Virus record (IMG/VR): IMGVR_UViG_3300005466_000025
Span: 1 to 64,000 of that record
Length of the DNA stretch: 64,000 nt
Source: a virus
Direction: 5' to 3' (one strand)
Numbering within the stretch: position 1 is the first letter of the stretch; each line of letters starts with the position of its first letter. The notes beneath the pieces are model-generated. The model did not search any database. It saw only the letters and a list, made by a program, of their open reading frames with translations, and had not been told where the DNA came from. A program made the translations under genes and the position numbers. Positions 1-64,000 of this stretch are shown here, piece after piece.

Positions 1-7
1 AAGTAAT

Positions 8-31
8 AAGGTCCCTTCGGGGGCCTTTTTT
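8..31 (+). terminator. Rho-independent terminator-like hairpin
   Basis: AAGGTCCC-TTCG-GGGGCCTT followed by a T tract. Confidence 0.75.
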
Positions 32-67
32 GTTATCCTTTTAGTGAGCTACTGAAAGGAGGCAAAC

Positions 68-310
68 ATGGCTGTAGAGCTATCACTAGATAGAAAGGCA
101 GTTGAAATCACCTGGGATAATGTTCTTGTTGTTGGGGATGAAGTTGAAATTAGATGTGTGAATCCTGACAATGAGGACGTGTCAACTAGAATGGCAAAGA
201 ATGACGGTAGGGCCGTCATTACATTTCCCAAGGACTATTCCGGAGATGCATTCGTTACTGTCACCGGAGACAACGAAGACGTATCAGACAACGGAACAAT
301 ATCAGTTTAA
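68..310 (+). CDS. small beta-rich acidic hypothetical protein
   Basis: 80-aa ORF with AAGGAGG SD; TGTTATCCT extended -10 at 31-39. Confidence 0.75.
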   Translation: MAVELSLDRKAVEITWDNVLVVGDEVEIRCVNPDNEDVSTRMAKNDGRAVITFPKDYSGDAFVTVTGDNEDVSDNGTISV

Positions 311-321
311 TAATGCAAGTA

Positions 322-347
322 ATAAGGCCCGTGAAAGCGGGCCTTAT
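322..347 (+). terminator. hairpin, probable terminator
   Basis: ATAAGGCCCG-TGAAAG-CGGGCCTTAT just after the stop of 68..310. Confidence 0.55.
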
Positions 348-355
348 GTTATTCT
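347..355 (+). promoter_or_regulatory. extended -10 promoter for a leaderless mRNA
   Basis: TGTTATTCT 6 nt before ATG 362; no SD. Confidence 0.6.
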
Positions 356-361
356 TTCTGC

Positions 362-730
362 ATGGCTAGAACAAACATACCATATGTGAATGTTAATCGC
401 TTTGGGGTTACCCAGGCCTCCCCTGTCGCTGGTGACGTTGCTAACGGCATGGAGATTATGAATAATGATGGCCGGATTTGGGTGGAGTTGGCTAATGTCT
501 CAAACGCAGGATCAGTCAATGTTACAACCGATGTTCCAAAGCTATTTGACGGGGACCTAACTATTGCTGATATTATTGTGGCCCTGGCCCCTGGTTCAGT
601 CAAGGAAATGGGTCCATGGAAGCCCGGTATTTTCAATAGAAGTGTTGTGGCCGGTGCCACATTGGAGAGCGTCTACATTGACGTTAGCTCAAGCGGAATT
701 ACATTCCGTGGTTATCGCCTAGAGCCTTAA
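362..730 (+). CDS. conserved phage protein, probable virion structural/decoration protein
   Basis: 122 aa; MART...G...NG..NDGR..V..N pattern recalled from actinobacterial phage/prophage proteins. Confidence 0.65.
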   Translation: MARTNIPYVNVNRFGVTQASPVAGDVANGMEIMNNDGRIWVELANVSNAGSVNVTTDVPKLFDGDLTIADIIVALAPGSVKEMGPWKPGIFNRSVVAGATLESVYIDVSSSGITFRGYRLEP

Positions 731-2880
731 ATCTCCTCCTCCTCCATTGGTTCCTCTGTATCCTCGGCATATGCCCTAAACTTCATGTTCAGATGTATCG
801 GCCCCATTCTCTTTTCCTTTTGATACATGTCGCTCAGAACGGCAGATTGATCCCAGGCTGAACCAACGTCCTTCCACATTCTGACGGCGTATCCATCATG
901 ATCATTATTCCACTTGTGCTTCCTCTTGGGGGATATAATCACCCGTTGGGATTTGTGATCCAAATTAATCTGGCCGAGATTTATTGATTCGTCGTACTTG
1001 AGAAGCTTGAGATGTACGTCCCCTGGATCACCATAGTCATCCTTGGTCAGAACAAGGTCATCAAAATATACAGTGGTGAATCTAAGGTCATCAACATCGG
1101 CAGGCTGATCCCATGGAGTTCCATCCAGATGTTCATATGGTCCAAAGAATCTTTGACCTAAAACAACATATCCAACATAGGATGATCTTCTGTCTATGCC
1201 GAAGTTTGGGTCGGTATCATATGGATATGGATATCGAGTTGTTGAGACGTTTCCAGACGGAATGAATCCCTCAATTTGCCAGTCTCCGGGTTCAGAATCC
1301 CCTTCAAGCCAAACCTTGGCTCTATACTTGTACCACATCTTTTCGCATTTTACATTGATATATGTACCGGCGGTATAGGAGTTTGAAACATTAAGAATTG
1401 TGTCCCCGAAGTCAATGTCAGTTGGAGGCAATCCAGGAAATAGACCAAATCCATCCAGCCTTATTCCCTCGTGCATTTTTGGCATGTAAACCAATCTTGC
1501 GTTGAGAACTCCATTCTGGGCAATATATAGATTGACCCCATAGAATTCATCTAGTGCGCCAAATCCACACTGGATTTCGTGACCAGCAAATAGCAAATGA
1601 TCTATTGTTGTTTTGACTTGGAGGGTTCCAAAATCCCATTCACCCAGAGTTTGATGACCCAATGATGTTGCCCCTGTTCCGGTTTCAGTCCCTATTTCCC
1701 CAAGATGAACAACTGCGGCGTCGGATGTATCATTATATGTGTATGGGAACACAAGGGCATCGTATTTTCCTGTTAAAAAGACAAGCTGTGACCCGTCGCA
1801 GTTTATTCCTGATCCAAACACGGAGGCCTCAAAGGGATGCTTTCTTACTATCTGCCAAACCCTTCCTTGGTCTGATTCCCCAATATAATTTGAATCCCCT
1901 GATCCGGTATTTCTGGTGAATGAATCCGTATCAACCTCCTGATCGGGAACAAAGTGGGAGCCAAACACAAATGTCATATCCGTTGATTCCTCATTGTCCC
2001 AGTTGGACTGTCCATAGTCATATCCATTCACGTTATAGATGCATTTTTCGTGGTTCCCCTCCTGAAAATCAGCCATTGACCCATTAATGTCGTCCTCCCC
2101 TGATGCCGCAGGGGCGCTAACCATTACTGAAAATTGTCCAGCCCAATCCAAAGGATATTCATCCCTTGAAATGTCATAGTCGTCCAAACTGTTGATATAA
2201 ACCGGGTCCCAGAATGTAGGATCAGCAAGGGCAGCAAAGTCACTGTCATCATATAGTTCCCCATCAAAATCATTGGCCCTGGTTGGAACAAACCAAACAC
2301 AATCAATAAAGTATTCCAAGTCTCCACCAGTAGTTGATGCCGCCTTAAAGAACATGCCTTCATCGTCTGGATTAAAGAATGCAGTATTGAATGGACCATT
2401 GAATGCTATTACCTTATAGAATGGCTGTGTTTCTGATTTGGGAGTATAGGCAATAGTGCCCATTGTTGAATATGATCCACCGTTCAATCTGCTTCCATAT
2501 ATGATTGACGCTGAATTGCTTCCAATCTTTAGAAATGTATGACCACCATTTCTGGTTGTTGGATCAACGGCACCTTCGCATCTTATGCTCATAAGAACTG
2601 TATAATCAAACTCATCGCTAATTACATCAAACAGGGTGTTCTTGTCAATAAATATTGTTTCATCTGCCGATGTGATTGAAATCTGCTTATTTGGATTGGA
2701 GCCAGTTGTTGTTACAGTCTGGGAATCAACAAGAACGGTCCCTCCAACTGAACTGGAATCACTTGTAGTTGTGAGTGATCCCCTTGCATCAGCGGCGAAA
2801 TCCATAGCACGGAAAATAATGACCCCATTCTTGTAGGTCCTGAAATCCCCTGGTGTTGGTTCAGTAATTATAAGTGCCAT
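727..2880 (-). CDS. minor tail protein
   Basis: 717-aa acidic beta-rich ORF at the end of the tail operon. Confidence 0.7.
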   Translation of the reverse strand: MALIITEPTPGDFRTYKNGVIIFRAMDFAADARGSLTTTSDSSSVGGTVLVDSQTVTTTGSNPNKQISITSADETIFIDKNTLFDVISDEFDYTVLMSIRCEGAVDPTTRNGGHTFLKIGSNSASIIYGSRLNGGSYSTMGTIAYTPKSETQPFYKVIAFNGPFNTAFFNPDDEGMFFKAASTTGGDLEYFIDCVWFVPTRANDFDGELYDDSDFAALADPTFWDPVYINSLDDYDISRDEYPLDWAGQFSVMVSAPAASGEDDINGSMADFQEGNHEKCIYNVNGYDYGQSNWDNEESTDMTFVFGSHFVPDQEVDTDSFTRNTGSGDSNYIGESDQGRVWQIVRKHPFEASVFGSGINCDGSQLVFLTGKYDALVFPYTYNDTSDAAVVHLGEIGTETGTGATSLGHQTLGEWDFGTLQVKTTIDHLLFAGHEIQCGFGALDEFYGVNLYIAQNGVLNARLVYMPKMHEGIRLDGFGLFPGLPPTDIDFGDTILNVSNSYTAGTYINVKCEKMWYKYRAKVWLEGDSEPGDWQIEGFIPSGNVSTTRYPYPYDTDPNFGIDRRSSYVGYVVLGQRFFGPYEHLDGTPWDQPADVDDLRFTTVYFDDLVLTKDDYGDPGDVHLKLLKYDESINLGQINLDHKSQRVIISPKRKHKWNNDHDGYAVRMWKDVGSAWDQSAVLSDMYQKEKRMGPIHLNMKFRAYAEDTEEPMEEEEI

Positions 2881-2883
2881 GAT

Positions 2884-3762
2884 TTACCAAGGTTGCACGG
2901 ATGCATTAGCTGAACTAATGAACGGAGGGGTAATATTTCCATCTTCAAAGTCTGCACTAAAGAATACACTTCCTCCGCTGTTGGGAAAATCACCTGTGGC
3001 AAACTCAACATTGTCAACGATCAAAGGAAAGTCCGCATAGCTGTTGAAGGCTGATCCAATTATTATTTTTCCAATATCGCCAGCAGTGGTTCCATGTTCA
3101 AATTGATGCTCAGTGAGGGGCATTATTTCCTCCCCGTCAATTTTCAATTGGGTGTCAAAAGTGTAAGGGAAGCTGGTTCCATTTGTAGGTGTGGCATTTC
3201 TTCTTACTCTCATTTCCAGATAATATGTTGTTTCATCAACTACTGGATCGCCAAAAAGTCCGTCAATCCAACTTGATCCCCACTGCCAATTGACTCCCGT
3301 AAATCGTCCAAAGAATGGCCCATCAACAAACACATTGTTGTGATCGTAGATTTCCATAGGAACAGGTCCGAATGAAAATTGTCCGTGATCCCACGCCTCA
3401 ATCGCACCAGCCGCAAAACGAATATCCATTCCAATGTATACGTCTGTGACAGGGGAAAATGAAACCATGGCGTAACCCCCTGAGGTAACGCTCAATGATA
3501 GATAATTGGTTCCGGTTTCAGGGCCTCCGCCAGGACCTCCACCGCCTCCATCTCCTCCACCCCCTCCTTCATCAGGGACTCCGCCAATACTTGCAAGGCC
3601 ATTGTTCTCCCAGGCTCTAAATCGCATTCTTGAGAGTGGCACCCGTCCGGGAACCGCTGTGTAATCATCACGTCCAAAAGTGATTGGGTCTTCGTTATCC
3701 GTGTCCTGTTGCGCCCTAAAGATAACACCGCTTAAATTGATAGGTCCTGTACTACTAGCCAT
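2884..3762 (-). CDS. minor tail protein with Gly linker and lectin-like beta-sandwich
   Basis: GGAG SD before MASSTG; poly-Gly linker; tail operon position. Confidence 0.65.
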   Translation of the reverse strand: MASSTGPINLSGVIFRAQQDTDNEDPITFGRDDYTAVPGRVPLSRMRFRAWENNGLASIGGVPDEGGGGGDGGGGGPGGGPETGTNYLSLSVTSGGYAMVSFSPVTDVYIGMDIRFAAGAIEAWDHGQFSFGPVPMEIYDHNNVFVDGPFFGRFTGVNWQWGSSWIDGLFGDPVVDETTYYLEMRVRRNATPTNGTSFPYTFDTQLKIDGEEIMPLTEHQFEHGTTAGDIGKIIIGSAFNSYADFPLIVDNVEFATGDFPNSGGSVFFSADFEDGNITPPFISSANASVQPW

Positions 3763-4138
3763 TAAAGCTCTCCAATACAACATCCCCGTTTGGATAAATG
3801 GCTACATTTGCTGTTCCTCCACCTTCCACGGCAACAACGAAAGGCTCCCTATATCTTGGTCGATTCTCCTCCGGAAGATTGAAAATGATTGAACCCTCTT
3901 CACCGCCATCCACATATCCAATAACAACAGTCTCCCCTTCTTCATTCATGTAGAACTGGGCGTCAGGGTTTCCTGATCCTCCTACATTGGCCCATCCTGC
4001 ACCAAATTCAATCTCATAATCCTCATCTTCCCCAATCTTATACCATGCTGTGTCCGCCAATCTCTTTGGCTTTCTTGTGTCCGATATAAGCTCAGCAATG
4101 CTGTTGTTTCTCTTAAAGTCTGGTGATCGTCTAGACAT
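3755..4138 (-). CDS. minor tail protein
   Basis: 127 aa; IFNLPEENRP resembles the LP.G.RP motif of phage tail-fibre head domains. Confidence 0.65.
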   Translation of the reverse strand: MSRRSPDFKRNNSIAELISDTRKPKRLADTAWYKIGEDEDYEIEFGAGWANVGGSGNPDAQFYMNEEGETVVIGYVDGGEEGSIIFNLPEENRPRYREPFVVAVEGGGTANVAIYPNGDVVLESFNG

Positions 4139-5373
4139 TATCCTGCCACCTTATCCGTAAAGTCCTCAGCCAATGAAACCGCATTGGTTTCAATGTTGTT
4201 TTCCGAGTTTGTAATTGTAATATCATAGATTCTTTGGGTAACGCCGGAAACCTGCAATGCCCCCTTGCTAGCCGACAGACTTACAACATCCCCAACATGG
4301 AATGCCGATCCCATATATGTTCCACCTACTGGGGAGAGGGTGCATTCATATAGGGGCTTTGGAAGTCTCGACTGGGCAAACTCCGCAGCGGCTACGGCCT
4401 TAAGATGAGTTGGGGGAGGGCCTAGCAATCCAATTCTTTTAATCTCAGGGAAGTCAACCCGTCTCATATAAATGCCGATATTGTGGTATCCGTCTGCATC
4501 ATCATCGATGTTTTCCTTCATGGCAATTTTACCAGAGTTTGGACCCCCTGCGCCAACCGCCCAGAGGTAATTTCCAAACTCCCCAGGCACAACTGACTCC
4601 TCCTCAACAAGATCATCAAGGTTATCCCCTGAGCCTGTGTGATATCTAAACTGTACCCCTGTGCTGTCTCCCCTCTTCTCGTCCGTGTTGAAATGCATGA
4701 GGGTTGGGTCCCCATCTGAGTGATAATAGGTTGGAACAATATCTACTCCACCGGGTCTATTCATGATTGTCTCAAAGATGTTTGTGTACGTGTTGGAACC
4801 CTTTGCCACGAAGAATGGGGCCACCACTGGATCATTTCCAGATGAGAAGGTCCCCTTGACAATACCAGTGTTTGAATCATCTAGGCCGAAGGCGTTGTTC
4901 ACAAGGTCAATTAGCTTCCACATAAGTTCCGACTGTGTGTAGTCCTCATCGGTGTCCAGGTTTGTCTTTAGGTAGTGGTTTAGGATGTGGAATCTTGATT
5001 GTAGACGCCAGAATGGGGACTGAACCTTAATCTGCATTGTGTTTGATTCCCCGTCCTTTCTGGTGAATGCCACAACACCCGCAAAGCATGGTGTGCTGGC
5101 CCCATCTGCATAGATGAAGGAACCATTGTTGCTATATACTGTTCTCCAAAGCTTGACAACCGTTCTAAGACGCTTGACATTGTAGGCCATTGGGTCATGC
5201 AGATACAAGCTAAAATCCAATGTGTCAATTCCATTGAGTGGGAAGCTGGCTGATCTATTGAAGGCGTGTACGATTGTGTTCGATGTTGACGAACCCAATG
5301 GATTCATGTTGGGTGCGGTTATTGCCCCGCCTCCAACATCGTACAGCTTTAATGTCCAGATTACTGTTGCCAT
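4138..5373 (-). CDS. tail hub/minor tail protein (ReqiPepy6 gp37-like)
   Basis: 411 aa directly after Dit; C-terminal F.VGDVV...RI..ITI pattern. Confidence 0.7.
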   Translation of the reverse strand: MATVIWTLKLYDVGGGAITAPNMNPLGSSTSNTIVHAFNRSASFPLNGIDTLDFSLYLHDPMAYNVKRLRTVVKLWRTVYSNNGSFIYADGASTPCFAGVVAFTRKDGESNTMQIKVQSPFWRLQSRFHILNHYLKTNLDTDEDYTQSELMWKLIDLVNNAFGLDDSNTGIVKGTFSSGNDPVVAPFFVAKGSNTYTNIFETIMNRPGGVDIVPTYYHSDGDPTLMHFNTDEKRGDSTGVQFRYHTGSGDNLDDLVEEESVVPGEFGNYLWAVGAGGPNSGKIAMKENIDDDADGYHNIGIYMRRVDFPEIKRIGLLGPPPTHLKAVAAAEFAQSRLPKPLYECTLSPVGGTYMGSAFHVGDVVSLSASKGALQVSGVTQRIYDITITNSENNIETNAVSLAEDFTDKVAG

Positions 5374-5852
5374 GTTGGATAAAGTGAGCTATCGGATGAT
5401 TTGTATGTGAATGGAATGTCGGCCCTTAGACCAACCACCCATGGAATTCTATATACGTCTGAATCAAGACCTTCAACGATTGATAGGTCCTGGTTGACTC
5501 TACAATTTATATATACCCCAATATTGTCCTGTGTTCTTGTCCAGGCAAGGGCGTGCATTGCAGTGCTGGCAAACATCTGTTGTAGATAGTCAACCCCCTG
5601 CCAAAGATATGTGTAATTCAATCCATATACATTACCAGAAAGGGTAATGGTCTTTCCACGTCTCCATACGTCACCGCTCTTTTCACCCACAACCTGAGGC
5701 AGAGGGTAGGATTCATATGAGATATCCGCATTTGTAAGCCCATCCACATTCTTCAACATGATGTAATAGAATGGTGCCTGGGCGTGCAACAACGGTTGGG
5801 ATGCACGGTTGTTTATTGTAAATCCATTAAATGTTACCGCTGAACCTAACAT
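5361..5852 (-). CDS. distal tail protein (Dit)
   Basis: 163 aa immediately after TMP; KTITLSG motif. Confidence 0.7.
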   Translation of the reverse strand: MLGSAVTFNGFTINNRASQPLLHAQAPFYYIMLKNVDGLTNADISYESYPLPQVVGEKSGDVWRRGKTITLSGNVYGLNYTYLWQGVDYLQQMFASTAMHALAWTRTQDNIGVYINCRVNQDLSIVEGLDSDVYRIPWVVGLRADIPFTYKSSDSSLYPTWQQ

Positions 5853-8800
5853 TAGAATGACTCCTGTGCGTTAATAGAGGCAAGTCTCATGACGTAACCC
5901 CAATCTGTTTCACCTTGTGTTTTGACAGTAAAGTTCTGATTAATTGTCTTGTTCTCCCCGCCTCTTTCAACTCCGCCAAATCCAGGGGCCTGAACGATTC
6001 CACCCTCGGCAAATCTCTGTACTGCGCCAGGGGCAACCACTCCTCCCATTGAGAACTTCTGTGTTCTGTTGTTTCTAATGAATGCCTCTGTTGCCTTTCT
6101 AGTTGGGGTTCTCTTGATCCAGTGTCTAATTCCAAGTCCAGGTCTAGGACCATCAACAACTGTGTGGAGGGCACCCTTGAATCCACCTGCGCTTCTCTTG
6201 ACATATCCTGGAATCCATCTACCATCGGTATCCTGAATTCTTTTGGCGTCTCTTCCTGTTACCTGTCCGAATGACTTATTGGCAAGCTCAACGAACCAAA
6301 CAACATTGTTGTCCGGATCAGTCTGGGAGATAAGATTGAAGTCCCTATATGTTCTAAGCTTTGTGTTGAATCCAGCTTCCCTCTTGCCTGTTCTAGGATC
6401 AATGTTTGAGTTGGTTCCAAACAATCTAGCCTTAAGCTGCTGGACGGAAATTGCAAGGCTTGTTGCAGCCCGTGCCTGTTGACCCTGGTTTAGAACCCAC
6501 TGTCCAGGCTTTAGGTTTCTTTTAACTGTATCAAGATTCTCAAACTTTTTGCCAAGCTGAGCCTGCTGAATATGTAGTCTCTGGCTGTATGCCTCTGCGT
6601 GCTTTAGGGTGTCGAACAGACCAAGATTCTGTCCTGTTCGCATGAAGTATTTGAAGGCCTCATCATCGGAGACAATCTTGTTTCCGATAACAGTTGGTAG
6701 GACATATACCCCTGCATCCGTTGAGAATGTTCCTGATCTTACGCTTGATGTTGTTCCATCCTTGTTCTTCACCTGTGGTCTATGGAGAATGTCAATATTT
6801 CCTTCAACCTTCATTCCTGGTGCCCGTCTTCCACCAGGGGAGAATGTTCCTGTAGCACCGAATAGGAAGTCAAGAACGCCCTTCTTTGAAAGGCCAATTA
6901 GGCTGGTTAGTTTCTTCTGTTGGGCCTCATTGAGAACCCACTCACCCGGTGTAAGAAGGGCTGGAACAGTATCTCCCTTTCCATGACCAGGAACGGTTCC
7001 TCCTCCTGCTCTGCGAAGAATGGCTCCCCCAATATCCTGTGCCTTTCCTAGGGCGGAACCTCCGATACTTGCGGCCTTGGCTGTGGCCTTAATGATTGTC
7101 TTAACTGGCCCTGGGAGCTTGTCATACTGCTTCTTTAGGAAATCAATAACTGATGTAAATTCATCACGAACAAACTTGAAGGCCTGTCTGAATGCCCCAA
7201 TTATTCCGTCCTTGATTGAGCCGAAGGCAGCAAGGATTCTATCCTTGAATCTTAGAACAACCAGGGAGATTCCAACACCAGGGAGGAATATGCCAACTAT
7301 GATTGCAACAAGGAGCTTCCAGTTCTTTCTAGCCCAGTCGATGATTCCCTCAAAGGCCTTGATTACAAGCTTAGCCGCACCCTGAAGAACACTGACGATT
7401 CTATCGCGGAACTTGTAGATAAGGATGAATGGCAATGCACCCGCAAGGAATGGGGCTGCAAGGGCACCAATTAGAATCTTCTTCCAGTTGTCCTTCACCC
7501 AGTCCACAACTCTGTGGAACTGCTTGAGCAGGAAGTCCGCAAGGATTCTGGCATACTTCTTAACCTTATCCCAGTTGGCGATGATTAGGATGGCCGCAGT
7601 AATTAGGGCACCAATTACCGTTGCGCTAACAAGGAGTCTTATTCCAAGTGTAAGCGCCCTAAGGGCACCAATTACCTGACCAACAATTAACTTACCAACA
7701 TTTGCAAGGGATGTATAAACGGCGGTACCAATTGCCCTAGCCATATTTCCTGCTGCCTTGGCTGCATCAAGGAATGCTTGCTTGAGCTTTGTAACCCCGC
7801 TAACAGCGCCTTCCGCTGTTTTCTTTCCAAGTTCAGTAAATGTCTTGCCAAGACCAACAATAGCATCCTTTGCTGTTTTTGCCTTAGTTGTAATTGTATC
7901 AAATAGACCCTTAAAACCACGCTCCCTGACAATCCTGAACATGGCTCCCGCAAGCTGCTTGATTCCGTCAGTTAGCTTCTGGGTTACAGGGAAGACCTTG
8001 TTGAATGCCTTCTCAGCAACAAGAATTGCTAGTGCCCACTTAACGATATCCCCAACAATAGGAATATCAAGTAGGAATTGTAGGGCCTTCGAAAGCTTAC
8101 CAAGTGTGAATATGAATAGAAGAAGACCAGGGATAATTACGTCTGCCACTGTTGCGGCAAAGGCTGTGAACTCATCAGATGAGAAGGACTTGACTAGGGC
8201 CTCCGTTAGGCGACCAAGAACCCTTGATAGGTTCTCAATTGATTCACGGGCATCATCGAAGAACTTCTTAACCTTGTCTGGATTGTCCCTGATGAATTGG
8301 GCAAACTTATCAAGTTGTGTTGTAATATCCTCAATGAGGGTCTTACCAGTTGATGCCGCCGCGCTGTTTGCAATTGCATCAATAAGGCCAATGATCGCCC
8401 CTGATAGCTTGATCCAGTCATCAAGATGTTCCCCTGCGCTAGCTAGGAACCTATCAAGGCCGGATTCATTGATTGTTGCAACTGCACCAAGTCTTCCGGC
8501 TGCACCTTCCTCAGGGCGTCTTGTTTCGCCCTTCTGGGATGTTGCGTCCTTTAGTCTTCCAGTAAGGCCAACGGCACCCTTGAGCAATCTGTCGAAGATT
8601 GGGTTGGCAGCCTGTGCAATATTGAGGAAGGCCTTTGCAAGGTTAAGCATTCCCTCGACAACTCTTGGGATGTTATCCGCCGCCTTCTCAGTGAAGAAGA
8701 GTAGGGCCTCCTTGAACTCAGCACTTCCAACGAATCTGCGGAAGGAGTCAAGGGCATCGGCAATTGAATTGGCGAGGTTCTGTGCTGCCTTCTGAATCTT

Positions 8801-11572
8801 AGGATCAAGAAGAAGCTTAGTTAGGGTGTCTGCAAATCTGGCAATGGCTTCAGTGATAGGTCCAAGAATTCCGTCCCGCTCGCTGTTGCCAACAAATACA
8901 TCCTTGAATACCTTTCTGAGTCTCTTGAGGGACTGGAAGAGCTTCTTTTCCGCAGGGGAAAGATCGGCAAATGCCTTCTGTGCATCCTTATCAGCCTGGG
9001 ACTGATTCTTATGGGCGTCTGCCTCATCCTTACGGGCGTCTGCAACTTCCCTCTGGGCAACTGCAACCTGATGTAGGGCGTCCCTTACTCCTCTGTTGGC
9101 GAGAACAACGGAACGCTGTGCCTTCTCAACGCCTTCAAGGGCACTCTTGAGTTGATCCTGGGCATTCTTGACGATATCGCTACCGGCAACACCCTTCTCC
9201 CTTGCATCCCTTGCATCCTTTGCGGCCCTATTATTTCTAACTCTGGCCTGTTCAAGTGTAAGGTTGGCTCTCTGAACTCCAAGCTGTGCATCCTTAAGGT
9301 CAGTCTTAGAGGAATCAACCTGATCCAATATTGAGTTTAGATTCTGCTCAGCGATTGTAACGGCCTGCTGCGCCCCTGAAATCTCAGACTGGTCCTTCTG
9401 CTCATTTGCGATGCGGAGACGCTCCTGGGCCTCCCTGAGGGCCGCACGGGCGTCCTCTGCGTCCTGTCCGCCAGTCTTCTTCTTGTTTTCCTCTTCACGG
9501 AGTCTCTGCTTGGCCTCTAGAACACCAAGCTCGGCCTCCTTGAGTGAAAGGGCGGCATCCTTTTCATCAAGATTGGCATCAACAATATCCTTTGCAGCCT
9601 GAACCTTGGCCTGAGCCAGATCAGTTGTTGCATCCTTAACATCCTTGTAGGAATTTTTAAGGTCCTTATTGGCGTCAACAACGGCAAGCTGTGCATCCTT
9701 AACGGATTCAATCGCCTTCTTGAGACTGTATTGGGAATCAGACAATCTCTGGGCTGCATTTCTAATATTGTCAACATTATCCTTAGCCTTATTTCCAAGC
9801 TTCTCATTGAGCTTAACTGCATCAAGAACTGTGTTGAATCTTGAGAAGGCAGCTGCCAACAGACCCACAACAGGAAGGGCCTGTGCAAGTCCTGATAGGA
9901 AGGCACCACCAAGTGCGGCTCCTGCCTGAATTGCCGATGCCGCAAGGGCCGTAAGGGCTGTTGCAAGCTGAACAATGATTGTGAAGAACGTTGATAGAAT
10001 TCCCGTTAGGAATAGCCATCTTAGGTTGACCAACTGGCCGAAGTTCTTGAATAGGGTTCCAACGGCAAATCCGAATCTAGTGAAGGAGTTTCTAACGAGG
10101 TTTGTATCCCGTTCCATGTCCCTGAGGCCACTTCGTGCGGCTCTAACTCCTCTAACTGTATCCCCGAATGCAAGTCCGGCTCTCTTGCCGAATCTTTCAA
10201 CCGCCGTTCCTGTTGCAAGGAACTCAGTTCTAACTCTCTTTGCCTCCTCCTCAATAGCGCGAACATCAGGAATATCAATTTCCCTTCTTTCGCTCGCCTG
10301 AGATAGTCTTTGATTGGCTCTTCGCGCCTGGAAGTCAGCACCAAGGGCGGCTCTTTCTCTGGATTCCCTTAGTCTTCTTGCCCTCTGGATTGCGCGGATT
10401 TCAGCCTTTCTATCGCTGCGCTCGGCCTCCTCCTCCTCAGTTCTACCAAGCTCCCTAATTGCAGCCCTGTGTTCCTCAATCTTTACGGCGTCGGCTTCCC
10501 GCTGATCCTCCAACTGTCTGAACAGACTCTCTCTGGCTGCGTCCTCTGTTGCGGATAGTTCCACCTTGTCAAGCTCATGCTTCTCAGCAAGATCAGCCTT
10601 TCTCTGTGCTGCCTCCCTTCTTGATTCGGCAACACGGGACCTAATAAGCTCCTCTGTTCCCCTTGATACCCCAATTCCAGCCGTGAAGGAATCCTTTAGG
10701 GTCTTTGCAACCTCCCGCTGACTGTCGGAAACCTTCTTGTTGGCCGCCGTTATTCTAGTGGCCCCTCTTTCAATGAGATTTACGAATCTTCCAAAGGCTG
10801 TAATATCGGCAACAGAAATAAATCTTCCTGTTGTTGGGTCAACGCCTGTTCTGGTTTTGCCGCTACCAAGAAGACCATCCTTGAACTTGGTCTTGATTTG
10901 ATCAAGGAAGGCCCCAACCTTCTTAATGTCCGCAATTGTATTTTGTGTTCCGAGGAACAATCCCTGTCTTGTCTGACTCTGGATATCCTTTACACTGCGA
11001 CTGAGTACAGAAAACTCGCGCTGCAACCTTCTGATGAAGCTAAGGTCCTCAGCGCGAGCAAACTGTCCTCCTGCTGTTCTGACGAGGCGAGATGCGCCTG
11101 CTCCTGGCTCCTCACCTTCTACAAGAGGACCTCTTCTAACGCGGGTTCTGATTCTAACAAGGGCCTTGTCAATTGCATCGAGGCGATTCTTTGCCTTTTC
11201 AAGCAGGGTAACATCCTGGACACGAATGAATCTTCCATCGTCCCCCCTAATCGCACGTCCACCACCAAAGAGAGGGAACTCCCCCTCCTTAACTCTATTT
11301 CTCTTTAGGATATTGATGGAGTTATTAAGCTGATCCACCTTGTTTCTCATTTGATCAACAAGGGATATATCCTCCTTTTTAATAAACTGACCTCCCGGCC
11401 CTCGGGTAGCCTTACCGCCACCAAAGAGTGGAAAGTCCTCAGGCTTGTTTCTTTTGAGGCGCTTTAGGGAGTCGTCAAGCTTATCTGAGGCGCGACGAAC
11501 TGAGTCAAGCTCCTTTGAGAGCTTGTCTCTACCTTCAAGTATAATTCTGAAGACTTCGTTGCGGTCAGCCAT
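5852..11572 (-). CDS. tape measure protein
   Basis: 1906 aa; coiled coil plus hydrophobic W-repeat segments; GGTVPG.G.GDTVPALLTPGEWV motif; follows the chaperone genes. Confidence 0.95.
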   Translation of the reverse strand: MADRNEVFRIILEGRDKLSKELDSVRRASDKLDDSLKRLKRNKPEDFPLFGGGKATRGPGGQFIKKEDISLVDQMRNKVDQLNNSINILKRNRVKEGEFPLFGGGRAIRGDDGRFIRVQDVTLLEKAKNRLDAIDKALVRIRTRVRRGPLVEGEEPGAGASRLVRTAGGQFARAEDLSFIRRLQREFSVLSRSVKDIQSQTRQGLFLGTQNTIADIKKVGAFLDQIKTKFKDGLLGSGKTRTGVDPTTGRFISVADITAFGRFVNLIERGATRITAANKKVSDSQREVAKTLKDSFTAGIGVSRGTEELIRSRVAESRREAAQRKADLAEKHELDKVELSATEDAARESLFRQLEDQREADAVKIEEHRAAIRELGRTEEEEAERSDRKAEIRAIQRARRLRESRERAALGADFQARRANQRLSQASERREIDIPDVRAIEEEAKRVRTEFLATGTAVERFGKRAGLAFGDTVRGVRAARSGLRDMERDTNLVRNSFTRFGFAVGTLFKNFGQLVNLRWLFLTGILSTFFTIIVQLATALTALAASAIQAGAALGGAFLSGLAQALPVVGLLAAAFSRFNTVLDAVKLNEKLGNKAKDNVDNIRNAAQRLSDSQYSLKKAIESVKDAQLAVVDANKDLKNSYKDVKDATTDLAQAKVQAAKDIVDANLDEKDAALSLKEAELGVLEAKQRLREEENKKKTGGQDAEDARAALREAQERLRIANEQKDQSEISGAQQAVTIAEQNLNSILDQVDSSKTDLKDAQLGVQRANLTLEQARVRNNRAAKDARDAREKGVAGSDIVKNAQDQLKSALEGVEKAQRSVVLANRGVRDALHQVAVAQREVADARKDEADAHKNQSQADKDAQKAFADLSPAEKKLFQSLKRLRKVFKDVFVGNSERDGILGPITEAIARFADTLTKLLLDPKIQKAAQNLANSIADALDSFRRFVGSAEFKEALLFFTEKAADNIPRVVEGMLNLAKAFLNIAQAANPIFDRLLKGAVGLTGRLKDATSQKGETRRPEEGAAGRLGAVATINESGLDRFLASAGEHLDDWIKLSGAIIGLIDAIANSAAASTGKTLIEDITTQLDKFAQFIRDNPDKVKKFFDDARESIENLSRVLGRLTEALVKSFSSDEFTAFAATVADVIIPGLLLFIFTLGKLSKALQFLLDIPIVGDIVKWALAILVAEKAFNKVFPVTQKLTDGIKQLAGAMFRIVRERGFKGLFDTITTKAKTAKDAIVGLGKTFTELGKKTAEGAVSGVTKLKQAFLDAAKAAGNMARAIGTAVYTSLANVGKLIVGQVIGALRALTLGIRLLVSATVIGALITAAILIIANWDKVKKYARILADFLLKQFHRVVDWVKDNWKKILIGALAAPFLAGALPFILIYKFRDRIVSVLQGAAKLVIKAFEGIIDWARKNWKLLVAIIVGIFLPGVGISLVVLRFKDRILAAFGSIKDGIIGAFRQAFKFVRDEFTSVIDFLKKQYDKLPGPVKTIIKATAKAASIGGSALGKAQDIGGAILRRAGGGTVPGHGKGDTVPALLTPGEWVLNEAQQKKLTSLIGLSKKGVLDFLFGATGTFSPGGRRAPGMKVEGNIDILHRPQVKNKDGTTSSVRSGTFSTDAGVYVLPTVIGNKIVSDDEAFKYFMRTGQNLGLFDTLKHAEAYSQRLHIQQAQLGKKFENLDTVKRNLKPGQWVLNQGQQARAATSLAISVQQLKARLFGTNSNIDPRTGKREAGFNTKLRTYRDFNLISQTDPDNNVVWFVELANKSFGQVTGRDAKRIQDTDGRWIPGYVKRSAGGFKGALHTVVDGPRPGLGIRHWIKRTPTRKATEAFIRNNRTQKFSMGGVVAPGAVQRFAEGGIVQAPGFGGVERGGENKTINQNFTVKTQGETDWGYVMRLASINAQESF

Positions 11573-11627
11573 GTAACACCTTTAATTCTGATTTTAAATT
11601 GTAAGGTCGTGCGGTAAGGGATAGGTG

Positions 11628-12017
11628 TTACTCTTCGGCATCCATAGCCGCCCAGAAAGGCTGGTCCATGTCTACTTCATATGAATCCACACCATTGTAT
11701 ACTATATTTACTGCGCTTTGGTAACTTTCTTCTATATCTTTTAGTGCCTTTTGTCGAGTTTGCTTATTATCATCGTAATTGGAGTTGGACCAAAGGCCAG
11801 AGATCATTGCATTCTTAACTTCCCTGGCCTCGTTTACGGCCCGCCTTTTCATAAAGGCTTCGAACATTTTTTCGAATCGCTTCCAATACCAGTCTTTCAA
11901 TTCCTCTACTGACTCTGGATGCTCCGAGGAATATAGTTCTAGTGCCTCTAAAGGCCCTATCCTTGGACCTTCGTGCTGATCTTGTTGAATAGTGGGAGCA
12001 TCCTTTCGGTGAAAAAA
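11628..12017 (-). CDS. tail assembly chaperone, -1 frameshift extension (gpGT-like C-terminal part)
   Basis: -1 frame is open from the slippery site into ORF 11628..11900. Confidence 0.8.
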   Translation of the reverse strand, partial: FFHRKDAPTIQQDQHEGPRIGPLEALELYSSEHPESVEELKDWYWKRFEKMFEAFMKRRAVNEAREVKNAMISGLWSNSNYDDNKQTRQKALKDIEESYQSAVNIVYNGVDSYEVDMDQPFWAAMDAEE

Positions 12018-12493
12018 CTCACCATCACTTCCCAGTTCTGATCAACAAATGTGTCAAGGATTTGAACTCCCTGCTCGTCCGATAGTTCCTCAAGACGGAG
12101 GGCGTAATAATCCCTCTGACCCTTTGGAACATGGAGAATAACAAGGTATAGGTCCTTTAGAAGTTCAGGTCCATTTGCGATGATCTTTGAGAGGGCCTTC
12201 ACAAACACATCTGCGTCTGATGCATTTGAGGCCAGCGGAACAGACGGATCATAGTCCGGTGTTTCAAGAAGCTCAGAAAGGGAGCCTCCCTCAGACAGGA
12301 TATCCTGTACGGCCTTTCCTACAACGGAGAAGAACTCAATCTTTCCGAAGAATGTTAGGGGCTTCTGAGTAAGGACAATCTTGTCGTCCCCTTCACCGAT
12401 TTCATAATACACTTCTGACGGAGCAAGTGTTTCCAAAATTTCCTCTGTTTCTGATGTTTCTGTAGTTTCCTTTACTGGTGCTTTCGCAGCCAT
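11957..12493 (-). CDS. tail assembly chaperone (gpG-like)
   Basis: 178 aa, upstream of TMP, slippery heptamer near its 3' end. Confidence 0.85.
   Translation of the reverse strand: MAAKAPVKETTETSETEEILETLAPSEVYYEIGEGDDKIVLTQKPLTFFGKIEFFSVVGKAVQDILSEGGSLSELLETPDYDPSVPLASNASDADVFVKALSKIIANGPELLKDLYLVILHVPKGQRDYYALRLEELSDEQGVQILDTFVDQNWEVMVSFFTERMLPLFNKISTKVQG
12011..12017 (-). promoter_or_regulatory. programmed -1 ribosomal frameshift site T TTT TTC
   Basis: AGT TTT TTC in frame; a -1 shift reads FHRKDAPT...ELKDWYW without a stop. Confidence 0.8.
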
Positions 12494-12504
12494 GGCATTG
12501 CCTC

Positions 12505-13008
12505 CTATTCTAGTTCTACTAGTCTGGCTCTTAGCTCAGCTAGTCGTATCGGTATAATTGTGTTCTCAGCCTGCTCAAGGGCCTCCCTGAGATATGGTTG
12601 AGGTTTCTGTCCTAACACTGTCTTCTTCTTGAACCACTTACCATCAATTTGAAAGATCATAAATGGGGCTTTTCTTGGGGTGATTGGTACACCCTTGGGT
12701 CCAAATACACCTGTTCCATCGTGAACCCATTTTGCGTATTTAGGAACCTTAGGGACCGATAGTTCTGTTTTAACTACCAGTCCCCCTGGACCTTGGACAC
12801 GTCTCTTTAAATCCTTTCTGTCAACCGGATGTAGTCTAAGCGTTCCCTCATCAACTGGGGCCTTTTCCCTTGCAAGGGTTTCAATTTCATCGGCAATATC
12901 CTCAATCGTTGCCCTGAGTAGACGCTGAGCCTTGTCAGGCATTTGCCCGATAAGGTCAAAGAAATTCTCCTTACTTGAAGCCTCTACTCTAATGAAATCA
13001 TCAGCCAT
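12505..13008 (-). CDS. HK97 gp10-like tail completion protein
   Basis: APVDEGTL, YAKWVHDGT, GQKPQPYL motifs. Confidence 0.85.
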   Translation of the reverse strand: MADDFIRVEASSKENFFDLIGQMPDKAQRLLRATIEDIADEIETLAREKAPVDEGTLRLHPVDRKDLKRRVQGPGGLVVKTELSVPKVPKYAKWVHDGTGVFGPKGVPITPRKAPFMIFQIDGKWFKKKTVLGQKPQPYLREALEQAENTIIPIRLAELRARLVELE

Positions 13009-13730
13009 TACTTATCAGTGAGTACCGCGCACTCTCCTCCTTCTTGGAAGACGATTCTATCGAGGGTTTCATCAGGGAGCCATACTTTTCTTGGGTATGC
13101 GGTACCCCAGGAATTAAGTAGCGGAACGGCACCAAGCTTGTCAGCCGTAGGGTGCTTTAGAAAGGCATGAATATCGTCAACGCTTTGTGCCCATCTATAG
13201 GCCTTGATTCCAGAGGCAAGGGATACAGGAAGGAATGTTCCGGTTGCTGAGTCATACTTCCTTGCGCCTTTTTTCAGCAGGATGCTACAACCTGAATTTA
13301 CGTCTGTTCCCTCCTCCGGTGGTGTTTCCGGATAAGGATCAATAAGCTGCGCCTGTTGGTATAGCCAGCGGGCGTCATAACGGCTTCTATTCATCAATGA
13401 GAGGGCACGAGAGAGGCTGAAACCAACACATGCACCCTCTGACCCCTGATCGTAGAATCTCCACCACAGAAACATATCCAGGGCCGATGCATCCCCAGGC
13501 TGAACACAAATGGCGTGTCCCCCACGCACATAGCCAAGCTTGCCTCTGCCGATCCAATAGCGCAACCCATCCTTCTGTGGAACATCAAAATTTGAATACC
13601 AGTTAATACCCAATACGCCAGGCTGAGCCGTCGAAGGAAGCGTAGCGGCCGTAAGAGGATACTTGTCCTTGTATGATTGATCCTCAGGGAATCTAGCTCC
13701 CAATGGACCCTTATGAATTCTTCTAAACAT
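13008..13730 (-). CDS. papain-like (C1) cysteine peptidase with rearranged segment order
   Basis: GGHAI (H72), DQGSEGAC (Q95/C101), NSWG (N206). Confidence 0.8.
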   Translation of the reverse strand: MFRRIHKGPLGARFPEDQSYKDKYPLTAATLPSTAQPGVLGINWYSNFDVPQKDGLRYWIGRGKLGYVRGGHAICVQPGDASALDMFLWWRFYDQGSEGACVGFSLSRALSLMNRSRYDARWLYQQAQLIDPYPETPPEEGTDVNSGCSILLKKGARKYDSATGTFLPVSLASGIKAYRWAQSVDDIHAFLKHPTADKLGAVPLLNSWGTAYPRKVWLPDETLDRIVFQEGGECAVLTDK

Positions 13731-13744
13731 TTTCCTCCTTAAAG

Positions 13745-13776
13745 TAAATGACCGACCCCGAAGGATCGGCCATTTA
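13745..13776 (-). terminator. UUCG hairpin, terminator/attenuator downstream of the major tail gene
   Basis: TAAATGGCCGATCC-TTCG-GGGTCGGTCATTTA on the minus strand. Confidence 0.55.
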
Positions 13777-13856
13777 AGGACCTTTCCCTAGGGATTGCTT
13801 TTGCTAAATCTTTTTCGGGCGATATCGCGTTGCGTATATCTATTATACAGTTTTTA

Positions 13857-14450
13857 TTAGGTCTGGTTAAAGATAACCTGAGTTCTTGTGTATACGTCGG
13901 CAACCGAAGTATCAGCAAGGGCACGGAATCTAACCGGAATCTGCTGCTGCTCACCAGTCTTGTTGAAGACTAGTGCTGATTCCTGGGCAGACTTGGTTAC
14001 CAAGCGGAATACATGCGCTCTGATCTTACCGTCGGCCTTCTGGTGAAGAACGGCAAGTCTTCGCTTAATGTATGTTGTTGGTTCACCAACACCCATCTGC
14101 TGCTCTGTTGTTCCTGAAATAGGTCCAGCCTGCCATGCAATATTGAGTCTTGATAGTGAAGCCTCTGCAAGGGCAGTTGTTACAGACTGCTCATAGGAAA
14201 CAGGGCGAACGTCGATAATACCGAGAATCTGGTCCACGTCGAACTCTTCCTCAGTGTTGTTAACAGTTACGGTAATACCTGTCTTTGTCGCACCTAGGTC
14301 GTTCCAACCTGTGGCAGCGTCGAAAGTTGATAGGTTAATGATATCCCCAATTGTTGTTGGGAACGCGATTGTAGTACCAGCCCACATTAGACGCGCTGGT
14401 CCACGAATAAAGGTATCGTCCGAAATGTTAGTTCTGAAAAAGTCAGCCAT
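13857..14450 (-). CDS. major tail protein
   Basis: 197 aa; W.DLGATK.G motif; strong SD; position in operon. Confidence 0.85.
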   Translation of the reverse strand: MADFFRTNISDDTFIRGPARLMWAGTTIAFPTTIGDIINLSTFDAATGWNDLGATKTGITVTVNNTEEEFDVDQILGIIDVRPVSYEQSVTTALAEASLSRLNIAWQAGPISGTTEQQMGVGEPTTYIKRRLAVLHQKADGKIRAHVFRLVTKSAQESALVFNKTGEQQQIPVRFRALADTSVADVYTRTQVIFNQT

Positions 14451-14507
14451 AATTTACCTCCTCTCCTCAATGAAATAGTACATTAAAATAATAGGCTACA
14501 ACTGTGT

Positions 14508-15125
14508 TCAATTGTATAAGTCCACGTATTTGCTTAGGTTGTAGATAAGGGAACCGCCCTGCCAATACCAGCGTCCACCCTGTCCGTTTTCCTCTCTTCG
14601 GATGAATAGATCACCAACCGTTACCTGTGGGGGAGGTAGGTCCGGTATTGTGTTGTTTAGATGCTTATTGGCTAGTAGAGTTAAATGTGCCGCATCAAGT
14701 GTCTTATGAATCCTTGAGTTCACTTGCTGCTCCTGGAAAATTCCCTGTGTTAGGTCTGGCGATCCCGGAGGATCAAAGACTCCTGACTTCACCATAATCT
14801 CCACAGCCATAACATGGGTGTAAAGCTCACCTTGGTCGTCCGATGACTCCGGTGGGTTTGCCGTATAACAAACTACGCAGACATTTGGATATTTCTCTAT
14901 CGGCGCGTTTATCAAAGATGGGATGGTGCCAGGGTAGAAATTTTCGTTTGCAATCGGCTCTACTGTCCAAGTCGCACTTCCTCTCCCAAGCGCGGCCATC
15001 AATGCATCATCCTCGGCAAGCCAAGTCGAATTCATTGCTGAAATCATATTGTTCAATCCATCGTAAAGCACGATGAGTGCCTGCCGCTGGACAAGTTCCA
15101 TTGATAGACGGCCTGTATATTGCAT
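14508..15125 (-). CDS. tail terminator/neck protein
   Basis: position between adaptor and major tail genes; YPNVCV motif. Confidence 0.6.
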   Translation of the reverse strand: MQYTGRLSMELVQRQALIVLYDGLNNMISAMNSTWLAEDDALMAALGRGSATWTVEPIANENFYPGTIPSLINAPIEKYPNVCVVCYTANPPESSDDQGELYTHVMAVEIMVKSGVFDPPGSPDLTQGIFQEQQVNSRIHKTLDAAHLTLLANKHLNNTIPDLPPPQVTVGDLFIRREENGQGGRWYWQGGSLIYNLSKYVDLYN

Positions 15126-15661
15126 TATTGTGTCTCAACCCAAGGCCATAAAATACTTGTTCCACCAAGCAATTGATCAGCCTGTTGTAGAGGGAATAGT
15201 TCCGGATCAGGGGTAACAAGAATTCCCCTTCCGTTGTCCCCATAGGAAACACGGGGTAGAATAGCCTTGAGCTTCACAAGATTGATCTGCTCCTCCTCCG
15301 CAAGTTCGGCGGCACGTTGAGCCAACTTCTCCCACACCTTCCAAAGGTCAGGTCTGCGGTCAAAGTATGCAACATCCTCATTGGTACCCGATGTATTCTG
15401 GGATGCCAACTGGTCGCCCCAATAATCAATTGCGGCCGGAATAAACTGCATTGTTGTAATCACGCCGAGTAACTCAATCTGGTTCGGCGTCCATGTCGAA
15501 CTTTCTTGAGTTACTCCCGCGACTGTTGCGTAAAGGCGATACTGAACACCCTCTGCAATGCTCTGAAGATCGGTATTCGAATAATCGTAGATTGTGTTGC
15601 CTACTAGCGCCCGATAGGATGCAGGAACAGTCTGACGTACTATGTCTGTAATTACGCCCAT
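15125..15661 (-). CDS. head-to-tail adaptor
   Basis: 178-aa helical protein downstream of MCP. Confidence 0.6.
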   Translation of the reverse strand: MGVITDIVRQTVPASYRALVGNTIYDYSNTDLQSIAEGVQYRLYATVAGVTQESSTWTPNQIELLGVITTMQFIPAAIDYWGDQLASQNTSGTNEDVAYFDRRPDLWKVWEKLAQRAAELAEEEQINLVKLKAILPRVSYGDNGRGILVTPDPELFPLQQADQLLGGTSILWPWVETQ

Positions 15662-15674
15662 CGGACCGCCTTAT

Positions 15675-15986
15675 TTATTCTTCGTCGTCTTCAGCGATTA
15701 GGTCTGAAATACTCGCCTTCATTCGTTCTGCCTTGTTCACTAGCCTCTTAGCCTGCGTAGGAGTGAGAAGGGTAAGACCGGGAGCCTTACCCTCCTCAAC
15801 AAGCTTTCTAAGATAGCTAGGCACTTCAGCAAGGTTTGCTGTTTCCCCTGGGACCATTACCCGAGATGTAATTGGTTCGTTGATGATCTTGCCATCAGCG
15901 TCCGTTTCTACATCCCCGTCGAGGAAGTGGACTGTTGCCGCCTCCTCAGCGAAGATAACCTTTTCTGCCTTTGCTGTTGTTGCCAT
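15675..15986 (-). CDS. hypothetical head-associated protein
   Basis: 103 aa with GGAGG SD directly after MCP. Confidence 0.7.
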   Translation of the reverse strand: MATTAKAEKVIFAEEAATVHFLDGDVETDADGKIINEPITSRVMVPGETANLAEVPSYLRKLVEEGKAPGLTLLTPTQAKRLVNKAERMKASISDLIAEDDEE

Positions 15987-16008
15987 ATTGGCTTTGCCTC
16001 CTATGTTA

Positions 16009-17097
16009 TTAAGCTACTCGCGCCCAGACAAATGCCTCTGGGATTAGTAGTCGTGGGATTCTCGCTGATGCTGCGCGGAGAAGGTGCGTCTTTGCAACAT
16101 GATCGAGCATTACCTCCGCCTGGAAGCCCTGTCTAATATCAACAGAGTTGTATCCAGACGATACTGTTACCTGACCGTCAAGCGTGTCGGCAATTGGTAC
16201 ACCGTCAAGGTTGTAGTCAGTAGTCATTAGAACATAGCCGTCTGGTAGGTACTTGGTTAGGGAACCTACGCCGATTCCTGTCTGACCAACGTCGCGGTAA
16301 CCGTTGTCATAAAGAACGATTTCAAAGCCTGTGTATACAGACTGGAATAGTTCAAGAATGTCCTGCTTTCTAGGTCTAAGGATGCTGTTGGCACCATTAG
16401 CGTAGAAGTTAACGGCGTTTCTGATGTTTGTGTTGTTGATTAGGTAGTTGTAGGTCTTGAGGTTCATGTGGAGCTTGGTTCCGTAGAAACCAGTAGCCGC
16501 CGCAATCACGTCTGACCAAGCTGCAACGTCTGATACTGGATCAGCAGTTGAAGTTGATGACCATAGAACCGATGCCACTGGCTTGTTAGCCGCTGGCAAA
16601 CCGTAATCAATGTAGAGGTTAGATGTTCCGCCATCGTAAGGGATTGTTACAGCCCCTCGGAAGGCCTGCCATCTGAGCCACTCTGTAGCTCGCTCGTTTC
16701 TAAGCTGTAGAATTCTACCCTTGTCAACGAGGGAAACACCAACTGAGCGTCTGATGTTCTCATCGGCTGAGTTAAGTGCTAGCCAGTCCTCTTCAGGAAT
16801 CATTTCCATTTCGTCAATTAGGGCGAGTGAGATTAGCGTCTCGCTCCAAGCAACGTTAGGTCTGAAGAGTGGTGGTGTTGCGTCAGGCGCTCTGAACTGA
16901 CCCTTACCGAACGGTAGGATTTCAGCCACTCTTACCTTGGCATTTCTACCAGGGTGAGTCTTCAGAGGCGCAATCTGGGCACCAAGAAGAGGAGTAGTGT
17001 CCTCCGCTGCGCCAACGGCGCGTCCTTCTGGCGGTCTACGAATGATGTTTGTAAGTAACGCTTGATCCCAAACGTCAAATGTTGTAAATCCGGACAT
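16009..17097 (-). CDS. major capsid protein (lambda gpE-like family)
   Basis: 362 aa; EWLRWQAF.G, IDYG.P, W...ADP..D pattern; follows decoration gene. Confidence 0.9.
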   Translation of the reverse strand: MSGFTTFDVWDQALLTNIIRRPPEGRAVGAAEDTTPLLGAQIAPLKTHPGRNAKVRVAEILPFGKGQFRAPDATPPLFRPNVAWSETLISLALIDEMEMIPEEDWLALNSADENIRRSVGVSLVDKGRILQLRNERATEWLRWQAFRGAVTIPYDGGTSNLYIDYGLPAANKPVASVLWSSTSTADPVSDVAAWSDVIAAATGFYGTKLHMNLKTYNYLINNTNIRNAVNFYANGANSILRPRKQDILELFQSVYTGFEIVLYDNGYRDVGQTGIGVGSLTKYLPDGYVLMTTDYNLDGVPIADTLDGQVTVSSGYNSVDIRQGFQAEVMLDHVAKTHLLRAASARIPRLLIPEAFVWARVA

Positions 17098-17112
17098 TTA
17101 ATTCACCTCCTC

Positions 17113-17496
17113 TTATTCGAACTTGTTGTAGTTGCCTAGATCAGCAACGAGTGCTGAGGCATATAGTGTGAAACCGACAATCGCAGATGTTGCGAATACG
17201 CATCCAAAGAAGTACATAGCTGCCGGTGCGTCACCCTCGGTAACGCGGGCTACAATGTCAACAGGGCGTCTAAGGATTCCCTTAATTGTTCCTGATCCAT
17301 TGTATGCGACATACTTATCTGGGTTAGTTGTGCTGAACTTAAGAATTGTTCCGGCTGGAACAACGTTTCTCACACCGGCTGTTACTGCCACGTTGGTAGC
17401 ATCGATAACAACAGACTTGATTGCGTCTAGTCCAGCAGGGAACTTGAGTACCTCAACGTCAAGCCACTGTGCGCTTTGATCGTAATTAAACGGCAT
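17113..17496 (-). CDS. head decoration protein (gpD-like)
   Basis: 127 aa; VPAGTIL and GIL motifs; lies between protease and MCP. Confidence 0.8.
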   Translation of the reverse strand: MPFNYDQSAQWLDVEVLKFPAGLDAIKSVVIDATNVAVTAGVRNVVPAGTILKFSTTNPDKYVAYNGSGTIKGILRRPVDIVARVTEGDAPAAMYFFGCVFATSAIVGFTLYASALVADLGNYNKFE

Positions 17497-17513
17497 CTAA
17501 ATTCACCTCCTTA

Positions 17514-19382
17514 TTAGGCGCTATCTCTAGCTGATCGGATTGTTTCAATCGCTTCTGCTTCGCTCTTGCCTTCGTCAAACATAAGAAGACCGATCTGTGT
17601 CTTTTCCTCGGTTGAGAAATCGGCGTTCTCCTTTGAAGTGTCCTCCGGTGGCTTCTCGCCAGACAGATTCTCCTCGTTAACTACTTCCTTCTCCAAATCT
17701 GCATTTGGGGAAGCAGCTACTAGTCGCTCAACTACCTCTGAAAGTGTGAAGGATGTTTCCTTTCCATTTTCCGAGAGGTTAATAGCTACTGCGCCGTTGT
17801 CAGCGTTAAGGACTTCCTCGGCAGCCATAAGTACGGCTGGTGACTTGCCCTCTTCCTTCCAAGCGGCGAGCTTCGCGTCAATACGATTCTTTCTAACTTC
17901 CGCCTCTACTGCTTCTAAACGGTCGAGGCGGGACTTAACTTCATCCTCCGAAAGACCAAGGTCTTCGAAAAACGTGTTCTTTACTTCTGGTGTTTCTTCT
18001 AGGGTTGACACGATTACACCTCCTTTGTTTATTGCAGTAGTGTCTGTATTAGACGTGTCATCCACTTCATTCTCCTCTGAGAATGAAATTATTTCTAGGT
18101 CTTCTCCTGCGTTTAGGGCCTTACGAAAATCGTCCATATCGTTCAGCCATGGGCTATTTGTTAACGCAGAGTGACCTAGAATAGCGTTAAACTTTGTGCC
18201 CGTATCCTTCTTGATATAATCAAAAAGGATTCCGGCGCTTACATTGGCAATTGAGCCTTCAAGCACCTTTTCTTTAATCTTTTTGTCTGTAAATTCATGG
18301 GCTGCCTGTAGAATTGCCCGACCCTTGTCGTCGGTTGAAATTCTTACATCCCTAATAAATCCTGTGTTTTCATGAACCTTGTCATCATGTGACAATGGGA
18401 TTGTGACATGATCCTTGACCCCGGCTTCGAAATTGTTCTTCAATTCCTCAAGGGAAATCTTGAATTTGCGGGCATCGGATTGCCCATCCTTTGTGACGGT
18501 GATGGGCCTATTGATTGGCTTCTGCCCTGGTCCTGGCGAATACTGCCAAACGCCCTCTCGCATAATGGTCTTCCAGATTACTCCGTCTTCCTCTGTTACG
18601 TCCCCACCATCATCAAAGAACATCTCCGCAAGGATTTGTGGCTCCTCCGCGTAGTTTTGTTCAACCCATGCCTTGGCGACAGTAGTCCAGTCGGACTCGT
18701 CGGCCAGTACGACACCATTCTTATTAAACTTATATGGAATTACAAAATAGTCATTGTAGCCATAGCAGACTAGGGCCTGTCCAGGCTGAATATCCTCCAC
18801 CCAATATTGATACCCTGCTACGTTATCCTCACCCTCCGCGTTGTGCATTCCATAGGATTCATTGAGGGCCTCCTGCACTTCCCTCCTCATATAATCCATA
18901 CTTTTCATATAGTCCCAAACCACGTCTCCGTCCGCAAATTGCGGATTTTGTGCTATACTTCCCCCTGTGATAAGAGCCACGTCCTCCTCAGTGATCTGGT
19001 CTAGGTACTCAAGGAAGTCCTCTGGAACCTCATTCTCAAACTCCAACTCATCCGTAAGGAAGATGTTAAGGTCTGGGAAGGATTCCGAAAGGTTCTTAGG
19101 GGTATACTTCTTTCCCTTTCCTCTCCATTTAGTATTACCTACGATCAGGTCCTTGAGAACGGCGCAATACTCCTCAGTATGCGCCCCGAAACGCTTACGG
19201 TTGTCCCGTACACAGGCAGTGAAAGGATGCTTCATCTTTGCATAATGTCTCATTAACGGACGCAACTTCTTCTTGTCCGCTTCTGATACATTGGCTGTTC
19301 CCTTGGAAATGGCAAAATAGGCTACCTCAAGGTAACCGTCAATTTCCTCATCTGTGAAATCAAGTGTTATATTTTCGGCCAT
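17514..19382 (-). CDS. Mu gpI-like prohead protease/scaffold fusion
   Basis: IPLSH...GFI...VSAG...H.ALTN.P motifs; acidic coiled-coil C-terminus. Confidence 0.85.
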   Translation of the reverse strand: MAENITLDFTDEEIDGYLEVAYFAISKGTANVSEADKKKLRPLMRHYAKMKHPFTACVRDNRKRFGAHTEEYCAVLKDLIVGNTKWRGKGKKYTPKNLSESFPDLNIFLTDELEFENEVPEDFLEYLDQITEEDVALITGGSIAQNPQFADGDVVWDYMKSMDYMRREVQEALNESYGMHNAEGEDNVAGYQYWVEDIQPGQALVCYGYNDYFVIPYKFNKNGVVLADESDWTTVAKAWVEQNYAEEPQILAEMFFDDGGDVTEEDGVIWKTIMREGVWQYSPGPGQKPINRPITVTKDGQSDARKFKISLEELKNNFEAGVKDHVTIPLSHDDKVHENTGFIRDVRISTDDKGRAILQAAHEFTDKKIKEKVLEGSIANVSAGILFDYIKKDTGTKFNAILGHSALTNSPWLNDMDDFRKALNAGEDLEIISFSEENEVDDTSNTDTTAINKGGVIVSTLEETPEVKNTFFEDLGLSEDEVKSRLDRLEAVEAEVRKNRIDAKLAAWKEEGKSPAVLMAAEEVLNADNGAVAINLSENGKETSFTLSEVVERLVAASPNADLEKEVVNEENLSGEKPPEDTSKENADFSTEEKTQIGLLMFDEGKSEAEAIETIRSARDSA

Positions 19383-19384
19383 GC

Positions 19385-19636
19385 TTACTTACTCACTCTC
19401 TCCAAAATTCCCTTTAGAGTGCCTTGCATCTCCTGATATAACCTTTCATAGATTTGGTGATCCATTTCACCCGCTGGTGCAAACATGAACTTGCATGAAG
19501 GACATTTGTAGATTGGCACGGTTTCTAACTCATACTCTTCTATGGTCATCATTCGTGTATACTGTAGAATGTCATGCGGATTCTTGCACCGAGGACAGGT
19601 CATACGGTGTCCGTCGATAAGCTTTTTTCTAATCAC
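19385..19636 (-). CDS. zinc-ribbon protein
   Basis: CPRC...CPSC. Confidence 0.7.
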   Translation of the reverse strand: MIRKKLIDGHRMTCPRCKNPHDILQYTRMMTIEEYELETVPIYKCPSCKFMFAPAGEMDHQIYERLYQEMQGTLKGILERVSK

Positions 19637-19701
19637 TGGTTAAATAATAGTGATAATGTGTATGTATATCAGCTTGTGTTAGTTGCAAACATTGGAGGAA
19701 A

Positions 19702-20784
19702 ATGACTGAAATCAACGAAAAATATGATAAAAACGACTCATTAACTATCACAGCGGCATCAGAGCAACTTGGAATTTCCGCAAAGGCGCTCAAAATGCGT
19801 TGCGACAGAAAGACCCTTGATTACTTCAAGGATGAAAAAGGATATCGCAGAATTTTCAAAAGCGAGCTAGTCAGAATCGCCAATGGGGATTCAGCGAGCA
19901 AACTCAGTTATGATCCTTACAGATACGATCCTGAATTCGACATTCCAAAATCAGAAATTTGGGGTGAGGGTAAGGCTCCGGTAATTAAGCTGCCGAAAAA
20001 ACAATGGGTATCTGTTGTGGGGGTCAATGATATTCACGTTCCTTATCATGACGAGGTTCTGATTAAGGCAACGATGGATATTGCAAAGGTAATCGATCCG
20101 GATATTTTTATCCTGAATGGAGACATAAATGATTTCTTCGGCATATCCAGATTTAACAGAGCAAACGAACGCCTTGATGTTCTACAAGCTGAGCTTGATA
20201 TGGGTAAAGCCATCAGAGCGGCTTACAGAAAGACTCTACCCAACGCTCAATTTGAAGAGACGATAGGTAACCACGAAGAAAGACTAATTACCTATCCTGC
20301 ATTTAATGCCCCTGCCCTTAAGTCGCTCAGCGCCCTAAAGCCATCGAAGCTTCTCGGCCTAGATGAACTTGAAATTAGACACTGGCCGATGAATGGATTC
20401 CGTCTACAGGAGGATTTCCTTGTGGAGCATGGTAGTGTTATTAGAAGCCAGAGTGGATATACCGCCAAGGCCAGACTGGAACAGACATTGATTTCAGGGG
20501 TCATGGGTCACACACATAGGGCGGATTCCCACGGTAAGACTGGATTCCGTGAATTGCAGTGGTTTGAAACAGGATGTTTGTGTAAGCTAAATCCTGACTA
20601 TGTGCGTAACGAGGCCAACTGGAAGCACGCCTTCTGGATCGGTATGTTCTCAACAAAGACCGGAAACTTTAACGTGCAGCTTGTGAAGGCTGTCGGTAGG
20701 GGATTCATCTTTGAAAACAAGCACTATGGAAATACGGAGGAAGAGGCAGATATATGGAGCGCACCTATCCCGGCTATGAACTAA
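19702..20784 (+). CDS. HTH-fused calcineurin-like metallophosphoesterase
   Basis: N-terminal excisionase/MerR-like HTH; DIH, GD, GNHE, HG, GHTH motifs. Confidence 0.85.
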   Translation: MTEINEKYDKNDSLTITAASEQLGISAKALKMRCDRKTLDYFKDEKGYRRIFKSELVRIANGDSASKLSYDPYRYDPEFDIPKSEIWGEGKAPVIKLPKKQWVSVVGVNDIHVPYHDEVLIKATMDIAKVIDPDIFILNGDINDFFGISRFNRANERLDVLQAELDMGKAIRAAYRKTLPNAQFEETIGNHEERLITYPAFNAPALKSLSALKPSKLLGLDELEIRHWPMNGFRLQEDFLVEHGSVIRSQSGYTAKARLEQTLISGVMGHTHRADSHGKTGFRELQWFETGCLCKLNPDYVRNEANWKHAFWIGMFSTKTGNFNVQLVKAVGRGFIFENKHYGNTEEEADIWSAPIPAMN

Positions 20785-21017
20785 TCGAAACAATAGAGAA
20801 TTGTCTCAGTGCAGTGATAAGGGACTATGGGCATCGTGATGAGGCATATTGTTTGGCTTGTGACGATGAACCATTTGAGGCTCTTGAAAAGCTAAAATAT
20901 ATCTTGGCTAAAAGACCAGATTGGCCCGAGGATTTGCATAAACAATATCTTGCGATTCTAGATGAAAGAGATGAATTGCAGGAAAGAATCGATCTAATAC
21001 ACAAATATTTTGAATAA
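20754..21017 (+). CDS. hypothetical protein
   Basis: ORF overlapping its neighbours; SD-like GAGG. Confidence 0.55.
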   Translation: MERTYPGYELIETIENCLSAVIRDYGHRDEAYCLACDDEPFEALEKLKYILAKRPDWPEDLHKQYLAILDERDELQERIDLIHKYFE

Positions 21018-21234
21018 TATATTCTATAAGATCAGATTGCCCCTGGCCGATATTACCGTTATCACAGGGTTTGTTGCAACATGCATAAATTACTATCTAT
21101 ACCAGTATTACGAAATGGCCTTCTGTGCATTGCTTATGAATCTAGCCCTGTCCCATTCTTTGGGTGTTAGGTTGTACAGAAGGAACTTATATAAGGAGGC
21201 CTTAGATGAGCGACAAGGAAGAATGGGAGGATGA
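21010..21234 (+). CDS. small membrane protein
   Basis: two hydrophobic segments. Confidence 0.5.
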   Translation: MNNIFYKIRLPLADITVITGFVATCINYYLYQYYEMAFCALLMNLALSHSLGVRLYRRNLYKEALDERQGRMGG

Positions 21235-21358
21235 GGAGTTTCCAGATGATTATCCCTTCGATGAGGATGGGGAATTCCTCCTTGATGATCTTCTAGAGGA
21301 ATGGGATGATATTGATGACATTGATGACTACCAATACGTAGAAGGAGAAAGAAATTAA
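21206..21358 (+). CDS. 50-aa highly acidic protein (below ORF-track cutoff)
   Basis: AAGGAGG SD; MSDKEEWEDEEF...; TAATG coupling to the next gene. Confidence 0.7.
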   Translation: MSDKEEWEDEEFPDDYPFDEDGEFLLDDLLEEWDDIDDIDDYQYVEGERN

Positions 21359-21936
21359 TGCTTATTGGACTAAATGGACTGAAAGGATCAGGAAAGGATA
21401 CCGTTGGCTCCTATTTGGTGGATAACTACGGATATGAACGGGCATCATTTGCTGCCAAGCTAAAGGAATCAGCAGGAGCCTTATTTAACATTGGTTCTTC
21501 CTTCTGGGAAAAGGCAAAGAATAATGACAGGTCTGTTATTCAGTTGAGGGACAACGGTGCCCTTGTAAGGGATATTACAGTAAGAAATTTTCTACAGAGA
21601 TATGGAACCGAGGCCCACAGGACAGTATTCGGCTCAGACTTCTGGGTTGATCATGCACTGAAAGGAGTGGATCGAAATCAAAATATCGTTTTCACCGATG
21701 CTAGGTTTGAAAATGAGCTATCGAGAATCAAGTCTCTCATGGGTGTTAACCTTCAGATTCTTCGTCCTCAACTCACTAACGAAGATGATCATATATCTGA
21801 GGCACCGCCACCTATCGAGCTAATCGACTTTCAAATTGTCAATGACCAGGACCTTGATTATCTATACGGACGGGTAGATGATTTCATGAGTTTTCTCAAC
21901 ACGGAACGATCAATCCTGGCATATGACTTTGATTAA
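21358..21936 (+). CDS. deoxynucleoside monophosphate kinase
   Basis: G.KGSGKDT P-loop, R.FLQ.YGTE, D.RF.NE. Confidence 0.9.
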   Translation: MLIGLNGLKGSGKDTVGSYLVDNYGYERASFAAKLKESAGALFNIGSSFWEKAKNNDRSVIQLRDNGALVRDITVRNFLQRYGTEAHRTVFGSDFWVDHALKGVDRNQNIVFTDARFENELSRIKSLMGVNLQILRPQLTNEDDHISEAPPPIELIDFQIVNDQDLDYLYGRVDDFMSFLNTERSILAYDFD

Positions 21937-22027
21937 AAGGAAGCTGACCTTTGAGGAACGCCAAATTATCCGAAAGCTAGTCTCGGACAAGAAAAAGGCG
22001 ATCTATCTAAAGGATGTTAAATTTAGA

Positions 22028-22282
22028 TTAAATTAACGGATAAACATGTAGCTCCGCACCCGTTGGTTGGGATATAAATCCTAACCCCTGTGCGCGGACA
22101 ATAGCATGAGCCAGGGAGCGGGCCTGTAGCCTTTTCTTAGCCTCTGCCACTGTTTGGGTGGCGCTGGAATAGGAGACATACCGCTCCTTTGCCATTTCCT
22201 TTACTTGCTTACCGTTAGCATGTCCTGCGAGGAGGGTAACCATGAGGACACTGAGCTTTGGTCGCTGAAGAACTGTAGCCAT
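22028..22282 (-). CDS. LuxR-type HTH protein
   Basis: A.G...KE.A....VS.S......AKKRL.A...AHA pattern; GGAGG SD. Confidence 0.7.
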   Translation of the reverse strand: MATVLQRPKLSVLMVTLLAGHANGKQVKEMAKERYVSYSSATQTVAEAKKRLQARSLAHAIVRAQGLGFISQPTGAELHVYPLI

Positions 22283-23388
22283 TGTTTTGAAATCAACCTC
22301 CAATCCCTATTTTCCGCAAATTCCCTACCAACTTCCCGTTGGTAGTTCATAAAGTCTTCGTCGCGCAAAACATTGATTGCCTCCTCAGCAAATTTCTGTG
22401 CATCAAAAGGAAGAGGGACAATTGTCCCTATTTTTCCAAATTCCTCCTCCATGCAGTCACAATCAGTGGTAATGATTGTATTTCCTGCGGCGGCATTCTC
22501 AACGGCTGTTATACAGCCTGTTTCCGTGCTTTGAATGGAATCAAGCGGATAAAGCCATGCATCTGCCTCCATTTGCAATCGGGCTAGTCTGTCCTGACCA
22601 ATCTTGCCAAGGTCTGTGACTCCCGGCTGCTTAATTAATTCCTGAATTTGTATTGCCATCTCCCCTGAGCGGTTGTGTGCCCACTTCAGAAGATCGACCC
22701 ATTTATCTACCCCATAACAAACTGAGAGTTCCGCATTTGGGAACTCCTCCCTAATGTAGGGCCATGATTGTAGTAGTTGCCATAATCCACGATCCGGGGA
22801 AGATGAATACACGAATCTGGGATTATCAAATACAGGGGCGTTAAACTTCTTTTCCACAAACTCCCTGGGATACCTAGATATATCGACCCCATTGGGAAAT
22901 ACCTTTATCCTATCATCATCAAAGTTGACCCCGGAATGCAGAAGAAGATCACCCGCCCATTGGGAAAGAACAGCCAAATAATCACAGTTGTTCTCAAGGG
23001 CCTCCTGCTCCTTGCCTGAAAGATGGGCTACCTGCATTTCCGTGATTGTCATTCCAATGCGTTCCCTTACTCTTTCGTCATCGAATACCGACGGTACCTC
23101 CCAAGCAATCGCAACGTCCCAATCAAAGTTAGCCAGCATAGGCTTGGTAAGACCGAGAGGAACGTATTCATGATAACCTGCGATAGCTCCTGGTTCATAC
23201 TTGGAGAACGACTCATAAATTCTCTGTCCTTTTTCTACGGGAACGAATGAGGTAACATCATGGCCGTATTTGGCCCATTCCCTGGATAAATAGATCAATG
23301 CACCTTCGCGCCCACCAATACCCCTGTTAAATGCCTCCGGTGTAACCTCACCCCAGGAATCAGCAAGCAGAACATTTGCAATTTTCAA
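22201..23388 (-). CDS. glycosyltransferase family 4 (GT-B)
   Basis: PNGVD, YSSSPDRGL, ETGCI...E..AAG. Confidence 0.9.
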   Translation of the reverse strand: MKIANVLLADSWGEVTPEAFNRGIGGREGALIYLSREWAKYGHDVTSFVPVEKGQRIYESFSKYEPGAIAGYHEYVPLGLTKPMLANFDWDVAIAWEVPSVFDDERVRERIGMTITEMQVAHLSGKEQEALENNCDYLAVLSQWAGDLLLHSGVNFDDDRIKVFPNGVDISRYPREFVEKKFNAPVFDNPRFVYSSSPDRGLWQLLQSWPYIREEFPNAELSVCYGVDKWVDLLKWAHNRSGEMAIQIQELIKQPGVTDLGKIGQDRLARLQMEADAWLYPLDSIQSTETGCITAVENAAAGNTIITTDCDCMEEEFGKIGTIVPLPFDAQKFAEEAINVLRDEDFMNYQREVGREFAENRDWRLISKQWLQFFSDQSSVSSWLPSSQDMLTVSK

Positions 23389-23641
23389 CTTTAGTCTCTC
23401 CTTTATTTTGAGCAGACGATAAAAACACAGGCTCCCCAAGTGCAAGTATTTCCTTGTCACTTAGGGAATTATAATCAACATAGTCTTTTCTGTCCCCTGT
23501 TCTTTCCCATGCGGCAAACAATACAGGTCTACACCCTCTTGTTTGATATTTATGTACTCTGCCGCAAAAATGTCCAGGGGGAATTCCCTTTGTATAGTCA
23601 ACACCATGTACGGCGTCACTATAGGTTTTCTGCAAATACAT
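23360..23641 (-). CDS. hypothetical protein (leaderless)
   Basis: TGCTATAAT 6 nt upstream of the ATG. Confidence 0.55.
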   Translation of the reverse strand: MYLQKTYSDAVHGVDYTKGIPPGHFCGRVHKYQTRGCRPVLFAAWERTGDRKDYVDYNSLSDKEILALGEPVFLSSAQNKGETKVENCKCSAC

Positions 23642-23659
23642 GGATTGATTATAGCATAC

Positions 23660-24421
23660 TTAAAAGACCCTGGTTGGCGTTATGAATGTGGAACCTGCTG
23701 GCGGAGGGGCTGATCCATGACCATCAAAAGTCCAGGTGGGGTCTGAACCAGTCAAGGTTAAACCGCCAATACTGCTAAATGTCGATGGATTAGCACCAAT
23801 GTCAGTGGGTGTAGCCGTGTTGCATTCAATAAGTAGTGTTGGTTGACCACCCGAATTATTCCACCAATCGGAGGTCTTGTTGTTGACGGAAAGTTCGGCG
23901 CACTGCGCGTCCGAGAGCGCGACACCGGCCCAGGCTGCGACGAGTGCGTAGTAGGTGCTGCTTGTGTGGTTGTTGTCAGCCATGTAGCCGATACGCCAAG
24001 CCCCGTTTGACGTTCCTGGGCCAGCGCGGTTGCCGCCGTTGTTGGCGGCCGAGTTGCTGTGCGTCCACCCCGCAGGGGTCGTCTGGTAGACGTGGTGGAA
24101 CCGATCGAGCGCCGCGCCACCGGAAGGCCACGTCACGACGATGATGTACCAGCCTGTCGTCGTCACCCAGGTCGGAGTCTCGGTCTCCCCAACGATCCCG
24201 TCGTCGGAGAAGAGACGGTCGTTGAGCATCGTGAGGGTGTGGTACCAGTTCGTCAGGCCCGTGTTGACAAGTCCTGTCATGTCCTGATTCGCCGTCGCGC
24301 TCTGCCGGTTGATCAGGGCTGCGATAGTGCCAGCCCCGTTTGGCAGGCCATTCAGCGCCGAGCTAATCGGCGTGAATGACGCAAATGCGGTACCGGGGCT
24401 GACATTTTCGAGTGTTGCCAT
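23660..24421 (-). CDS. LamG/concanavalin-like domain protein
   Basis: GWY.IVVTW, WRIG, AW...LSDAQ pattern; GC-rich coding. Confidence 0.65.
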   Translation of the reverse strand: MATLENVSPGTAFASFTPISSALNGLPNGAGTIAALINRQSATANQDMTGLVNTGLTNWYHTLTMLNDRLFSDDGIVGETETPTWVTTTGWYIIVVTWPSGGAALDRFHHVYQTTPAGWTHSNSAANNGGNRAGPGTSNGAWRIGYMADNNHTSSTYYALVAAWAGVALSDAQCAELSVNNKTSDWWNNSGGQPTLLIECNTATPTDIGANPSTFSSIGGLTLTGSDPTWTFDGHGSAPPPAGSTFITPTRVF

Positions 24422-26254
24422 TTAACCTGGGGCCACCACCCCACCGTTATCCCAAACGTTTCCACTCCACACATTTCCGGAACGTGTTGTTGAGAAGTCC
24501 GTGATTGGCCCGTAGGCTGCACACAAACCATTGGAACCGCGCTGGAACACGTTATTTGTGAACTTCTGGTTTGTCGCGTTAGTTGGGTCCGATGAGTATG
24601 GCTTGCCGCCTGTGTCTCCACCGTAGGCGCAGAATCCGGAACCAATACTTGCAACAAATAGATTTCCGTCAACTGTATTGTTCTTGATCGGAACAAAGTC
24701 AGGATATCCAGTCAGATCGGCGGAACATCCAATTTCACTGTTAACAAATGGTCCAGTATATGAACAATGAAGCGAGTTGTGGCGAATTGTGGCATTCTGT
24801 TCCTCACGCACCGATGATGCGTGGGCCTTGTTGCTTGCGTCAGGCCACAGATTTGTACCATGGAAATAATTATCCTGAATCAAGCAAGGGCCAGGGGCCT
24901 CACAATATGCGGCCCTGTTGGAATTGATTAGCTCCGTTCTGAGAACGGTATAGTTTGTTCCAGTTATTCCACAGTCAGTTGTGGCATTATTTGGATCGCC
25001 GCAGGCGTACTTCCCGGCCGGACACGACCCGTTAGAACACGCCGGGTACTGCACCCCGCTGTCAATGAACGAGTCCTGCACGGTGAATGATGGGGTTCCA
25101 TTGCTTTGAACAATTCCACCGTTGAGATATGAATTCTTCAGAACGAATCCACTTGCCCGAACATCAATTGTTCTACAATTAACAACCATTGAGTCAATCA
25201 CGAAGTTCTGGGTTGTGATTGTGCAGGAACCAGTGTATGTTGGCATTGTTGATGCCGCAGCATTTGGCCCTGTGTTTGATGGTCCAGGGAAACATCCTCC
25301 TGCATTATCCGGACCGTCTGGGGTGTTGGGGGTGCTTGATGCACATGTTCCTCCACCTCCGCCGCCGCCATTTGAGACAGTCACTGTAACAGGGGTTGCC
25401 ACACCAACATTTCCGGCTGTATCAGCAGCACGGGAACCGAATGTGTGGGAACCGTTGGAGATTGTGGCCGTATCAAAGGATACTGAATATGGGGCCACTG
25501 TATCATTGGTGAATGTTGTTCCGTCAAGCTGGAATGTTACATTCTGAATTCCACCTGGATCGGTTGCAGTTGAGGATACCGTAATTGATCCTGATACCGT
25601 TGATCCATTGGTAGGTGAGGTAACTGTGACAACTGGGGGAGTTGTATCCGCAGTTGAACATGAGCTAGTCGCAACAGTCAATGTTGAAGTTGCTGAATTG
25701 TTTCCTGCGGCATCCTTGGCTCTAACACCAGCGGTATATGTTGTTCCACAGGTAAGTCCTGTGTTGTTGAAACTTAGACTTGTTGTTGTTCCAAGGCTTA
25801 CGCCATTTCTAAATACCTCATAGCCTGTTACACCAACATTATCAGTTGAGGCACCCCATGAAAAGTTATAGCTTGTTTGTGTGCTTGTTGACGCCAATCC
25901 TGTTGGTGTCGATGGGGCTGTTGTATCAGTTGGAGGGGCAACGGGTCCTGATCTTCCGCTTGTTCCCTCAACTATTGCGGCAACCTTGTAATCATATGAA
26001 CCCTTGGTAAATTTTATTGTTGTTTTGTTGGGATCATTTGTTCTTGAGACAAGAACCCAATCACTTGTTGCCGATGCCTTCGTGAAATATAGATAACCAT
26101 ACCCCGTCTGAGATGGATAGCTATATGTTACTGAATTTGTATTCTGTGAAACCAAAGTTAGTTGAAACTCATCTGCCGCCATCGCACTAGTTATCACGAA
26201 GGGAATCGCAATAGCTGCGACCATTGCGGCAACAATCGTCTTATAACTCTTCAT
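24422..26254 (-). CDS. secreted-type protein: signal peptide, FN3, Ig-like (Big) domain, right-handed beta-helix
   Basis: MKSYK + hydrophobic stretch + AMA; DTTAPSTP...W.ASTDNVGVTGY...DAAGN; DTTPP.V.VTSP.NG; NN/DN-rich C-terminus. Confidence 0.85.
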   Translation of the reverse strand: MKSYKTIVAAMVAAIAIPFVITSAMAADEFQLTLVSQNTNSVTYSYPSQTGYGYLYFTKASATSDWVLVSRTNDPNKTTIKFTKGSYDYKVAAIVEGTSGRSGPVAPPTDTTAPSTPTGLASTSTQTSYNFSWGASTDNVGVTGYEVFRNGVSLGTTTSLSFNNTGLTCGTTYTAGVRAKDAAGNNSATSTLTVATSSCSTADTTPPVVTVTSPTNGSTVSGSITVSSTATDPGGIQNVTFQLDGTTFTNDTVAPYSVSFDTATISNGSHTFGSRAADTAGNVGVATPVTVTVSNGGGGGGGTCASSTPNTPDGPDNAGGCFPGPSNTGPNAAASTMPTYTGSCTITTQNFVIDSMVVNCRTIDVRASGFVLKNSYLNGGIVQSNGTPSFTVQDSFIDSGVQYPACSNGSCPAGKYACGDPNNATTDCGITGTNYTVLRTELINSNRAAYCEAPGPCLIQDNYFHGTNLWPDASNKAHASSVREEQNATIRHNSLHCSYTGPFVNSEIGCSADLTGYPDFVPIKNNTVDGNLFVASIGSGFCAYGGDTGGKPYSSDPTNATNQKFTNNVFQRGSNGLCAAYGPITDFSTTRSGNVWSGNVWDNGGVVAPG

Positions 26255-26264
26255 AATACTCCTT

Positions 26265-26540
26265 TCAATTCCCCTCTTTCAATAGTTTTATGGCCGTCTG
26301 GATTCTCCCTCTCAAATGGGGTTTCTCCTCGGCCCTTTTCTGAAGCTTTTCAATTTTACGGGTTAGCTTGATATCCTTAATTGTAGCAGTATGGGAGTAT
26401 CTGTTGAGCCTACAAATGGGGCATACAATATAGACGGTAACAAAGTTTTTATCCTTCTTACCGTGGTCTATTCTGTACTCGGCAATCCCATTACATCTTG
26501 GACAGTGTATCTTTTCCAAAACCTTTAGTTCAAATGGCAT
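26265..26540 (-). CDS. zinc-finger protein
   Basis: CPRC...CPIC. Confidence 0.65.
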   Translation of the reverse strand: MPFELKVLEKIHCPRCNGIAEYRIDHGKKDKNFVTVYIVCPICRLNRYSHTATIKDIKLTRKIEKLQKRAEEKPHLRGRIQTAIKLLKEGN

Positions 26541-26547
26541 TTATTTA

Positions 26548-27285
26548 TTATGTCCCTAGTAAGCTCGCGGAGAACCAGGCATTAGCACAGTTGAGGGAGC
26601 CGGACGTGCTTTGGAACACCTGAAGCTCTATGAAGTCTCCGACCGACAGCAAATATACGGCGTGGGCGTGAAGCGTCGTTCCGAATCCCGGTCCTGGCGG
26701 TATAAGGACCGTGCCGATGGCCGTAGTGTTGTTCAGTAGAATCTGCACGCCCCGTGTTCCGTTCGTATTCAGGTCGAATGATGCCTCGGCTGCTATCAAG
26801 TAGTAGCCCGCTTTGCCGGACGGGATGGTTATTCTGGTGTTATTTGTCGAAGTGTCATGGAAACTGTTTGTGTCATACGTGTCGGCGGCGTTAAACTGTA
26901 CAGATTGGAAGGAACTCGCGCTGATACTCTGTGCGGTGCTGCGTACTGCGCGGACGCCTACGAACACGGATGTAGTAGGATATTCAGCGGCGGCCTCCTG
27001 AATGGCAGCCTGAACGTCAGTTGCGGAAATTGTTCCCGCTGGTGAAAACGTTACATCGGCGGCTGATCCGCTGAATGATGATCCACCCCCTGAGGAAATT
27101 GTTCTTGGATATCCTGATGGCGCTGAGGACACGGTAACCGCATTTGCATCGTCTAATCCATGAATTTGATTGGCAATTGGGTCATTATTGTTGTATGTGG
27201 CGTCCGGAATTGTCACGGAACCACTTGGAGGAAGGGGATATCCTCCTACATAGTAATAATTTGATGTGGTATTTGTCAGAAGCAT
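26548..27285 (-). CDS. fibre-like protein with C-terminal C1q/TNF-like domain
   Basis: F.PAG.I.ATDVQAAI.E fibre motif; YDT..FH....NTRITIP...GYY, L.VGD.IEL. Confidence 0.7.
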   Translation of the reverse strand: MLLTNTTSNYYYVGGYPLPPSGSVTIPDATYNNNDPIANQIHGLDDANAVTVSSAPSGYPRTISSGGGSSFSGSAADVTFSPAGTISATDVQAAIQEAAAEYPTTSVFVGVRAVRSTAQSISASSFQSVQFNAADTYDTNSFHDTSTNNTRITIPSGKAGYYLIAAEASFDLNTNGTRGVQILLNNTTAIGTVLIPPGPGFGTTLHAHAVYLLSVGDFIELQVFQSTSGSLNCANAWFSASLLGT

Positions 27286-27424
27286 AGTTGAATTCACAAT
27301 AACAGAAAAATGGCTAAAAACACCTGATATTAGGCCCAACTCTCGCAAAAAGTCAATAAAAACGAGAAAAGGCCCATAAATGGGCCTCAACTCCTATAAC
27401 TATTGATTTTTTAAGTGAAAAACG

Positions 27425-27958
27425 CTAAAAAGGCACGTTGAACTTCGTCAAAATTGAGCCTAGCTTTACGGGGTGATAGTTTGTGACCTCAATTGAGACA
27501 TTCTCATAGATTCCGTCTGGATTTACACTGGGGGAGAATTTTGAGTTCAGCGGATTGTTATGAATGTGCCCATGGATGTTAATGTCCCAATACTCAGTTG
27601 TTGGATGGTCCGGATAATGTGAAAAGTAAAACTTCACTCCGGAAAATTCCTGAATGAAGGGATCAATAATTTCAAAGATTCCCTTGTACACCTTCATAGA
27701 ACTTGAGTGATCATGGTTTCCCTTAATGAGAAGTTTTCGCCCTGGAAGATATTTAATTTCCTCAGCCCAACTATAAATCTCCCTTTTGTTTCCAAAGGCA
27801 ACATCACCCAGATGCAGAATAAGGTCGCCACCCTGAACGGACTCCCTCCAATTCCTTAAAATAACATCCTCATGATTAAACGGCCGATTACAAAAACGAA
27901 TTATATTTTTATGGCCGAAATGGGTGTCACTAATTATCCATGTATTTTCATCTATCAT
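27425..27958 (-). CDS. calcineurin-like metallophosphoesterase
   Basis: SDTHFGH, LGD, GNHD, SHYP, HGHIH. Confidence 0.9.
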   Translation of the reverse strand: MIDENTWIISDTHFGHKNIIRFCNRPFNHEDVILRNWRESVQGGDLILHLGDVAFGNKREIYSWAEEIKYLPGRKLLIKGNHDHSSSMKVYKGIFEIIDPFIQEFSGVKFYFSHYPDHPTTEYWDINIHGHIHNNPLNSKFSPSVNPDGIYENVSIEVTNYHPVKLGSILTKFNVPF

Positions 27959-28152
27959 TTCTTTGGTATATCCAATGTGATTTTATCTGGCTTTCCAACA
28001 CTAAGCCATGTTTGATTGTCAAGGATCACCTGAGGTTCCCCTTTGCGCCAATCACCAAATCTCTGTACGGCGCTACCGGGCTTTGACTTTTGGCGGTCCA
28101 AGCGCATATGGATTTTCCTCTCCGTTTTCCAACTTAACCTTGACCCACTCAT
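27955..28152 (-). CDS. hypothetical protein
   Basis: 65-aa ORF with ATGA coupling. Confidence 0.55.
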   Translation of the reverse strand: MSGSRLSWKTERKIHMRLDRQKSKPGSAVQRFGDWRKGEPQVILDNQTWLSVGKPDKITLDIPKK

Positions 28153-28573
28153 TCACATCAACAGGAATGCTTGGCTCCCTTGCTTGTTGATTGATGTAGG
28201 GAATATCCCTTTCCTCAAGGGGAACAGGATCATCGGTAAGGGCAGCCACATGAAAGATATAGCGGTAATTATCCTTCTCGTCCCTTCTATAGAAAATAAT
28301 GTGTCGTTCCTTTAGAACAACAACATCGTCCTCCCTTAGAATTGATTCCCCCTCATCCTTCTTCCAGGGTAATTTTCCTGGTTTGTCAAATCCATGAATG
28401 AGGGCATCAAGAAGTCCCTTGGCTGTCAATCTGCTATGATTGGCCTCAAACTCATCTCTCTGTCTGCGCTCAACTTCCCTTGCTAGTTGATGAAGCTGAT
28501 CCGACATTTCCTTAAAGCCCATTTCCCAAAGCTCATCAGCCTTGGCTCTGATTTCAAGTGCGTTGTCCTTCAT
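28073..28573 (-). CDS. hypothetical protein (leaderless start MKDNAL)
   Basis: TGGTACAAT 6 nt upstream of ATG 28573. Confidence 0.65.
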   Translation of the reverse strand: MKDNALEIRAKADELWEMGFKEMSDQLHQLAREVERRQRDEFEANHSRLTAKGLLDALIHGFDKPGKLPWKKDEGESILREDDVVVLKERHIIFYRRDEKDNYRYIFHVAALTDDPVPLEERDIPYINQQAREPSIPVDVNEWVKVKLENGEENPYALGPPKVKAR

Positions 28574-28579
28574 GGGCAC

Positions 28580-28633
28580 ATTGTACCATATACGGTGGCT
28601 CATCATCGTTTCCTTACAATCTCCTGCTATACT
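28580..28633. promoter_or_regulatory. divergent pair of extended -10 leaderless promoters
   Basis: TGGTACAAT (-, 28588-28580) and TGCTATACT (+, 28625-28633), each 6 nt from an ATG. Confidence 0.7.
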
Positions 28634-28639
28634 ACCCGC

Positions 28640-28846
28640 ATGGAAAAACCGGCCGTGGTGATAATCAAGGACGACCGAGGAAAGGTTGTCTACATGCAAT
28701 ATATTGACATGAGGGACATTGAATCCTACAAGGAGATTTTGTGGCGCATGATTGATGATTCCATACAAATTGAAACCCCTGAAGGGGAGACATATTACAC
28801 CATGCCGGAATATGTCCAGAATCTTTTGAGGAAGGGAAAGAAATGA
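28640..28846 (+). CDS. hypothetical protein (leaderless start MEKPAV)
   Basis: promoter-adjacent ATG; ATGA coupling to the next gene. Confidence 0.65.
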   Translation: MEKPAVVIIKDDRGKVVYMQYIDMRDIESYKEILWRMIDDSIQIETPEGETYYTMPEYVQNLLRKGKK

Positions 28847-29133
28847 CAGACGATGCAGTATTCGCAAACGCACGGCGTTGCCCTCCCGGATCGACACACC
28901 GGATTCTGATTGATGAAATCGACCAGCTACGGGCAGCCCTGGAACGAATCCGCGACGCGACCAAGGGATACCCGATCTTCATCGGCTTCTGGGAGATAGC
29001 GAACGCCGCCCTCGCTGGCGTGCAGGCCAAGGACGAAGGCGAAGGATGCGAGTACCACCACCCGATCCGCGTGAAGGGGTGTCGCTACTGCGACGAGGGC
29101 GTGCAGACCAAGGAACATGATGATGTTCGCTGA
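28843..29133 (+). CDS. hypothetical protein, GC-rich, Cys/His motif
   Basis: 96 aa; CEYHH...CRYC. Confidence 0.6.
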   Translation: MTDDAVFANARRCPPGSTHRILIDEIDQLRAALERIRDATKGYPIFIGFWEIANAALAGVQAKDEGEGCEYHHPIRVKGCRYCDEGVQTKEHDDVR

Positions 29134-29365
29134 ATCCTACAGAAAGGCATTTAATGATTGGTGGTTTTATCACTACATGAAAAATCTATGGGGATTTACC
29201 CAAAAGGAGATGGAGGAAATTAGTGACTATAAGCCCGGAAGCCCATTTGTGGAGGGGGCCAAAACACGGGCCTTTAATCAGGTTCCCTTCGTTGACCAAA
29301 ACGATGTGAGTGGTACATATAATTTTGGTGATCCCGGAGATGAGGATGATGGCAAAAAGAAATAA
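29117..29365 (+). CDS. hypothetical protein
   Basis: overlapping small-gene array. Confidence 0.6.
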   Translation: MMMFAESYRKAFNDWWFYHYMKNLWGFTQKEMEEISDYKPGSPFVEGAKTRAFNQVPFVDQNDVSGTYNFGDPGDEDDGKKK

Positions 29366-29567
29366 CAAGGCCACCCTCATTCTTATCAATATGGTCACAA
29401 ACAAGATCATTGGATACTATGCCCTAACTGAGGCCGATCTTATTGAATTGGATGGGGCCAAATATTTATCAGCCAACCCCCAATACACCAAAAAGGATTT
29501 AGGGGTTTCCCTGGACAAGTGGGGGATTAATATACCCGATGTTAATGAGGTTCCCGAATGGCTTTGA
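29346..29567 (+). CDS. hypothetical protein
   Basis: small-gene array; SD. Confidence 0.6.
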   Translation: MMAKRNNKATLILINMVTNKIIGYYALTEADLIELDGAKYLSANPQYTKKDLGVSLDKWGINIPDVNEVPEWL

Positions 29568-29842
29568 TCAAGGAATGGTATGTTGGATATAGGAATGAGA
29601 AGGGGGAGGTTAGAATTTCCCCTTTGGCGGTTCGTGGGGATGAGAAGACGGCAAGGGAACACTTTGAATACCTTTGTACCGATTGGCGGGACTATATGGA
29701 GGAGGAGGCAGCCAAGGAGGATTTGAATAAAACCAACTGGTCAACTATGACCCTGGCTGAAAAGAAGAAGGAAAGAATCCTCCTTCTATCAAGGGAGGTA
29801 TCCCCATATACAATTGAGGAGGAGGCACCGGATTGGGAGTAG
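29558..29842 (+). CDS. hypothetical protein
   Basis: 94-aa ORF; GAGG SD. Confidence 0.65.
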   Translation: MALIKEWYVGYRNEKGEVRISPLAVRGDEKTAREHFEYLCTDWRDYMEEEAAKEDLNKTNWSTMTLAEKKKERILLLSREVSPYTIEEEAPDWE

Positions 29843-29984
29843 ACAAAAAGAAGATTTGGATTCCCACAACCAAAACAATGGTCACGGTCAAGAACGATGG
29901 GATTGTTCACATCTGGGATGAGATTGAAATGAATTTGGTGCCAATCAAAAAGGCAATTACCGGATTTGGAGATAAGGAGGTATC

Positions 29985-30197
29985 ATGATAAATTCAGAAG
30001 GGGACAAGGCATATATTAGGATTCCACCCTGTGATTTGGAAAGTGTTGAGGATAATAGATCAAAGGGCAATTTCTATATAAACAAAGGGGACTTGATTGC
30101 CTGGATTAGGGGTGCCGCCCTAAAGACAACTGATCCAGGCGCAAGTATGGGTTTTGAACTTTTGGCCGATGAGATAGAGAAACTGAGAAAACAGTGA
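29985..30197 (+). CDS. hypothetical protein
   Basis: AAGGAGG SD. Confidence 0.65.
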   Translation: MINSEGDKAYIRIPPCDLESVEDNRSKGNFYINKGDLIAWIRGAALKTTDPGASMGFELLADEIEKLRKQ

Positions 30198-30356
30198 AGA
30201 CCGTTGTGGAACATAAACTTGTTTCCGAAAAAATGAATGTGACAGGATATGCTGGTCTAGGTCTTTGCATTAGATGTAGGGATGTTCCCCATCCAAGGGG
30301 ATTATGTATAACTTCGGGCAAATGCTGGTTCTGTGAATTTGATAGGGGGTATCTGT

Positions 30357-30590
30357 ATGCCTGATTATGTATGTGAGGTACAATCCAAATCATATAACGG
30401 GAAACCAAATAGAAACTGGAATTGTGTTGTTGAGGCGGATACACACCAACAGGCCGCCGAAAGGGTAATCCTAAGTCACTTTGAAAAAGGGGCAAAGGTA
30501 ACAGTAAGGGAAATCAAACCTGAGAGAGGCAAGGGATACTGGATTGAAAAGAGGGCGGTTGTAACAACGGAGGTTGTACTTGTTGACTGA
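30357..30590 (+). CDS. hypothetical protein
   Basis: small-gene array. Confidence 0.6.
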   Translation: MPDYVCEVQSKSYNGKPNRNWNCVVEADTHQQAAERVILSHFEKGAKVTVREIKPERGKGYWIEKRAVVTTEVVLVD

Positions 30591-30798
30591 CTTTGATATC
30601 AAGTCCCAGTTGGGTTATCACTATGTCCTAGCCAATCTACAGGACAAACGAATTCTGGGCCGATATAAAATAGCAACCCTAGGGGATGCCCATAAGGATA
30701 GGGAGGAATACCTAAAGAGGTATCCCATGTATCATCCATCAAAAATTGTTATATGGGCGGATACCTGGGGATGGGTTGAGGCGGGTTTTGAGAGGTGA
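30574..30798 (+). CDS. hypothetical protein
   Basis: GGAGG SD; small-gene array. Confidence 0.55.
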   Translation: MYLLTDFDIKSQLGYHYVLANLQDKRILGRYKIATLGDAHKDREEYLKRYPMYHPSKIVIWADTWGWVEAGFER

Positions 30799-31010
30799 GT
30801 GAGATGGGGGACTTTAGATTTGTAAGGGCCAATGAATGTGGTCACCACCCTGTTTTCCCATTTGGGGCCAAGAATACATTTTGTTTGGAACAATACTACG
30901 GGGAAGATGAATACGGGGAGTTATGGGTAAGTGTCGGGTACATGCCTCAGGATAGGGTTGTGAGGTTAATCCAATCCTATTGGAGGCTATTAAAAATAAA
31001 TACTCGATGA
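30795..31010 (+). CDS. hypothetical protein
   Basis: GTGA coupling. Confidence 0.55.
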   Translation: MSEMGDFRFVRANECGHHPVFPFGAKNTFCLEQYYGEDEYGELWVSVGYMPQDRVVRLIQSYWRLLKINTR

Positions 31011-32293
31011 GTACCTGATGATCCCAACACCACTGTTGCCGGCTTTGAAAACAGTAATTGGCCGGGGGGATTAAATCCGACATTTGTCGGTCGTTAGCGT
31101 TGTCCGGAGTGAATACTGGATTGCAATTGCCGGCCCGAATTTGCCGGTCTATTTCCCACCGAGCCCTGTATTCAAGGTGGAATACTACAATGCAACGAGC
31201 TCTTGGGATTTCCCACACATTCCATTCTGATATTGGTAGTGGAATTCCCCGATGGCCCGACTGCAAGTGTTGTCCGGTACGGGCAACAACGTGGGATGCC
31301 TGTATCCATGCCGATGTTACGTTCTGGACAACGTATCTGCAAGCCTAGCCATAGCATGCTGGAACCCCTATATACCCCTAGATACAACCCTCTACCTCGA
31401 ATCCCGCATGGATACAGGGATTGCGGGCAAACCCTCGAATAGGCTTGACTAGGGTACTTGCAAGTCATTACGCTACAGGAAGCACCGCCGCACGCGGCGA
31501 GTTGCTCCCCTGGTAGCGGTCGGCGTCGGGGGTGAGGGGTTCCGGGGCACATATCCCTCGGAATACCCGCCGAATTGCCCCCTCGGAATTCGGTCCCGGA
31601 ATTGCCTAGGCAATCGCATAAGGGGACGAAATGCCGGGTTGTTTTCCGCCCTGCATATGCCAACCAGACTTGCGTATCGACCGGGCAATTCCAGGGAGTC
31701 GATCCCCGAAACAAAGCCAATGATACGGGTTAATCCCTGCGGCCTAATCCGGGGTCAATTGTTCCACGCTAGGAAATGGACGGGGCGAACCCCTTATGCG
31801 AATTAGGTCAACCATTCTCTAACGATTCGTCGATTGAATGAGTCGCTACCTCGGAATTCCACAGTGAACGGCCCAGAAATGCAGGCCATCAATTCCAGCC
31901 GGCAATTCTCATCCCTCACAACTGAATTCCCGATTCCTAGCTAGCCCATTACTACTGTATTCCACGTTGTCAACGCTCAGAACCGCCTAAATCAGCGGTG
32001 GAACGCAGAACGGCCCATTTACTAGCGTATTCGAAGTTGAATACGGCCGACACTTGGGTAAAGATTCGCATATGGTGCGTACCGTTACTGCGGTTATCCG
32101 GGACGAAATAGGAAAGGCTGGCGTGAATGGACGTGGAAAACGGGCCGCTTAAATAGGGTTCGGTACGGTAGGGGCAAGGCTACCCTTTACCCTCTGAAAT
32201 TGGGTACGGGGGGTCACTTATGCGGGGTTTTCCTAGTCCTGTTTTCTCCCTGGGCAATTGACGGTGATTAATCGTGAGCCTAGGGAGTCAATT

Positions 32294-32659
32294 GGATAAT
32301 CCCTCAATAATGCGTCGGGTGAATTAAACGCTGTTTACCCGAAAGGAAATACAATGTCTGATCTGAATACAGAGACTCCGTTTTACTTTCCTACTCGTGA
32401 GCTTATGAACATTGAGACGCTTATTTCGGCGCGAATTGCCGAGTGTAAGCAGGCCGCGATTAAGCAGCCACATAACGCTCACATTCATCTCGAAAGTGTG
32501 CCTAGCTATGAGATAATGGCACAGAGAATTCGGGATGAGATTTCCCGTCGGTTTGAGGGAATCCGGGCGCATAACAATGGCGCTCTTTTCACGGTTAATT
32601 CCGACCGCTAGGTACTAATCAGACTGAAATGCATCCGGCGCATTATCGAGGGATTGTCC
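32294..32659 (+). repeat. gene-enclosing inverted repeat B (32294-32321 / 32632-32659), nested in A
   Basis: 28 bp; 3 G-U, 1 A-C. Confidence 0.9.
32354..32611 (+). CDS. hypothetical early protein
   Basis: CCGAAAGGA RBS motif. Confidence 0.75.
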   Translation: MSDLNTETPFYFPTRELMNIETLISARIAECKQAAIKQPHNAHIHLESVPSYEIMAQRIRDEISRRFEGIRAHNNGALFTVNSDR

Positions 32660-32684
32660 TAAAACCGAAAGGAAATCCCAGAAA

Positions 32685-32936
32685 ATGGCAAAGCTTTCCG
32701 CACGTAACAGAACGGAAATTGCACGGTTTAAGACGACGTTCAATTACGTTCGCTCATTGGACGGGGAAACGGTTACCGTCACAGAAAAGCGGGCGCTAAT
32801 GTCCGACGGCGTTGTCCTTTCTAATTCCGGCTACGGATGGAAAAAGAGAGGAAAATTGCGGTCGGGCGTTACCTCTGAGAAATGGATCAAGAACATGGAA
32901 TTGTCTCCCATGAATTGGGAGAGAATTTCCCGCTAG
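32685..32936 (+). CDS. hypothetical basic early protein
   Basis: CCGAAAGGA RBS motif. Confidence 0.75.
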   Translation: MAKLSARNRTEIARFKTTFNYVRSLDGETVTVTEKRALMSDGVVLSNSGYGWKKRGKLRSGVTSEKWIKNMELSPMNWERISR

Positions 32937-32975
32937 AACGGAATAACCCCGCATAATTGACCCTCCGTATTCATC

Positions 32976-33515
32976 ATGGTAAACGGGGTTTCATAATGCC
33001 GCTGATTGGCAATTTCTCAACCGAAAGGTGCGAAATGCCTAAGGCTGCTAATCTCAAAGGAATTCTCATTCGGATACCGCCGAATATGGCGAAAGCCGGA
33101 TGGGATATCGACGTCGATGTTTTGCGTGACTTTTGCAAGGCATTTGGCATAACGTGGGACATTTCTATCCGGTGGACTTCCGGACAATATACGCGCGGTT
33201 CGGCGGGAGTCCGGAGGGATTCCAACGGAAAAGAAACGCACCACATTACCATGTCGCAAATCAAGTCACAAGAGAGTGCGACGATCACAATTCTCCACGA
33301 ATTGTGTCACTGCATTCAACGGGAAAAGATCGGTTCCCACAAGGAATTCATGAACGAATATCGGCGCTATAGTTCCACGAACTATTCCGGCCGGTACGTT
33401 GCAAATCCGTTCGAAATTGAGGCGCGTGATTTCGCGGACGATAACGCTGCACAGTGGGGAGGAATCCTCTATTAGAGATTGCAAATCGGCGGCATTATGA
33501 AGCCTCGTTTACCAT
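32976..33515 (+). repeat. gene-enclosing inverted repeat C (32976-33017 / 33474-33515)
   Basis: 42 bp; 4 G-U, 1 mismatch. Confidence 0.95.
33035..33475 (+). CDS. zincin-like metallopeptidase domain protein
   Basis: TILHELCHC.Q...Y..NPFEIEAR; CCGAAAGG RBS. Confidence 0.75.
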   Translation: MPKAANLKGILIRIPPNMAKAGWDIDVDVLRDFCKAFGITWDISIRWTSGQYTRGSAGVRRDSNGKETHHITMSQIKSQESATITILHELCHCIQREKIGSHKEFMNEYRRYSSTNYSGRYVANPFEIEARDFADDNAAQWGGILY

Positions 33516-33521
33516 TTGGGA

Positions 33522-33742
33522 TAGGGATTGGGCATTCTACTAATGCCCCGGTATTACCGAAAGGAAAACAACATGATCCGTTTCGCATTGCTTTCCGTAG
33601 TTCTGTGCTTTGTGATGGCGTTTTTTGCAGCCGGCATTTTCGTGCAATATCTCCATACGATGGGGTTTTGAACGTGAAAAGACGATAGACAATTCCCGCT
33701 AGATAAACCTTACCGGGGCATTATTAGAGTGTCCAATCCCTA
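33522..33742 (+). repeat. gene-enclosing inverted repeat D (33522-33553 / 33711-33742)
   Basis: 32 bp; 2 G-U, 1 mismatch. Confidence 0.95.
33573..33671 (+). CDS. 32-aa single-TM micropeptide
   Basis: CCGAAAGGA RBS; MIRFALLSVVLCFVMAFFAAGIFVQYLHTMGF. Confidence 0.65.
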   Translation: MIRFALLSVVLCFVMAFFAAGIFVQYLHTMGF

Positions 33743-33750
33743 GCCTGAAT

Positions 33751-34137
33751 TTCAAGGGCTCTATTGAGGCGGGAAGGCTAATTCAAACCGAAAGGTGAGA
33801 AAAATGCCACGTTTCAATTTCGGATCGGAACGGGAAATTTGCGAGCAAATGGCTGCCGAATGTGAGGCAGCCTGGATCATTAGTGAATATCTATTCACTA
33901 GTGATATCCACGATCAAATTCTGGGCGACAATTGGCGCGAGAGAATCGAAAATCTCGCGTTTGACGTTCGTAATTTCGGGTCGCGTGTTCGTGCTGATAA
34001 TGGCGGGCTACTGTACGATTTCTCATGATTAAGCGTTTGGTAATTCACTGGCGCGAAATCACAAAGGAATACGGATTCGGTACACTCCGAGTCTGGTAAT
34101 AAACAGCCGGCTTTCCCGCTTCAATAGAGTCCTTGAA
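33751..34137 (+). repeat. gene-enclosing inverted repeat E (33751-33779 / 34109-34137)
   Basis: 29 bp; 4 G-U, no mismatch. Confidence 0.95.
33804..34028 (+). CDS. hypothetical early protein
   Basis: CCGAAAGG RBS. Confidence 0.7.
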   Translation: MPRFNFGSEREICEQMAAECEAAWIISEYLFTSDIHDQILGDNWRERIENLAFDVRNFGSRVRADNGGLLYDFS

Positions 34138-34184
34138 AGGAATTAAGGGTAGAATTGAATGGGCGGTTTTCTGAAAGGAAAACA

Positions 34185-34451
34185 ATGCCGAATCCGAAGG
34201 TAATTGATATCGAACATCTTTTGCGGACGGGAAATCTTCTGTATAAGACGTTCGTGACTTACTCCGAATTTATCGTCACCGGAGCCGAATGGTATCGGGA
34301 AAGTGATGAGAGATTGGGCCAGGCTTATTACAACGTACTTTCCGTAATCCGGCCTGATATCGCAAAGGAAGTCTGCGGCGCAAATTGTGATCCGTTTTAC
34401 GACAACAATTTGCTTCCCGATTTCTTTGCGGCGGTCTACAAGCGATGGTAA
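34185..34451 (+). CDS. hypothetical phage protein
   Basis: GAAAGGA RBS; RLGQA..N.L...RPD...DPFY pattern. Confidence 0.75.
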   Translation: MPNPKVIDIEHLLRTGNLLYKTFVTYSEFIVTGAEWYRESDERLGQAYYNVLSVIRPDIAKEVCGANCDPFYDNNLLPDFFAAVYKRW

Positions 34452-34534
34452 TTCTGACGGCATTTGGAATCATAATTGCCGTCACGCTTTGCGTAGTGAT
34501 TCTGCTCGAAATTTGGGCTAAGTACGCCAAATAA
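34445..34534 (+). CDS. 29-aa single-TM micropeptide
   Basis: overlaps upstream stop; MVILTAFGIIIAVTLCVVILLEIWAKYAK. Confidence 0.5.
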   Translation: MVILTAFGIIIAVTLCVVILLEIWAKYAK

Positions 34535-34574
34535 GAGCCAAAATTCCGCCCATTCAATTCTACTCTTGATTCAT

Positions 34575-34986
34575 CCCCTAGAGGGTAATTGCGTTGAAAT
34601 GCCCGTTAGCCTTTCCGAAAGGAAAGTCATGACTAAAGGTGAATGCATCCTCTCAGATTTCGGTTTCTATCGTGTCTGGAACGAGGATATGCAGAGTGAA
34701 AAACACGATGGTAGTTTGTATACCATTCGTGTCCATCGTGCGGAAATCAACGGGAATGTCTACCGTATCCTTTGTGAAAGCTATTACGGTTCCACGAAGG
34801 TATATCGGAACGGCACTTATCTCGGGGATTACGAATTCTGTTACGAGGATTTGCCGAAATTGTTCGCATCGTAATGCGTACCGCATTGTTGTGGTGCGTA
34901 GTGTTCTGGCTGATAATTCTGGACCTAATTCTTAGGTACGGATAACACCGGCAAAACGGGCATTTCTACGGAATTACCAATAGGGG
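34575..34986 (+). repeat. gene-enclosing inverted repeat G (34575-34611 / 34950-34986)
   Basis: CCCCTA..GGTAATTGCGTTGAAATGCCCGTT..GCC vs GGC..AACGGGCATTTCTACGGAATTACC..TAGGGG. Confidence 0.85.
34629..34874 (+). CDS. hypothetical early protein
   Basis: CCGAAAGGA RBS. Confidence 0.7.
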   Translation: MTKGECILSDFGFYRVWNEDMQSEKHDGSLYTIRVHRAEINGNVYRILCESYYGSTKVYRNGTYLGDYEFCYEDLPKLFAS

Positions 34987-35011
34987 TAATTCTGAGGGAA
35001 AGGAAGGGAAA

Positions 35012-35197
35012 ATGGAGTACGGAATTCCCATCAAGACAGCCGAACAGCGCGCAAAAGTCCGGCGTAAAAAGGCTGTCCACAATTCTTCCACGAAGCACGA
35101 AGTTCGGAAGAATCGTTTCCGTAATTCATTCACCCCCATTACTAACGGAATGGACGAGGATATTCCGACTAGTGGTGAGGGTTGGACGCTTAAGTAA
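35012..35197 (+). CDS. small basic protein
   Basis: AAGGAAGGG SD; 61 aa. Confidence 0.6.
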   Translation: MEYGIPIKTAEQRAKVRRKKAVHNSSTKHEVRKNRFRNSFTPITNGMDEDIPTSGEGWTLK

Positions 35198-35553
35198 AGC
35201 GGCCTTTTTTCCTGCTATTTCTAAGCAAATTAGGGATAGCAGGGATGAATGCCGAACGGTATTCAATTCGGATAACAACCCCTACATTGTTTCCGAATAG
35301 GCGTTACCGTAGGGAGAATGAGAGGGAAATGCCTAAGGATATTCCTAGCGGAATTACCCGAATCGGAGGTAAATCTACCGAATTGGGTAGGAGTAATTTC
35401 CTCCAAAAGGCTGCTGAAATCCGAGCTAGGATTTTGGCAAATCAGCCGGAATACAAAGACATAACTAGCGACATAATGTCTGGTGAGTATTCCGGCACGC
35501 TATCCAAACCGGCTGCGGGTTTCGCAGCAAAAAGAAAGAGGAAAGGGAACAAA

Positions 35554-35898
35554 ATGCCTAAGACCATTTCAACGCTGAATAATTCCTCCAAGCTGAACGG
35601 AAAGCGCGGACGCAAGGGGGAATTCAAGTCCGAGGATTTCGTTATGGATATCGGCGGAATGCTGGACGTCACAGAGGAAATGGTGAGCGGTATTTCCAAG
35701 TTGGATGCAAAGGATAAGTTCGACTCGGAATTGCTTTTCACTACCGATAACGAGAACGTCAATAAGTACCGGACTAATCGTTTCGGTGGTCTTAAGCGTG
35801 CCGCTATTGTTGCGAATGGTAAGGACTCGAAGTATTCCCTCGAATACGGCGAGGATGACGAGGGGAATAAGGTTCTCGTTATCGTCCGCAACGCGTAA
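35554..35898 (+). CDS. hypothetical protein (in-frame upstream start at 35329 also possible)
   Basis: purine-rich SD before MPKTIS. Confidence 0.7.
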   Translation: MPKTISTLNNSSKLNGKRGRKGEFKSEDFVMDIGGMLDVTEEMVSGISKLDAKDKFDSELLFTTDNENVNKYRTNRFGGLKRAAIVANGKDSKYSLEYGEDDEGNKVLVIVRNA

Positions 35899-36263
35899 TT
35901 CAAAGGCAAAACCTACGCCAATTCTCGGGCGTAAACGTCTAGCGGAAATTACGCTAGCGGGAACCGAAATCTACGGATAGGCGGGAGAGAAATGGTGGGG
36001 GGAGAAATCCCCCCACCTAACCCCTATTGAAAGGAGAAATGAAATGGATAATGCCGGCCGGCAATTACACAGAAATAGAGAGCTCGGGAAAATGGAAATC
36101 GACCGGCAATTAAAATCGAAATGGGGGCCGCGAGATTTTTTAAAATTTTTGATTTTGCGAGATTTTTACTTTTTTTTGGTGATAACCGGCAAAACCTTAT
36201 TTATCTTATATTATTTTACCGTTTCAAGCCATTTTTTCAGGTGTCATCGGTAAATTTTATAGG

Positions 36264-36357
36264 TTTATTTCATTGAGGGTACAGCTTTTTGAGAGCGATT
36301 TTAAATAGACTTTTTCGCGTCTACTGATCGCCAAAGTTGTACTCTCAATGAAATAAA
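36264..36357. repeat. long imperfect hairpin in an AT-rich intergenic region
   Basis: TTTATTTCATTGAGGGTACA / TGTACTCTCAATGAAATAAA plus inner GCGAT/ATCGC and TAGAC/GTCTA. Confidence 0.8.
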
Positions 36358-36478
36358 TCCAAAGGAGGAATAAGAAGATAAAATGTAGCTTACGGCTAAC
36401 AACTTTATCTTGCGCGGGCCGCTCTTATCGGGGGAATTAATTTTCCCCCGGTAATGGCAATCCGAACAGGGAGGAAAG

Positions 36479-36643
36479 ATGGTCACGATTAAAAAGACAA
36501 ACGGGGAAATAGTTATCCTCGGGACAAGCGCAGAGAACCTTTTAATATGGGTTCTTGATTGGTGCGCGAAATCAAAGTTTTCTCCTCTCAATGAAACAGA
36601 AATTGATGAGGCGAAATTTCTTTTAAAAAACCTAAAGGGATAG
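36479..36643 (+). CDS. 54-aa hypothetical protein
   Basis: GGAGG SD; open frame. Confidence 0.5.
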   Translation: MVTIKKTNGEIVILGTSAENLLIWVLDWCAKSKFSPLNETEIDEAKFLLKNLKG

Positions 36644-36751
36644 GAGGGAAGGAAATGATTAAGTGGTATTGTGCATTAAATCGCACTTGGATTAATTTCA
36701 GGTGTAGCCACTATGGCTGCGATTTGCACAAGAATAATAAGGAGGAAAGTA

Positions 36752-37003
36752 ATGTGTCATCGTGATTCAAATTGCGGCGCACAAACTTGTAGGCGCTGTG
36801 AATCCGTTCTTGAATCAATTCCTGCTACTCCAAGATCAACGTTTGATTTTTTGGAGTATATTAATTCAGCCGCACCAACGACTAAATCATACGAAAGAAT
36901 TTATCTTGCGTATGTTGAGTCGTCAAAGGAAGGTGATACAGAAACAACCGCAATGCTTCGTGCCGTTCTTAGGGATATGCATTACAGAATGGGCGGAAGA
37001 TAA
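36752..37003 (+). CDS. hypothetical Cys-containing protein
   Basis: AAGGAGG SD. Confidence 0.6.
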   Translation: MCHRDSNCGAQTCRRCESVLESIPATPRSTFDFLEYINSAAPTTKSYERIYLAYVESSKEGDTETTAMLRAVLRDMHYRMGGR

Positions 37004-37231
37004 TGGGTGAATGGTTTAGGGCGGTCCTTCTGTTTTTTATTATTGGCGGATGGGCCAGCTATGATATTTATTGTCTCTGGACATGACAACTTGTTGCGGT
37101 TGTAACGGAAAGTTTGATCCGCGAACAGAAATGCATGTTTATACAAAAAATGGTGCATGGTGGTGGTTTTGCATCAATTGTATATCATGCGAAAATAAAT
37201 GTAGTCGCTGCAAGGGATAGCAAATAAAATT

Positions 37232-37281
37232 TACCCCTTCATCTTAGGTTTTATTACCTAAGGTGAGGGGGTATTTTTTTT
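37232..37281 (+). terminator. long hairpin with T tract upstream of the sigma factor
   Basis: TACCCCTTCATCTTAGGT / ACCTAAGGTGAGGGGGTA followed by T8. Confidence 0.75.
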
Positions 37282-37306
37282 GGCAAAATACAAACGAAAG
37301 GAGGAC

Positions 37307-37828
37307 ATGGATTTTTCCTCACCATCCCCTGAGGAAATTCTCGCCTTTTCCGAGAATTATGCCAAGCGAATGTATGTTTCAAGACGCTGGCAGAAAGTTG
37401 ATCGGGAAGATTTCGCGCAGGAATTAGCAATCAAACTAATTAGGGCTGCCGTTAGATATGACCCTAATAAAAAAGTGCCTTGGGGGGCATATGCAAATAT
37501 TGTTGCCCGAGGGGCGCTTTTGGATTGGTACAGAAAAATTAACAACCACGAGGAACTTTCCCTAAATAGTTTTGGTGAGGATGACTCGGATTATCTTAAC
37601 GATAAATGGGAAAGTCTCTTCTCCACAGAGGATTTTGTTGACCTAACACCATCAGAAATTATTGAGTGGTCTAAACAATTTCCCGAGCAAAGACAGAAGG
37701 TGATTATTTGTCTGGCAATGGGTTACAACAGAACGGAAACAGCCAGAATCCTGGGAGTCTCTCAGTCAAGGGTGACGAGATTAATTCGCGCTATTCAGAC
37801 ACAATTAATCTCACAGCCCGCGAATTAG
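37307..37828 (+). CDS. sigma-70 family RNA polymerase sigma factor
   Basis: REDFAQE...RYDP....YA....RG.LLDW.RK (region 2); ETARILGVSQSRV (region 4). Confidence 0.9.
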   Translation: MDFSSPSPEEILAFSENYAKRMYVSRRWQKVDREDFAQELAIKLIRAAVRYDPNKKVPWGAYANIVARGALLDWYRKINNHEELSLNSFGEDDSDYLNDKWESLFSTEDFVDLTPSEIIEWSKQFPEQRQKVIICLAMGYNRTETARILGVSQSRVTRLIRAIQTQLISQPAN

Positions 37829-37998
37829 AGGTTCTTAATTTAATGGCTGACGGTTTAAGTTCAAAGCTTATCGCTAGAAGGCTTTGGATTTCTGTAGAAA
37901 CCGTGAAGGATCACAAAAAGAATATCTATCAAAAGATGGCTGCATCAAATGCGGTTAACGCGGTTGCAATTGGCTTCCGCGCTGGCTTCATTAGCTAG
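37780..37998 (+). CDS. LuxR-family HTH protein (start uncertain)
   Basis: LTARELEVL.LMADG.SSK.IA..L.IS.ETVK.H. Confidence 0.8.
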   Translation: MNSRYSDTINLTARELEVLNLMADGLSSKLIARRLWISVETVKDHKKNIYQKMAASNAVNAVAIGFRAGFIS

Positions 37999-38047
37999 GA
38001 ATAGCTTTGATCACGCCGATTAAATGCGGCGTGGTCATGGTAATTCC
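37998..38047 (+). other. intergenic stem-loop before an RBS (possible RNase III site)
   Basis: TGATCACGCCG/CGGCGTGGTCA closed by GGAAT/ATTCC. Confidence 0.5.
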
Positions 38048-38067
38048 AAATGGAGGAAGGGAGCGAA

Positions 38068-38745
38068 ATGGCTAGTGTATTTGTCATATCAGACTGTCAT
38101 GGAAATATTGACGGTTTGAACCGTGCCCTCAGAAAGAAAAAGATCATCGATAAGCACGGTAATCGACAGCTTGCAAGGAAGCATAAGGTAATTTCAATTG
38201 GCGATCTTGCCAACTGTGTTGGTGACTCAATTGATGGTGATATTGAGTGCATCAAGTTGGTCGGATCAGTCATTGATTATTATCTTCTGGGTAATCATGA
38301 AATCCCCTACTTTGATCCATCAAATAAGTTCTGGGGATTTACTTGGGACCCGGTAATTCAACATAAACTTTCCTTCCTGAATTCCGAGGGATTTATTTTC
38401 CCCTCTGTTCTGGCAGGAAAGACACTTATTAGTCATGCTGGATACAGCAAGACAATGATGAGTGTAAAAATGGATAGCCTTGAGGTTCACAACACACTGC
38501 TTGATCACTGGAATAATGGTGATTATTCCTACTCGGCTTTCTCCAATATTGGAAGGGCTCGGGGCGGAATGCATCATTCCGGTGGAATCCTTTGGTGTGA
38601 TTTTGATTCTGAGTTTCAGCCAACTAAATTCCCTCAAATTGTTGGACATACTCCGCGTGGTGTCAGAATGAAGGGGAATTCAATTTGCATCGATGTTGGC
38701 GCAAAGGATCAAAAGAGTGAGCCATTTATCTTGGAGGTTTCATGA
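38068..38745 (+). CDS. calcineurin-like metallophosphoesterase
   Basis: SDCHG, GDL, GNHE, SHAG, GHTP, IDVG. Confidence 0.9.
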   Translation: MASVFVISDCHGNIDGLNRALRKKKIIDKHGNRQLARKHKVISIGDLANCVGDSIDGDIECIKLVGSVIDYYLLGNHEIPYFDPSNKFWGFTWDPVIQHKLSFLNSEGFIFPSVLAGKTLISHAGYSKTMMSVKMDSLEVHNTLLDHWNNGDYSYSAFSNIGRARGGMHHSGGILWCDFDSEFQPTKFPQIVGHTPRGVRMKGNSICIDVGAKDQKSEPFILEVS

Positions 38746-38875
38746 AATATACAGATGGGTCATCGGGAACTAGTTGGTTTAAGTTCCTGATTTGGGATTG
38801 GAGAATTCGTTTTTATATTGTTTCCCCAATCCAGATCGATAGATGCCGCAACAAGAAATATAGAAAGGCAAAGTA

Positions 38876-39100
38876 ATGCCTGGCACAATGAAAAATAGGG
38901 AGGTTTTCCCTATTGGGACAAGGGTAAGAATCGCCCAGGATAAACTTTCTGGGCGCGTTGGCACTGTCGTTGAATATACGGAGGACAATGAAAGAATGTG
39001 GGTGCATTGGGATGGGGATTTTATTCCCTATTCCGATGTTCCCAGACTAATCGGCGGCTTTCGTCCAATGGAACTTACAAAAGTAAGGGAGGAAAAGTAA
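38876..39100 (+). CDS. SH3-like small protein
   Basis: FPIGTRV...G.V....V.WD. Confidence 0.6.
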   Translation: MPGTMKNREVFPIGTRVRIAQDKLSGRVGTVVEYTEDNERMWVHWDGDFIPYSDVPRLIGGFRPMELTKVREEK

Positions 39101-39339
39101 TGGAAAAGATTGTAGAGCTTGATCGGGCAAATCTTAATAAGACAATCGGCCTGATCCTTGAGAATCTTGATCGTGTTAGGGATGCATATACCTCCCTTAA
39201 CACCGACGATATTCTTGATGCCGAAGTTCATCCTTTTCTTATAACATTCACAACTAGTTTGCTTCCGTCCATTATGATGATGGCGTCGGCGGCTGAGGGA
39301 ATTGTTGTTGCAACAAAGTCAACCGAAGAACCTATTTAA
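39100..39339 (+). CDS. hypothetical protein
   Basis: GGAGG SD; TAATG coupling. Confidence 0.6.
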   Translation: MEKIVELDRANLNKTIGLILENLDRVRDAYTSLNTDDILDAEVHPFLITFTTSLLPSIMMMASAAEGIVVATKSTEEPI

Positions 39340-39392
39340 TCGGTAGGTTTAGTCCCATCGGTGAAATAAACGATGGGGCTATGTCAACCGAT
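39339..39392 (+). other. intergenic stem-loop before an RBS (possible RNase III site)
   Basis: ATCGGT..TAGTCCCATCG / CGATGGGGCTA..ACCGAT. Confidence 0.5.
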
Positions 39393-39745
39393 GAAAGGAG
39401 AAAAATGCTGCTAATCAAGCCGCTAGATCGCCTTGGGTATAGGATTTTTTGCTGGAATGAAACAGCAGGAGTAATTTATGCCTATGGCGTGGTATGGCTT
39501 GCGGTTGTTATTCCACTTTTTGTTTTGTTTCTTGTCGCAAATTATTTTCTTTAAAGGAGGTGTAAAATTCCCGTAGAACAAAAGGCAATGACACTCCAAA
39601 ATCTGGCAACAAAGGAGCAGCTCTTTTGGAAGTGTGTTTCGGAGGATGATCTTAACTTTTATCTTCACGGATATGTGACGGAAAAGTATGGGATCATTTC
39701 TAATTACACCGTGTTTCCTAAGTTTCTTTGGAAGGTGGTGGAGTA

Positions 39746-40072
39746 ATGACAAAGGCCTGGCATATTGAGGCCTATACATTCAATGCGGATATTGTCTGCA
39801 CTGATTGTATTTATAAGTGGGCAAAGGATGAGCTAAGGAAGCAGGAATATACCGACCGGCAAATTTACGATCTTGAAGTTGAAGGCGTAAATTATGACGC
39901 CGGCTTTTTTGCTTTTGGAAGCGAGGCTTTGCTGAGGGAATTGGCTCGGCTGAGGAATATTAATCTTGAGGATTCCTATTCCTATGATTCCGATGATTTC
40001 CCTAAGCCAATCTTTTCCTCTGATATAGAGGACGAGGAAATCTGTGGAGTGTGTAATAATGCCTCCGCATGA
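39746..40072 (+). CDS. hypothetical protein with split CxxC pairs
   Basis: AYTF.ADI.C..C ... DDFPK.IF...C..C. Confidence 0.7.
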   Translation: MTKAWHIEAYTFNADIVCTDCIYKWAKDELRKQEYTDRQIYDLEVEGVNYDAGFFAFGSEALLRELARLRNINLEDSYSYDSDDFPKPIFSSDIEDEEICGVCNNASA

Positions 40073-40397
40073 CAGATGTGATTGTTGTGAAGCAAGGCGG
40101 GAGCTTTATCACAATGAAAACACAGGGTTATCCCTATGTGAAAAGTGTGATCGCTTTGTGAACAGTATTTTTATAGATGGGCAGAGGGCAGAAAAATTAG
40201 AAAATTTCCTCAAAAGCGCACTTGCCTCCATGGAAATGCGTCATGAAAGAGGATTTAATCTAATGGTACCTCTACCCTGGATTAATGCCGTCCATTTGGT
40301 TCTCTATGGTGAGGACAAGGGTCCAAAAATCATGGAGGAAAGAATTGGATGGGCAAGATTCCGAAAAGAAAGAAGGGATGCTGAAAGTGCCGGATAA
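40059..40397 (+). CDS. hypothetical zinc-binding protein
   Basis: CDCC...CEKC. Confidence 0.6.
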   Translation: MPPHDRCDCCEARRELYHNENTGLSLCEKCDRFVNSIFIDGQRAEKLENFLKSALASMEMRHERGFNLMVPLPWINAVHLVLYGEDKGPKIMEERIGWARFRKERRDAESAG

Positions 40398-40662
40398 ATT
40401 TGGCTTTGATCATTTCGGCCAGACCTACGGTAAATATGTTGTGTCCTGCATTGATTGTGAAGTAAATGGGCCGGCATATTACTGGAATGAAAAGATGAGG
40501 GAGATGCATTTTCTTACCCATATCATGGAGAAGAAGATTGCCAATCCTTCGTTTGAAGGTGAAGTAAGAATGGATCGGTGCCGTGTTTGTGGCACTGATT
40601 TCGAACAGGAAAGAAAGCGCGGAAGGCCTCGCGTTTTGTGCTACACATGTAAGCCGGAATGA
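40378..40662 (+). CDS. zinc-finger protein with RGRPR motif
   Basis: CRVCG..F....RGRPR..C..C. Confidence 0.65.
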   Translation: MLKVPDKFGFDHFGQTYGKYVVSCIDCEVNGPAYYWNEKMREMHFLTHIMEKKIANPSFEGEVRMDRCRVCGTDFEQERKRGRPRVLCYTCKPE

Positions 40663-40859
40663 GAAACTTTCTGGCTTGTTTTTGGTCATTTGCTGCGGGA
40701 CTATGTTTCGCAGTATATTTTTCCCATGAGGGCTTTGTGTTTGTAATTCTAGGGCTCTTTTTGATTATGTTCGGAGGATTCTGCGGGCTAATCGCATGGG
40801 AGGAAGTCAATCAAATCGGCCGTGGCGACAAGTATTGCGCCACTTGTAGAAAGGGGTGA
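40659..40859 (+). CDS. small two-TM membrane protein
   Basis: hydrophobic; ATGA coupling. Confidence 0.55.
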   Translation: MRNFLACFWSFAAGLCFAVYFSHEGFVFVILGLFLIMFGGFCGLIAWEEVNQIGRGDKYCATCRKG

Positions 40860-41003
40860 TAATGGATTTTTTCATGATCTATTTCTGGGTGTTGATATTG
40901 ACTTTGAACGTCTTTTTTGCCGCTCAAGGTCACGTTCTCAATGCATTTGCGGCGGGATTTGCCGTAATTATGATTATAGAAAACGTGAGGGAGGGCAAGG
41001 ATC

Positions 41004-41237
41004 GTGAACGAAAGGGATAAGTATTGGTTGGATAAATTCAGAGAAGTTGGCAAGGAGAATATTGAACCAATTCCTGGTCAATTATCTTTTTTCCCGGCCG
41101 AAAAATCTTATTTTTTAAATCGTAAGGAAGAAAAAAATAAATCTTTATCTTCCTTCGATGATGTAATTAAAAATGCTGGCTACACAGTCGGTGAACTAAG
41201 TGATCTTCAAACCCTATCAGAGGAGATGGGCGAATGA
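41004..41237 (+). CDS. hypothetical protein
   Basis: ORF in array; contains QLSFF (sliding-clamp-binding-like). Confidence 0.55.
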   Translation: MNERDKYWLDKFREVGKENIEPIPGQLSFFPAEKSYFLNRKEEKNKSLSSFDDVIKNAGYTVGELSDLQTLSEEMGE

Positions 41238-41422
41238 ATCAGAATAGGATTGTTGAGCAGCAGATCGGTAGTTTTCTTGTTTATATTGCAAATATCGGCA
41301 TTGTCTGGTTTTTTGCCTGGGTGTTCAATCCAAACATCGATAGTGGTCTTGTTTGGATGATTGCTGTCCTTTATGGCGCAATCATGAGCCGCTTCTATAC
41401 CATCGAAGAGAGGCTTAAGTAA
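41234..41422 (+). CDS. small two-TM membrane protein
   Basis: hydrophobic; ATGA coupling. Confidence 0.6.
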   Translation: MNQNRIVEQQIGSFLVYIANIGIVWFFAWVFNPNIDSGLVWMIAVLYGAIMSRFYTIEERLK

Positions 41423-41546
41423 TGGCTAGAGGACTAAAGCCAAAGCAACGTCGAATTCTTGAGGATATGGGATTCCATACCGCCAAGCTAAATCGACAGG
41501 CTAAGTATTATTCCGGCAAGAAGGGTAATCGGAAAAGGAAGAAGTA

Positions 41547-41909
41547 ATGAGATATCCATTTCTGGCAATGTTTCAGAAGATGGATGAGCCTGAAACGACC
41601 TATATTGATAAGGTTGCGGGACATTATGAGCTAAACAATTTCCCTGGCTGTAATCAAATGGTTGTTTCAAATCACTCATGCGTCTACCCTGAATTCAGGG
41701 GAATGGGTCTTGGAACTCAGCTAGCAAAGGAGAAGATTTCAGTCGCAAAGAAGGAAGGCTATGACTACATGATTGCAACGGTTGTGTCAACAAATACTGT
41801 ACAACTTGCAATCATGGAAAAGAATGGCTGGAAACTCCTGGACACTTTCTTCAATCGGGAAAGTGGAAACGAAGTTAATATTTTTGGAAGGAGGTTAAGT
41901 GAGCAATAG
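41547..41909 (+). CDS. GNAT-family acetyltransferase
   Basis: V.PEFRGMGLG motif A; N......KNGW. Confidence 0.85.
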   Translation: MRYPFLAMFQKMDEPETTYIDKVAGHYELNNFPGCNQMVVSNHSCVYPEFRGMGLGTQLAKEKISVAKKEGYDYMIATVVSTNTVQLAIMEKNGWKLLDTFFNRESGNEVNIFGRRLSEQ

Positions 41910-42651
41910 ATTGTTTGGCGTGGAAATTGAATGTTATGCGCCAGAAGGTGAAGAAGGTTGGGACGGTGAAAATGGAGTAGAATATACCGCAAGTGTATTG
42001 GAGGAACAAGGTTATCCTTCATGGGCACGCCTAACCGATGCAGATAGTTCCCTCTATCATGGCTTTGGGGTGGAAGTAAAAAGTCCACCACTAGCAGGAT
42101 CAAATGGATATAACGAGGTAACTTCTATCCTCAATATCCTGAATGATCATGACTATTGGATTGATAGTTCATGTGGCCTTCATGTACATTTGAATGCCCC
42201 GGAATTTGTCGATGATCCGAAGCTAATTAAGAGGGCGGTAAAGGCATGGATGCGAAATCAGCACCTAATTAATAATATGGTGGCTGAATATCGCATTAAT
42301 AATTCCCACTGTGCGCCTTGGGATGAGGACTATTTGTCTGATCTTGAGGAAGTATTGGCGGAGTATGATACCGCCGAGGAAACCCACCGTGGGGCAATTA
42401 ATGTCGGAAGTCTCACTATTCATGAGACAATTGAAATCCGTCAGCATGAAGGTACATTAGTCCCGGAAGCCGTTGTTTCCTGGATTAAATTCTGCCAGGC
42501 ATTTATTGATGCAATTCCTGGCACAACGATCCAAAAAATCTCCGACGAGGAACTATTCCTCCGACGATTAAAGGTGGAAAGAAATGCAAGTAGATTCCTT
42601 ACCACAAAGGCTCGTGTTGCCAAACGGAGGAAAGCTGAATCAGGACGTTAG
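41899..42651 (+). CDS. putative amidoligase (COOH-NH2 ligase) 1
   Basis: FGVEIE, EVKSPPL, CGLHVH, TIEIRQHEGT. Confidence 0.85.
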   Translation: MSNRLFGVEIECYAPEGEEGWDGENGVEYTASVLEEQGYPSWARLTDADSSLYHGFGVEVKSPPLAGSNGYNEVTSILNILNDHDYWIDSSCGLHVHLNAPEFVDDPKLIKRAVKAWMRNQHLINNMVAEYRINNSHCAPWDEDYLSDLEEVLAEYDTAEETHRGAINVGSLTIHETIEIRQHEGTLVPEAVVSWIKFCQAFIDAIPGTTIQKISDEELFLRRLKVERNASRFLTTKARVAKRRKAESGR

Positions 42652-43039
42652 AAAGGCTCTAATAAAGGCAACTAAAAGATCAACGCATAGGCGTCATCAA
42701 ACGGGTTGCGTGATTGTTGGAAAGAAGGGAGAAATTCTTTCCACAGGCTGTAGTCATGCATCATCATTGAGAATGAGTGAGCTTCACTCTATTCACGCGG
42801 AAATTCATGCGTTGGGAAGAGGAAGATATGAAAATCTCAGAGGCGCGACGGCGTATATCTGCACAATGGCGAGAAAATCGGGGAATCTTGTATATTCTCG
42901 TCCATGCCTTACTTGTGCGATTGCGCTCAGATCGACAGGAATAATTGATGTCGTCTATTCTAATAAAATAGGCGGTTTCCAGCGTCTTGACCTTGAGAAA
43001 AATCTCATTGGTCTTAAAGTCTACCCTAGGAGGAAATAA
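42635..43039 (+). CDS. CMP/dCMP-type zinc deaminase (start uncertain)
   Basis: HAE...PC..C. Confidence 0.85.
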   Translation: MNQDVRKALIKATKRSTHRRHQTGCVIVGKKGEILSTGCSHASSLRMSELHSIHAEIHALGRGRYENLRGATAYICTMARKSGNLVYSRPCLTCAIALRSTGIIDVVYSNKIGGFQRLDLEKNLIGLKVYPRRK

Positions 43040-43792
43040 GTGTACGACAAGCCTTATGATCGTAAGTTTGGAATCGAGTTCGAATTCCTGCTTAGGAGCA
43101 TTCGAGAAAATGGATATGATTCCAGAGGCACTACTTTTCGAAAGCTCCTAGAAAAGAACGGACTAGGGGATTTCAATATTGGCTTTGACGGAAGCGAATG
43201 GGAAGTCAAAACCCCTGTTCTTGCCGGTCCAAATGGATTCAAGCGGGTAAAGAAGTTCTTGGCGCTTATGAAAGATATGGGCGCAAGGGTTCAGCTAGAT
43301 CATGATGGACTTCACGTTCACCATGATGCCCCGGAATTCATTGGTAATAGTGAAGCCGTTGTCAGACTTGTTGAGAACTGGTATAACAACCAGGAATCAA
43401 TCATGGAAATGGTGAATTACATTCGCAATAGAAACTGGGCCTGTCCTATTTGGGCGCAGGGCGATGTTAGTACGCTAAAGCAGCGTGTTGCCGAGTTTGG
43501 ATATGAAGGGGCAATGTCCTACTTTGGCCGAAAGAATCTCAATATTAGTGCCCTACAAAGGCATGGAACAATTGAGATTCGTCTACATGAGGGAACTCTG
43601 AATTATGAGGAGGTTCTTTCATGGGTGCGTTTCGGCCAGTCATTCATTGCAAAGGCACTGGATGAAAATGATTCACTGGGATATAATCCCCCAGTTGAGC
43701 TTCTAAGGAAGATCAATGTAACCCGTAATGCATCTCGCTTTATCACAAGCAAGGTGGGTCGTAACGATTATTCAGTTGTAAGTTATGCGTAA
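43040..43792 (+). CDS. putative amidoligase 2
   Basis: FGIEFE, EVKTPVL, GLHVH, TIEIRLHEGT. Confidence 0.85.
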   Translation: MYDKPYDRKFGIEFEFLLRSIRENGYDSRGTTFRKLLEKNGLGDFNIGFDGSEWEVKTPVLAGPNGFKRVKKFLALMKDMGARVQLDHDGLHVHHDAPEFIGNSEAVVRLVENWYNNQESIMEMVNYIRNRNWACPIWAQGDVSTLKQRVAEFGYEGAMSYFGRKNLNISALQRHGTIEIRLHEGTLNYEEVLSWVRFGQSFIAKALDENDSLGYNPPVELLRKINVTRNASRFITSKVGRNDYSVVSYA

Positions 43793-43856
43793 GGATTTAT
43801 CTATTTTAGATATTTCCTTGCTACCATTCACACACACCGATAGGAAGGAGATTTAA

Positions 43857-44054
43857 ATGCGTATCGAACTAACCTTTAGGGGCGTAGCAAAGAATCGTGT
43901 TTATTTTGCAACCCCGGTAACACAGGGTCGTCCGCGTAAGACGGCTGAAATCATTAAGTCACGTAAGCCGTTTGCAACAGGCTCAACTAAGCAGGAAGCC
44001 ATCCAGAATCTTCTGGATAAGGTGGGTTTCGTTCCTGCAAATGAACAGTCTTAA
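43857..44054 (+). CDS. small protein with HicB-like G.T..EA motif
   Basis: ATGSTKQEAIQNL; AAGGAG SD. Confidence 0.6.
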   Translation: MRIELTFRGVAKNRVYFATPVTQGRPRKTAEIIKSRKPFATGSTKQEAIQNLLDKVGFVPANEQS

Positions 44055-44194
44055 TAGCTGCAAGGAACACGGGAGGAAATGGTGTTGGCGATGTATTTGC
44101 CTCACCATTTCCTTTCCCATTGAGCATTTTGTGTGGGAAAAACTCCCGTTGTTTAGGTCAGTGACAATGATTCTGGGACTTTAGGAGGTGATAG

Positions 44195-46150
44195 ATGCCA
44201 AGAAACAACGAGGAAGAACTAAATCCTGTATTTCGACTCAATAATGATACAGGACGATGGGAACTTCAACCATTAAGTCCTGTTGAATATGAAATACAGA
44301 TTGATTCGGAAGGAGAACAAGTGCCAGAAGTTCCAGAGGTAAACCCGGAACCGGAAATCCTTAGTGTTCCAGTACCGACAATTGCCGGTCTATATTTCCA
44401 AAGTGAAACCGGAGGTAGAACACTTAGAAATACAAGAAGTACAGATGCAATTGTCCCCGGTTGTAGCGTTCAAGTTGGCGTTTGGGATAGACAGCCGGAT
44501 GCAATTCGTCAGTCATATAGTCAGTTCAAACAGTGGGCAGTTGAAAATGGGTTTGGAGTAAGCTCAACAGCCCATGATTATTTCACGGAGAATGGATATC
44601 AAATCAATGTTGATTATTATTTCCTTCTCTGTGATATAAACGACCCCAATGCAATTGACATTGCTGGGATTATTTCTCAGCCTGATTGTTCCTGTGGAGA
44701 GGAACTTGATTATCCAACGGTAATGTGTCCCTCTTGTGACGCAAAAAATCACTGTGCCTCTTGTCGTAAGTTTTCCACAAACGTTCTATTTGATCCTAGT
44801 TGGGGAGACTATTGCGATGAGTGTGGGATTAATTGTGAGGAATGTGGATCAGCATGTCACTCACAAAATGGGGACTGTATCACATGTAATCCCCGTCAAA
44901 ATTGTAATTCCTGCGGGGTTACAATGTATGAAAACAGGGACCACGTTAATGAATGGGCATTTGAGGAGGTCACAAGATATTTTTGTGACCCCTGTTTTCC
45001 TGGCCTATGTCATTCATGTGGGACTGTTTATGACGTTGAACAGATCATCATTGATGGCGATGTTCAGCAGTGTATTTCCTGTGTAAGTAAGAACAGCTTC
45101 GAAGAATGGGATGAGAATTCCCAGGATAGGAATATGCTGATTCCCACAATTCCAGGGCGGGAAACAATTCGTCTTGTTGGCGTGGAAATCGAAGGTGCCA
45201 ATGGTGAAAACGTAAGTGGATTCGATGGTGGACACGCATTGGCTAGAGGCCTTTATCAGGAAGGTCTGACGAGATATTCCGAAATGACTGGCTATCATAG
45301 TGGTAGCGGAAGTCGATCATATAGGGTTCACGTTGAGCGTGACTCAAGCGTGGATTGGGAAATGGTAATCGGGCCACTAAATGTGGCTGATGAGGAAGAT
45401 GTACGACTCCTTAATAAGTCAGTAAGGGTTGTGCGTGGATTCATCAATAACAAAACCCTTAAGCTGGATATGCGGGCAGGATTGCATATTCATGTTGGTG
45501 CCGATAGGGTTCCGTTTCCTAAGGCCTATAACCTCCATAAGCTCTATATGTATACGGAGGATTTCCTCTATCGATTGGGTGCAGCCAAGTGGCCCTATCA
45601 TAGGTCTATTAATAGACGTGGAGGAAGGGATCAGGCTGGAAAAAGTCCAGTCGCAGAAGGGAAGCTAAACTTCGCCCAAACATTCTCGGGACAAAGGTAT
45701 TATGGTCTGTCATTTGACAACTATTTTGCCCGGTATTTCGAGCATTGTGGGTGCGGGGCTAGAACATACGGATTGTTCGATGAATGCACTTGTGATCTAG
45801 GCAAGTGTACATTCGAATTTCGGCTGTTCAATACAACGGCAAATACGATCAAGCTGCACGCCTATCTTGCAATTTGTCAGGCGCTTGTGGCTAAGGCAAT
45901 TGAGATGGATGAAATCACGGATTCAAGTCTGTTTCCGGCACTTGATTTCACCAAAACAAGGGCATCGGATTTGCACCCCTCAACGCGAAGAAAGCTCGGA
46001 CGTGAATGGGAGAAGAGGATCGTTTTCGTTAACGAGGAACTCCCGCTTACAACGGAGGAAAAGGCCTCAATTCACTATTGCATTATGAATAGTGAGATGG
46101 GGAAGATCGTGACGAATGCGGATATCCTACTACAGACGGAGGAAAACTAA
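44195..46150 (+). CDS. Cys-rich multi-zinc-finger amidoligase 3
   Basis: many CxxC; VGVEIE, DSS, GLHIHV, TFEFRLF. Confidence 0.85.
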   Translation: MPRNNEEELNPVFRLNNDTGRWELQPLSPVEYEIQIDSEGEQVPEVPEVNPEPEILSVPVPTIAGLYFQSETGGRTLRNTRSTDAIVPGCSVQVGVWDRQPDAIRQSYSQFKQWAVENGFGVSSTAHDYFTENGYQINVDYYFLLCDINDPNAIDIAGIISQPDCSCGEELDYPTVMCPSCDAKNHCASCRKFSTNVLFDPSWGDYCDECGINCEECGSACHSQNGDCITCNPRQNCNSCGVTMYENRDHVNEWAFEEVTRYFCDPCFPGLCHSCGTVYDVEQIIIDGDVQQCISCVSKNSFEEWDENSQDRNMLIPTIPGRETIRLVGVEIEGANGENVSGFDGGHALARGLYQEGLTRYSEMTGYHSGSGSRSYRVHVERDSSVDWEMVIGPLNVADEEDVRLLNKSVRVVRGFINNKTLKLDMRAGLHIHVGADRVPFPKAYNLHKLYMYTEDFLYRLGAAKWPYHRSINRRGGRDQAGKSPVAEGKLNFAQTFSGQRYYGLSFDNYFARYFEHCGCGARTYGLFDECTCDLGKCTFEFRLFNTTANTIKLHAYLAICQALVAKAIEMDEITDSSLFPALDFTKTRASDLHPSTRRKLGREWEKRIVFVNEELPLTTEEKASIHYCIMNSEMGKIVTNADILLQTEEN

Positions 46151-47488
46151 ATGTGTGGTATTGCCGGAATCTATCTTAAGGACCCGGACGAGCAGTATCT
46201 TTCACAGAAGGAAATCGAGGATACTGTGGACTGGCTTTTCTGTGGAATTGAAAACAGAGGAACTCATGCCAGTGGTGTAGCAGTACAGACCACAAATGGA
46301 GAGCATTACCTGGAAAAGAGTGATATGCCAGCGTCAAAGTTCATCTTTTGGCGCAGGGATATTCCCTCAAACCCTAGGATTATTCTTCAGCATACCCGTT
46401 GGGCAACAAAGGGTAAGCCAGAGAATCTCCTGAATAATCATCCGATTGCGTATGAGAATGTCATTGCGATTCACAATGGTCATATCTCAAATGACGATGA
46501 GCTATTTGAGAGTGAGTCACTGAATAGAATCGCGGAGGTTGACTCCGAGATTATTCCGGCTCTGCTTCACAAATATACCTTTGAGAATCCAAAGGAAGCC
46601 CTGGAAAAGATGATTGGTGGATTCGCAATTGCGGCCATTGATGATCGAAATCCTGGAACACTTCTGCTTGCAAAAGGTACAAGCTCACCGCTTGTATTCA
46701 TTGAAACAGATGGAATGTTCATGTGGGCATCTGAGCAGAAATTCCTAGAGGATGCCCTGCTTTATGGAATGGGCTATGAATCAAAGCCCGGTGAATTCCA
46801 TAACGTTGCATATGGACGGTATGCACTGATTAATGGCGATGAAATGACTGTTGCTGATTTCAGTCCTGCATACAAGACATATGTTTCCACTCCGTATGCT
46901 AGTTCGTGGGCAGATAGATCAGTATCCGTTCCTACTGGCGGGGAATATCGTGCAGCCGAGGGTTGGTATGACATGAATGCCAGGGATAAGTGTGACGAAT
47001 GCTTTATCTGGTACCCGGCATATCAGCTAAATAAGCACGGCAATGATCGCTATTGTGATCATTGTGAGGTTAAGCTATTCGATATTCTTCCGAATGGTAC
47101 TCGGGTGCTTAAGTCAACGAAAAAGCTCTCAAGAAAGGAGAGAAAGCGTCAGCGGCGGGAAGCCGCACGTAAATTTCAGGAGAGTAAAAGGAAAGCGGAG
47201 TCTGCTCCGAAGGAAGTAACTACAATTGCTGATGCCTTGGATCAGGAGCATTGGCATGTATGTGAACTAGTTGCAAATCACTATGGAACTAAGAAGGAAT
47301 TCGTTGACTTTCTTCTGTTCAGTGATCATGACATTGAGGACTATGATGATGCCAATCTGATGCAGATGTTCCTGGAATTCCAGGATAAGTATCAGGAGTT
47401 TCTTACTGAGGTAAGTGCTGATACGGATAATCTAATGGAAACCATTGGTATTGCAAATGAACTTGATCGGGCGTTTCTGGGACTCTAA
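46151..47488 (+). CDS. class II glutamine amidotransferase
   Basis: MCGIAG, RG.H.SG, HTRWAT.G, NHP, HNG.I.N, VDSE, WASE. Confidence 0.9.
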   Translation: MCGIAGIYLKDPDEQYLSQKEIEDTVDWLFCGIENRGTHASGVAVQTTNGEHYLEKSDMPASKFIFWRRDIPSNPRIILQHTRWATKGKPENLLNNHPIAYENVIAIHNGHISNDDELFESESLNRIAEVDSEIIPALLHKYTFENPKEALEKMIGGFAIAAIDDRNPGTLLLAKGTSSPLVFIETDGMFMWASEQKFLEDALLYGMGYESKPGEFHNVAYGRYALINGDEMTVADFSPAYKTYVSTPYASSWADRSVSVPTGGEYRAAEGWYDMNARDKCDECFIWYPAYQLNKHGNDRYCDHCEVKLFDILPNGTRVLKSTKKLSRKERKRQRREAARKFQESKRKAESAPKEVTTIADALDQEHWHVCELVANHYGTKKEFVDFLLFSDHDIEDYDDANLMQMFLEFQDKYQEFLTEVSADTDNLMETIGIANELDRAFLGL

Positions 47489-48318
47489 TGTTAATGTATA
47501 ACAGAAGGGGTAGGGCCACTGGTGAGAAAATCGCCATGGCCCTACAGCTTCCCGATGAGGTTCTAATTCGTTGGGGTAGTTCATTGAATCCCGAAGTCGA
47601 TGAGGATTATGAAAGGGTGATTAATTCCTCAGAGGCAATCCAGAATGCAACGGATAAACTTCTTTCACTTGAAATGATGAGTGAGGGTGGATTGAATGTC
47701 CCCGCATGGGATGAGAATCCGGAGAATTTGGTGGAGCAGTATGGCTATCCAATTCTTGGACGAAAGCTGCGTCATGCAAGGGGAAGTGATATCCAGTTTT
47801 GTCTACAGAAAAGGGATCACCGTAGACCACGGGATTTCTATACTGTATATATTCCAACAAACAGGGAGTATCGTGTTCATGTTGTTGGGGATCAGGCAGT
47901 AAGAGTACAGGCTAAATATCTGGACTTTCCAGAACAGAAAAAGGCTTGGATTAGGAATTATGAATCCGGCTATCGGTTCCGTAATCCGCGTCTCAGGATG
48001 CATCGTAGGCGGCTACAGGACGCAATTAGGGCCGTTTCTATATTAGGTCTGGACTTTGGGGCGGTTGATTTGATTGTCGGGGATGATAATGAGACATATA
48101 TTCTCGAAGTTAATACCGCACCTTCCTGCTCCCCATTGACAGGGGCATCCTACGTAAATGGGATCGCTAATCTGTTTGAACCCGGCGAAATCGAAGTTAA
48201 TTTGGAGCCACTACAGCTTCTAACTAGCGACGATGAAGATGGGGATTCAGAGGATGATGATGATTCCGATATCGAGGAGTATATAAGGGAGATGGAGAAT
48301 GCCGCAATTACCGCGTAA
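47488..48318 (+). CDS. ATP-grasp (RimK-like) ligase
   Basis: IRWG, DKL, EYRVHV, LGLDFGAVD, ILEVNTAP. Confidence 0.9.
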   Translation: MLMYNRRGRATGEKIAMALQLPDEVLIRWGSSLNPEVDEDYERVINSSEAIQNATDKLLSLEMMSEGGLNVPAWDENPENLVEQYGYPILGRKLRHARGSDIQFCLQKRDHRRPRDFYTVYIPTNREYRVHVVGDQAVRVQAKYLDFPEQKKAWIRNYESGYRFRNPRLRMHRRRLQDAIRAVSILGLDFGAVDLIVGDDNETYILEVNTAPSCSPLTGASYVNGIANLFEPGEIEVNLEPLQLLTSDDEDGDSEDDDDSDIEEYIREMENAAITA

Positions 48319-48505
48319 AAGGCAGATTCTTGAACAATATCCCATCAGTGGTCGGGATGAAATTGAGAAGAGAATCAAGGCCTGTGCAACAAATATCCAT
48401 TCCCCTTATTCCTGGTATAGGGAGGACGTTCGCAGACTATTGATCATGTGCGACTTCCTATATACGGAAAATATGCAGTTGAAAGATGAACAGGAGGAGG
48501 ATTAA
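48299..48505 (+). CDS. hypothetical protein
   Basis: ORF in coupled array. Confidence 0.55.
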   Translation: MPQLPRKRQILEQYPISGRDEIEKRIKACATNIHSPYSWYREDVRRLLIMCDFLYTENMQLKDEQEED

Positions 48506-48726
48506 TGTCAAATCTAGTTATTAGAACCGAGCCTGGACTTGCCTGGAAATATCGGGCCAAAGTCTATAAATCATATCTATGGGGTGCCATTATAATTCGC
48601 ACGGCTACGGCAATGGGATTCGGAAACACTGCCGAAGAAGCAATCCTGGATGCCAAAAATAAATATGTTCAGTGCGTTCCTAGTGGGGAATATTATAGAT
48701 CAGTAAAATGGGACGGGAGGCTTTAA
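48505..48726 (+). CDS. small protein with G.T.EEA motif
   Basis: GGAGG SD; GFGNTAEEAI. Confidence 0.6.
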   Translation: MSNLVIRTEPGLAWKYRAKVYKSYLWGAIIIRTATAMGFGNTAEEAILDAKNKYVQCVPSGEYYRSVKWDGRL

Positions 48727-48905
48727 TGTCATATCTATGTAAGCACGGATACATGTTTTCATCGTGTCAAACATGCGTTGCAATTGAGGAAGCCGTTGAG
48801 GAATTCCTAATGGCACCGCCTGAAACAACCGTGGAAGATGACTATATGTATGATGTTTATCTGGAAATGGATGAGCGTCGTCTCAGCGAAACGGAGGAGA
48901 ATTAA
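48726..48905 (+). CDS. small acidic Cys-containing protein
   Basis: CKHG...C..C; GGAGG SD. Confidence 0.55.
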   Translation: MSYLCKHGYMFSSCQTCVAIEEAVEEFLMAPPETTVEDDYMYDVYLEMDERRLSETEEN

Positions 48906-49229
48906 ATGAATTTCCTGGCCGTACTACAGACGGATAATTCCGAGTTTGTATGCCTTGGCAAGACTAAAAAGGCCGCAAAAGCTGGCGTATATGACGGATA
49001 TAATACATTCGTCAAAAAGCTTCTGGAAACGGAGCATAAGAATCCGCTACAGGATGTAACATCGGAATGGCTGGAATCACGGCTGGATAAATATTATCGT
49101 CATTTTCTTGGCGGTAAGGTAGGAATGGAAACCCTGGAACGAAAGTGGGAGCTAACCGTTCTTGAACTCACTTATGATACTTGTTATCGTGATGGGTATG
49201 AGACTCCCCGCCGGGAACAGGACTATTAA
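48906..49229 (+). CDS. hypothetical protein
   Basis: GGAG SD; 107 aa. Confidence 0.65.
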   Translation: MNFLAVLQTDNSEFVCLGKTKKAAKAGVYDGYNTFVKKLLETEHKNPLQDVTSEWLESRLDKYYRHFLGGKVGMETLERKWELTVLELTYDTCYRDGYETPRREQDY

Positions 49230-49421
49230 ATGATCGTCAATATCATCTTGGTTTTTGACACAGATGAGATGGCGAAAGATGCAGATGATGGCGAATCCTA
49301 TGGTCTTCCTGATGTTCATCAAATTGCGGAGGAAACTAATATGGAATGGGCCGCAAATTATTATGGATATCAGGGGTACCGGGTGGAGGTAGCACAATGG
49401 AAGGAGACAATTGGAACCTAA
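49230..49421 (+). CDS. hypothetical protein
   Basis: abutting ORF. Confidence 0.55.
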   Translation: MIVNIILVFDTDEMAKDADDGESYGLPDVHQIAEETNMEWAANYYGYQGYRVEVAQWKETIGT

Positions 49422-49974
49422 AATTCTACTAATCGTTGGACGATCAGAAACGGAGGATAGATTTCGCTCACAAATTGAGCGGACACTACCAAACGGGTTT
49501 GTTATTGAAGGGATTCATTCACTTGGTGAGTTCTATGAATCCGACAATAAGGATCGGTTTATTGCGTTTGTATCGTGTCTAGATGAGGAGCTTTTCAATG
49601 AGAGCTTTGACGCAATTGTTCGCAAGGCTAGGGCTAATTCTTTCGGTGCAAACCCATTTGACAACATCTCAGATGCGTTCGAATATGCAACGAATGAATA
49701 CAACTTCGAATCAGATGATTCTGCCAGAGAGGAACGATATACAGAACTAAGGGAAAGGTTCCCTCTATTTTCGGCAGAGGAATGGGAGCAAATTCAAATC
49801 TTTGACTCCCTATATCATACCGGGAAGGTCCAGCCAATTCGTGCCAGATTCAATGATGAGACAGTAGTTGTATTGGCTCATATTACGGCGGGTGCGGATG
49901 AAGTTAGGGTAACGCCAATGATGGTACTTATCACTGACGATATCCATAACGATCTGGAAATTCCCTTTGCCTAA
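49411..49974 (+). CDS. hypothetical acidic protein
   Basis: 187 aa; AAGGAG SD + TTG. Confidence 0.7.
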   Translation: MEPKILLIVGRSETEDRFRSQIERTLPNGFVIEGIHSLGEFYESDNKDRFIAFVSCLDEELFNESFDAIVRKARANSFGANPFDNISDAFEYATNEYNFESDDSAREERYTELRERFPLFSAEEWEQIQIFDSLYHTGKVQPIRARFNDETVVVLAHITAGADEVRVTPMMVLITDDIHNDLEIPFA

Positions 49975-50000
49975 GGAGGTTCAAAATCTCTAAAATCTAC

Positions 50001-50297
50001 TTGAAACTAGTCGTTGAGGAAATCGCAGATGATGCAGCAGTGGAAGCATTATTTGAGGAGCTAGAAACCTACCCATGGATTAGAACCGCCAGCATTTCAT
50101 TCGGCGGTATGTTCGGGGAAACTAGGAAGAAGGATTTCTATGTTGACCGAATCTTTGAAGGGGTATTGCCTCGCGTAGTAGTGCAGCAATTCGAAATCAA
50201 GCGTCTTGATAGGAATAGAATTCGTAGACTTATCAGGAGCTATGAGCAAAAGGCAATCGAGCTAAAGGAGCAACTAAAGGGTCTTGAGCATTCTTGA
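50001..50297 (+). CDS. hypothetical protein
   Basis: ORF in array. Confidence 0.6.
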   Translation: MKLVVEEIADDAAVEALFEELETYPWIRTASISFGGMFGETRKKDFYVDRIFEGVLPRVVVQQFEIKRLDRNRIRRLIRSYEQKAIELKEQLKGLEHS

Positions 50298-50646
50298 GAA
50301 GAACTCATATAAAATAGAGGAACTTAGAACCATTAAGGACCTCCGGGATATCTATAACTCTCATACACCAAAAAGTGCCTGGCTTTTTCTGTCCCTAGTT
50401 GGATTTCATGGGACAAGTCTGACGCTGGATGATCTTGAATTGATTCTGGAAAATCAATCCAATATCACTGAGTCCGTGAATGGAAGATGGTGGATCACTA
50501 TTCTGGTGGTCTATCCACTGAGAACATCGGTTTCCATTCTTGAATTCGGGGATATCATGATTGACTCCGAGGACATTCAATGGCTCAGGGAAAAGGTCAG
50601 GGAAACCCTGGTAGAAGTGGAGGCATCTCAATATGGAAACACCTAA
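50284..50646 (+). CDS. hypothetical protein
   Basis: ORF in array. Confidence 0.6.
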   Translation: MSILEKNSYKIEELRTIKDLRDIYNSHTPKSAWLFLSLVGFHGTSLTLDDLELILENQSNITESVNGRWWITILVVYPLRTSVSILEFGDIMIDSEDIQWLREKVRETLVEVEASQYGNT

Positions 50647-50911
50647 GACAATGTTGTTTAGGGCTGAGAGGGAAATGGCAAACGAAATCGAAGTCAATAT
50701 TCCTGAGCTTCGCAATATGTTCGGGGATACTTGGCGTAATTTGGTTAATCCGCCTGATTACTATGATGATGATCAGGATGGATATGAGGATGATATTGAG
50801 GAATTCGTCAAGGAGGTTCTCTATGGAAATGGGGAGGAAATTGACGGTGTTTCTCGGATTGGCGGAAATGAAACAGATGGTGTGTTCTACATGAGAATCA
50901 GAAACTTCTAA
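50633..50911 (+). CDS. acidic hypothetical protein
   Basis: GGAGG SD; D/E-rich core. Confidence 0.65.
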   Translation: METPKTMLFRAEREMANEIEVNIPELRNMFGDTWRNLVNPPDYYDDDQDGYEDDIEEFVKEVLYGNGEEIDGVSRIGGNETDGVFYMRIRNF

Positions 50912-51444
50912 TGGGAATGAAAACTGAGCTACAGGAGCATCTTTCATTTCTGGCGGAAACCCTAGGTTGTAGATTGGATCAGCCGGGAATTGATACCCCC
51001 GGAATGATGTATGTTGAATTTGGATATGTGGAAGGGCCTAAGCTCTCCCGAGAAATCACAAATTCCTATTCAAATCTACAGTCACGATACATGGTGAATA
51101 TGCATGAGCTAGGGCACTTTGCACGCGGCCATACGCAGGGCCGTCCGCCTATGCAAAACAAAAGGTGGTATTTCACCAACGGGGTTTTAAAAAGTGAGGC
51201 GGAAGCCTGGGAATGGGCGATGGATAATTCCATTCTATCCGCCTATGAGAACGACACTAAATCCTTCATGTGGGAGCGATGTATGGGTTCATATTATCGA
51301 GGCTCCCAGATGGACGGATACACCCGAAATGATAACCGTCTATTCAATGGGAATAGGCATCACGTTGCATTCAAATGGGATCGCCCGGATGAGTATTTCT
51401 GGGAAGTAAAGGAGAGACTAAGTGGAGCAGCTACCTACGCTTAA
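50911..51444 (+). CDS. HExxH metallopeptidase-like protein
   Basis: MHELGH...EAEAW.WA. Confidence 0.7.
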   Translation: MGMKTELQEHLSFLAETLGCRLDQPGIDTPGMMYVEFGYVEGPKLSREITNSYSNLQSRYMVNMHELGHFARGHTQGRPPMQNKRWYFTNGVLKSEAEAWEWAMDNSILSAYENDTKSFMWERCMGSYYRGSQMDGYTRNDNRLFNGNRHHVAFKWDRPDEYFWEVKERLSGAATYA

Positions 51445-51631
51445 GGCAAGATTCAGATATGACGGATTTGTCCGTCATCTGGAAAATGTCACCCTTGAGC
51501 CATTAAAAAGCACGCTCATTGGCATGGAAGTAAGGAAAGGGGGAATGTTCTCAAACAAAATCAAGAGATATTCTTTTGACAAAATTGATCATCCCCTTGA
51601 ATTTTCTAGGGAAGGAGAGGCAGATGAATAA
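51422..51631 (+). CDS. WYL/SH3-like small protein
   Basis: F.Y.G..R...KRY.FDKI. Confidence 0.5.
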   Translation: MEQLPTLKARFRYDGFVRHLENVTLEPLKSTLIGMEVRKGGMFSNKIKRYSFDKIDHPLEFSREGEADE

Positions 51632-52043
51632 TCAGGAGGCATACGAACTAATCTTTGATTGGCTTGCCCGACCAGGGGCAACTAAGTGCATGAAGGAAAG
51701 AGTGATTGGAGTAGGACAAGTTTGTGCCTATTCTGATGGAAAAGGCAATCATTGTGCCATTGGTGGCCCTATGAAGAATATCCTCGACCTAAAAATTGTG
51801 GATTATGCGGACGAAGAAGGAGAAATGATTATTGGAGATTATGAGGGCTCAATTGTGGAATTGATGGGATGGGCACCTGAAGTTGATGCATTTTGGGATG
51901 GTGTTGATATTGACTTTCTTGAATCAGCACAAACATGCCATGATGCTCCACTCCAAGATGAAGATTGGCAGAATGAGGCCCTAACAAGTCTAAATGCACA
52001 GGCTTCTAGTTTCGATCTAAAACTAAAGAAGATTCCCGCATGA
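51624..52043 (+). CDS. conserved phage hypothetical protein
   Basis: C.Y....G..CAIG ... L...Q..HD pattern. Confidence 0.7.
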   Translation: MNNQEAYELIFDWLARPGATKCMKERVIGVGQVCAYSDGKGNHCAIGGPMKNILDLKIVDYADEEGEMIIGDYEGSIVELMGWAPEVDAFWDGVDIDFLESAQTCHDAPLQDEDWQNEALTSLNAQASSFDLKLKKIPA

Positions 52044-52255
52044 CAGTAAGGGAAGAGGCAATTGCTCGGCAGATTAGATTCAGTAATCTGGACTTTGAGG
52101 ATATTTTCAAAGCGGAGGGAATTGATTTCTACTCCCTCTCAGAGGATGAATGGCGATCCTTTGAAAATATGTTCATGGAAGGTATTCAATGGTCAGAAGT
52201 GGCGAGTATTGCCGCCTCAACCATTAAATTCCATAGGGATGCCGACACAATCTAA
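52040..52255 (+). CDS. hypothetical protein
   Basis: ATGA coupling; last gene before terminator. Confidence 0.6.
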   Translation: MTVREEAIARQIRFSNLDFEDIFKAEGIDFYSLSEDEWRSFENMFMEGIQWSEVASIAASTIKFHRDADTI

Positions 52256-52262
52256 ATAACAT

Positions 52263-52304
52263 TAGCGGCCCTGGGACTAATACTCCTGGGGCCGCTATTT
52301 TTTT
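52263..52304 (+). terminator. Rho-independent terminator
   Basis: TAGCGGCCCTGGG/CCTGGGGCCGCTA followed by T7. Confidence 0.85.
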
Positions 52305-52352
52305 GTGCTAAAATCCATTCAGAATTACTAAACAATTCAGAAAGGATTAAGA

Positions 52353-53258
52353 ATGGCAACCCCAACAGGAATTCACAGAATGCTTCAAAGTGGATACTGG
52401 ATCAATACTGTATTTCCACAGTTTAAGGCCAAGTATCCAATTGATGCAGGAAAGATTGAAAGCGAACAAAAGGGAGTTAAAAAGCCCCTTCCTGCGTCTG
52501 ATTTTGCAAAGGGTGTAGTGGAGGAAATACGTGCCCACCCTTTAACCCTACCCCCTAGCACAAATTTTGGCATTTGGGATAAGCCAACGGTAATGTTGCA
52601 CAACCCTAGGGGTGGAGTCGAATATCAGGAGGAACAAGTTAAATATTTCGGCTCAGCTATGTGCGACGTAAATGGAATTGATCCAAATGATCCCCAAAGC
52701 ACCTGGGCACCATATAAGACTAGGGCCACAAATGTCGGTCTTAAAACAGTTGATTGGCAGCACTGCCACACATATCCAATGGTCCAGGACCTACTCAATA
52801 AATTCAAGCAGAATCCTCTTAAGACAGGCGGATTGAATCTTGAGAGCATTGTGTTTGAGGGATTGAAGCCTAACATCCTGGCGCAAATGATTGACGACAC
52901 ATTGGGAACCGATGTTATTTTGGGAATCCCAACATTGGGATGGATGGATGGAATTGATTGGTCGGCGCTGAGCCGCCATGTATTCCAGCTTGAATTTTTC
53001 CTCAACGACCCAGTGCCGGATTGGATCGGTATACCGGACGTTGAACTATGTAAGCAAATGGCATATCACGCCAGGGAGGATTGTGGGGTTAGAAAGCTAA
53101 CAATGGTTTGTGGAATATATGATGCCTCATCATACAATCCCCTTGCCAGAACTCTAACATCATCCCAGTACAAATCCATTATTGCGGCTGCGGGAGAACG
53201 ATTTGGAGGCATTTATTTGGGCGATAACAATGGCCCAAACTATTCACAATGGGCATAA
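52353..53258 (+). CDS. hypothetical protein (possibly glycoside-hydrolase-like barrel)
   Basis: 301-aa ORF with its own promoter TGCTAAAAT (52306-52314) and SD; function unassigned. Confidence 0.7.
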   Translation: MATPTGIHRMLQSGYWINTVFPQFKAKYPIDAGKIESEQKGVKKPLPASDFAKGVVEEIRAHPLTLPPSTNFGIWDKPTVMLHNPRGGVEYQEEQVKYFGSAMCDVNGIDPNDPQSTWAPYKTRATNVGLKTVDWQHCHTYPMVQDLLNKFKQNPLKTGGLNLESIVFEGLKPNILAQMIDDTLGTDVILGIPTLGWMDGIDWSALSRHVFQLEFFLNDPVPDWIGIPDVELCKQMAYHAREDCGVRKLTMVCGIYDASSYNPLARTLTSSQYKSIIAAAGERFGGIYLGDNNGPNYSQWA

Positions 53259-53413
53259 GAATAGGGCGAAAAGAGGGGTTACGGCACCCTCTAGAGTGCC
53301 TCTGTGCGGCTATAGGCGCTTGTCTGCGGCCATGCAAAACACATGGGCGGTAAGGGCGTCACTAGGGGTTTGTTTGAGCGCAGGCGGCCTTAGAAAATGA
53401 GCGTATAAAGAAA

Positions 53414-53422
53414 TGCTATAAT
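53414..53422 (+). promoter_or_regulatory. extended -10 leaderless promoter
   Basis: TGCTATAAT 6 nt before ATG 53429. Confidence 0.7.
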
Positions 53423-53428
53423 ACTATA

Positions 53429-53713
53429 ATGAAAAAGCCAACAAGAAAGGACTATGATGCCTTTAGGTGGCTTCCACTTGATCAGTGGAATACGGATAAG
53501 CTATTGGGTCCAATCATGGGAGGGACAATCTGTTGCAAGATTTGCGACACATACATTGCAATGATGGACTCCAAAACCCATGTTGAAAAACACGTCGCCG
53601 TCAGAAAACGGCAGCTTGCTGATGATAAAAAGAAGGCAAGTGCCGCAAGGGCGGAGGCAATGAGACTGGCTAGGGAAGAGAAAAAGAGGAAGAAACTGGC
53701 CGGCAATTTGTAA
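53429..53713 (+). CDS. C2H2-like zinc-finger basic protein
   Basis: C..C...H...H; Lys-rich tail. Confidence 0.65.
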   Translation: MKKPTRKDYDAFRWLPLDQWNTDKLLGPIMGGTICCKICDTYIAMMDSKTHVEKHVAVRKRQLADDKKKASAARAEAMRLAREEKKRKKLAGNL

Positions 53714-53732
53714 GCTAAAAAGGAGGGCTCTT

Positions 53733-54218
53733 ATTTTAATTAAAAGAAAAAATAGAATTTTTATTTTTATTATTTTGTGTGTTGTATTATTATTTTCATT
53801 TGCTAGATCGGCAACCGCCTCAAGTAAGGCGGAAATCAAGAAGATCAATAGATATCTACAATCAACACCGATGAGAGGGACAGGTAAAATAATTGTCAAT
53901 CAGTCCAGAAAATACAAGATCAACCCCACTTTCGTTGTTGCAGTTGCAGGAAAGGAATCGAGTTTTGGAGCAGCATCTTGCAGCAGCAATCCAAAAAACG
54001 TTTGGGGACTCGGAGCTTGCAACAGAGCTTGGAGAACTCCTGAATTCAAATCCTGGATACAGGCTATCAATTATTTTGTCCGTTTTATTGACGGAAGATG
54101 GCCCAGTGCTAATAACCCATTCGAATTCTATGGATACTGCCAGGGGTGCGAGTATGAGTGGGGGAGCGCAGTTTCAACTCATATGCGAAACATTACCGGA
54201 AGCACAAGAGTAAGATGA
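53733..54218 (+). CDS. membrane-anchored/secreted lysozyme-like (glucosaminidase-type) protein
   Basis: N-terminal basic + hydrophobic stretch; INP.FVVA.AG.ESSFG, N.WG. Confidence 0.7.
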   Translation: MLIKRKNRIFIFIILCVVLLFSFARSATASSKAEIKKINRYLQSTPMRGTGKIIVNQSRKYKINPTFVVAVAGKESSFGAASCSSNPKNVWGLGACNRAWRTPEFKSWIQAINYFVRFIDGRWPSANNPFEFYGYCQGCEYEWGSAVSTHMRNITGSTRVR

Positions 54219-54421
54219 GAGCAGAAGAGGAAATAAGACGGTTCTATAAGGATTATGTCCTTAGATTCGCAAAGTCCAAGCTAACAGGAAAGGAAGTTGC
54301 GGCTCAACAATATTTTGGAGCCGCCGTAGCCTGTGGCAGAATTTTAGGTAAGGATATGAAGAGAATTAAAAAGGATTTTGGGATAGCCGAGGATCACTAT
54401 CGCAGAGAGGGACTGGATTAA
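54215..54421 (+). CDS. hypothetical protein
   Basis: 68-aa ORF abutting the upstream gene. Confidence 0.5.
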   Translation: MRAEEEIRRFYKDYVLRFAKSKLTGKEVAAQQYFGAAVACGRILGKDMKRIKKDFGIAEDHYRREGLD

Positions 54422-54975
54422 ACTCCGGTCCCTCTCTTTTCAAAGTACACCTTCATATTCTTGTCAAAATGCTCCTGCTCCCCGATTTGTTTCATGGTGA
54501 GTCCACCACCATTTAAATGATGGACAACGACAGTCTCAATGTGCGCCATGGCTATTTCACTTTCCCATAGGCGGTCATGTAGATCATCGTCCTCCCAATA
54601 TCCGCCTTCAAACCTCTCATCGAAGAAATCCCCATATTTCTCATATATGTCCTCATAAATGATTCTAGGGACGCAGAAGAATGACCGTGGAAGGGTATCC
54701 CGTGGATCAGGAATCACCCTGGGCGTAGTGATGGCATTATTAATTGCCAAATCCCGCAATGTGCCATTTGTAAGCCATGTATCATTATTTGCCACAATAA
54801 TATGATCCCCGGATGCAAGTCTCATGCCTAAATTAACTGAGGCACCGTATCCCAAGCCGTCATTGGCTACAATAATTAATTCATCATGGCCCACAAGGGA
54901 GTTCACGCACTTTTTAAGCATGAAATCAACATCCTTCAATCCATACATGTGAGGCACGACCACGCTAAGCTTCAT
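54418..54975 (-). CDS. glycosyltransferase family 2
   Basis: SVVVP, N.G...ASG.....NND, FDERF...YWEDDD. Confidence 0.85.
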   Translation of the reverse strand: MKLSVVVPHMYGLKDVDFMLKKCVNSLVGHDELIIVANDGLGYGASVNLGMRLASGDHIIVANNDTWLTNGTLRDLAINNAITTPRVIPDPRDTLPRSFFCVPRIIYEDIYEKYGDFFDERFEGGYWEDDDLHDRLWESEIAMAHIETVVVHHLNGGGLTMKQIGEQEHFDKNMKVYFEKRGTGV

Positions 54976-55465
54976 TATTTTCCCCTAAAACATAAAAGTT
55001 TCCATCGGCAAATATGGCATATGGAGTAAATCCTAGCTTACGCAAATCTTCCTTTGCCTCCTTATAATCGTAATCAACAATCTTTGCCTTGAGATATTTT
55101 GTGTTTTTCGGCCATCTTCCGCCATTCTTGAAAATATTTTTTTCTTTTCCCCTAACGTCAATTTTAATAAAATCTATTTTGGCCGTTTCGGCAATATTGT
55201 TGAATATTAGGGTGTCAAGGTCAAAATACCCCAAATCGAAGTATTTGTAGCAGATGTTATCATGATAAGCTAACAAACTTTTATCCATCAGAAAATTTGA
55301 CCTATCACTTTCAAATGAGAGAATTTTGGCCTCAGGAAACATCATGGCGAACTGAAATGAGGAGAATTTTGTTCTCACCCCCAGATCAACGATTAAATTG
55401 GGCTTAAAGTTTCTAGGGAGATTCCATTCACCCCGCCTGGAAACAATCTCGGCATCTGGCTTCAT
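54965..55465 (-). CDS. FkbM-like methyltransferase (possibly degenerate)
   Basis: IVDLG, SFE, LD, IDFIKIDV.G.E. Confidence 0.7.
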   Translation of the reverse strand: MKPDAEIVSRRGEWNLPRNFKPNLIVDLGVRTKFSSFQFAMMFPEAKILSFESDRSNFLMDKSLLAYHDNICYKYFDLGYFDLDTLIFNNIAETAKIDFIKIDVRGKEKNIFKNGGRWPKNTKYLKAKIVDYDYKEAKEDLRKLGFTPYAIFADGNFYVLGENNEA

Positions 55466-55988
55466 AAGTTTCTGTTCCTCCAACTAGAATTGTCGGCCCA
55501 TCAAAGGCCGCTGGTTTTCCATCAACAAGTCTTTGTGTAAATGAGGCATCATCTGCCCCACATTTATTGCAGACGGCAGTAAGTTTGTCCACGCGATCAG
55601 CAAGAACCATCAGACGAGGAATTGAGCCAAAATCCTGCGTTGCAAAATCCTTGTCTAAACCACAAATAATTACTTTTTTATTATTTTCCAAACAGGCACC
55701 AATATATTCAATTATTAATTCATCAAAAAATTGTGCCTCATCAACTCCAACAACATTTATATCTTCAGCGAATGCTGTCTCCCACAATGCATATGAATTT
55801 TCTAAATCATCAGCCTCAAGCTTACTTCCATTATGTGAGGTGACATATCCCCACTCATATCTTGTATCAATTGCTGGTCGCACAAGCTTGACAGTTTTGC
55901 CAGCGATTTCTTCTCGCCTCAAGCGCCGCAATAACTCCTCAGTTTTACCTGAGAACATTGGTCCTGTGATTACTTCAAGTCTGGACAT
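55428..55988 (-). CDS. tdk: thymidine kinase
   Basis: GPMFSGKTEEL, DEAQF, GLDKDF, C..C, YEARCR.C. Confidence 0.95.
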   Translation of the reverse strand: MSRLEVITGPMFSGKTEELLRRLRREEIAGKTVKLVRPAIDTRYEWGYVTSHNGSKLEADDLENSYALWETAFAEDINVVGVDEAQFFDELIIEYIGACLENNKKVIICGLDKDFATQDFGSIPRLMVLADRVDKLTAVCNKCGADDASFTQRLVDGKPAAFDGPTILVGGTETYEARCRDCFQAG

Positions 55989-56284
55989 TCCATCTCCTCA
56001 ACGTAGGTATTCAAGCGAATATATTCATTATTGTCCCGCTTGCTTTTTCTTTGCCTGCAATATTCCTTGAATGCCTCATGCGCCAATTCCTTTGCTTCCT
56101 CCATGGTTTCACAATATCCAAGAAAGCATCGATAATCTCCAAATACAGTATATTCTTCCCAGTTATCAACCAGACCCCAAAATTTATTTTGTTGAACTTC
56201 TTCTAGTTTCCAATAAAAATTTTGTGTCTTTCCCTCTACTGGACGACCGATCACAGGCTCAACCACAATTCTAATTTTGCTCAT
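55970..56284 (-). CDS. hypothetical protein, paralogue of 56271..56603
   Basis: IRIVVEP...W...GY.ET.EEA. Confidence 0.7.
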   Translation of the reverse strand: MSKIRIVVEPVIGRPVEGKTQNFYWKLEEVQQNKFWGLVDNWEEYTVFGDYRCFLGYCETMEEAKELAHEAFKEYCRQRKSKRDNNEYIRLNTYVEEMECPDLK

Positions 56285-56603
56285 TTTCCGTCCATTCAGT
56301 CACATAATCCTTCTTGGAATAATTTTTTATTGATGTGTTTTGCTTGAGATATTTCTTGAACCACTTCTTGGTTCTCAATCCCTTATAGTATTCCTCAACT
56401 GCTTTTTGACCTGCTTCATGGGCTTCATCCTCTGATTTGGCGAAACCCCAGGCCCTAACAGGATAAACACTTATTTCCTTCCAGTATGCATTGGAATCAG
56501 AAAGATGAAATGTTTCAATCTTCCAGCTCCAAACACCCTGTTCAAGTGTGGGTTCAACAACAACTCTTACATCTCCATTAGAAAATCCGCTCTGTGCTGT
56601 CAA
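56271..56603 (-). CDS. hypothetical protein, paralogue of 55970..56284
   Basis: VRVVVEP...W...GFAKS.DEA. Confidence 0.7.
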   Translation of the reverse strand: MTAQSGFSNGDVRVVVEPTLEQGVWSWKIETFHLSDSNAYWKEISVYPVRAWGFAKSEDEAHEAGQKAVEEYYKGLRTKKWFKKYLKQNTSIKNYSKKDYVTEWTENEQN

Positions 56604-57135
56604 GATATATCACCCCTATTCCTGGTCCCCTTTCCCAATCATTGTGAGGATAAATTATCTCAGAAAAATTATATTTATTTTTTATTTCATCCCAGAAAAT
56701 ACTTACTTCTGAATTGAATGGATAGTATGAAAGAATATCATGGAATGCAATGATGGAATTGTCGGACATTAATCTTGAGTACAGATAAAAATCCTTGGAT
56801 ACCTCATCGTATGAGTGTCCTCCATCAATGAACAGCCAATCAAGGGCCACAAAATTTTGTGCGGCCCACTTCCATGATTCATAATCCTGGCTTGGAGCCG
56901 TTCTATAAATGATTTCCGTATCATGATAAGTCTTCCAAGAATTATAATGCTCAGAATTTATACGCTGTACATCAATGCTGGCGATCTTTGTGTCAGGCTG
57001 TGCATATTTCGCCCAATAAAATAATGTTCCACCCTCATGCGTCCCAATCTCCAACACATTTTTGGGCTTTCTAAATTTATATAGTTCCAGAAGTTCAGCA
57101 AACTCCGGTGGATTCTGTGAGGTTGGTGGAATCAT
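56578..57135 (-). CDS. class I SAM-dependent methyltransferase (Methyltransf_24-like)
   Basis: VLEIGT..GGT, LFIDGGHSY..V..D, FHD. Confidence 0.9.
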   Translation of the reverse strand: MIPPTSQNPPEFAELLELYKFRKPKNVLEIGTHEGGTLFYWAKYAQPDTKIASIDVQRINSEHYNSWKTYHDTEIIYRTAPSQDYESWKWAAQNFVALDWLFIDGGHSYDEVSKDFYLYSRLMSDNSIIAFHDILSYYPFNSEVSIFWDEIKNKYNFSEIIYPHNDWERGPGIGVIYLDSTERIF

Positions 57136-57467
57136 AGATATTTAATCCATGTTTTCTTTTCTAACTCAATTTCTTTATCTATCATTTTCTTTTGTAGATT
57201 GCCGAAGTGCGTGGATTTTTCTATCGCCTCTTCCTTTGTTTTTGCATAGCCATGCGCCTTAATTTCTTCATCTCCGCCTTCATTGGCCCCAATATAAGGT
57301 TCACTTGTTATATAAACATACCAAACCCAAGATAGTTCGTATCCATCCCCTATGACATGAGGATTTCGTTTAGCTACTAACTTTACCCATTTCATATTTT
57401 CATATCCTTTGTGATTTGTCTCACTATATAAAGAAACACTAGGTATCCTACAAATCTTCTCATCCAA
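57132..57467 (-). CDS. hypothetical protein with GYAKTKEEA motif
   Basis: ORF coupled to neighbours. Confidence 0.65.
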   Translation of the reverse strand: MDEKICRIPSVSLYSETNHKGYENMKWVKLVAKRNPHVIGDGYELSWVWYVYITSEPYIGANEGGDEEIKAHGYAKTKEEAIEKSTHFGNLQKKMIDKEIELEKKTWIKYL

Positions 57468-57978
57468 TAAATTGTTTATTCATTTGAAAGAATGCAGTCA
57501 GACCGTAGTTGTATATTAAATCAAATTCCCTGGGCACATCCTTTCCACTAATTTCTATCTGATAGTCATGCACCGCAAGAAAATCATGTGGTCCAAGAAA
57601 CGGGGAGAATAATTCAACCTCCCTGGGCTTGTCCCCGTTGTCACAGAAGAGAACAAGCGGGAAGGGCGAGTCCTGTATGGTATGCTCAATTATTTTTTTA
57701 TTATCAAAAATATTTATTTTTTTAAATCCCTCAATTTTATTTAATGGTTCCCCAATATCAAATGTTCTGAACCACTCAACATTTGTGCTGAGCCACTCGG
57801 AAAATGTTCCATCACCTGTCCCCAATTCTATGATTGCCCTGGGAACATACTTGCGAAGAAAATAACTCCATGCCTCAATATCTGTCTGATGTTGAGAGGC
57901 GAATTTAATTTCCTCCTTCCCACTTTCCAACTGAGTTTTTAGCTCGGCGGCTACCTCACTAGCATATTTATATTCCAT
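57460..57978 (-). CDS. SAM-dependent methyltransferase-like protein
   Basis: IIELGT..G, LFCDNG.K..E, HD. Confidence 0.75.
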   Translation of the reverse strand: MEYKYASEVAAELKTQLESGKEEIKFASQHQTDIEAWSYFLRKYVPRAIIELGTGDGTFSEWLSTNVEWFRTFDIGEPLNKIEGFKKINIFDNKKIIEHTIQDSPFPLVLFCDNGDKPREVELFSPFLGPHDFLAVHDYQIEISGKDVPREFDLIYNYGLTAFFQMNKQFIG

Positions 57979-58499
57979 GCACTCTTCCATTTCTTGAAAT
58001 ATTTATTTTCTATGATCATATTTCTTCTGCCAAATTTAAACTCAAAGTTGGATTCAATGTCAGGATTAACATCCTCCATGGGGTCCAGTCTCACATGATA
58101 GGGATCAATTGTCATGTACTGATGGTTCCACTGATCCTCCCCATAAACAATATCCTCCCAACGGCTTTTTACTTCAGGGAAATCCGTCCTGTTCACATAA
58201 CTTCTTAGATACTTGGCGAGATACATTTGAAATTTATCGGCGCAGGTTACACTCTGGCCCTTAAACTCCTCAAAAATTATTCTCCAAACCTTATTGTCCT
58301 TGACGATCATTGTCTCATTGAGAAAAAATATTTCATCGTAGTCAGTCTTCTCAAATGTTTCCTTGACTCCATCGATCTGCCAACCCCAATGGTTGGTTAG
58401 GATGATTGGATACTTTGTGTCAAGCGTCGGGAGAAGCTCCCCAAGCCATCTTGTATCACCCTTAATGGGATGACTAATTGCTATTGCTTGTCTGATCAA
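57951..58499 (-). CDS. hypothetical protein, possibly glycosyltransferase-like
   Basis: located in glycosylation cluster; YDEIFFL. Confidence 0.55.
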   Translation of the reverse strand: MIRQAIAISHPIKGDTRWLGELLPTLDTKYPIILTNHWGWQIDGVKETFEKTDYDEIFFLNETMIVKDNKVWRIIFEEFKGQSVTCADKFQMYLAKYLRSYVNRTDFPEVKSRWEDIVYGEDQWNHQYMTIDPYHVRLDPMEDVNPDIESNFEFKFGRRNMIIENKYFKKWKSAWNINMLVR

Positions 58500-58914
58500 T
58501 GATCCTCCTAATTATTTCCGTTGTGGAGATGCCTCCTGTGTAGGGCAGGTAAACTACTTTTATGTTACGCCAGTCCAGCCAAGCCTGATCTATTCCAAGC
58601 TGTCCCAGGTAGTCCCTGTTCTTCCAATCGTCCCCGATTGCAATGATCTGTGGTCTTACTCTATCAATTGTCAGACCTGAGTTGGCCCCTCCTATATTTC
58701 TTATCACACTGTTAACATATTTGCAGGACTGAAGCACGGCGAATCTTTCTTCGAAGGTGCAGATGGGCTGTCTTTTAAATTGCGCCACAAATTCATCGTC
58801 GTTCACCGCCACAACTAGGTGGTCCCCAAGCTTTCTTGCCTCCCTTAAAAAATTAACGTGGCCCGTATGGAACAGATCAAATGTCCCGCCTGTATACACT
58901 TTAACTAGGTTCAT
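58474..58914 (-). CDS. cytidylyltransferase (TagD/RfaE-like)
   Basis: GTFDLFH.GH, GDDW, YT.GISTT. Confidence 0.9.
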   Translation of the reverse strand: MNLVKVYTGGTFDLFHTGHVNFLREARKLGDHLVVAVNDDEFVAQFKRQPICTFEERFAVLQSCKYVNSVIRNIGGANSGLTIDRVRPQIIAIGDDWKNRDYLGQLGIDQAWLDWRNIKVVYLPYTGGISTTEIIRRIIDQTSNSN

Positions 58915-59626
58915 AAAATAATTCCAGGATTTCATTGGGGGCAGGATCGAAAACCACATCCGCAAATTGACTAGGAACAACAGGGTGAAGATTGGGGTCA
59001 CCTAGCGTCCATCCTGTCCAGATTTTTTCATACCATTCTGGTATCCACTCATGGTTATGTTCCGATCCAGAAATTTTTTGTCTCATTTCCTCGTCCGATC
59101 TTACAAATGAAAAATGATGAAACTCTGCGCCAGTTGTCCACCCATTTCTTGCGTCAGTTAGGCGACTAAATTTAAATTGTTGGTTGGTTCTTATCGCCAC
59201 CACCGGGTTGTCGGGCTGAGGATCGGGCTGAATTCTTAACCCCATTGTCTTCCAATAGACGTGCATATTTGGTGCCCGGACAACATCCACATCATCCTTC
59301 AAGGATTTTAATAAAAAATATAATTCTTTTTCTTCCCAGAATTCATCTGTATCAACAACTAGTGCCCACTCTATTCCTTGCATTTTCATGTGTGCAAGTC
59401 CATGGTTTCTTTGTTGATGATCCACTCCACTATTTATATAAACTAAATTGGCTCCCTCCTCCTCAACAATATCCATGGTCATATCATTGTTTCCTTCGCC
59501 ACGCCATGGACGGTCGGAACACACAACATAATGTGGCAAGCCAAAACTTCTAAACTGCCTAATATTTGCAGCCATGAATCTCTCTGCCTTATATGCAACA
59601 GTTAGAACTCCAACTTTATTGTTCAA
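58901..59626 (-). CDS. glycosyltransferase family 2-like
   Basis: QRN.GL, W.LVVDTDE, HFS.VR. Confidence 0.8.
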   Translation of the reverse strand: MNNKVGVLTVAYKAERFMAANIRQFRSFGLPHYVVCSDRPWRGEGNNDMTMDIVEEEGANLVYINSGVDHQQRNHGLAHMKMQGIEWALVVDTDEFWEEKELYFLLKSLKDDVDVVRAPNMHVYWKTMGLRIQPDPQPDNPVVAIRTNQQFKFSRLTDARNGWTTGAEFHHFSFVRSDEEMRQKISGSEHNHEWIPEWYEKIWTGWTLGDPNLHPVVPSQFADVVFDPAPNEILELFYEPS

Positions 59627-59804
59627 GGATTCTCTCCCTCATTTTCTTTGGAAGAAGTTCAAGGGAATCACAGTCAGGACAAATCCATGGGCCTTCCTTG
59701 CCGTCTGTTGTCATAATAAGCAACAAATCCATGCCACATTCCGTGGACTGTTCGCCCTTCTTATAAGTTTTAGAAGTACATTTTCTTTTTTCTACTGCGT
59801 CCAT
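59616..59804 (-). CDS. zinc-ribbon protein
   Basis: C...CG...CPDC. Confidence 0.55.
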   Translation of the reverse strand: MDAVEKRKCTSKTYKKGEQSTECGMDLLLIMTTDGKEGPWICPDCDSLELLPKKMRERILEQ

Positions 59805-60586
59805 TTAGATTCATAGTAGTCCCTGTTTGAGAACTCTATAATTTCCTCCCTTTCTCCTTCGAAGTAGTCCTTGTGGGGCAGGGAAATTGCAATGTTTGAT
59901 TTATCCAGGACAACATTGAACCCCTTAAGTTTTGCCTGCTGAGCAAAGTCCATGTTCTCATAGGCAATCCCCTTGTCTAGTTCCTCGTCCCATCTGACTC
60001 CCGCCTCAAGAATTTTTCTTGGAATGGCAGCCCAGTTGGCCTCCCAGTGTCCTGTCTCAACTGGAAGGATTTCATCCCCCAATACATAAAGCTGTGACAC
60101 CCGCACATCCTCCCATGATAATCTCCTAGGTCTGGACGTAAAGGGTTCATTAAAGATTGTGTAGTCACCCTCTAGATCAACAATTTTATTTGGGTATGGA
60201 TCGCGGGAGATATGTGTGACCCCTGTTAGCAGGGAGTCCGGGAACAATTTGTTGGCGTCAATGAATCTCTGTAGCCCGTCCGGATGCAGATAAATATAAT
60301 CCTGTAGGGATACAAGCATGTCAAAGCCTTTGTCCAGGACAAACTCAGCCACATTGTTATACATGGCGCACAGATTTCTTTTATTTCCCTCAGGAATTTC
60401 CCTCTGCATCCACTGGATAGGGAAGTCAACCCTGCTCTGTATCTCACCCCAGATTGGGTACCTATTAATAAATCTTTGGTCACTGACAACCCATACAAAA
60501 TCCTTGAATGTCTGACGCATTAGGGATGCCTCTAGTACATCCAATCCCCCTGGTCTATATGTGGGTGTAAAAACAACTATCTTCAA
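59792..60586 (-). CDS. glycosyltransferase family 2
   Basis: VFTPT.R, SL.RQT, QD, WDE......EN.D. Confidence 0.8.
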   Translation of the reverse strand: MKIVVFTPTYRPGGLDVLEASLMRQTFKDFVWVVSDQRFINRYPIWGEIQSRVDFPIQWMQREIPEGNKRNLCAMYNNVAEFVLDKGFDMLVSLQDYIYLHPDGLQRFIDANKLFPDSLLTGVTHISRDPYPNKIVDLEGDYTIFNEPFTSRPRRLSWEDVRVSQLYVLGDEILPVETGHWEANWAAIPRKILEAGVRWDEELDKGIAYENMDFAQQAKLKGFNVVLDKSNIAISLPHKDYFEGEREEIIEFSNRDYYESKWTQ

Positions 60587-61152
60587 GCGAAATACCTCCA
60601 TGCTTCTGAATCATATCCGTATAAGGTAGCGAAGGTCTTTAAAAATAAAATTTTTGACTCCACAGGAGTAAGAGGGTTGATGGTATAGCTCAGCACAGGT
60701 TCCCCTTCATAATAATCAGGAGGTATGGAACCAAAGTCCCTCATCTCAGTGTGTCTTACAAGAAGATCAATCTCATGCACTTCCTCTGGCATTTCAAGGG
60801 GAATTCCAAACTTGGTGCAGATGGCACCCATAAGATGTTCCTCCACCTGTCGGTAGGATTCATACTGCGGCGTTGTCTTCAGCGGTGCTATGATATCCCC
60901 TATGTATGCCTCCGAGGCGTCATGCATGAGTGCCCATTTCTTTAATGGGTATGGAGCCTCCCATGAACAAATCACGGAGTGCTGTGCAACACTATAAAAT
61001 TCCTTACACTGTCCACCATATCTGCACACATTTGACAGACCATGAGCGATATCCAATATAGAAATATCATCGATGTTCGGGTCAAGCGGGTAGAATCTCT
61101 TGCCTGAGAAGGTACACATCGGCAAGATGGTGGCGGTTTCCATACCGTCCAT
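60583..61152 (-). CDS. HD-domain 5'-deoxynucleotidase (YfbR-like)
   Basis: DIAH.LS..CRY.G...FYSVAQHS, ALMHDASEAY.GD. Confidence 0.9.
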   Translation of the reverse strand: MDGMETATILPMCTFSGKRFYPLDPNIDDISILDIAHGLSNVCRYGGQCKEFYSVAQHSVICSWEAPYPLKKWALMHDASEAYIGDIIAPLKTTPQYESYRQVEEHLMGAICTKFGIPLEMPEEVHEIDLLVRHTEMRDFGSIPPDYYEGEPVLSYTINPLTPVESKILFLKTFATLYGYDSEAWRYFA

Positions 61153-61159
61153 GCCCAGT

Positions 61160-61168
61160 AGTATAGCA
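61160..61168 (-). promoter_or_regulatory. extended -10 leaderless promoter
   Basis: TGCTATACT 7 nt before ATG 61152; GC hairpin at 61177-61209 upstream. Confidence 0.65.
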
Positions 61169-61267
61169 TAAAGTTGAGGCGGGCCGACACACCGAAACGA
61201 CCCGCCCCATTAGAAAGGGAGCAAAATGGTGGGGACGGATACCATTCTGCTTCTACCTACCTCCTCG

Positions 61268-61480
61268 TTAGAGGAGGATTTTAACGGCCGTCTCCTTTGG
61301 ACAGCCCTGTTCCAAAAATTTTTCTAATTGTCCGTGATAAACATCACTTTCAACCAGGGCATGAATGTCATCCAGAGGCCAGTCTGGACCCAATATCTTG
61401 ACAAAATTGTCGAACTTATGCTTGTACAAATTTTCAACTTCTCTTGTTTTCTTATCGGTATCTATCGGTATAGATGACAT
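61268..61480 (-). CDS. hypothetical protein
   Basis: C-terminal ..L.QGCP.E.A..IL motif. Confidence 0.65.
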   Translation of the reverse strand: MSSIPIDTDKKTREVENLYKHKFDNFVKILGPDWPLDDIHALVESDVYHGQLEKFLEQGCPKETAVKILL

Positions 61481-61500
61481 TCATGACCCCCTGTTGATTG

Positions 61501-61926
61501 TTAGCTTAGTCCAGCATTTCTAGCGGGGAACTCACCCTTAGTTGCGAGTCCTTCAACGGCTCTAAATGCCGCCTGAAGGGCACCAATAAAGGCAGCTACT
61601 ACAACAGCCTTACCTGCTTCATAATCCGGTGCGTCTGAAATTCCCTGCAATAGAACAACAAATGCCGAGAGTCCAGCAATGACAAATGCGTCCAGATATG
61701 ATGCAATGATGGGCTGGCTTGGAAATAGCCCTGCGAAAGATAGCTTAGGTATGAATACCTGAACTGCCTTAAGTGCGGCAACTCCCGAAGCAACTAGAGC
61801 AGCTACGGCTAGCGCCGAGAACTCCTTTAGATTTGTTGCTGACACTAGACCAGCAGCAAACGTTACAAAGGTGACAGCAAATGCCTTAAGGGCTGCTCGT
61901 CCCGCTTCATATAATAGTTTCTTCAA
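61501..61926 (-). CDS. holin-like membrane protein with internal duplication
   Basis: four hydrophobic helices in two similar halves; follows the endolysins. Confidence 0.75.
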   Translation of the reverse strand: MKKLLYEAGRAALKAFAVTFVTFAAGLVSATNLKEFSALAVAALVASGVAALKAVQVFIPKLSFAGLFPSQPIIASYLDAFVIAGLSAFVVLLQGISDAPDYEAGKAVVVAAFIGALQAAFRAVEGLATKGEFPARNAGLS

Positions 61927-61939
61927 CTTGTCCTCCTTT

Positions 61940-62644
61940 CTAACATTCTCTGCTTTTTAGCAGTGATAGGTACTTCGTTATAATAGCCGCATAATCCTTA
62001 CCTTCGGCTGTATATAACCCTGAGGCTGGTTTTCCGGCCTCAAGCCATTGTCTCGCATAAAATCTACCCACGTTGTGGGCGGCGAGGGCGGCGTCATTAT
62101 CATTCAACGCCTCAATATTATTAGAGAGATACTCAGCGGCCCAGGGGATGGAATAGGCAGGATCAAATGCATCCTCATCCAATACCTCCGGGTGCCAGTA
62201 GGAATTTATCTGCGCCAATCCTCTGTCCCTTGGATCAACATACCCTACGGCTGCTGGATCAAAACCTGATTCCAGATTCAATTGCTTGCACAATAGCAAG
62301 GCTGGATTGCCGCTCTTGTGGGATTCCTCCCAAATTCTTTTCTTAAATAGTCTGCGGGCTGTTGTTGGCCCGATAACACCGTCCGCCTTCAGTCCTACAC
62401 TTGCCTGGAATTCCTTGGTTCTATCCCTGGCAGCCGCCCCAAAGAATGGAGTTGTTGTATCCAATCCCTTGCCGAATCCCCTGTAGGCAAGCTCATTCTT
62501 AAGGGCCACCAATGCATATGCCTTGGGGGTATCGGGTTCCGCCTTGTCTTGATATCTGTACCATGAAGTCCAGGCTGCGCCCAAAGGTCCCTCATCTACC
62601 TGGACCAGACGTGCCACATTATGTCTTGCTTCGTCTTCTGACAT
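61940..62644 (-). CDS. endolysin: PG-binding + SLT lytic transglycosylase
   Basis: FQ...GL.ADG.IGP.T; ESGF.P.A, GLAQI, ALAAHN.G. Confidence 0.9.
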   Translation of the reverse strand: MSEDEARHNVARLVQVDEGPLGAAWTSWYRYQDKAEPDTPKAYALVALKNELAYRGFGKGLDTTTPFFGAAARDRTKEFQASVGLKADGVIGPTTARRLFKKRIWEESHKSGNPALLLCKQLNLESGFDPAAVGYVDPRDRGLAQINSYWHPEVLDEDAFDPAYSIPWAAEYLSNNIEALNDNDAALAAHNVGRFYARQWLEAGKPASGLYTAEGKDYAAIITKYLSLLKSREC

Positions 62645-63588
62645 TATTTTATGTATGTTCTGAAGTGCGAGAAGTCTGATCTATAGTATACACTATTTAG
62701 GACGGGTCCAATTTCCGATCCGTGTGAGATACATTTTCCGTTTCCAATATATATAACAACATGATGATATGGTGCCCCATTCCCATAAAATGCTAGGTCC
62801 CCAGGCTGTGGGGTCCCTGTTCTATTCCCATGCTGGACTAGTGTACCAGTATATCCCCAACCGTTATATCCTAGTCCGTTTGGATCAGGAACTCCTGCCC
62901 CCCAATATGTCCAGGTTGAGAATGATGAGCAATCCTCATAAAAAGGAATTTTTGGAGGACGAATCTTATTACGGACACCATACATTCTGAGTCCGGACTG
63001 GGTGTAGTGAATCTTGTATCTGTTGTTGTATCCAAAGGTTGCATAGGATACAATCACGGCGCGTGGTGACGTGTTGTAAATCTTGTTGGACTTGTTCATC
63101 AGGAAGGTGCCGTACTGATCATAGTATCTGGCTAGCTTCTTGTGTACATCAAGATCGTATACCCCGTCCCGCTTCATGTGGTTCTTTTCCTGGAATTCAC
63201 TTACGTTCTTCTGCATACCCTTACCAAAGAAACGTGTGAAGTTACCCCACTTTCTTATTCCAGCGGCAGCAAGGGCACGCTGGCAAGCCAACACATCATC
63301 CCCATGCATCATCATTGTTTTGTAGTAGAGGGAACGTGGCAATGGAACAACGTTCTTCTTGTTCAACATCAGTCTCAAATTTGCATCGGCATTTCTTTGA
63401 GCCTGCTCCGCCCGTTGCATATCAGTTAGGGGAATACCACCTACATGCTGATACTTTTCAAGTAGACTGTCGTCCCCGTCCTCATATCCCTCTGGCAATA
63501 CATCAAGTGGAACCTCATCCAAGGATGTGTAGACAAACTCCTCCGGGAGGAGTATCAACTTGTTTGTATAAACGTCAACTAGGCTCAT
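62644..63588 (-). CDS. endolysin: PG-binding + NlpC/P60 peptidase
   Basis: G.DV...Q..L, FQ......DG; DCSSF, PGDL.FY, HV.IY.G.G. Confidence 0.9.
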   Translation of the reverse strand: MSLVDVYTNKLILLPEEFVYTSLDEVPLDVLPEGYEDGDDSLLEKYQHVGGIPLTDMQRAEQAQRNADANLRLMLNKKNVVPLPRSLYYKTMMMHGDDVLACQRALAAAGIRKWGNFTRFFGKGMQKNVSEFQEKNHMKRDGVYDLDVHKKLARYYDQYGTFLMNKSNKIYNTSPRAVIVSYATFGYNNRYKIHYTQSGLRMYGVRNKIRPPKIPFYEDCSSFSTWTYWGAGVPDPNGLGYNGWGYTGTLVQHGNRTGTPQPGDLAFYGNGAPYHHVVIYIGNGKCISHGSEIGPVLNSVYYRSDFSHFRTYIK

Positions 63589-63896
63589 TATGGCAACTTA
63601 CATGGTGGTATGTGGTTTAGTCTCATAATTTGTTTGTTGATAACCGAGAGATATGCAGCCTTCACAGCCGGATCAAAGTGTTCCCCTTCAACCCTCTTGT
63701 GGTCCCTCTCTAGGAAATTGATTGCGATTTTGTTTCTGAACTTCTCCCTGTCACACTGTCTGATGATGAATATTGTTTGTTTTTTGTTAACTTTTCTGAT
63801 GGCCGCATCGTTTTGATACGCAAGAAACAGACCTATAACAACACCAATTGCTAAGGTTAAGTAACCCACCCTATTCTTTGTCTGTGCTGATACCAT
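63588..63896 (-). CDS. membrane protein
   Basis: N-terminal TM segment; TAATG coupling to the endolysin. Confidence 0.6.
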   Translation of the reverse strand: MVSAQTKNRVGYLTLAIGVVIGLFLAYQNDAAIRKVNKKQTIFIIRQCDREKFRNKIAINFLERDHKRVEGEHFDPAVKAAYLSVINKQIMRLNHIPPCKLP

Positions 63897-64000
63897 CTTT
63901 CATAACATCTTCTCTCTGTTATTACTTTAGCAGCTTTTGATTGCATTCTTCTATAGTAGGTATATGTCTTTTAGCATTCTTGAGGGCAATGATATATTTT

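Follow-up and report, generated by a model that had tools for sequence, protein, structure and literature searches.

Papain-family peptidases are the textbook case of a fixed catalytic order, in which Cys is followed by His and then by Asn. Among solved members, xylellain, a short bacterial C1A cysteine protease of Xylella fastidiosa (PDB 3OIS), was the best structural match of the predicted models of both forms of the protein considered here, and its N-terminal region aligned with the leader of those models. Xylellain, however, has the Cys-His-Asn order, is 14-19% identical, and is longer, at about 290 aa. Xylellain-type C1A genes are reported to have been acquired by tailed phages (Kordis and Turk 2023, PMC10380794). 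Moreover, actinophage genes annotated as "peptidase" or "cysteine protease" (PHROG 16701) encode small stand-alone C1-like peptidases, and the genes of this type that we compared were Streptomyces phage Wakanda gp80, Mycobacterium phage Barnyard gp94, Gordonia phage BlueNGold gp110, and Xanthomonas phage XacN1 ORF382. Unlike the protein described below, all of them have the canonical order, lack a close leader motif, and have other genome positions: following the terminase, within the right arm, or inside a lysis cassette.

Reordered chains are known from more distant systems. [quoted passage not shown] They are true circular permutations, however, with the Cys near the C terminus, and they belong to another superfamily branch, whereas here the termini are fixed and the protein falls within C1 proper. 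The capsid protein of Bordetella phage BPP-1 is a non-circular permutation of the HK97 fold (PMC3863775) and is likewise a phage protein whose fold survived a non-circular reordering of the chain. It is structural and no enzyme, however, its fold is unrelated, and no closely related pair in both orders was at hand for it. Clan CE peptidases (adenain and Ulp1) have a papain-related fold without NSWG and run His, then Glu/Asp, then Gln and Cys, such that the catalytic His stands ahead of Gln and Cys as it does here. The comparison covered residue order: the third residue of clan CE lies between His and Cys, whereas here Asn206 follows Cys101, and our sequence and structure matches were all C1A. 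Clan CE membership by residue order was ruled out on the position of Asn206 in NSWG after Cys101, and clan CE chains were absent from the top structural matches listed, lists that do not exclude similarity.

The gene studied here is found in IMG/VR virus record IMGVR_UViG_3300005466_000025, of which positions 1 to 64,000 were analyzed (the window; all coordinates are numbered on these 64,000 nt and are collected in Table 1). A preliminary description had read His72 in GGHAICV, Cys101 in DQGSEGAC, and Asn206 in NSWG, in that order and with every catalytic residue retained, and both statements hold. In an alignment of 110 relatives with the swapped order, G70, G71, and H72 were invariant (110/110 each), Q95, C101, and W208 were each kept in 109 sequences, and position 206 was Asn in 94 and Gln in 16. 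The swapped protein therefore has the catalytic Gln, Cys, His, and Asn of a C1 enzyme together with the Trp of NSWG. What it violates is the C1 sequence of Gln/Cys, then His, then Asn, as the order here is His72, Gln95/Cys101, Asn206. It is this departure that sets the protein apart as a topological variant of the known C1 family.

Table 1. Features of the peptidase gene and its surroundings in the 64,000-nt window
Feature	Position	Strand	Basis or remarks
Whole gene, 240 aa plus stop	13008..13730	(-)	Uninterrupted ORF, ATG start codon at 13730, zero internal stops; segments run from leader through His block and Cys domain to Asn tail
N-terminal leader, residues 1-35, motif LGRRxPxDxxHVxKYPL	13626..13730	(-)	Colinear with canonical-order relatives
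Relocated His block, residues 36-78	13497..13625	(-)	40-67% identity to residues ~145-190 of canonical relatives
His block elements: strand 38-45, short helix, loop, GGH strand 68-76	within 13497..13625	(-)	Predicted models
His72 codon CAC, in GGHAICV	13515..13517	(-)	Catalytic His by motif; conserved 110/110
Cys (L-type) domain and following elements, residues 86-199	13134..13475	(-)	PHROG 16701 match, profiles, AF2
Cys-domain elements: WWxFYDQG, helix 101-114 with the catalytic Cys, other helices, strand 175-180, helix 184-191	within 13134..13475	(-)	
Linker helix 194-199, specific to the swapped subfamily	within 13134..13475	(-)	AF2 model
Gln95 codon, oxyanion-hole Gln of DQG motif	13446..13448	(-)	Conserved 109/110
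Cys101 codon TGT, putative nucleophile, in DQGSEGAC	13428..13430	(-)	Conserved 109/110
C-terminal segment, residues 200-240: Asn strand AVPLLNSWG and conserved tail ending GEx...TDR	13011..13133	(-)	
Asn206 codon AAT of NSWG	13113..13115	(-)	N 94, Q 16 of 110; N in 24/24 canonical-order relatives
Shine-Dalgarno AAGGAGG, 3 nt 5' of ATG	13734..13740	(-)	Read from sequence
RNA hairpin, core stem ~13748-13773, UUCG loop	13736..13780	(-)	MFE -34.5 kcal/mol, z -2.3, for a 136-nt spacer sequence; upstream spacer 126 nt
Sigma-70-like promoter match TTAACC, 17 nt, TATAAT; 10/12	13842..13870	(-)	Overlaps tail tube gene end
Tail tube gene (upstream neighbor)	13857..14450		PF25681 E 1.4e-5 (below curated cut-off), PHROG 21417
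Neck1/tail-completion gene (downstream neighbor)	12505..13008		PHROG 5, E 3.4e-10

The unusual order is present in many independent assemblies. Metagenomic assemblies may be chimeric, and the preliminary description had a single window to go by. It named misassembly as a finding that would overturn it. The record, however, is a complete genome of 102,756 bp with direct terminal repeats, in which the reading frame is uninterrupted, and seven further IMG/VR contigs (78-100% identical) carry the same gene in identical synteny. Moreover, when family proteins were sorted by three segment HMMs, one each for the His, Cys, and Asn blocks, at least 230 proteins were His-Cys-Asn and 31 were Cys-His-Asn, from many assemblies. 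The swapped order was found in NCBI, JGI, ENA, and Logan assemblies and also in isolate genomes of Amycolatopsis and Saccharopolyspora, complete chromosomes included. Because so many independent assemblies carry it, we exclude misassembly and regard a chimeric contig or a miscalled ORF as vanishingly improbable.

That an internal block has moved, as first proposed, is borne out by close relatives that carry the same block in its ordinary place. In a canonical-order sister subfamily (e.g., P0175, P0249, and P0234, and viral loci L033 and L036-L045), the His block stands directly before NSWG, and residues ~36-78 of the swapped protein align with residues ~145-190 of 24 canonical-order relatives at the identities given in Table 1. 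Outside that block, swapped and canonical proteins align colinearly, and when their profiles were compared by hhalign (E 4.3e-68), the His block appeared as an alternative insert in each. The two subfamilies share a length of about 230-250 aa, the leader motif, the Gln/Cys domain, the His block, the NSWG tail, and inteins before the catalytic Cys. They differ in that the canonical form has its His block between the SVDEVRxA helix and NSWG, which is the papain order Cys-His-Asn, bears a short additional strand ahead of YDQG, and is without linker helix 194-199. Since leader and C-terminal tail keep their place in both forms, two adjacent internal segments have been swapped and the chain has not been rotated, which agrees with the earlier dismissal of circular permutation. 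A rotation of the LRAT or YaeF type known from NlpC/P60 was rejected on the same colinear termini and also because His-Cys-Asn is no rotation of Cys-His-Asn. Judged from these sequence comparisons, the view that a classic enzyme fold has truly been re-threaded, with the new order inherited, largely holds.

Membership in C1 came to light only through profiles and the canonical-order relatives. Direct searches of the swapped protein against Pfam, NCBIfam, and PDB returned nothing: no Pfam or NCBIfam model matched it, there was no match to Pfam at E values up to 10, PF00112 run against all six frames of the phage genome found nothing, and tblastn against 50,697 phage records gave zero matches. 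PF00112 thus does not reach its cut-off in the swapped protein, and it was matched by 3 of 24 canonical-order relatives (best E 9.3e-5). Homology to solved C1A enzymes was nevertheless found at the level of profiles. The canonical-order profile matched xylellain 3OIS colinearly (E 1e-16), pairing DQG..C, GGHA, and NSWG, and also matched cathepsin B and plant endopeptidases, whereas the swapped profile matched 3OIS at E 4.6e-5 via the Cys half and NSWG only. PHROG 16701 matched residues 92-192 (E 2.1e-12; profile positions 40-145 of 234), and the colinear match is limited to this part of the Cys domain, as would be expected of a profile in the canonical order. Finally, tblastn with the canonical relative P0175 reached annotated actinophage homologs at 23-32% identity.

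The predicted fold is that of a papain-like enzyme in both forms. AF2 modeled the swapped and canonical forms with pLDDT values of 94.6 and 93.3, and the two models have matching secondary-structure elements in permuted order, although high AF2 confidence proves neither fold nor activity. By its model and its structural matches, the swapped form is predicted to have the papain fold, a helical L domain with the Cys helix joined to a beta-sheet R domain. All top Foldseek and VIA matches were C1A, with xylellain 3OIS best and procathepsins and pro-papain at Z 10-11.6. By the sequential aligners with which the two forms were contrasted, the swapped model aligned with 3OIS_B over 174 residues (VIA Z 13.3) and the canonical model over 219 (Z 22.1), and Foldseek TM was 0.52 versus 0.68-0.71. 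The gap in aligned length is 45 residues, roughly the size of the 43-residue block (residues 36-78). Moreover, for proenzymes the alignment begins at model residue 1 and takes in their pro-segments, whereas for mature chains it begins at about residue 16-31 of the canonical model. These alignment starts, drawn from predicted models, are suggestive only, but they hint that the leader (residues 1-35) is a short pro-segment.

How the swapped chain would work can be proposed from the canonical form. In the canonical order, a leader is followed by a Gln/Cys helical domain, a block of strand, loop, and His-bearing strand, and the Asn strand with the tail. Here, the His block of about 43 residues lies between the leader and the Gln/Cys domain, a change that may be described as circular permutation confined to an internal sub-region, the two termini staying in place. 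Two new linkers, residues ~77-88 and helix 194-199, form the new connections. Cys101 would act as the nucleophile, His72 as the general base, Asn206 would orient the His, and Gln95 would form the oxyanion hole, all four predicted to meet in three dimensions exactly as in papain. The conserved leader may occupy the substrate cleft, as the C-terminal part of a cathepsin pro-segment does, and so make the protein a small zymogen. Taken as a whole, we hold with good confidence that the gene encodes a folded and, by prediction, probably active C1 peptidase of xylellain type, with a chain re-threaded most likely by a single swap.

Two other readings of the active site were weighed. The preliminary description had allowed that H188 or H193 might complete a canonical triad, which would leave the N-terminal GGH block vestigial or duplicated, and H188 does sit 18 residues before Asn206, near the His159-Asn175 spacing of papain. 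Position 188 is His in just 31 of the 110 swapped-order sequences, however, and position 193 in 8, against 110 for H72. Moreover, a helix is predicted for residues 184-191 and corresponds to the canonical SVDEVRxA helix preceding the block, where the position is usually Arg, and the protein has no second His block. The alternative His residues fail on these counts, and we give them a very slim chance. Alternatively, the protein might fold as predicted and yet be a pseudo-peptidase without catalysis, such as a protein that binds or has a structural task. Its activity is a prediction, PF00112 does not recognize it, and Gln replaces Asn206 in 16 of 110 relatives. Against this reading, Gln95, Cys101, His72, and Trp208 are near invariant across hundreds of diverged sequences, and inteins target the active-site motif. 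In both subfamilies, they are inserted exactly before the catalytic Cys. Inteins typically target sites under strong constraint, and their position at the active site speaks for selection on it. We consider a pseudo-peptidase highly unlikely and retain the predicted peptidase with His72 as its catalytic His.

The swap most likely arose once, from an ancestor of canonical order. All five distant phage homologs used as the outgroup have the canonical order, and the swap originates once in the best tree found. Constraining all swapped forms to one group improved the tree by 86 lnL over the quick free one (p-AU 0.956). The quick IQ-TREE tree, when rooted on the five distant homologs, nests 27 of 28 canonical-order members as a clade among the swapped lineages, and it conflicts with FastTree on rooting and on the placement of P0218; the AU test favors a single swapped group. 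Because the quick rooted tree nests most canonical members in the swapped group, polarity rests mainly on the architecture of the outgroup and on the better constrained tree. The same nesting could mean that the swapped order is ancestral in the leader-bearing family and that the canonical subfamily is a second swap back. That tree, however, is the one that is 86 lnL worse, and it has short deep branches with poor support and a long outgroup branch. Moreover, the outgroups, xylellain, and all other C1 enzymes are canonical in order, and one change is therefore more parsimonious than two. We judge the reversed polarity decidedly unlikely and favor a single origin of the swapped order. The route was probably an internal duplication of the region of Cys domain plus His block followed by loss of the outer copies, and the swapped form then would have spread across the chromosomes of Actinomycetota and their phages. 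In the set of classified family proteins, there were no duplication intermediates (His-Cys-His-Asn or similar, with two His or two Cys blocks). The only proteins with an apparently double Cys block were intein-split genes.

The gene sits where it was first placed in this phage, between the tail tube gene and the Neck1/tail-completion gene, and a tape measure gene of 1906 aa lies further downstream. Placement in the tail operon thus stands for this phage but fails as a general rule, as distant relatives lie in other structural modules and in bacterial chromosomes. The gene had also been credited with a leader and hairpin of its own, and the 126-nt upstream spacer holds a UUCG-loop hairpin. The hairpin was absent from the terminators reported by a consensus scan and is probably an attenuator or stability element between an abundant tail tube gene and the peptidase gene. 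Sigma-70-like sites were no more numerous than in shuffled sequences, and the promoter match upstream of the gene is consequently weak. Elsewhere in the genome, a 622-aa protein encoded upstream of the capsid genes gave a subthreshold hint of a Mu-like protease and had zero PDB matches.

What the peptidase does for the phage is best approached through its neighbors. In this phage, it is a late gene flanked by those for the tail tube and tail completion, and our best guess is a late, zymogen-like protease tied to virion morphogenesis. More specifically, we tentatively propose that its targets during morphogenesis are virion or assembly proteins, which it would process or trim, and we rate this at somewhat short of an even chance. 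A search for related loci built on a 27-sequence alignment found that, in distant viral loci, the gene adjoins portal, terminase-portal, major head, head decoration, or tape measure genes, and neighbor clustering across these loci gave zero conserved neighbor families. At least 37 Amycolatopsis loci also carry the swapped gene, in synteny on the chromosome amid nucS, solute symporter, and dihydroxyacetone kinase genes, and it is chromosomal in other Actinomycetota and so is not phage specific. Other relatives are located within or beside lysis cassettes. Because of these chromosomal and lysis-associated copies, a virion-specific role is far from established. The same enzyme might instead attack the cell envelope or act in lysis, as a cell-wall or envelope-protein peptidase. 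BlueNGold gp110, a distant canonical homolog, has the lysin A genes on one side and the holin on the other; at locus L032, the swapped gene follows an endolysin; and weak structural neighbors in BFVD (TM only 0.42-0.45) include C1-domain proteins of phages whose annotations name peptidoglycan-binding or muramidase parts. The neighbors here and in most viral loci examined are nevertheless head, neck, and tail genes rather than lysis genes, and the chromosomal copies lack an envelope context. C1A enzymes, moreover, are not known to act as peptidoglycan hydrolases, which also counts against this role. We regard a function in lysis or envelope attack as unlikely and continue to favor virion morphogenesis.

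Papain-type chains with exchanged internal segments appear to be new. The literature searched on permuted papain or non-cyclic permutation yielded only the NlpC/P60 circular permutants and unrelated cases, with no C1 example found. Rarely in any enzyme are internal segments exchanged non-cyclically with the entire active site retained. On balance, we lean toward regarding this as the first recognized natural non-cyclic permutation in the papain (C1) catalytic domain, a single exchange that gave a functional form, radiated in Actinomycetota and their phages, and lies outside curated models. Swapped and canonical topologies both survive, at 30-50% identity. If our reading is true, the two would be a matched pair provided by nature, with which to ask how a catalytic beta-strand can come from elsewhere in the chain and how such a chain folds. 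The pair would also bear on the genetic route to non-cyclic permutations by internal duplication and loss, perhaps aided by the inteins and homing endonucleases that target the gene. Since both orders are extant, closely related, and confidently modeled, the case is directly testable. At least 428 clusters at 50% identity, from Actinomycetota and their phages, are annotated merely as "hypothetical protein." The swap hides this large family from Pfam and NCBIfam, and a permutation-aware model would annotate its members. Ultimately, recurrent placement in phage structural modules and inteins at the active site suggest that the gene matters to the phages that carry it.

The peptidase gene of the window encodes 240 residues from an ATG start preceded by AAGGAGG, and internal stops are absent. 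Translation reproduced exactly the motifs and numbering of the preliminary description, GGHAICV with His72, DQGSEGAC with Gln95 and Cys101, and NSWG with Asn206, giving the order His-Cys-Asn (swapped) in place of the papain order Cys-His-Asn (canonical). A word-indexed search returned 453 relatives, and an exhaustive HMMER search returned at least 428 clusters at 50% identity. When three separate HMMs, for His block, Cys block, and Asn tail, were run on family proteins from NCBI, JGI, ENA, and Logan assemblies, 230 were His-Cys-Asn and 31 were Cys-His-Asn. Moreover, the whole capsid-to-tape-measure synteny was repeated in seven IMG/VR contigs at 78 to 100% identity. In an alignment of 110 relatives with the same order, G70, G71, and H72 were invariant, Q95, C101, and W208 were each kept in 109, and position 206 was Asn in 94 and Gln in 16, whereas His was kept at H188 in only 31 and at H193 in only 8. 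Thus, the odd order is real: misassembly is rejected because the order recurs across independent assemblies and the syntenic contigs, and a triad completed by H188 or H193 is rejected because those positions are poorly conserved and H72 is invariant.

How the chain was rearranged can be read from a canonical-order sister subfamily, as the exhaustive search recovered relatives of ~240 amino acids that matched in several noncolinear stretches. The sister proteins share with the swapped form the leader (LGRRxPxDxxHVxKYPL), the YDQGxEGACVGF domain, and the NSWG...GEAxxxTDR tail, and they carry the block PVVLGINWY...RGGHAIC between the SVDEVRxA helix and NSWG, as in papain. BLAST with residues 36 to 84 alone found the block in all 24 sister proteins (35 to 67% identity) at their residues ~145 to 210; the rest of the swapped protein was colinear with them. 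Profile-profile comparison joined the two subfamilies with an E value of 4.3e-68, and the position at which the block was inserted differed between them. Since the termini are fixed, the sequences indicate that two adjacent internal segments have changed places and that the protein is no circular permutant, in agreement with what had first been proposed. The breakpoints are clean, and the one in the His strand falls at the hairpin turn preceding the SDxxQA-x-x-x-NSWG strand, which keeps its place (its counterpart in the window protein is ADKLGAVPLLNSWG), and the swapped form has two new connections, residues ~77 to 88 and a subfamily-specific helix at 194 to 199.

The predicted fold is that of the C1A enzymes. 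Searches of Pfam, NCBIfam, and PDB sequences with the swapped protein itself gave no match, and its sole sequence-level family match was PHROG 16701 "peptidase" (residues 92 to 192). The canonical-order profile matched xylellain of Xylella fastidiosa (PDB 3OIS) colinearly at an E value of 1e-16, with DQG..C, GGHA, and NSWG aligned, and gave weaker matches to cathepsin B and to plant endopeptidases; 3 of 24 canonical-order members touched PF00112. The swapped profile matched 3OIS at 4.6e-5 through the Cys half and NSWG only. Confident AlphaFold models of the swapped (pLDDT 94.6, pTM 0.92) and canonical (pLDDT 93.3, pTM 0.91) forms have their secondary-structure elements in common, though in permuted order, and every top structural match of both was a C1A enzyme. 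Against 3OIS, the canonical model scored a Foldseek E value of 3e-11 (TM ~0.7) and a VIA Z of 22.1 over 219 residues and the swapped model 6e-5 (TM 0.52) and 13.3 over 174 residues, a lower score being expected as the aligners are sequential; the 45-residue difference approximates the 43-residue block (residues 36 to 78). From homology, invariance, and model confidence, we infer that His72 would be juxtaposed with Cys101 and Asn206. BFVD viral models included no high-TM, same-topology match. Two BFVD phage proteins with a C1-like domain, A0A6J5MXS7 and A0A8S5PQA2, were weak matches (TM 0.42 to 0.45), and their annotations include peptidoglycan-binding or N-acetylmuramidase parts, which hints that some phage C1-like domains act in lysins.

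The conserved leader may be a short built-in pro-segment. Proenzyme chains (procathepsins B, K, and L and pro-papain) aligned from residue 1 of both models into the last part of the pro-segment, whereas mature chains began to align at ~residue 16 to 31 of the canonical model, and by the title of Leite et al. 2013 (cited in PMC10380794), the N-terminal region of xylellain governs activation. Together these are suggestive of such a role.

The reading with the best support is that the swap arose once, from a canonical ancestor. For alignment only, the block was moved in silico to its canonical place. FastTree then put 113 swapped sequences in one group, which also held a canonical sequence (P0218) on a long branch. 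In a quick IQ-TREE analysis with the root on the long outgroup branch, most canonical members were instead nested among the swapped lineages, as expected if the swapped order were ancestral and the canonical order derived. A tree constrained to one swapped group, however, was 86 log-likelihood units better than the free IQ-TREE tree (p-AU 0.956), and canonical order is found in all five distant phage homologs (Wakanda gp80, Barnyard gp94, XacN1 ORF382, GX15bay, and BlueNGold gp110), in xylellain, and in all other C1 enzymes, making that reverse polarity unlikely. No duplication intermediate occurred among the proteins classified by the segment HMMs. P0218 itself (284 amino acids) has NNWG for NSWG followed by a 16-residue insert, and its long branch among swapped sequences in free trees reflects either an artifact of branch length or a second rearrangement.

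The window belongs to a virus genome of 102,756 bp that is complete and has direct terminal repeats, and the peptidase gene lies in its late structural module (see the table). By attenuation, the spacer hairpin may limit read-through from the tail tube message, which is abundant. A 622-amino-acid protein without family assignment is encoded upstream of the genes for decoration and capsid proteins; its only match, sub-threshold, was to Mu-like prophage protein I (protease/scaffold; PF10123, E value 0.02, residues 325 to 512). It may be a prohead protease-scaffold fusion, and its identity bears on whether head maturation needs the C1 peptidase.

Features of the window and of related loci
Feature	Position	Strand	Remark
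Major capsid (lambda-E-type), decoration, three small genes, tail tube		-	In this order upstream of peptidase gene
610-aa protein	24422-26254	-	fn3 and bacterial Ig (Big_7) domains; outside tail operon
622-aa protein	17514-19382	-	
Tail tube gene	13857-14450	-	Directly upstream of peptidase gene
Promoter-like match TTAACC-17-TATAAT	13842-13870	-	Overlaps tail tube stop
Stable UUCG-tetraloop hairpin	13736-13780	-	In 126-nt spacer between tail tube and peptidase genes; ~6 nt upstream of Shine-Dalgarno
Peptidase gene	13008-13730	-	
Neck1/tail-completion gene	12505-13008	-	Directly downstream of peptidase gene
Two small genes, 1906-aa tape measure gene		-	Downstream of Neck1/tail-completion gene
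Intein-bearing family members	P0149, P0156, P0159, P0165, P0211, P0244, P0134; L035:4633-6423, L037:4735-6573, L038:4735-6573		
GIY-YIG/HNH-type homing endonuclease gene	L041:746-1537, L043:1688-2479		Directly downstream of canonical-order member
Swapped gene, Amycolatopsis	L078:6001-6732 (36 others, L079-L138)		Symporter gene directly downstream

What the peptidase may do is suggested by its neighbors. Clustering of neighbors found no gene conserved across distant viral contigs, and the gene usually sits within structural modules: between methyltransferase and portal (L013), after terminase and a portal-MuF fusion (L016), two genes before (L012) or five after (L026) the major head gene, six before the tape measure (L014), or adjoining head decoration or fiber genes (L018 and L029). 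As a tentative working model, the peptidase could be a late-expressed, zymogen-like endopeptidase that would serve virion morphogenesis. Two exceptions point to lysis, as the swapped gene of contig L032 follows an endolysin and a distant homolog in Gordonia phage BlueNGold lies between lysin A genes and holin. A lysis or envelope role, though less likely than morphogenesis, and a general role directed at host proteins are both live alternatives.

The family also resides in bacteria. Scanning one genome per species gave 153 swapped-form loci, in dozens of Amycolatopsis species, Saccharopolyspora (including a chromosomal copy in S. spinosa, L073), Lentzea, Solirubrobacteraceae, and many actinomycete MAGs. 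A sodium:solute symporter gene directly follows in 37 Amycolatopsis loci, most of which also have nucS and a TetR gene on the upstream side and, downstream, DUF3558 and dihydroxyacetone kinase (dhaK/dhaL/dhaM-type) genes. No phage genes were found in the Amycolatopsis neighborhoods examined; the setting is an ordinary chromosomal one, and the family is therefore cellular as well as viral.

Members of ~570 to 614 amino acids carry an intein (Intein_splicing, Hint, and LAGLIDADG matches) within the active-site motif. In most, drawn from the two topological subfamilies, the insertion point directly precedes the catalytic Cys, which is the +1 residue (...EGA/C...HN/CVGF...); in P0134 the intein follows DQG, five residues farther upstream, and the +1 residue is Ser. 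One motif thus holds two insertion sites. Together with the homing endonuclease gene, the inteins show that mobile selfish elements have targeted the peptidase gene repeatedly.

Kordis and Turk (PMC10380794) described the passage of xylellain-type C1A genes from bacteria to tailed phages and did not mention permutation. NlpC/P60 permutants (PMC3142127) are circular, whereas the present permutation is noncyclic with fixed termini, and in this it resembles a noncircular permutation described for the HK97 capsid fold (PMC3863775). Nonexhaustive literature searches found no description of a noncyclic permutation in family C1. In sum, both the enzyme family and this kind of phage gene are known; what is new is the topology of the chain, which is of relevance to specialists in protein evolution and peptidases and of practical consequence for annotation.

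Follow-up and report, generated by a model that had tools for sequence, protein, structure and literature searches.

Seven consecutive small-gene units of an uncultured soil phage are bracketed by long-range helices of the sense RNA

Introduction

RNase III is reported to cut the stems that flank 16S and 23S rRNA (PMC6582327). In such rrn leader-trailer helices, the flanking sequences pair over hundreds to thousands of nucleotides to form a helix of 20 bp or more. One transcript carries several of these units in tandem, with a structured leader ahead of the first. Cellular mRNAs with long-range duplexes that are RNase III targets have already been published for Bacillus subtilis, in which the enzyme cuts duplexes of 10–36 bp whose strands are no more than 505 nt apart, with a 2-bp stagger (2025, PMC11780869). 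The early mRNA of phage T7 is a polycistron with RNase III sites (R0.3, R0.5, R1, and others) between genes that leave protective duplex ends. Integron cassettes are small, promoterless, exchangeable one-gene units in an array, bounded by imperfect inverted repeats that function in single-stranded form.

Here we describe an array at positions 32,201–34,986 of an uncultured soil phage with a genome of 102,756 bp (~103 kb). The window analyzed is a 64,000-nucleotide stretch of this genome. The array contains seven inverted-repeat pairs, and each of seven consecutive small-gene units is flanked by two arms that pair as RNA. All three features of the rrn leader-trailer helices recur here, with sequences flanking the enclosed RNA forming a long-range helix according to MFE folding, pair probabilities, and covariation. 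Whereas rrn helices enclose stable rRNAs, those of the phage enclose translated mRNAs of 0.16–0.7 kb; also unlike rrn, the phage has seven units, one of which is nested, and cleavage is predicted by analogy. In their dimensions, six of the seven helices match the B. subtilis duplexes (PMC11780869); the loop of helix H1 (706 nt) is longer, and helices H3 (41 bp) and H4 (38 bp) exceed 36 bp. The B. subtilis cases are, however, scattered single duplexes in cellular mRNAs, whereas the phage array is contiguous, with each unit bracketed at untranslated borders and, unlike the B. subtilis duplexes, furnished with a dedicated ribosome-binding site (RBS) motif. The phage transcript, like that of T7, is a polycistron presumed to be cut between genes to give protective duplex ends, but the T7 sites are local intergenic hairpins whereas pairing here spans each gene. 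The resemblance to integron cassettes lies in the small exchangeable units and their repeats. The attC site, however, is an integrase-dependent local hairpin with conserved core sites, whereas the arms of the phage lie on either side of the gene and every pair is distinct in sequence; an attC hairpin after each ORF was accordingly rejected.

Results

Helices of the array

An earlier note, made from the sequence of this DNA, had listed seven inverted-repeat pairs. All of them are present at the coordinates claimed, with some extending by a few bases in optimized duplexes.

32201–32233/32940–32973, plus strand: H1, outer helix; pair probability of 0.98; covaries with relatives L012 and L011
32294–32321/32632–32659, plus strand: H2, nested in H1; optimized duplex; covaries with L012
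32976–33017/33474–33515, plus strand: H3; 3' arm begins inside the ORF3 stop codon
33514–33553/33711–33750, plus strand: H4; optimized duplex, pair probabilities
33750–33779/34109–34138, plus strand: H5; optimized duplex, pair probabilities
34140–34166/34546–34572, plus strand: H6; optimized duplex, pair probabilities
34575–34611/34950–34986, plus strand: H7; contains two internal loops and is the least regular of the seven

All seven helices appeared in the MFE fold of the 2.9-kb plus-strand RNA, with mean pair probabilities of 0.97–0.99 and duplex energies of –46 to –70 kcal/mol. A gapless scan of the whole genome placed every long-range helix with a score of >20 within 32.2–35.0 kb, the one further match beyond the array being a local hairpin at 36.3 kb, and 60 dinucleotide shuffles of the region yielded 0.03 such helices per shuffle versus seven in the real sequence. 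The number of pairs per helix ranges from 27 to 41 (27–32 in four helices, 38 in H4, and 41 in H3), and the loops measure 157–456 nt in six helices and 706 nt in H1. RNase III needs about two turns of double-stranded RNA, and all seven helices attain the length of rrn-type RNase III helices (at least about two helical turns).

The gaps of 6, 6, 8, 7, and 7 nt between consecutive helices are right for the coordinates of the earlier note and shrink to 0–2 nt when extra outer pairs are included. Given that neighboring helices abut in this manner (0–8 nt between them), almost no single-stranded linker is left. The description of the arms as all different holds to the extent that each pair has its own sequence, but the arms also have in common a loop-proximal theme, read from the sequence, in which an AU-rich block (ATAATG, for example) comes before a GC clamp (for example, CCCCGG). 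Long-range helices had been proposed in preference to T7-style hairpins, and most junction segments indeed folded no better than shuffles. A T7-type hairpin in each spacer was rejected, with the five inter-helix junctions giving –10 to –24 kcal/mol and z values of –0.2 to –1.9. The sole segment that differed from shuffles extends from the 3' arm of H2 to the RBS of ORF2 (z of –3.7).

Genes and ribosome-binding sites

Rather than stable noncoding RNA, the helix loops carry ORFs for which both RBSs and homologous proteins were identified.

32354–32611, plus strand: ORF1, 85 amino acids, RBS CCGAAAGG; in the H2 loop; 58% identical to its L012 homolog
32685–32936, plus strand: ORF2, 83 amino acids; within H1 and outside H2; an unrelated gene is found here in L012
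33035–33475, plus strand: ORF3, 146 amino acids, small HExxH metallopeptidase-like protein; weak SprT, M78, and CapP matches
33573–33671, plus strand: ORF4, hydrophobic peptide of 32 amino acids; in the H4 loop
33804–34028, plus strand: ORF5, 74 amino acids; in the H5 unit (33804–34099)
34025–34099, plus strand: mini-ORF 5b, 24 amino acids; overlaps ORF5
34185–34451, plus strand: ORF6, 88 amino acids, RBS CTGAAAGG; in the H6 unit (34185–34534)
34445–34534, plus strand: mini-ORF 6b, hydrophobic; overlaps ORF6
34629–34874, plus strand: ORF7, 81 amino acids; in the H7 unit (34629–34945)
34874–34945, plus strand: mini-ORF 7b, hydrophobic; overlaps ORF7
35012–35197, plus strand: ORF8, without a bracketing helix

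Eight homologs of ORF3 showed 47–75% identity. As had been claimed, the RBS is CCGAAAGG in six units and CTGAAAGG in one; CCGAAAGG occurs in eight copies on the plus strand genome-wide, six of which are the RBSs of array units. The 5' arms lie in untranslated spacer and end 17–32 nt upstream of the start codon, and the 3' arms start either inside the final stop codon of the unit (H3) or at most ~40 nt downstream of it. With all arms thus confined to untranslated spacers, ribosomes never need to unwind the helices.

Strand bias and covariation

Differences between arms had been reported as 15 G·U versus one A·C. The direction of this bias was confirmed but the figures were not, with our recount in the same arms giving 17 G·U versus two A·C (one-sided binomial probability of ~4e-4). 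In the optimized helices, the ratio is 20 to 1, and in relatives it is 13 to 0. The plus-strand duplex is more stable than the minus-strand duplex in seven of seven helices. The G·U bias, the retention of G·U positions in relatives, the compensatory changes, and duplex stability together uphold the claim of selection on sense-strand pairing; strand bias alone cannot separate RNA from plus-strand single-stranded DNA, given that a G·T wobble is also tolerated in the latter.

Covariation was assessed with two short metagenomic relatives, L011 and L012. It had been put forward as a check on the helices, and in the relatives the helices have all survived numerous double changes of the compensatory kind, together with two insertions or deletions that are paired. 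Comparison of H1 between this phage and L012 revealed four double compensatory changes in 31 positions and three G·U pairs that were kept; a 1×1 mismatch is shifted by one position, so that the sole pair lost is matched by one gained beside it. Between L011 and L012, H1 differs by approximately 10 double changes and one inserted base pair, none of them disruptive. H2 shows four double changes and a paired deletion relative to L012. For H3, 13 pairs are visible and include three double and two single changes, with none lost; in L011, the start of the equivalent of the H3 3' arm can be seen and carries compensatory changes. The arms were also found to persist while cargo changes, in that ORF2 is swapped for an unrelated gene in L012 within the same outer helix.

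Leader and borders of the array

The array is preceded by a leader that shows block conservation with both relatives, and it is followed by ORF8 and by stem structures.

31010–32200, plus strand: noncoding leader, ~1.2 kb; block conservation with L011 and L012
31871–31914, plus strand: leader hairpin, covarying 6-bp stem with a conserved 11-nt loop, CAUCAAUUCCA (RNAalifold)
32026–32046, plus strand: leader hairpin CGUAUUC-N7-GAAUACG; stem identical and loop variable among this phage, L011, and L012
32184–32195, plus strand: 12-nt motif CCTTTACCCTCT, 5 nt upstream of H1
35187–35210, plus strand: terminator-like stem with a T run
35200–35254, plus strand: local hairpin of 25 bp

No credible ORF and no Rfam family match were found in the leader (31010–32200). 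The stem at 31871–31914 differs in sequence in each of the three genomes and is fully complementary in two of them, with that of this phage containing one A·A mismatch. The region from 31.0 to 32.2 kb contains no E. coli- or Bacillus-type boxA at up to three mismatches, a consensus that may not be that of the host. With no canonical boxA found before the array, the analogy with rrn appears incomplete. The motif CCTTTACCCTCT, which is invariant in the three genomes with variable flanks and is present as a single copy in the genome, occupies the position equivalent to boxA. The region at 35012–35254 is likely the end of the transcription unit.

RNA contigs from two metatranscriptomes cover approximately 31783–32173, with ends at 32172 and 32173, 28 nt before H1, and an RNA contig of run X23 spans 34985–35177, starting in the last bases of H7. 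DNA contigs continue through both of these border sites. The RNA data comprise a few assembled contigs, without strand or true ends and with possible DNA carry-over, and the contig ends at the outer edges of the array are a weak hint as to RNA ends.

Discussion

The helices of this array exist, are selected on the sense strand, and are conserved by covariation. We consider them to be sense-RNA brackets for processing or stability that are probably cut by host RNase III. The fourteen arms would be RNA elements of one plus-strand polycistronic transcript that probably runs from the conserved 1.2-kb leader to approximately 35.2 kb. Once transcribed, each 3' arm would pair with its own 5' arm to give a helix of 27–41 bp that closes a loop of 157–706 nt with one or two genes. 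Host RNase III, the presence of which is assumed, would then cut each helix in the style of the rrn leader-trailer stems and release single-unit mRNAs whose 5' and 3' ends remain paired together. Such ends would hide the mRNAs from both 5'-end-dependent and 3'-exonucleolytic decay and would insulate each RBS from its neighbors. Cleavage, the identity of the nuclease, the effect on stability, and the early timing of the genes are inferred, and the shared arm core together with the dedicated CCGAAAGG motif could also be signs of a sequence-specific factor distinct from RNase III.

An unlikely but serious alternative is that the helices form in the sense RNA and stay uncut, acting as clamps that set the stop codon beside the RBS of the same unit, allowing ribosomes to re-initiate after termination. 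Such clamps would also eliminate single-stranded sites for RNase E entry and shield the folding of each cistron from its neighbors. All structural evidence for the main explanation fits this alternative equally. The 5' arms end 17–32 nt before the start, approximately at the edge of the ribosome footprint; the 3' arms start in the stop codon (H3) or no more than ~40 nt past the last ORF; the helices abut, with 0–8 nt between them; and the units have a dedicated RBS motif in common. RNase III is nearly universal in bacteria, however, and the RNA-contig ends at the array borders, weak as they are, fit cutting better. It is also hard to see how helices of 27–41 bp, well above the ~20 bp that RNase III accepts, would escape the enzyme (general knowledge; PMC11780869). 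If the helices are cut, the outcome might instead be destabilization, with RNase III sites limiting potentially toxic host-takeover proteins to a short window, a possibility that we regard as quite improbable. The model for decay triggered by RNase III is the sib retroregulation of phage lambda, and the cargo, which comprises small ORFan proteins, hydrophobic peptides, and a metallopeptidase-like protein, is of a kind typical for genes under tight temporal control. An influence of cuts in long-range duplexes on mRNA decay has also been discussed for B. subtilis (PMC11780869). A cut within a helix of at least 27 bp, however, leaves both new ends paired, which is usually protective.

The inverted repeats might also act on DNA, either as the termini of mobile one-gene cassettes or as segments that invert or recombine, in the manner of integrons, MITEs, or invertons. 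Cargo does vary between relatives within a conserved outer repeat, and covariation would also be expected if the arms were kept alike at the DNA level. We nevertheless consider action on DNA very improbable. The genome is without an integrase or resolvase: PF00589 (tyrosine-recombinase integrase) is absent from the complete genome, with control genomes matched, and no resolvase or invertase was found in it. Each pair has its own sequence, and there is thus no common recombinase site; nor is there space for target-site duplications. The 17:2 bias toward G·U and the conserved G·U positions would be meaningless for duplex DNA, and loops of 157–706 nt preclude cruciforms. The DNA contigs that bridge the junctions in two metagenomes showed no inverted or joined forms, although rare variants are lost from contigs.

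The interpretation of the earlier note thus stands with regard to sense-RNA pairing, long-range helices, and cargo exchange, but not with regard to ligation. We found no support for ligatable or circular RNA, with neither RtcB nor an RNA ligase in the phage genome, and we give almost no credence to ligation of the paired ends into circular mRNAs. The claim that the layout is undescribed agrees with the literature searched, in which we found no published description. In the early region of phage SP6, we directly observed a helix at 674–691/903–920 that encloses gene 0.2, and a helix at 940–969/1491–1520 encloses genes 0.6 to 2. The two are adjacent, and both have their higher score on the sense strand. 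Such units number two or three in SP6 compared with seven in the present array, to which they are related neither in sequence nor in cargo. The literature searched, which did not include the original genome papers of SP6, gave no published account of these helices.

More tentatively, and with rather more doubt than belief, unrelated phage lineages may package accessory or early genes as "mRNA cassettes" (arm, dedicated RBS, ORF, arm) that RNase III excises as panhandle mRNAs with mutually protected ends, which would constitute a general, undescribed principle of how phage genes are organized and expressed. Given that each helix would be autonomous, exchange, nesting, or replacement of a cassette could leave the adjacent ones undisturbed. 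Because SP6 also shows this layout, the idea is directly testable in a laboratory phage-host pair. If the helices are cut, the design of rRNA maturation has been applied to protein-coding messages seven times in a row. It would then provide a simple rule for obtaining stable, insulated, and individually tuned mRNAs from one promoter, and it would supply synthetic operons with natural gene insulators that depend on neither a ribozyme nor a Cas endonuclease. The layout would also allow processing sites of uncultured phages to be predicted from nothing more than the sequence and, if the proposal is true, would explain in physical terms how small anti-host genes are exchanged as modules.

Genomic setting of the array
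The record is a complete IMG/VR virus of 102,756 bp with direct terminal repeats, from rhizosphere soil, and the window represents its first 64 kb. Its genes and the array are laid out as follows.

Up to ~29 kb, minus strand: structural genes
29.1–31.0 kb, plus strand: small genes
31.0–32.2 kb: noncoding stretch of ~1.2–1.3 kb that precedes the array
32,201–34,986, plus strand: array under study
3' of the array, plus strand: metabolic genes

Uncultured relatives of the capsid protein number in the hundreds, and a search for a cultured relative with >30% identity found none. Comparison by blastn with GenBank phages returned no close relatives, and no tRNAs were found.

Helices of the array
The array is made up of seven helices (H1 to H7, with H2 nested in H1), the arms of which bracket units of RBS and ORF (ORF1 to ORF7). 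All seven inverted-repeat pairs described in the earlier note were recovered by a repeat search. A gapless genome-wide helix scan, which allowed G·U and loops of 40–1600 nt, placed every helix scoring >20 within 32,201–34,978, with the exception of one local hairpin at 36,262–36,359. Dinucleotide shuffles of the 2.9-kb region (n = 60) yielded on average 0.03 helices above this score, the best of them reaching 20.5, compared with scores of 21–43 for the real seven. Each helix comprises 27–41 pairs with an RNAduplex energy of –46 to –70 kcal/mol, 7/7 are present in the minimum free energy fold of the 2,911-nt plus RNA, and their mean pair probabilities in the ensemble are 0.97–0.99. The pairs are thus confirmed and not explained by chance, and folding and comparison with shuffled controls, checks named beforehand in that note, came out in their favor. 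The local hairpin (36262–36359; 27 bp, 44-nt loop) is the genome's sole strong helix outside the array, and its arm has a third, partial copy 280 nt downstream (36572–36596).

When folded alone, the five junctions between adjacent helices reached only –10 to –24 kcal/mol, not better than shuffles. The design is therefore long-range, with junctions that are weak on their own, in contrast to the intergenic hairpins of T7. One theme recurs in the arms: an AU-rich block (for example, ATAATG) followed by a loop-side GC clamp, often with one mid-helix 1x1 mismatch. The claim that each pair has a different sequence therefore holds only in part: the sequences are pair-specific, but the theme is common to them. 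Archaeal bulge-helix-bulge motifs, which would need 3-nt bulges spaced by 4 bp, were rejected because the helices have 1x1 mismatches instead. A candidate outer helix around the entire array (32040–32204 with 34987–35320) gave –91.7 kcal/mol with RNAduplex but was matched by 29/200 random segment pairs of equal size and spacing; all that is left of it is a 10-bp match of CCTTTACCCTC with GAGGGAAAG, the RBS of the unbracketed ORF8.

Pairing strand
The arms as delimited in the earlier note contain 187 Watson-Crick positions, 17 G·U, 2 A·C and 13 others. The 17:2 ratio has a one-sided binomial probability of ~4e-4, which is still <0.01 if plus-strand C-to-T changes are assumed to be 1.5x commoner than the reverse. 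The optimised duplexes contain 20 G·U pairs, with A·C in only 1/7 1x1 mismatches, and the plus-sense duplex is the stabler in all seven helices, by 2–16 kcal/mol. Given the G·U excess and the stabler plus duplex in 7/7, selection acts on the plus-sense single strand, as had been proposed for the sense RNA. This strand is much more likely to be RNA than ssDNA, since the loops, of 157–706 nt, are filled with translated ORFs.

Relatives and covariation
A profile scan of JGI metagenomes identified two short syntenic contigs, L011 (1,345 bp) and L012 (1,727 bp). In L012, the leader is as in the window, and an outer helix (664–701/1346–1385) contains a nested inner helix that encloses a homolog of ORF1 (58% identical); the position of ORF2 is taken by a second gene that is unrelated to it and has another RBS, and the beginning of an ORF3 homolog is present. 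L011 has the leader, one helix (518–548/786–816) around a 63-aa gene with only faint likeness to ORF1, and a homolog of ORF3 that has a 5' arm of its own, with 20 nt visible from the beginning of the 3' arm. This single helix of L011 looks hybrid, its outer half resembling H1 and its inner half H2; judged from these sequences, collapse of a nested pair into one or the splitting of a single helix by gene insertion would fit.

Between the window and L012, H1 shows 23 identical pairs, 4 double compensatory changes and 1 single change, with three G·U kept and the 1x1 mismatch shifted by one position. L011 and L012 differ in H1 by approximately ten double changes and one base pair inserted in both arms, with 0 disruptive changes. 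H2 shows four double changes and a paired one-pair deletion, its inner 14 pairs, including two G·U, being unchanged. H3 shows three double and two single changes in 13 visible pairs, with 0 lost, and its T·G wobble and mid-helix irregularity are kept in the relative. The arms drift in sequence with pairing conserved. Covariation in relatives, also a check named beforehand, is therefore found in H1, H2 and H3, and no helix is disrupted. The expectation that loop genes are exchanged while arms persist is borne out as well, in that the content of the H1 loop differs among all three genomes and ORF2 is replaced in L012.

Five further IMG/VR relatives (G001 to G005) were found by capsid protein. 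The contig of G001 ends within the leader; no array was found in G003 or G004; and what G005 shows around the syntenic position is limited to scattered helices. In G001 (L080 133–499 vs window 31398–31844), the capsid is 95% identical and the leader only ~68–72%, and either of two readings may apply, that the leader and early region diverges much faster than the structural module or that the genomes are mosaic. In G002 (capsid 60% identical), two tandem, mutually similar helices of 28–34 bp with loops of 118 and 85 nt lie at contig coordinates 37275–37615 of L083, within a noncoding stretch of ~1 kb in syntenic position, just short of the contig end; this leader had no family match in Rfam. 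A leader-hairpin pattern tried as a route to relatives matched two contigs, both unrelated.

Organization and cargo of the units
The 5' arms end 17–32 nt 5' of the start codon, with the RBS motif CCGAAAGG (once CTGAAAGG) in between. The 3' arms follow the last ORF by up to ~40 nt or, in H3, begin inside its stop codon, and adjacent helices are separated by gaps of 0–8 nt. The following features lie within the units.

32339, 32665, 33021, 33557, 33788, 34171, 34615, plus strand: RBS motifs of bracketed genes
33035–33475: ORF3, 146 aa, HExxH (HELCH); weak matches to SprT-like, M78/ImmA and CBASS CapP protease models
33573–33671, 34025–34099, 34445–34534, 34874–34945: mini-ORFs (n = 4) of 23–32 codons, three strongly hydrophobic, including 6b and 7b (units 6 and 7)

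Six of the eight plus-strand genome copies of the octamer CCGAAAGG are RBSs of bracketed genes; phage genes elsewhere have AAGGAG or GGAGG. The motif is kept in the relatives, and in units 6 and 7 it is found at the apex of a 6-bp hairpin with a GAAA tetraloop. It might serve as a recognition point for class-specific control of translation or for cleavage. In three units, a second mini-ORF overlaps the main stop codon (ATGA, ATGGTAA, TAATG) and takes up the remainder of the loop as far as the 3' arm; the mini-ORF products may be small membrane peptides. Among the cargo genes, ORF3 is conserved best (eight homologs, 47–75% identity; no match to it or its 217-aa neighbour in IMG/VR), and its product may be an anti-defence or regulator-cleaving protease.

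Leader and RNA contigs
The noncoding leader of ~1.2 kb (window 31010–32200; L011 1–517; L012 1–663) is conserved block by block in three genomes, and many of its segments are complementary to one another. A hairpin at 31871–31914 has a 6-bp stem with three sequences in the three genomes: AGAAAU/AAUUCU in the window, with one A·A mismatch, and AACAAU/AUUGUU and AAUUUC/GAAAUU in the other two. Its 11-nt loop, CAUCAAUUCCA, is conserved, and the hairpin looks like a candidate protein- or RNA-binding site. There is a second conserved hairpin at 32026–32046, and CCTTTACCCTCT is invariant five bases 5' of H1. The leader may exist as a separate RNA that is stable and structured, either an antitermination leader or an ncRNA. 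A search of 27–38 kb against Rfam gave no match, and no E. coli- or Bacillus-type boxA was found in the leader, although the boxA of the host may differ. Scans for sigma-70 promoters and terminators gave no more hits than expected from shuffles, and none of the 3' arms is followed by a T run. The arm core was rejected as a –10 promoter box, there being no –35 element at proper spacing and the complement placing an identical box on the antisense strand.

RNA evidence came from two metatranscriptome runs, as assembled contigs without strand, with imprecise ends and possible DNA carry-over. Both runs gave a ~385-nt contig over ~31,785–32,172/32,173, the 3' stops agreeing within 1 nt; these contigs end 28 nt short of H1, where DNA contigs run on. 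One run also gave a 193-nt contig (34,985–35,177) that begins in the final bases of H7 and reaches a terminator-like site 3' of ORF8. These ends give a weak hint of RNA boundaries at the outer edges of the array. Neither run had an RNA contig over 32174–34984, and such contig-only data, at a depth of 3–7, are uninformative on expression.

Function of the helices
In the best-supported reading, the helices are sense-RNA bracketing elements for processing or stability and most probably substrates of host RNase III. Both ingredients of this reading have precedent: RNase III cuts the stems that flank 16S and 23S rRNA (PMC6582327), and in B. subtilis it cuts long-range mRNA duplexes of 10–36 bp that span ≤505 nt, the cuts being staggered by 2 bp (PMC11780869). 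A cut within a helix of at least 27 pairs would release a message that keeps its two ends paired together. The same structure also admits rival readings, in which the helices would be uncut clamps, for ribosome recycling, RNase E exclusion or insulation, or a decay timer. The proposed ligatable or circular ends have no support, since no match to a phage-encoded RNase III, RtcB or RNA ligase was found in the genome. A T7-type RNA polymerase likewise had no match in the phage, but the control search was also without a match anywhere, which makes this negative uninformative.

The arms are unlikely to be recombination sites. No tyrosine integrase and no resolvase or invertase was found in the complete genome by searches that each matched control genomes. 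The bridging contigs of two DNA metagenomes showed no joints, inversions or deletions at the junctions, events that the earlier note had set against its own proposal. Each helix pair, moreover, has its own sequence, there is no space for target-site duplications, and the G·U bias also argues against such sites.

Comparison with SP6
The literature searched, from which many subscription papers are absent, those on the SP6 genome among them, gave no account of phage mRNAs with tandem helices that bracket genes; within this reach, the search is consistent with the statement that the architecture had not been described. In the early region of SP6 (AY370673), a helix at 674–691/903–920 surrounds gene 0.2 and an adjacent helix at 940–969/1491–1520 surrounds genes 0.6 to 2, both scoring higher on the sense strand. 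SP6 thus shares adjacent, sense-biased gene-enclosing helices with the array, whereas the present phage has seven, including the nested H2, together with an RBS motif dedicated to the bracketed genes. The array would amount to the RNase III leader-trailer helix principle applied to mRNAs, and SP6 is a cultured, experimentally tractable example of the same architecture.
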